Shown piece after piece: positions 1-13,961 of a stretch of DNA of 13,961 bases (the stretch's first letter is position 1; each line of letters begins with the position of its first letter). A program made the translations under genes and the position numbers. This stretch comes from Chlamydiia bacterium (GTDB lineage: Bacteria > Chlamydiota > Chlamydiia > Chlamydiales > Parachlamydiaceae). Under the pieces are notes generated by a model. That model searched no databases. It was not told the origin of the DNA and worked only from the letters and a program-made list of their open reading frames with translations. The stretch lies in the NCBI GenBank assembly GCA_038257035.1, contig JBBSJT010000064.1:1-13961 (forward strand). Direction: 5' to 3'.

Positions 1-252
1 CATACAAGATTAGACTCATCGGTTGATCAAAAAACTCAAGATGCTCTTGTAGTCGGGGCTTTAGAATCTCGAGCTTTATCAGCAAGAGACCGCACAATTT
101 TAGAGCAGCGACTACCTCAAGTTTTAAGTTTTATTGAGCTTGTTTCCCCTGATGCTTTTGAAAAAGACATGATGGAATTATATCAGAATGAAGGGCAAAA
201 TAACATCACTTTTGCACCTAGCAGTAAGCCAAAATTCACCCCGATCTTGTAG
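1..252 (+). CDS. 3' end of a protein-coding gene of unknown function (runs off the left edge)
   Basis: Frame 1 is open from base 1 to TAG at 250-252 (HTRLDSSVDQKTQDALVVGALESR...KPKFTPIL*). No recognisable motif. Confidence 0.65.
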   Translation, partial: HTRLDSSVDQKTQDALVVGALESRALSARDRTILEQRLPQVLSFIELVSPDAFEKDMMELYQNEGQNNITFAPSSKPKFTPIL

Positions 253-417
253 CACCGAAGCTATCACAGCGTGTACCACGAAATAAAATTAGCAAATTTT
301 ATTTCATTTAGTAGCAAAGGATATTGAGCTTTTGCTTTCGCCTGTCGTCGCAGGCTTGCAAACAAATAAAATGCGCCCCCTAAAGATTCAAATAAATATT
401 CAACCATTTTAAAACCA

Positions 418-446
418 TTGACTTACATTACATGAGAATGTATTAT
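418..446 (+). promoter_or_regulatory. Sigma70(sigma66)-type promoter TTGACT-N17-TATTAT
   Basis: TTGACT 418-423, 17-nt spacer, TATTAT 441-446, 30 nt before ATG 477. A taaggt SD-like motif precedes the start. Confidence 0.75.
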
Positions 447-476
447 TAAATAAATAAAAATAGATAAGGTTTTAAA

Positions 477-1763
477 ATGATTAGTAATGTGGTAAGTTAT
501 ATCCCAACTTTTCTAGGGCTTGCATGGAGTGTCACAACAGCTGTTCCGGTTATCGAATGTGCAGTACGCGCCATTTGGCATTTTGGTGAGCTTTCAGCCA
601 ATCGCGCTCAATACCACACTAGCTCTGTGGAAAAAATTTATGCAGAAGAAAAAAATCAATTTATAGAAACTATGAAGGCAGATTTTAATTCTAAACTTCC
701 ATCCTCTTGCTTACCGGATGCCAATCAACCCGATGCTCCTAAATTAAAGCTTAAATTTGTTAATTCTAACGAACTTGTGGTGGATTTGGAAAGCTTTAAA
801 CTTTATTGCGGAACATTTAAAAAATTAGCAGTCGATTATCTTGATGCTCCGGATGCCAAAGAATTTTTAATGCCTTTTCTAGTTAAAAATGATGGAGTTT
901 GCCAAGAAGTTCTAAGAAGCTATTTAATATATAGATCAAACCTCAATTTTTCTGCCCTTGACGATAAAAATTTACTTGAGATGTATGATCTTGCAATGTA
1001 CTTGGACATGCCTGATTTAGAAGCTCAATGCATGCTGACCATTGTTGAGAGATTCATCAAAACAGAATCCCCTATTTTAAAAGATGGGCTTGAAAAATTA
1101 GATCATCACTATAAAAAGGGCTTTAACCGCTTGTTTGGCAACGTTGAAGAATTAAAAACGGGTCATCTTAGCGAAGCTCTTGTCAATCGTTTAAATAATT
1201 ATAACGAAGAAAGATTAGAAGTAATAAAAAATATAGGTAAGACACTAATTTGTGGACTACTCTTTATTCCATTACCTCTTTTTCCTTTGGCTATAAAATA
1301 TATCGCTATTCCTTCGCACCATGCACACCTTGTGGGGATCGCTCGCCTTAATATACGTTGTTGTCAACTTTATTATCCAATGCTTGCGTATATCGCGTTT
1401 TGTTCTATAAATATTAGACAAGGCAATACAGCCAATTTTCTTAGAACTTACCCTGCTGTAAACCGAATAGCCAATATCTATAGGAATGTTGTTCATAGAT
1501 TTTTCACGGGGACAGTAGTTGGCAGAGTTATGTTCGTGACATCATTAGCTATATTTAACGTTATTGAATTTACTGCGACAAAAATTTACAATGGAACTAT
1601 TTTTATTGCTCAAAGCATTATTCAAGCCTCAGGTTTTATTTATAATAAAATCGGTCAGGGAGTTAATAAAATTAGCCAAGAGCTTATGCAGATTCCAACG
1701 ACCGTCACTGCAGGCTTAATCGCTGGTACTGTCCTACTTGTCGCTGCAAAACAATTCGGTTGA
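477..1763 (+). CDS. BTB/POZ(Skp1)-like domain membrane protein, paralog A (candidate host-directed effector)
   Basis: 428 aa. Residues ~89-192 read KLKLKFVNSNELVVDLESFKLYCGTFKKL...NLLEMYDLAMYLDMPDLEAQC, matching the BTB/Skp1 pattern (L-x-x-L-A-x-Y-L-x-I/M-x-x-L-x-x-x-C). Hydrophobic N- and C-terminal segments. Confidence 0.75.
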   Translation: MISNVVSYIPTFLGLAWSVTTAVPVIECAVRAIWHFGELSANRAQYHTSSVEKIYAEEKNQFIETMKADFNSKLPSSCLPDANQPDAPKLKLKFVNSNELVVDLESFKLYCGTFKKLAVDYLDAPDAKEFLMPFLVKNDGVCQEVLRSYLIYRSNLNFSALDDKNLLEMYDLAMYLDMPDLEAQCMLTIVERFIKTESPILKDGLEKLDHHYKKGFNRLFGNVEELKTGHLSEALVNRLNNYNEERLEVIKNIGKTLICGLLFIPLPLFPLAIKYIAIPSHHAHLVGIARLNIRCCQLYYPMLAYIAFCSINIRQGNTANFLRTYPAVNRIANIYRNVVHRFFTGTVVGRVMFVTSLAIFNVIEFTATKIYNGTIFIAQSIIQASGFIYNKIGQGVNKISQELMQIPTTVTAGLIAGTVLLVAAKQFG

Positions 1764-1786
1764 AAACATCAATAAATGACAATTGA

Positions 1787-2012
1787 AAATGCCGGTCTTT
1801 CAGACCTCAATGTTAGGTTTAACCTACCTAGGCCTCTCGCTTCGCTTCGGCCTAGGCTATCACATGACGGTCCTTCGGACCTAAAAGCCTTAAAAACTAC
1901 TATTAATCATTTCTGAGGTCCGAAGGACCGTTATATGATAGCCTAGGCCGAAGCGAAGCGAGAGGCCTAGGTATTAATAGGTGTATTATTGAGGTCTGAA
2001 AGACCGGCATTT
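1787..2012. repeat. REPIN/MITE-like long inverted-repeat element with internal hairpins (family 1)
   Basis: 1787-1811 is the exact reverse complement of 1988-2012 (25 bp). 1825-1882 pairs with 1916-1973 (58 bp, 2 mismatches). Each arm holds hairpins ggtct-ttc-agacc, cctaggcc...ggcctagg and ggtcc-ttc-ggacc. Confidence 0.9.
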
Positions 2013-2083
2013 GCCTTGCCGGGCATGAGGTGTCTCTGTCGACGCTTAAGTGTTTAAATAAATATTCAACAATTTTAAAACCA

Positions 2084-2112
2084 TTGACTTACATTACATG
2101 AGAATGTATTAT
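2084..2112 (+). promoter_or_regulatory. Sigma70(sigma66)-type promoter TTGACT-N17-TATTAT (duplicate)
   Basis: Identical to 418-446, same distance from ATG 2143. Confidence 0.75.
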
Positions 2113-2142
2113 TAAATAAATAAAAATAGATAAGGTTTTAAA

Positions 2143-3366
2143 ATGATTAGTAGTGTGGTAAGTTATATCCCAACTGTTCTTGGACTTGCCTGGAGTGGCA
2201 CAGCAGCCATTCCGGTTATCGAATGCGCGTTGCGCGCCATTTGCCTCTTTGGTGAGCTCTCGGCAAATCGCGCACAATACCATACATGCTCTGTTGAAAA
2301 ACTGTATGTCGAAGAAAAAAATCTATTTATAGAAAGTATAAAAGCAGATTTAAATTCTAAACTTCCATCCTGCTGCTTACCGGATGCCAATCAACCCGAT
2401 GCTCCTAAATTAAAGCTTAAATTTGTTAATTCTGACGATCCTTTGCTTCAAGATAATTTGGATGTTGATCTTGAAGCTTCTAAACTCTTCTGTGGCACTA
2501 TTAAAGATTTCTTAAGCGATAATCTAGGTGCAACAGAATATTTAATACCTTACTTTTCAGAAAAAAATAAAAAGTTCACCGACGATATTTTAAAAAATTA
2601 TTTAACAGATCGATCAAAACTCAATTTGACAAACTTAAATGATGAAGTTCTACTTGAAGTGTATGACCTTGCAAGATGTTTGAACATGCCTGATTTAGAA
2701 GCTAAATGCATGGTGACAATTGTTGAAAAATTCATTAGAACAGAATCAACTGTTCTTAAAGATGGACTTACTGGATTAGACCACCATTATGCAAAGGAAT
2801 TTAACCGCTTATTTGACAATGAGGAGCAATTAAAAACAGGTCACCTTGGTGGAGTTCTTGTCACTAGAAAAAACAATTTTAATGAGGAAAAGGAAAGAGT
2901 TGCTGAAAAAGTTTCAAAGACAGTTGCTTTTGGTTTACTCTTTACTACTATGATTTTTATGCCTTATGTAATGACAATATTTGTATGTAATGTTTCTCCC
3001 ACTATTTCTTCACATATTATATCTAAATTATTTATAAGTTATTTTGGTGGTTATACTCTGTTTTCTGCAAGAATGTTAATCCAGCATGGGGCTGACGTTA
3101 TGCCAACAACGCACCATGTAATTAGTCAAATATACCAAAAATTTATCAATGGAGTGACTAGAATCGGCAATGCTATGATTAACGCTATTGTATTTACCGC
3201 GATAAAAATATACGATGGTACTATTTTTATTGCTCAAAATATTATTCAAGTCTCAGGTTTTATTTATAATAAAGTAGGTCAAGGGCTTCAAAAAATTCCA
3301 ACAGCCGTTACCACAGGCTTAATTGCTAGTACTGTCCTACTCGTCGCTGCAAAACAATTCGGTTGA
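2143..3366 (+). CDS. BTB/POZ(Skp1)-like domain membrane protein, paralog B
   Basis: 407 aa, paralog of 477-1763. Motifs LDVDLEASKLFCGTIKDFL and VLLEVYDLARCLNMPDLEAKC. Hydrophobic termini. Confidence 0.75.
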   Translation: MISSVVSYIPTVLGLAWSGTAAIPVIECALRAICLFGELSANRAQYHTCSVEKLYVEEKNLFIESIKADLNSKLPSCCLPDANQPDAPKLKLKFVNSDDPLLQDNLDVDLEASKLFCGTIKDFLSDNLGATEYLIPYFSEKNKKFTDDILKNYLTDRSKLNLTNLNDEVLLEVYDLARCLNMPDLEAKCMVTIVEKFIRTESTVLKDGLTGLDHHYAKEFNRLFDNEEQLKTGHLGGVLVTRKNNFNEEKERVAEKVSKTVAFGLLFTTMIFMPYVMTIFVCNVSPTISSHIISKLFISYFGGYTLFSARMLIQHGADVMPTTHHVISQIYQKFINGVTRIGNAMINAIVFTAIKIYDGTIFIAQNIIQVSGFIYNKVGQGLQKIPTAVTTGLIASTVLLVAAKQFG

Positions 3367-3415
3367 AAACATCTAGCGTCAATGGTATAAATCACAGTTT
3401 ATAATTTGCAATTAA

Positions 3416-3526
3416 TTTGGAGTGCGGTAACTTGTTACCGCTCTTCCTCCAGCCCGACTTGTCGGGCTCATGTAAATCGACAAGTCGATTTGAACCAAGA
3501 GCGGTGACAAGTCACCGCACTCCAAA
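3416..3526. repeat. REP-like four-hairpin palindromic element with GGAG/CTCC ends (family 2a)
   Basis: tttGGAGtgcgg...ccgcaCTCCaaa. Perfect 8-bp hairpins at 3424-3441 and 3451-3468 (TT loops) and at 3474-3491 and 3501-3518 (AA loops). Confidence 0.9.
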
Positions 3527-3551
3527 ATAGCTGCATTCTCAAAGGTTAATT

Positions 3552-4307
3552 ATGGCGACAGTATGGGCACTTGCAGATTTACATCTCTCTTTTGGCGTTC
3601 CTAATAAAGAAATGGATTTTTTCGGCGCAAATTGGGCCAATTGGACAACAAGAGTTGAAGAGAACTGGAAACGAATTGTTAACGATGAAGATCTTGTATT
3701 AATTGCAGGTGATATCTCTTGGGCAATGCACGTTGCAGAGGCGGTTCCTGATCTTGAATGGATTCACAGACTTCCTGGCACAAAAGTTATCTTAAGAGGT
3801 AATCACGATTACTGGTGGTCCTCGCTTAGCCAAATCCAAAAAATTCTACCTTCCTCTATTCACCTCATTCAAAACAACGCCTTTAACTGGAATAATGTTA
3901 CTATTGGCGGAAGTCGCCTTTGGGATTCGTCCGAGTACAAATTCCAAGAATACATCGATTTTGCTGACAACCCACGAGCCAAAAAAATATTGTCAGTGGA
4001 TAGTAATCAAGTGGAAAGTGATCGTCTATTTGAAAGAGAATTGACAAGATTAGAAACAAGTCTTAAAGCGTTATCAAAAAATGCTGATTTTCGCATTGCC
4101 ATGACTCATTATCCGCCAATCAGTGCCGATTTGCAACCTTCTAAAGCCTCCGCTATGTTAGAAAAATACAATGTGGACGCCTGTGTTTTTGGGCATTTGC
4201 ACAATGTAAAACAAAATATTCCTCTTTTTGGTAAAAAAAATGAGACTACCTATTATTTAACTTCTTGCGATTATTTAAACTTTACGCCTATAAAGATAAT
4301 AAAGTAG
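3552..4307 (+). CDS. Calcineurin-like metallophosphoesterase (CT488/DR1119-like family)
   Basis: All five metal-binding motifs: ADLHL, AGDISWAM, RGNHDYWW, THYPP, FGHLH. Confidence 0.92.
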   Translation: MATVWALADLHLSFGVPNKEMDFFGANWANWTTRVEENWKRIVNDEDLVLIAGDISWAMHVAEAVPDLEWIHRLPGTKVILRGNHDYWWSSLSQIQKILPSSIHLIQNNAFNWNNVTIGGSRLWDSSEYKFQEYIDFADNPRAKKILSVDSNQVESDRLFERELTRLETSLKALSKNADFRIAMTHYPPISADLQPSKASAMLEKYNVDACVFGHLHNVKQNIPLFGKKNETTYYLTSCDYLNFTPIKIIK

Positions 4308-4316
4308 GAGTTTTTA

Positions 4317-5003
4317 ATGAATGCGTCCACCCAAAGACTAGTCCTGATTGGAACTGTCATTTTGATGATTTTATTTGTTTTTGGAAATTATTTCATTAAT
4401 TTCTTTGATCCTGATTCAAGCTACTCCCTTAACACTTCTAACCAACCCTCACTTGGCAACCCCGATTCAATAGTTGAAGTTGTTGTTTTCCAAGACCCTA
4501 CAAGTCTTGATAGCAAAAATTTTAACAACGCGATTTTCCCTAAAATCAAAACAGATTTTATAGATACAAACAAAATCAAGTACATTGTCATACCGGTATC
4601 AAATGAGGCCTCAAGTCCAATAGCTGAAGCCTTGCTTTGCACCTATTACCAGGATGAAAAAACTCAAAATAGCGATCTTTTCTTCAAATTTTTAGATTAT
4701 TTTTATAAGAATCAACCGGCTTCAGGTTCAGAACTCACACAAGAAAACGTTCTTGATATGGCAGTAAAGGCTGATCCTTCCATTCATGTTGACAAAATCA
4801 AAAAATGCATCGAGAGAAAGGTTTATTTTACAATCATTAAGCAAAACAGCGCAGAAGCCAACCGGGTTACAAACAGTACAACTGTCAAGCCACCTCTTTT
4901 TGTTAACGGCATGAAGGTAGATAGCAATTCATTCGAGGCGATCGAAAAAGCCATCAACGATTCCCTCACAACCCCTCCTGCAAAAACCGGTAGAAGATCG
5001 TAG
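4317..5003 (+). CDS. Membrane-anchored DsbA/thioredoxin-fold protein lacking the CxxC active site (SLDS)
   Basis: N-terminal TM, then PSLGNPDSIVEVVVFQDPT-SLDS-KNFNNAIFPKIKTDFIDTNKIKY (DsbA/BdbD-type), AEALLC, and C-terminal PPLFVNG. A GGAG SD precedes the ATG. Confidence 0.85.
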   Translation: MNASTQRLVLIGTVILMILFVFGNYFINFFDPDSSYSLNTSNQPSLGNPDSIVEVVVFQDPTSLDSKNFNNAIFPKIKTDFIDTNKIKYIVIPVSNEASSPIAEALLCTYYQDEKTQNSDLFFKFLDYFYKNQPASGSELTQENVLDMAVKADPSIHVDKIKKCIERKVYFTIIKQNSAEANRVTNSTTVKPPLFVNGMKVDSNSFEAIEKAINDSLTTPPAKTGRRS

Positions 5004-5069
5004 AATAGAGGTTACGTAAGCATTGTTACGTATAAAAACTCTCTTTTTACTCTCTTTTCCTCTCACTTG

Positions 5070-5292
5070 GTAGCCCATACCTAAGTTTGAGGGCATTTAT
5101 GCCCTAAAAATCGCAGGTGTGGGTTAAAAGAATAATAAAAAAAAACTCCTTCAGGAGTTCTTCTCTATTAAAAAAGAGAGGAACTCCTGATGGAGTTAAA
5201 CAATATCTATTATTACCCACACCTGCACGTCTTTAAGTCGCAAGCTCCTTCGCGTTTGGTATGGGCTACATAGAGAGAGGTCCTTTGGACCT
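5070..5292. repeat. REPIN-like nested inverted-repeat element (family 1 relative) between convergent genes; may also act as a terminator
   Basis: 5070-5081 pairs with 5258-5269 and 5113-5124 with 5215-5226 (both perfect 12 bp). 5144-5166 pairs with 5175-5197 (23 bp, 2 mismatches). Hairpin aggtcc-ttt-ggacct at 5278-5292. Confidence 0.85.
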
Positions 5293-5318
5293 TGGCAAAA
5301 TCAACAGTATTTTAAGGG

Positions 5319-6428
5319 TTACCGCCTAGTTAATAGTAATATAACTAGAAGGGTTATCAATTGACTTTGACTTATAGGGGCAGATAATGATGCCAAAGCT
5401 AAGCGTGCGACATTGTGGATACTAATTATAGGAATCGCAACTATGCCAGTCCAACATAGACCTAACACCATTACGTAGCTCACTCTTAAACTGTAAGAAG
5501 TCGCTATCATAGGATTACAATATGTCATAAAATGTACAAGTGCCGGGCCCGCAATGGGAACCATGCTTGCAAATATTAAAATTGCTGCAAATTTAATTTG
5601 ATCTGATATTTCTTTTACAATACTGTTCTTTTTTTGATCCAGTAAAGCGATTCTATCTTTAAACTCTTGATCATAATAATCTTTTTTGAAATTTTTGATA
5701 TCAAAAAGCATCTGCCTGAAACTTTCATCTTGGATATTATATTTCGCGTTATCAAATTGATCAATATCAATTCGGCCATCATCGATGCATTCTTTGACAA
5801 TTCTAACACAGCGTGCTTCTAAATCAGGAATATGAAGAAATTCGGCAAGTTTGTAAAGATCTATAAATTTTTCAAAATTAAGTTTTTGTGATTTAAGATG
5901 ATCCAAATTAAACAAATCTTTATTTGTTAAATAAGATTTTAATAAATGAAAGCTGTTTTCTGTAAAAATTTCAGATGGAATAATACAAGTTGGGGTTTGA
6001 TTATCTGCATCCGAGCCAATTTTATTATTAAAAGCATCAAAATCTTGGGAAAGATCCTTATACTGGAGAGAATAATCTTGGAACACTTCCCTATCTACTT
6101 CGAAAGATTGATTTCCAAACGTAAGCTTCAATTTTGAATTGGGTTTATTTAAGTCATAAGTGCATGAATCAGGAAGCTTAGAATTTTCAGTTGTCTCAAT
6201 ATGTTTTAAAAGGCAGTCCCGGCCAATTTTATATTCCGGTGAAGTTGAGAAGGATTTTTGCGGCCTAAAGGCAACTTTTGCATAAAAATATTGAGAACGG
6301 TTATGAAGGAATTGTCCGGTTGCAAAAATGGCTCTAATAGCTGCCTCTATGGCAGGAATCAATGTTGAGAAGCTTAAGCCTCCAGCAATAAGAACGGGTG
6401 TTGATAATTGTAATACTGTATTAATCAT
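5319..6428 (-). CDS. BTB/POZ-like domain membrane protein, paralog C
   Basis: 369 aa. KLKLTFGNQSFEVDREVFQDYS...FTENSFHLLKSYL...FIDLYKLAEFLHIPDLEARC is a strong BTB pattern. Shares IPxIExAxRAI, SKLPxSC and PDLEAxC with paralogs A/B. Hydrophobic C-terminus. Confidence 0.8.
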   Translation of the reverse strand: MINTVLQLSTPVLIAGGLSFSTLIPAIEAAIRAIFATGQFLHNRSQYFYAKVAFRPQKSFSTSPEYKIGRDCLLKHIETTENSKLPDSCTYDLNKPNSKLKLTFGNQSFEVDREVFQDYSLQYKDLSQDFDAFNNKIGSDADNQTPTCIIPSEIFTENSFHLLKSYLTNKDLFNLDHLKSQKLNFEKFIDLYKLAEFLHIPDLEARCVRIVKECIDDGRIDIDQFDNAKYNIQDESFRQMLFDIKNFKKDYYDQEFKDRIALLDQKKNSIVKEISDQIKFAAILIFASMVPIAGPALVHFMTYCNPMIATSYSLRVSYVMVLGLCWTGIVAIPIISIHNVARLALASLSAPISQSQLITLLVILLLTRR

Positions 6429-6468
6429 AAATTTACTTTTGAATTTCTTTTTTTTATCTTTTTTATTT

Positions 6469-7731
6469 TTATCTAATTAATGTAGCTGCAAGAGCAGCTA
6501 TTATCAAAATGGAACCGGTGACCTTTAATATAGGTGTTGCAACGAACACAAAGACTTTAAATGCTGTGCTTAATATTAAGAAGGCAACCTTTATAGGAAT
6601 TAAGGCAATTGAAGCCACCATTGCCACCTGAGTGCTCCTTAATGCCAATGTTAAACCGTAAACGCCGGCACCTAAAGCTATAACAGGTGAGGCCATAAGG
6701 AAAAACAACGATATGGCTATAATGATGTCCGAAGAAATTGAAGAAATTTGGGTTGCCTTCTTATAATGATTATCACCACTAGATTCAATAAAGCGAACAA
6801 CGTGAGTATAAATCGGGCCGACAATTGGCACAAGACTGTGACGAATATTTCTTAATGCAAAATGAATTTGTCCTTTAATTTTTTCTTCAATGCTATCTTT
6901 AGCTAATTCTATTGCAATTATTTTAGCTCTAAATTCTGTAACATTATATGTCTTCTTATAATTTTTTACAAAAACTAGCAAATTTTTAAAATTTTTATCT
7001 TCTAAATAATATTTCTCATTATATTTTCCATCTTTCAATGTGTTATCAAATTGGTCTATGTCAATTAAACCGGAATCTATAAAATCGTTGATAGTTTTAA
7101 CGCAACGTGCTTCTAAATCAGGAATTTGAAGATAGACGGCAAGCTTATAGAGGTCTATGAATTTTTCCAAATCAAGTTTTTTTAATTTGGATGATTTATT
7201 ATCAAACAGCGCTTTATTAGTTAAATAATAAGTTAACAAATGAAAGCTTCCTTCGGTAAAAATTACAGGTACAATACATTGTTTAGTTTGATCATCTGCA
7301 TCTGCACCAATTTCTTTATTATAAGCATCAAAATCTTCAGACATCTCCTTATAGTAAACTGAATACTTTTTGAATGAATCTTTATCGAGATCAAAGGTAC
7401 AATCAGTTTTACCCTGATAATGCAAAATTAGTTTAGAATTTGGTTTATTTATATCATATGTACATGAATCGGGAAGCTCAGAATCCTCTATATCTTTCTT
7501 AATTTTAGCAATATATACCAAGCCAATATTTTTATAATTTGTTGTAGTTGTAAAAGATTTTGATGGCGAAAAGTTCCATTTTGTATAAGAACAGTGACAA
7601 CGATTAATCATAAGTTGGCCCGTTCCAACGATAGCCCGCAACGCGGCTTCAATAGCAGGAATCAATGTTGTACAGGCCATTCCTCCAATAATAAGTGTGG
7701 GAGTAGATAATTGTAACACTGTATTAATCAT
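6469..7731 (-). CDS. BTB/POZ-like domain membrane protein, paralog D
   Basis: Start moved from the track's TTG 7752 to ATG 7731: MINTVLQLST matches paralog C and an AAAAGG SD lies upstream. Motif FIDLYKLAVYLQIPDLEARC. Long hydrophobic C-terminal region. Confidence 0.8.
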   Translation of the reverse strand: MINTVLQLSTPTLIIGGMACTTLIPAIEAALRAIVGTGQLMINRCHCSYTKWNFSPSKSFTTTTNYKNIGLVYIAKIKKDIEDSELPDSCTYDINKPNSKLILHYQGKTDCTFDLDKDSFKKYSVYYKEMSEDFDAYNKEIGADADDQTKQCIVPVIFTEGSFHLLTYYLTNKALFDNKSSKLKKLDLEKFIDLYKLAVYLQIPDLEARCVKTINDFIDSGLIDIDQFDNTLKDGKYNEKYYLEDKNFKNLLVFVKNYKKTYNVTEFRAKIIAIELAKDSIEEKIKGQIHFALRNIRHSLVPIVGPIYTHVVRFIESSGDNHYKKATQISSISSDIIIAISLFFLMASPVIALGAGVYGLTLALRSTQVAMVASIALIPIKVAFLILSTAFKVFVFVATPILKVTGSILIIAALAATLIR

Positions 7732-7754
7732 ATAAATAAACCTTTTGAACAATC

Positions 7755-7783
7755 ATTATAAAAAAGTCATTTATTAAAGTCAA
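7755..7783 (-). promoter_or_regulatory. Sigma70(sigma66)-type promoter TTGACT-N17-TATAAT for paralogs D and C
   Basis: On the minus strand, TTGACT at 7783-7778, 17-nt spacer, TATAAT at 7760-7755. Confidence 0.8.
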
Positions 7784-7881
7784 ACTGTATAGAATAATCG
7801 AATTTAGGAATTCATAATGCCTGTTTTTCAAATAATAATTTGCTTTTCTCTCTACTATATGATAAAACATGGTGTTATTAT

Positions 7882-7992
7882 TGTAGCGTAGGTTTTAACC
7901 TGCGCATGTTTCAACGGGTTTTAACCCGTTGTATTAGTTAGATAGCAGGTTAAAACCTGCTAAAACAAGCGCAGGCTAAAGCCTACGCTACA
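7882..7992. repeat. REP-like four-hairpin palindromic element with GTAG/CTAC ends (family 2b)
   Basis: tGTAGcgtagg...cctacgCTACa. 9-bp hairpins at 7886-7905 and 7912-7931 (TT loops) and at 7943-7962 and 7969-7988 (AA loops). Confidence 0.9.
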
Positions 7993-8001
7993 GGGTAAAC
8001 G

Positions 8002-9090
8002 ATGACTATTGACTTTCAAGCTTTTTTTATTCTACTTCCATTCTTAGGATTGGTCTGGACTTTTTACAAATGGTCCAAGAGATTTAATGAGCCCTCCCTT
8101 CTTTTTCCTGATCTTGTCCTATTTTCAACGAGTGAACCCATAAGCTTTAAACAAAAGTATGCCTTCTTACCAAAAGCTTGTTTATGGATTGCATTTACTC
8201 TATTAGCTTTGAGCTTCATTGACCCTCACTATTTCGTCATAAAAGATGGAGCCATTGATGACTCTCAAAAATTTGAAGGTATTGCCATTTACCTGATTGC
8301 TGATGAGTCTGGCTCCATGATGGGGGATGTGAACGCAAGAGACGTTACCGGCAGCTATTCTAAAATGAGAAAAATTGATCTATTAAAAAAAGTGACTGTC
8401 CCTTTCATTAAAAATAGACCCGATGATTTGATTGGCCTTGTCTCTTTTGCAAGGACTGCGGATGTTCGTTCTCCTCTTACACTTGATCATCAAACCGTGA
8501 TCGATGAAATTTTGGCACTTGCCCCATCTATAAATGAGGAACAGGGTGGAACAGCCATTGGTTTTGCCGTTTTTAAAACAGTAAATTTGATTGTTGCTAC
8601 CAAACATTTTGCAAATGATCTGATAAAGGAAGGCAAGCCCGCCTATGAAATTAAAAACGCGATCATTGTCTTAATAACGGATGGTGTTCAAAATGTAAAT
8701 CCAAGAGACGTAAATGACAAATTCCGTTCCATGGATGTAACGGAAGCAGCTAAATATGCAAAAGAAAACAATGTTCGCTTTTACGCCATTAACATCGACC
8801 CTTCCATTTTGACATCAAAATTTACACCCGAAAGAAACTTAATGCAGCGTGTCACAGAATCTACCGGGGGTCATTTTTATGTGATCGATAATTCAACTTC
8901 GCTTTCCAAAATTTATGATGAGATCAATAAAATTGAAAAAAGTGAAATTCAAAACATTCCCCTTTCAAAAGCTGAACAACCGGAACTTTATCAACGTGTT
9001 TCATTTTTCCCCTATCTTCTTCTTACTTCTTTAAGCTTTCTTTTTCTTTATGTTTTATTAGAAACATTTATTTTTAAGAGGGTTCCATGA
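8002..9090 (+). CDS. batA: BatA-like vWA domain membrane protein
   Basis: N-terminal TMs, MIDAS DESGSM, RPDDLIGLVSFA...SPLTLDH, GTAIG, LITDG, IYDEINKIEKS, C-terminal TM. First gene of the bat cluster. Confidence 0.88.
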   Translation: MTIDFQAFFILLPFLGLVWTFYKWSKRFNEPSLLFPDLVLFSTSEPISFKQKYAFLPKACLWIAFTLLALSFIDPHYFVIKDGAIDDSQKFEGIAIYLIADESGSMMGDVNARDVTGSYSKMRKIDLLKKVTVPFIKNRPDDLIGLVSFARTADVRSPLTLDHQTVIDEILALAPSINEEQGGTAIGFAVFKTVNLIVATKHFANDLIKEGKPAYEIKNAIIVLITDGVQNVNPRDVNDKFRSMDVTEAAKYAKENNVRFYAINIDPSILTSKFTPERNLMQRVTESTGGHFYVIDNSTSLSKIYDEINKIEKSEIQNIPLSKAEQPELYQRVSFFPYLLLTSLSFLFLYVLLETFIFKRVP

Positions 9091-11348
9091 ACTCTGCCGA
9101 TTTTCATTATGCTATTCCTAAATTTGTCACTTTAATTTTTTTCATTTTCCCTATTTTGAGCCTATTTTGGTCGCTTTATGTCTATCGCAAAAAAGCACTC
9201 CATCTCTTTTCATCAAAGAAGAATTCGGCAAAACTCATCATTGCAAGAAGTAACAATCTTTCTAAAGTTATTGCTTTCTCCATAATTTGGATTTTGATCG
9301 TTTTGGCTTTAATGCAACCCAAAGGAGATGGTTATTATCCCGAGAGTTTAAAAAACCAGACTGAAACGACCAAATTAAAGGCACATGACTTAATTTTCAT
9401 GGTCGATGCATCAGCCTCAATGGCCATACAAGATGATCCGCTTGGTAAATCGCGTTTGGATCTTGCAAAAGAAATTGCAGATGAAATTATATCCAATTTA
9501 AAGGGAGAAAGCGCATCCCTTTATGCCTTTACATCGACTGCAACCAAAATATCTCCGCAAACACTCGATCTTTTTTTTGTCCGGATGATGCTAAGAGGCA
9601 TTTCCATAAATGAAGGTGGTCTTGCAGGCACTGATTTTCTTGCCACACTCCAAAACATTAAGGAGAAGCATTTTAAATCCACTACACATAAGCTTACAAC
9701 CCTTGTTATTTTATCTGATGGGCAAGACACCTTGCTAGAGACATTAACAGGTAATGAAGAAACTTTACGCCTCAATCAAATACTCAATTTAATTGGTGAT
9801 CCAAAAAAATTAAATTTGCGTGTTTTCACAATTGGGATCGGTAAAACAACTCCACAAGTTATCCCTGGGGTGCAATATCAAGGAAAACCCGTCTATTCTA
9901 AACTGGAAGCCAAGCTTTTAAAGCAATTAAGTGAAAAGGGAGAAGGCTTCTATTTTGATACCAATCAACTCTCCCCTCTTGAAATTTCAAAACAAATTTT
10001 GGAAAAGATAAATCAGGACAATGCCTTTTTAAAAACTGAAAAAAAAGATCCAAAAGAATCTTTGATTTACCGTCAATATTTTCAGGTTCTGCTTGCCCTC
10101 GCTCTTATACTTTTAATTTTTTACATTCTATTTCCAAATATTTCAATCTTGAGCATATTTTTGTGCTGCTTTATTATACCTTTAAGTGCCAATGAAGAAG
10201 ATTTAAAAAAAGCTGAAAATTATGTACAAGCTTCTAATTACGGCCAAGCTCTAAACATTTACCAAAACATGTTAAAAGATAAAAATCTGCCAAACTTTGA
10301 AAAAGCTATTGTCAAATATAACCAAGCAACGATTCATCTTTTTCAAAATGAATTGAAAGAAGCGATTGAAATATATGAATCTATACCACTTAAGGGCTCA
10401 CCTCCGCCCTTTTTAAAGCGCCGCATTTATACAAACCTTGCCCTTGCAAAATTTAACTTAAGTTTAGCAGAATCAATAGATGATAAAACTGAGTTAGAAA
10501 AAAAAGTTTATCTTTTAAAATCTGCCCAAGATGTTTTGGAAAAAGCTAGAAAAGCTGAATGCGAAAATCAAGCTCTAAAGGGAAGGCAGAAATGTATAGA
10601 GCCCCATGATTTGATTGAGCTTGAAATGCTTATTGAAAATGAACTGCAAAGCCTTTCCAAGCATGTAAATGTCGATGAGCTTTATAATACAAGTCGTACA
10701 AATATTAACGGAGAGTCTCTTGAAACTCTGCGTAAAAAAATAGACATCCTTGAATCGGATGCCTTGAAACTAAATCCTAAAGACTTAAAAGAATTAAACG
10801 CCCTCCTTTTAAAAGCAATTGAGGCAGAAGAACAAGCATTGATGATCACAAGGTTTTTAAGCCGCATTGAAAATCCTTTGCCTGATGCAGTGGAGCTTTT
10901 AAATGTAACACAGCAAAAAACAATCAAAATTGCCGATCATTATTTAGATTCTTTAAATAATCTGACACAACAATCTTTTAGAATTTTTGGGAAATGTCAA
11001 AAAAAACCATGGAATGAAATAGTCCCCTTGTATAATAAAGGATATGAAGCGGCAATTATAGCTTTAAAATTGATCGGTGAAAATTTAGAACAAGCATCAA
11101 TAAAACAAGAGGAAACGATTAAATTTTGGAAAGAAATTCTAAGGGTTAACGATAAAGACCAATCACAAAAAGAACAAGATAAACTTGAACCTGATACTGA
11201 AGAAAATAAAACTGATGCGGATCATGCTAAAAGCCGCCAAGAAAAAAGCGAAAGAGCTTTACAACTTTTACAAGAGATGCAAATGTCAGATAAACAACAA
11301 AACAATGTGCCCGTACAACTAAAAAAACAAGTTGATAAACCATGGTAA
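9087..11348 (+). CDS. batB: BatB-like vWA domain fused to a BatC-like TPR/coiled region
   Basis: ATGA overlap with batA. LALMQP, MIDAS DASASM, SRLDLAK, GTD, LSDG, then TM segments, TPR-like helices (YGQALNIYQ, YNQA...EAIEIYE) and a C-terminal DKPW. Confidence 0.82.
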   Translation: MNSADFHYAIPKFVTLIFFIFPILSLFWSLYVYRKKALHLFSSKKNSAKLIIARSNNLSKVIAFSIIWILIVLALMQPKGDGYYPESLKNQTETTKLKAHDLIFMVDASASMAIQDDPLGKSRLDLAKEIADEIISNLKGESASLYAFTSTATKISPQTLDLFFVRMMLRGISINEGGLAGTDFLATLQNIKEKHFKSTTHKLTTLVILSDGQDTLLETLTGNEETLRLNQILNLIGDPKKLNLRVFTIGIGKTTPQVIPGVQYQGKPVYSKLEAKLLKQLSEKGEGFYFDTNQLSPLEISKQILEKINQDNAFLKTEKKDPKESLIYRQYFQVLLALALILLIFYILFPNISILSIFLCCFIIPLSANEEDLKKAENYVQASNYGQALNIYQNMLKDKNLPNFEKAIVKYNQATIHLFQNELKEAIEIYESIPLKGSPPPFLKRRIYTNLALAKFNLSLAESIDDKTELEKKVYLLKSAQDVLEKARKAECENQALKGRQKCIEPHDLIELEMLIENELQSLSKHVNVDELYNTSRTNINGESLETLRKKIDILESDALKLNPKDLKELNALLLKAIEAEEQALMITRFLSRIENPLPDAVELLNVTQQKTIKIADHYLDSLNNLTQQSFRIFGKCQKKPWNEIVPLYNKGYEAAIIALKLIGENLEQASIKQEETIKFWKEILRVNDKDQSQKEQDKLEPDTEENKTDADHAKSRQEKSERALQLLQEMQMSDKQQNNVPVQLKKQVDKPW

Positions 11349-13120
11349 GATTGCTTCTCTTATTTATGCTATTTACATTTAATTTGGCAGCTCAAGACCT
11401 TGGAAGGGTTATTGTCACTTCCGAAATGAATTACACGCAGTTAATTACAGGCAACCCTCTAAGCGGTACTGTCACAATCACTCATGATAAGACTCTGAAA
11501 ATTGAGCCTAAATCCTTTAAGGTGGGTACTAAACCTCTTAAAGTGAAATTTTTAAATGATGTTGTGATTTCAGAATCTTCTCCACTGATCATTTCCATTT
11601 ATAGCTTCGAAATTCCGGCGTTATCGAAGGGTTTACATATCTTACCGGAAATTTCAGTAAGTGTCGGGGGAAAAACTTATAAATCTTACTCCACTACATT
11701 TGAAGTTTTTGACCAAGAGACGGCTCCACAACCAACACAACCGATACCCCAGGCCACAACACAACCTTCTAGTCCAAACAGGAATCCTGCAGCTACACCG
11801 GTTACCCCACAACCTCCTATCGTAACGGGCCCTTCTATTATTCCAGATACAACCCTATCTCTTGAAACCAAAGTGGATGGTCCCAAACAATTATATCCCG
11901 GTCAGGAAATTACTGTTACTTACAGATTTATTTATAAAGGTCACATTGAGCTTATAAAGGAGTCATTGCCATTATTGGAATTTCCCGGGCTAAAGAAGGT
12001 AGGAGATAAGGTAACCAAAGATTACATGGAAAACGATTTAAATGTTTCTGAATTTTCCCAAAAGTTTACAGCTGAAAATTCTGGAATTTTTCCTTCCGGC
12101 CCATCTATTGTCGAGGGTCGTGCCTATCAGGAAACAGCGGGAAAAAGAATCTATGCAACTACAACTCTAAAATCTGAAAACCCTCCTGTAATTATTGAGG
12201 TTCTGCCCTTTCCAAAGGCTGATAGGCCGGCAAGCTTTAATGGTTCGCTTGGAAGTTACACTTTCAAGGCTAGTTTAAAGGGTAAAAATACATTTACTCC
12301 CGGAGAAAAAATTGTCCTTTTGCTTGAGCTTGTCGGCGATCCTGCATTTTTACCTACAGCGAAGGCTCCTGACCTTTGCTGTCAGCCACGTTTTAGCGGA
12401 AATTTTAAAGCTAGTGATCTTCCTCCCATCAGCACCATTATCGGAAATACAAAACAATTTTTAGTCGATCTTATACCGTTATCTTCTACACTGACAGAAA
12501 TACCACCTATAGAATTTTCCTCTTTTGATCCTACCCTTGGCAAATTCCTAATTTCAAAAAGTCCCGCCATCCCTATTGTCCTGAATACAACAACTACACC
12601 GAATACATCGATTGATCAAGATGAGGAAATACCTGCGATTAGCGATGAAGTTCTTAAAACTCCAAGCCCGATCGAGATTTCGGCACTTTTTCCTCTAACA
12701 AAATCAGATTTATACAATTCTTATTTAGCATCGTTTTGGAATCTTTTATTTATTCCGGTTTTTGTTGTTTTGTTAATTACTCAGCATCACTTAAAAGAAG
12801 AAGATATTTTTAAACCTGCCCTTAAAGAAACCCCTAGTGAAGAGCTTTTTAAAAGTGCTTTGAGTCAGGAGGCAAATTCTGCAGAGTTTTACAAACAGCT
12901 TGAACAATCCTTCATGACAGCTTTAAAAGAGAAAGGGGTGATTGAATCTGTTGAAATTGCACCGGAGAATTTGGAAAAAACAGGGTTAGCAGGCGATGTC
13001 CGCATCTTTTTAACAAGACTTGAAGAGGTGCGCTTTTCAGGGATAAAAAGCTATAATTTGGCAATTATTTCTTCTGCAAAAGAACTTTATCAAAAGATTA
13101 CAGGAATTACGATTTCATGA
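11342..13120 (+). CDS. batD: BatD-like protein
   Basis: Signal peptide, beta-rich domains, P/T/Q linker, IEVLPFP..RPASFNGSLGSY and EIPPIEFSSFDP motifs, C-terminal TM. Overlaps the batB stop. Confidence 0.82.
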   Translation: MVRLLLLFMLFTFNLAAQDLGRVIVTSEMNYTQLITGNPLSGTVTITHDKTLKIEPKSFKVGTKPLKVKFLNDVVISESSPLIISIYSFEIPALSKGLHILPEISVSVGGKTYKSYSTTFEVFDQETAPQPTQPIPQATTQPSSPNRNPAATPVTPQPPIVTGPSIIPDTTLSLETKVDGPKQLYPGQEITVTYRFIYKGHIELIKESLPLLEFPGLKKVGDKVTKDYMENDLNVSEFSQKFTAENSGIFPSGPSIVEGRAYQETAGKRIYATTTLKSENPPVIIEVLPFPKADRPASFNGSLGSYTFKASLKGKNTFTPGEKIVLLLELVGDPAFLPTAKAPDLCCQPRFSGNFKASDLPPISTIIGNTKQFLVDLIPLSSTLTEIPPIEFSSFDPTLGKFLISKSPAIPIVLNTTTTPNTSIDQDEEIPAISDEVLKTPSPIEISALFPLTKSDLYNSYLASFWNLLFIPVFVVLLITQHHLKEEDIFKPALKETPSEELFKSALSQEANSAEFYKQLEQSFMTALKEKGVIESVEIAPENLEKTGLAGDVRIFLTRLEEVRFSGIKSYNLAIISSAKELYQKITGITIS

Positions 13121-13914
13121 AAATTAATCACCCTCTTATTTGGATTGGCATTGGAGTCTCTATTATTATTGCCATCTATTTTTTGGTTTCATCTTTAAGC
13201 ACTGTGGATCAAGACCTCATTCTTGCAGAAGCAAATTATAAAAAAGCTGAAACAGCAACCACTCTTAGCGAGCGTGAAGAGGGCTTTAACCAATCACTTC
13301 AAATTTATAAGAAACTTGAAAAAGATTACTCACCAACCCTTGGCAATGGAAAACTCTATTATAATATAGCTAATACATATTTTCAGCTTGGTCAATACCC
13401 TCTTGCTGTAGCTTATTATTTGCGTGCCAAAACTTTAATGCCAAATAATGAAAAGTTAGAACTTAATTTGAAAATCACAAAGAACAAACTAGGGACAGAG
13501 AGTGTAAAAAAAGCTTCTATTTTTGATAAGATTTTCTTTTTTCATAACTTTACAATGCCTCAAAAACTACAAGCCCTTTTTGTTTTATCAACGCTAGCGT
13601 TTATTTTAGGTTCTTGCTTCTTCTGGTACCCTTTTCATGGGCTAAAAACAATCACATTTATTGTCACTGCAGCATTATTGATTCTTCTTTTAAGTCTTTT
13701 TTATAGCTACTATATAGCTCCATCAGTTGGCGTGATCTTAAAAGCAAACGAGCTTTATCAAGATGCCGGAACACAGTATTCAAAAGTATTGAGTTCACCA
13801 TTAATTCCAGGGACAGAAGTTGATGTAATTGGGGGGTCGGGAAAATGGCTAAAAATCAAAACTGCAGACGGTGTTGTAGGCTACATCCCTTATGATTCCA
13901 TTCTGATCATCTGA
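13117..13914 (+). CDS. batE: BatE-like TPR + SH3-like domain membrane protein
   Basis: ATGA overlap with batD. TPR LYYNIANTYFQLGQYPLAVAYYLRAKTLMP, two TMs, SH3b-like PGTEVDVIGGSGKWLKIKTADGVVGYIP. Confidence 0.82.
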   Translation: MKINHPLIWIGIGVSIIIAIYFLVSSLSTVDQDLILAEANYKKAETATTLSEREEGFNQSLQIYKKLEKDYSPTLGNGKLYYNIANTYFQLGQYPLAVAYYLRAKTLMPNNEKLELNLKITKNKLGTESVKKASIFDKIFFFHNFTMPQKLQALFVLSTLAFILGSCFFWYPFHGLKTITFIVTAALLILLLSLFYSYYIAPSVGVILKANELYQDAGTQYSKVLSSPLIPGTEVDVIGGSGKWLKIKTADGVVGYIPYDSILII

Positions 13915-13924
13915 GACGTGTTTA

Positions 13925-13951
13925 ACCAAAGAGAACACAGAGATCACAGAG
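13925..13951 (+). repeat. Three imperfect 9-bp tandem units (accaaagag aacacagag atcacagag)
   Basis: Read directly, 10 nt after the batE stop. The element may continue beyond the window. Confidence 0.6.
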
Positions 13952-13961
13952 GAAGAATTAG

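Follow-up and report, generated by a model that had tools for sequence, protein, structure and literature searches.

A tandemly expanded chlamydial protein family with a predicted BTB/POZ-fold domain between hydrophobic segments

Four paralogous genes (A to D; Table 1) in the 13,961-nt stretch of DNA analysed here (the window), from a Parachlamydiaceae MAG, encode proteins in which a central domain, predicted to adopt the BTB/POZ fold, lies between hydrophobic segments. Their paralogy, fold, hydrophobic flanks, patchy distribution, insertion in a conserved locus and relaxed purifying selection are the observations from which we start. We give about even credence to the proposal that in this Parachlamydiaceae symbiont they form a lineage-specific family, expanding in tandem, of membrane proteins directed at the host, whose BTB-fold domain serves to interfere with host cullin ligases. 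BTB-box effectors are a known chlamydial theme, and what is new is the architecture that it takes in A to D; these fast-evolving, membrane-flanked BTB proteins suggest a new kind of membrane-bound tool against the host ubiquitin machinery.

All four open reading frames claimed by an earlier sequence-only reading to share this architecture are present, and both alignment and profile search establish that they are paralogs. A and B are 60% identical and C and D 52% identical (over 315 aa, E = 6e-109), with 24-25% between A and C/D; a profile of the four matches exactly four places in the 2.37-Mb genome, namely A to D themselves. The common layout consists of an uncharged hydrophobic N-terminus with a P-x-I-E-x-A-x-R-A-I helix, a cap with the motif S-K/E-L-P-x-S/C-C, the central domain and C-terminal hydrophobic segments. 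Invariant in all four are P24, I26, E27, A29, R31, A32 and I33 near the N-terminus, S72, L74, P75, C78, D81, N83 and P85 in the cap region, and Y170, L172, A173, L176, P179, D180, L181, E182, A183 and C185 at the domain end. Most of the motifs read earlier thus stand, except that IPxIE does not hold for A, which reads VPVIE, and that LY is not invariant, since the residue preceding the conserved Y is M/V/L/L. Values of dN/dS of 0.41 (A-B) and 0.35 (C-D) indicate genes under purifying selection rather than in decay, and this selection is relaxed; the most constrained part of A-B is residues 1-50 (0.15).

Judging from the sequence, A and B are a tandem duplication that took in the promoter region; the upstream region of L032, which is single, matches both that of A (from 387) and that of B (from 2052). 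The pairs A/B and C/D flank, on either side, a conserved core pair of phosphoesterase and thioredoxin genes (3552-5003). In G001, a genome of the same genus, GlgC is followed by phosphoesterase, thioredoxin and BatA, with no paralogs in between; this congener keeps the flanking genes without the paralogs, and the adjacency therefore reflects insertion and not an operon. An alternative TTG start at 7752 would lengthen D, but its use is unlikely because the promoter-like site at 7783-7755 (11/12) stops just upstream of it.

Table 1. Features of the four paralogs and of the genes between them, in window coordinates
Feature	Residues	Nucleotides	Strand	Remarks
A upstream region		387-476	+	duplicated at 2052-2142
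Promoter-like site upstream of A		418-446	+	TTGACT-17-TATTAT; promoter scan, 10/12 matches
Paralog A		477-1763	+	428 aa
A N-terminal module	5-46	489-614	+	uncharged hydrophobic 5-23, then motif helix 23-33
A cap (SKLPSSC) and putative BTB/POZ core	72-197	690-1067	+	ends with MPDLEAQC and its helix
A C-terminal hydrophobic segments	253-424	1233-1748	+	three or four, moderately hydrophobic
B upstream region		2052-2142	+	promoter-like site 2084-2112, hexamers identical to those of A
Paralog B		2143-3366	+	407 aa
B putative BTB-fold region	72-201	2356-2745	+
B C-terminal hydrophobic region		2920-3351	+
Metallophosphoesterase gene		3552-4307	+	Pfam; unrelated to the family
Thioredoxin-fold protein gene		4317-5003	+	Pfam; unrelated to the family
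Paralog C		5319-6428	-	369 aa
C C-terminal hydrophobic region		5328-5600	-	bilobed pair 277-302 and 313-341; terminal segment ends RR
C putative BTB-fold region	83-219	5772-6182	-
Paralog D		6469-7731	-	420 aa from ATG 7731
D C-terminal hydrophobic region		6472-6753	-
D putative BTB-fold region	84-222	7066-7482	-
Promoter-like site upstream of D		7755-7783	-	TTGACT-17-TATAAT; promoter scan, 11/12, best of the region

Several lines of structural comparison agree with the earlier claim of a BTB/Skp1-like domain. Modelled alone with AlphaFold2 (A residues 66-230; pLDDT 83, pTM 0.78), the domain has its elements arranged in the sequence typical of a BTB core, strand-strand-helix-helix-strand-helix-helix-helix; outside it, pLDDT in the full-length model stays below 50. 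The SKLPxSC segment ahead of the first strand is packed onto its own domain in the A model (pLDDT about 94). Among the matches listed by Foldseek against the PDB, all are BTB or Skp1 chains (best E = 9.8e-4, probability 1.00), with E-values only about 1e-3 and TM-scores of 0.45-0.6. In a second look with VIA, the A domain aligned to the BTB domain of ZBTB8A at Z 10.1 (rmsd 3.0 A, 109 residues) and to Skp1 (5an3_D) at Z 10.0 (rmsd 2.4 A, 96 residues), with Z of at least 8 for 226 of 1000 chains. A search of 48,161 PDB chains, independent of Foldseek, returned 23 chains with Z of at least 8, and 47 of the best 50 belong by title to the BTB superfamily (BTB-ZF, Kelch-BTB, SPOP, Skp1, KCTD, Elongin C, NPR1). 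When the family profile was compared with PDB sequences, 29 of 31 matches were Skp1 or KBTBD4, in register across the whole domain, the best being Skp1 (E = 9.6e-4). The models and profiles thus support a BTB/POZ (BTB/Skp1) fold, with Z scores tied between the BTB-Cul3 and Skp1 types. Searches of Pfam and NCBIfam left the A to D proteins unrecognised; none reached the Pfam BTB model, the closest being the A domain alone (E = 0.061, 14.0 bits against a cut-off of 20.5). Alignment with hhalign to a BTB-LRR protein of the same genome was in register and weak (probability 2%, E = 0.022). A hydrophobic-x-Glu motif in the helix-strand loop is a mark of Cul3-binding BTB domains; judged by eye, none is conserved in that loop.

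Hydrophobic segments (Kyte-Doolittle, 19-residue windows) were seen at both ends of all four proteins, so that the domain is flanked as had been described, and Pfam found neither LRR nor TPR nor ankyrin repeats in A to D, in line with the repeat-free architecture first noted. Residues 1 to 24-28 are uncharged in 16 of 23 family members examined, A to D among them, and the first charged residue of A is E27. Since E27 and R31 fall in its second half, the N-terminal module may be an amphipathic rather than a transmembrane helix; with its hydrophobic stretch starting at residue 5, almost no room is left ahead for a separate secretion signal. At the other end, the terminal hydrophobic segment lies 0-4 residues from the C-terminus in all four, and that of A, stopping 4 residues short, is tail-anchor-like. 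On a crude additive scale without position weighting, the A/B segments score +0.7 to +4.9, against mostly -3.0 to +0.2 for the anchors of the Bat and thioredoxin proteins encoded nearby, which fits the sub-threshold hydrophobicity of secreted transmembrane effectors reported in PMC6110835. On the same scale the C-terminal segments of C/D (-0.7 to +0.8) match ordinary inner-membrane anchors in hydrophobicity, as would suit proteins kept in the bacterial membrane. The analogy with Inc proteins drawn earlier holds only in part: like these, A to D are lineage-specific proteins, encoded by an obligate intracellular chlamydia, that are soluble apart from hairpin-like hydrophobic segments, but the Inc-like bilobed pair, clear in C and its short relatives, is less clear in A/B. 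Typical Inc proteins have a soluble signal region preceding the hydrophobic part, whereas A to D are hydrophobic at both ends, with the N-terminal part bearing a conserved charged motif. A Pfam search found in A to D no similarity to any Pfam Inc family.

That close homologs would not be widespread was borne out. Among 1.84 billion proteins the family has 19 representatives, and in genomes it turned up only within the chlamydial order of the source organism. Of 401 chlamydial genomes searched, 9 had a match; the full architecture occurred only in the source genome and the other 8 had the domain only, as did the single matching genome among 40 other relatives. Neither of the two same-genus genomes searched had a family match, and the family thus cannot be essential for the lifestyle. 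Relatives, too, include tandem pairs (P0010/P0011, P0016/P0018), as judged from identical contig sizes within each pair; the profile is patchy, tandem and fast-evolving, as in accessory genes. The family profile also matches chlamydial proteins that join the domain to LRR or ankyrin repeats, and in one of these (L040) the matched stretch overlaps an above-threshold Pfam BTB (24.2 bits). The relatives from G011 are fusions of the same domain with another ubiquitin-system module, a ubiquitin-like domain (E = 0.005 with Pfam ubiquitin, which is below the cut-off).

The source genome fits the earlier picture of an amoeba-type chlamydia with expanded BTB and F-box families: it is of the Parachlamydiaceae, has 56 F-box-like matches and BTB-LRR genes, and carries an SctV/FHIPEP homologue. 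According to the sections of PMC4209131 drawn on here, the BTB-box proteins of Parachlamydiaceae are candidate type III effectors and constitute the only BTB reservoir among prokaryotes. The BTB-LRR family PEX1 of Protochlamydia (Domman et al. 2014, PMC4209131) belongs to the same bacterial family and fold superfamily and expands in tandem, in birth-and-death style; a canonical BTB-LRR gene is present in the source genome as well. However, PEX1 proteins are soluble and carry at the N-terminus a BTB domain that Pfam recognises and at the C-terminus LRRs, whereas in A to D the domain is central, is not reached by Pfam BTB and has hydrophobic flanks instead of repeats. The word 'transmembrane' is absent from the main text of that paper, and in the portions of the literature covered we found, as the sequence-only reading had supposed, no description of this membrane-flanked BTB architecture.

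We suggest that each protein would hold one eukaryote-type BTB/POZ domain (of Skp1/BTB-adaptor type) between two hydrophobic modules, the N-terminal one hydrophobic or amphipathic and the C-terminal segments of moderate hydrophobicity. Judging from context, the proteins would be exported, probably via the type III system, and may become integrated in a membrane that faces the host, which could be that of the inclusion or, through the tail-anchor-like end, that of a host organelle. The domain, presumably displayed to the host cytosol, could then engage a host BTB-fold partner, be it another BTB protein or a cullin N-terminus, to which Skp1, Elongin C and BTB adaptors bind. In this way some of a cullin-RING ligase would be concentrated or sequestered at that membrane.

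The same proteins could instead be chlamydial inner-membrane envelope proteins without a host target, in which the BTB fold serves for nothing but oligomerisation, in the cytoplasm or the periplasm, as in the T1 domain of Kv channels and in KCTD proteins. This would agree with the several hydrophobic segments, those of C/D matching the neighbouring bona fide anchors, with KCTD/T1-type domains among the structural matches (Z 6.2-7.1), and with the envelope-related neighbours (DsbA-like thioredoxin and Bat operon, by Pfam). We consider it unlikely, given the insertion seen at the locus, the accessory-type distribution, N-termini lacking the positive charges that Sec/SRP-targeted anchors usually have, relatives in which the domain is fused with a ubiquitin-like, LRR or ankyrin module, and no ion-channel signature apparent by eye in the A to D sequences. 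Moreover, the prokaryotic BTB fold is essentially confined to Parachlamydiaceae effector candidates, according to the same sections of PMC4209131.

Secreted membrane effectors need not recruit cullins either: the domain might hetero-oligomerise with host BTB proteins, or self-associate, gathering the effector into clusters that remodel or tether membranes. Dimeric or polymeric BTB-ZF proteins are among the best structural matches (ZBTB8A, Z 9.8-10.1; BCL6; PLZF), four paralogs could form mixed oligomers, and, having no substrate-recognition repeat, the proteins are without the other half of a classical adaptor. Yet the packed SKLPxSC segment is not obviously a swapped dimer strand, and the scores of Skp1 and BTB plus 3-box Cul3 adaptors are just as high (Z 8.6-10.0; 130-140 residues aligned for 3-box constructs), which makes this quite unlikely. 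Alternatively, the family could be a membrane-anchored mimic of Skp1 or Elongin C, at the membrane docking F-box or BC-box proteins, either those of the host or those from the bacterium's large F-box repertoire. The likeness to Skp1 covers the predicted fold, the top profile matches, alignment of its whole BTB part, about 20% identity (versus 10-14% for BTB-ZF/Kelch) and, in the HMM alignment, an acidic variable loop before the third strand; the abundance of F-box-like matches and the ubiquitin-like fusion, which recalls the pair of Elongin B and Elongin C, point the same way. We nevertheless find such a mimic improbable: the counterpart of the C-terminal helices with which Skp1 binds the F-box shows little conservation and is modelled with low confidence (pLDDT 53-68; rmsd 4.2-6.5 A for alignments across it), Elongin C reaches only Z 5.9, and the family is missing from the searched congeners. 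A to D further differ from Skp1 in being bacterial and, by prediction, membrane-anchored.

For interference with host cullin ligases, BTB plus 3-box Cul3 adaptors (vaccinia A55, PDB 6i2m; SPOP; KEAP1; KLHL) offer a parallel, with 132-145 residues aligned across the core and the following helices at Z 8.6-9.2, although identity is only 5-12% and A to D have no Kelch, MATH or other substrate domain; A55, a viral mimic, is a precedent for a pathogen-encoded BTB adaptor. Anchoring of a ubiquitin-pathway module at the pathogen vacuole by transmembrane segments is described in a review (PMC13720258; 'BTB' has 0 occurrences there, and no BTB effectors are mentioned) for Cdu1 of C. trachomatis and for SnVTD/SnOTU of Simkania, whose transmembrane domains are predicted. 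These are deubiquitinase enzymes, whereas the module of A to D would be a non-catalytic BTB-fold adaptor domain.

The span 477–7731 of the window encodes four paralogs, A to D (see table), as a sequence-only reading had claimed: there are four open reading frames with mutual identity, and when the 2.37-Mb genome (210 contigs) is searched with a profile of A–D, the matches are exactly A–D themselves. In the alignment of the four, A is 60% identical to B and 24–25% identical to C and D; C and D share 52% identity across 315 residues. The motifs proposed by that reading are real in the sense that their columns are invariant in A–D, in an N-terminal set (P24, I26, E27, A29, R31, A32, I33), in the SKLPxSC cap preceding the domain (S72, L74, P75, C78, D81, N83, P85) and in a domain-end set (Y170, L172, A173, L176, P179, D180, L181, E182, A183, C185). 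Two details did not hold: A reads VP where IP was given, and the conserved Y is preceded by a variable residue. The same span also holds two genes unrelated to the family, which Pfam assigns to a metallophosphoesterase and a thioredoxin-fold protein. The C/D part is the most AT-rich of the window (GC 0.31–0.34, versus 0.35–0.40). The TTG at 7752 is an improbable start for D, since the promoter-like site of this gene ends immediately ahead of it.

Coordinates of the four paralogs and of the promoter-like sites upstream of them
Feature	Position	Strand	Remarks
Paralog A	477-1763	+	428 aa ORF
Paralog B	2143-3366	+	407 aa ORF
Paralog C	5319-6428	-	369 aa ORF
Paralog D	6469-7731	-	420 aa, counted from ATG
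Promoter-like site of A, TTGACT-17-TATTAT	418-446	+	30-31 nt upstream of start codon (A, B)
Promoter-like site of B, TTGACT-17-TATTAT	2084-2112	+	hexamers identical to those of A; same duplicated unit
Promoter-like site of D, TTGACT-17-TATAAT	7783-7755	-	best promoter-like site of the region

A full-length AlphaFold2 model of A (pLDDT 52) is confident for residues 70–210; outside 50–224 its pLDDT falls below 50, and it gave nothing usable on the topology or packing of the membrane parts. We describe the fold from a domain-only model (A residues 66–230, input alignment of 25 sequences), with pLDDT 83 and pTM 0.78. Its predicted elements run strand, strand, helix, helix, strand, helix, helix, helix, with two more helices after them (DSSP: E24-28, E35-38, H39-45, H47-56, E64-66, H76-86, H98-110, H114-131), and it contains the three strands and five helices of the BTB/POZ core in their set order. 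The BTB/Skp1-like domain recognized in the sequence-only reading was borne out by Foldseek: the chains listed from the PDB were only Skp1 and BTB (best E 9.8e-4, probability 1.00). In VIA comparisons, the A domain aligned with the BTB domain of ZBTB8A (Z 10.1, rmsd 3.0 Å, 109 residues aligned) and with yeast Skp1 (Z 10.0, rmsd 2.4 Å, 96 residues aligned). A Foldseek-independent search of 48,161 representative chains gave Z ≥ 8 for 23 chains, and 47 of the 50 rows listed were, by title, BTB-ZF, Kelch-BTB, SPOP, NPR1, Skp1, KCTD or Elongin C. The family profile, compared with PDB sequences without use of any model, yielded 31 matches at E ≤ 10, 29 of them Skp1 or KBTBD4, with alignments in register over the entire domain (Skp1 E 9.6e-4, KBTBD4 E 0.006); the Skp1 match is the only one with E < 0.001. 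The profile also picks up chlamydial proteins that pair the domain with leucine-rich or ankyrin repeats, and in one of these the matching stretch overlaps an above-threshold Pfam BTB match. An ESM Atlas search (scores 0.76–0.79, two of the three best rows BTB clusters) provided weak leads, which we left out of the fold evidence. On structural grounds, the central domain as modelled belongs to the BTB/POZ fold superfamily.

Its position within the superfamily is less sharply drawn. Skp1 gives the better sequence scores, at about 20% identity, and the BTB + 3-box Cul3 adaptors give the longer alignments (132–145 residues), with Z tied; Elongin C reaches Z 5.9 against the A domain model. Past the core, the helices can be aligned with BTB + 3-box constructs (SPOP, 141 aa, Z 9.2; KEAP1-Cul3, 132 aa, Z 8.6), in a part of the model where pLDDT is 53–68. 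Skp1 alignments over model residues 23–165, which include the F-box-groove helices H7–H8, have Z 9.2–9.8 and rmsd 4.2–6.5 Å, again in a low-confidence region. None of the full-length paralogs matches Pfam BTB (PF00651) at E ≤ 1, and the A domain alone scores 14.0 bits (E 0.061), under the 20.5-bit gathering threshold; among the 25 aligned family members, just two have a Pfam BTB match at E ≤ 1. No NCBIfam family matches any of the four, and hhalign of the family against the BTB-LRR protein of the same genome gives a probability of 2% (E 0.022). The Pfam scan of A–D found no Kelch, MATH, zinc finger, LRR, ANK or other domain joined to the BTB fold, in line with the earlier observation that LRR, TPR and ankyrin repeats are missing. 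Because the Pfam threshold is missed and a substrate domain is absent, A–D should not be filed as Pfam BTB proteins or as classical Cul3 adaptors.

The domain lies between hydrophobic modules, as had been read from the sequence. At the N-terminus, residues 5–23 are hydrophobic and uncharged, and a helix with invariant E and R follows; the first charge comes at E27 or E28 in A–D, and among 23 family members examined it stands at position 24–29 in 16. Within the A/B pair, constraint is strongest in this N-terminal module (dN/dS 0.15, against 0.41 overall and 0.62 in the C-terminal third). It was found in the four paralogs alone when searched across the genome at E ≤ 1, and it is thus not a common leader of other effector families. 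C-terminal to the domain, a helical linker precedes two to four hydrophobic segments. In A and B these are scattered across ~170 residues; C has a bilobed pair (residues 277–302 and 313–341, 10 residues apart), and the short relatives P0010–P0012 have a similar pair. All four paralogs finish with a hydrophobic segment 0–4 residues from the C-terminus, often with basic residues after it, and by their sequence these ends appear tail-anchor-like. By a crude additive score that ignores position, the A and B segments (+0.7 to +4.9) fall short of the hydrophobicity of most anchors in the neighbouring thioredoxin and Bat proteins (-3.0 to +0.2). The C and D segments lie at -0.7 to +0.8. Sub-threshold hydrophobicity has been reported for secreted transmembrane effectors (PMC6110835), and the agreement of the paralogs with this is partial and weak. 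By sequence inspection, an N-terminal Sec signal peptide seems unlikely, as the segment is conserved and a positively charged n-region is missing. The reading as a T1-domain K+ channel was rejected as well, as no selectivity-filter-like motif was seen by eye.

The family is accessory, tandemly duplicating and moderately constrained, and belongs to an amoeba-type chlamydia; the GTDB family of the genome is that of a record titled 'MAG: Parachlamydiaceae bacterium'. A word-index search of 5.8 billion clustered proteins returned 7 matches, A and B included, and a profile search of 1.84 billion proteins returned 19 representatives at E ≤ 1e-3. Two of 41 related genomes match, counting the window's own; the second, the Parachlamydiaceae MAG G011, matches in the domain only. 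Across the phylum, 9 of 401 genomes have a match, all of them within the same order, and the match is again confined to the domain in all but the window's own genome. The family was not found in two same-genus genomes (86% and 96% complete), and a pattern search of genome contigs gave 218 pattern matches, none confirmed. Relatives elsewhere are also paired on a single contig.

Comparison with the congeners indicates where the genes came in. The order in G001 is GlgC, phosphoesterase, thioredoxin, BatA, BatB, BatD, TPR-SH3, with GlgC abutting the phosphoesterase and 27 bp between the thioredoxin and BatA coding matches; G002 has the same GlgC-phosphoesterase-thioredoxin order as far as its contig end. 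In the window, the place of GlgC ahead of the phosphoesterase is taken by A and B, and the thioredoxin gene is separated from BatA by C and D. Two metagenome contigs of closer relatives, L032 and L034, carry family genes at the same two positions. We found no tRNA gene at the insertion sites. L032 has one A/B-type gene, whose sole upstream region matches both window 387–476 and 2052–2142, and A and B are thus a tandem duplication that included the promoter-like site; since the hexamers lie inside the duplicated unit, each copy retained its own putative promoter. An additional family member is found further upstream in L032.

Several other features of the locus were observed. Window 1–252 is the 3' part of a gene that is complete in L032 (1744–4374), where it encodes an 876-aa protein with no Pfam match; a ~40-residue hydrophobic stretch near residue 165 resembles an Inc-type bilobed domain, and the protein is possibly another membrane effector of the same island. 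The spacer between B and the phosphoesterase contains a palindromic nested element of ~118 bp (window 3413–3530; outer arms ttggagtgcggt / accgcactccaa). With half-elements and both strands included, it matches the genome 65 times, on more than 25 contigs. The BTB-LRR gene on contig C10 is flanked by copies, others adjoin family genes in L032 and L034, and the element looks like a MITE/REP-type dispersed repeat tied to accessory genes. Window 8002–13914 is a Bat-like operon, conserved and contiguous in G001, coding for a pair of VWA-domain membrane proteins that resemble BatA/BatB, of which the second has TPR, for a BatD-like protein that scores 22.7 bits against Pfam BatD, slightly below cut-off, and for a TPR + SH3 membrane protein.

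The data establish that an accessory gene family encodes a divergent domain of BTB/POZ fold with hydrophobic modules on either side. The lineage is of the Parachlamydiaceae type, which Domman et al. (2014; PMC4209131) report as the sole bacterial group with BTB-box effector candidates. From the domain, its flanks, the accessory family and this lineage, we infer that the paralogs would be exported from the bacterium and inserted into a host-facing membrane, with the BTB-fold domain presented toward the host cytosol, a joint reading to which we give even chances. As context for type III export, the genome has an SctV/FHIPEP homologue, and the N-terminus of the paralogs is uncharged. That the domain would also recruit a cullin is a more specific claim, and a doubtful one. 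Bacterial takeover of cullin-RING ligases is known to date mainly via F-box, U-box/RING and novel E3 effectors.

The paralogs could also be the bacterium's own membrane proteins, using the BTB fold for oligomerisation, which we hold to be unlikely. Somewhat less probable still, in our judgement, are proteins that are secreted and oligomerise or bind host BTB proteins with no cullin involved, and we would expect least of all a Skp1/Elongin C mimic that docks F-box or BC-box proteins. The genome offers many F-box candidates: 56 F-box-like (PF12937) matches at E ≤ 0.01 on many contigs, several in tandem (e.g., on C29 and C87), of which 26 exceed the Pfam cut-off, three of these only jointly with neighbouring in-frame matches, an expansion like that reported for Neochlamydia and Protochlamydia. 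BTB matches number three, one of them in a 490-aa ORF with a leucine-rich C-terminal half (a candidate LRR). A predicted complex of the A domain with residues 20–100 of an F-box-like protein from the same genome (L016 ORF) scored 0.00; controls did not fold, the fold of the partner is uncertain, and the result counts neither way.

Our broadest proposal, and a tentative one that we would not expect to hold in full, is that A–D represent an unrecognised class of bacterial effector: membrane-inserted mimics of the Skp1/Elongin C/BTB adaptor layer of cullin-RING ligases. At the membrane of the vacuole or of an organelle, they would either gather or sequester host cullins or serve as docking sites for F-box or BC-box proteins, among them the organism's own large F-box repertoire. 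Chlamydiae would then have used this divergent BTB-fold domain in several ways, of which A–D are one, others being ubiquitin-like + BTB fusions akin to fused Elongin B/C, and N-terminally multi-pass proteins with a C-terminal BTB fold.

The sequence-only reading had not recognised this architecture as described, and in the portions of the literature covered by our search no combination of a BTB-fold domain with membrane segments is described in bacteria either. PEX1, of the BTB-LRR family, has an N-terminal BTB domain followed by C-terminal leucine-rich repeats, whereas A–D have no LRR by Pfam; the BTB-LRR proteins described by Domman et al. (2014; PMC4209131) are soluble, and the word 'transmembrane' is absent from the main text of that paper. 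Inc proteins are characterised by a bilobed hydrophobic domain; C has a pair of this shape, and the segments of A and B are scattered. A 2026 review of bacterial ubiquitin effectors (PMC13720258) names F-box proteins as the only CRL adaptors, leaves BTB unmentioned, and describes transmembrane-anchored deubiquitinases at chlamydial inclusions; the latter are the closest functional precedent. Since BTB-LRR candidates are known and the membrane-flanked form was not met with in the literature covered, we regard the family as a new architecture of the chlamydial BTB effector theme, and not as a wholly new theme. Should A–D be delivered to a membrane facing the host and find a cullin or F-box partner there, pathogens would be copying the adaptor layer itself (Skp1/BTB), fixed to a membrane. 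The chlamydial BTB repertoire would then reach past Pfam-based surveys, because none of the paralogs passes the Pfam BTB threshold. A practical limit is that the genome is a MAG of an uncultured organism and that few lineages carry the family.

The same domain occurs in other arrangements. In G011, contig C2 at ~1411852–1417726 (L006/L008/L012) carries tandem genes for a ubiquitin-like domain followed by one or two divergent BTB-fold copies, as also in P0022 and P0024; the G011 proteins have no hydrophobic segments, their Pfam ubiquitin match (E 0.005) is below cut-off, and P0024 adds an N-terminal hydrophobic anchor. By analogy, this layout is reminiscent of fused Elongin B + Elongin C. A second membrane-associated type (L037/L046 of the chlamydial genome G085, L042 of G143, and P0025; 466–477 aa) starts with a region of 4–6 hydrophobic segments and closes with the BTB-fold domain, with a middle region between them; it forms tandem pairs in another chlamydial family, and one copy matches Pfam BTB at E 0.008. 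Finally, P0014, P0015, P0017, P0021 and L032 150–1655 carry an insertion of 35–40 residues in which the strand-helix unit 'xIPDxFSxxxF' of the BTB core recurs, apparently through duplication inside the domain.
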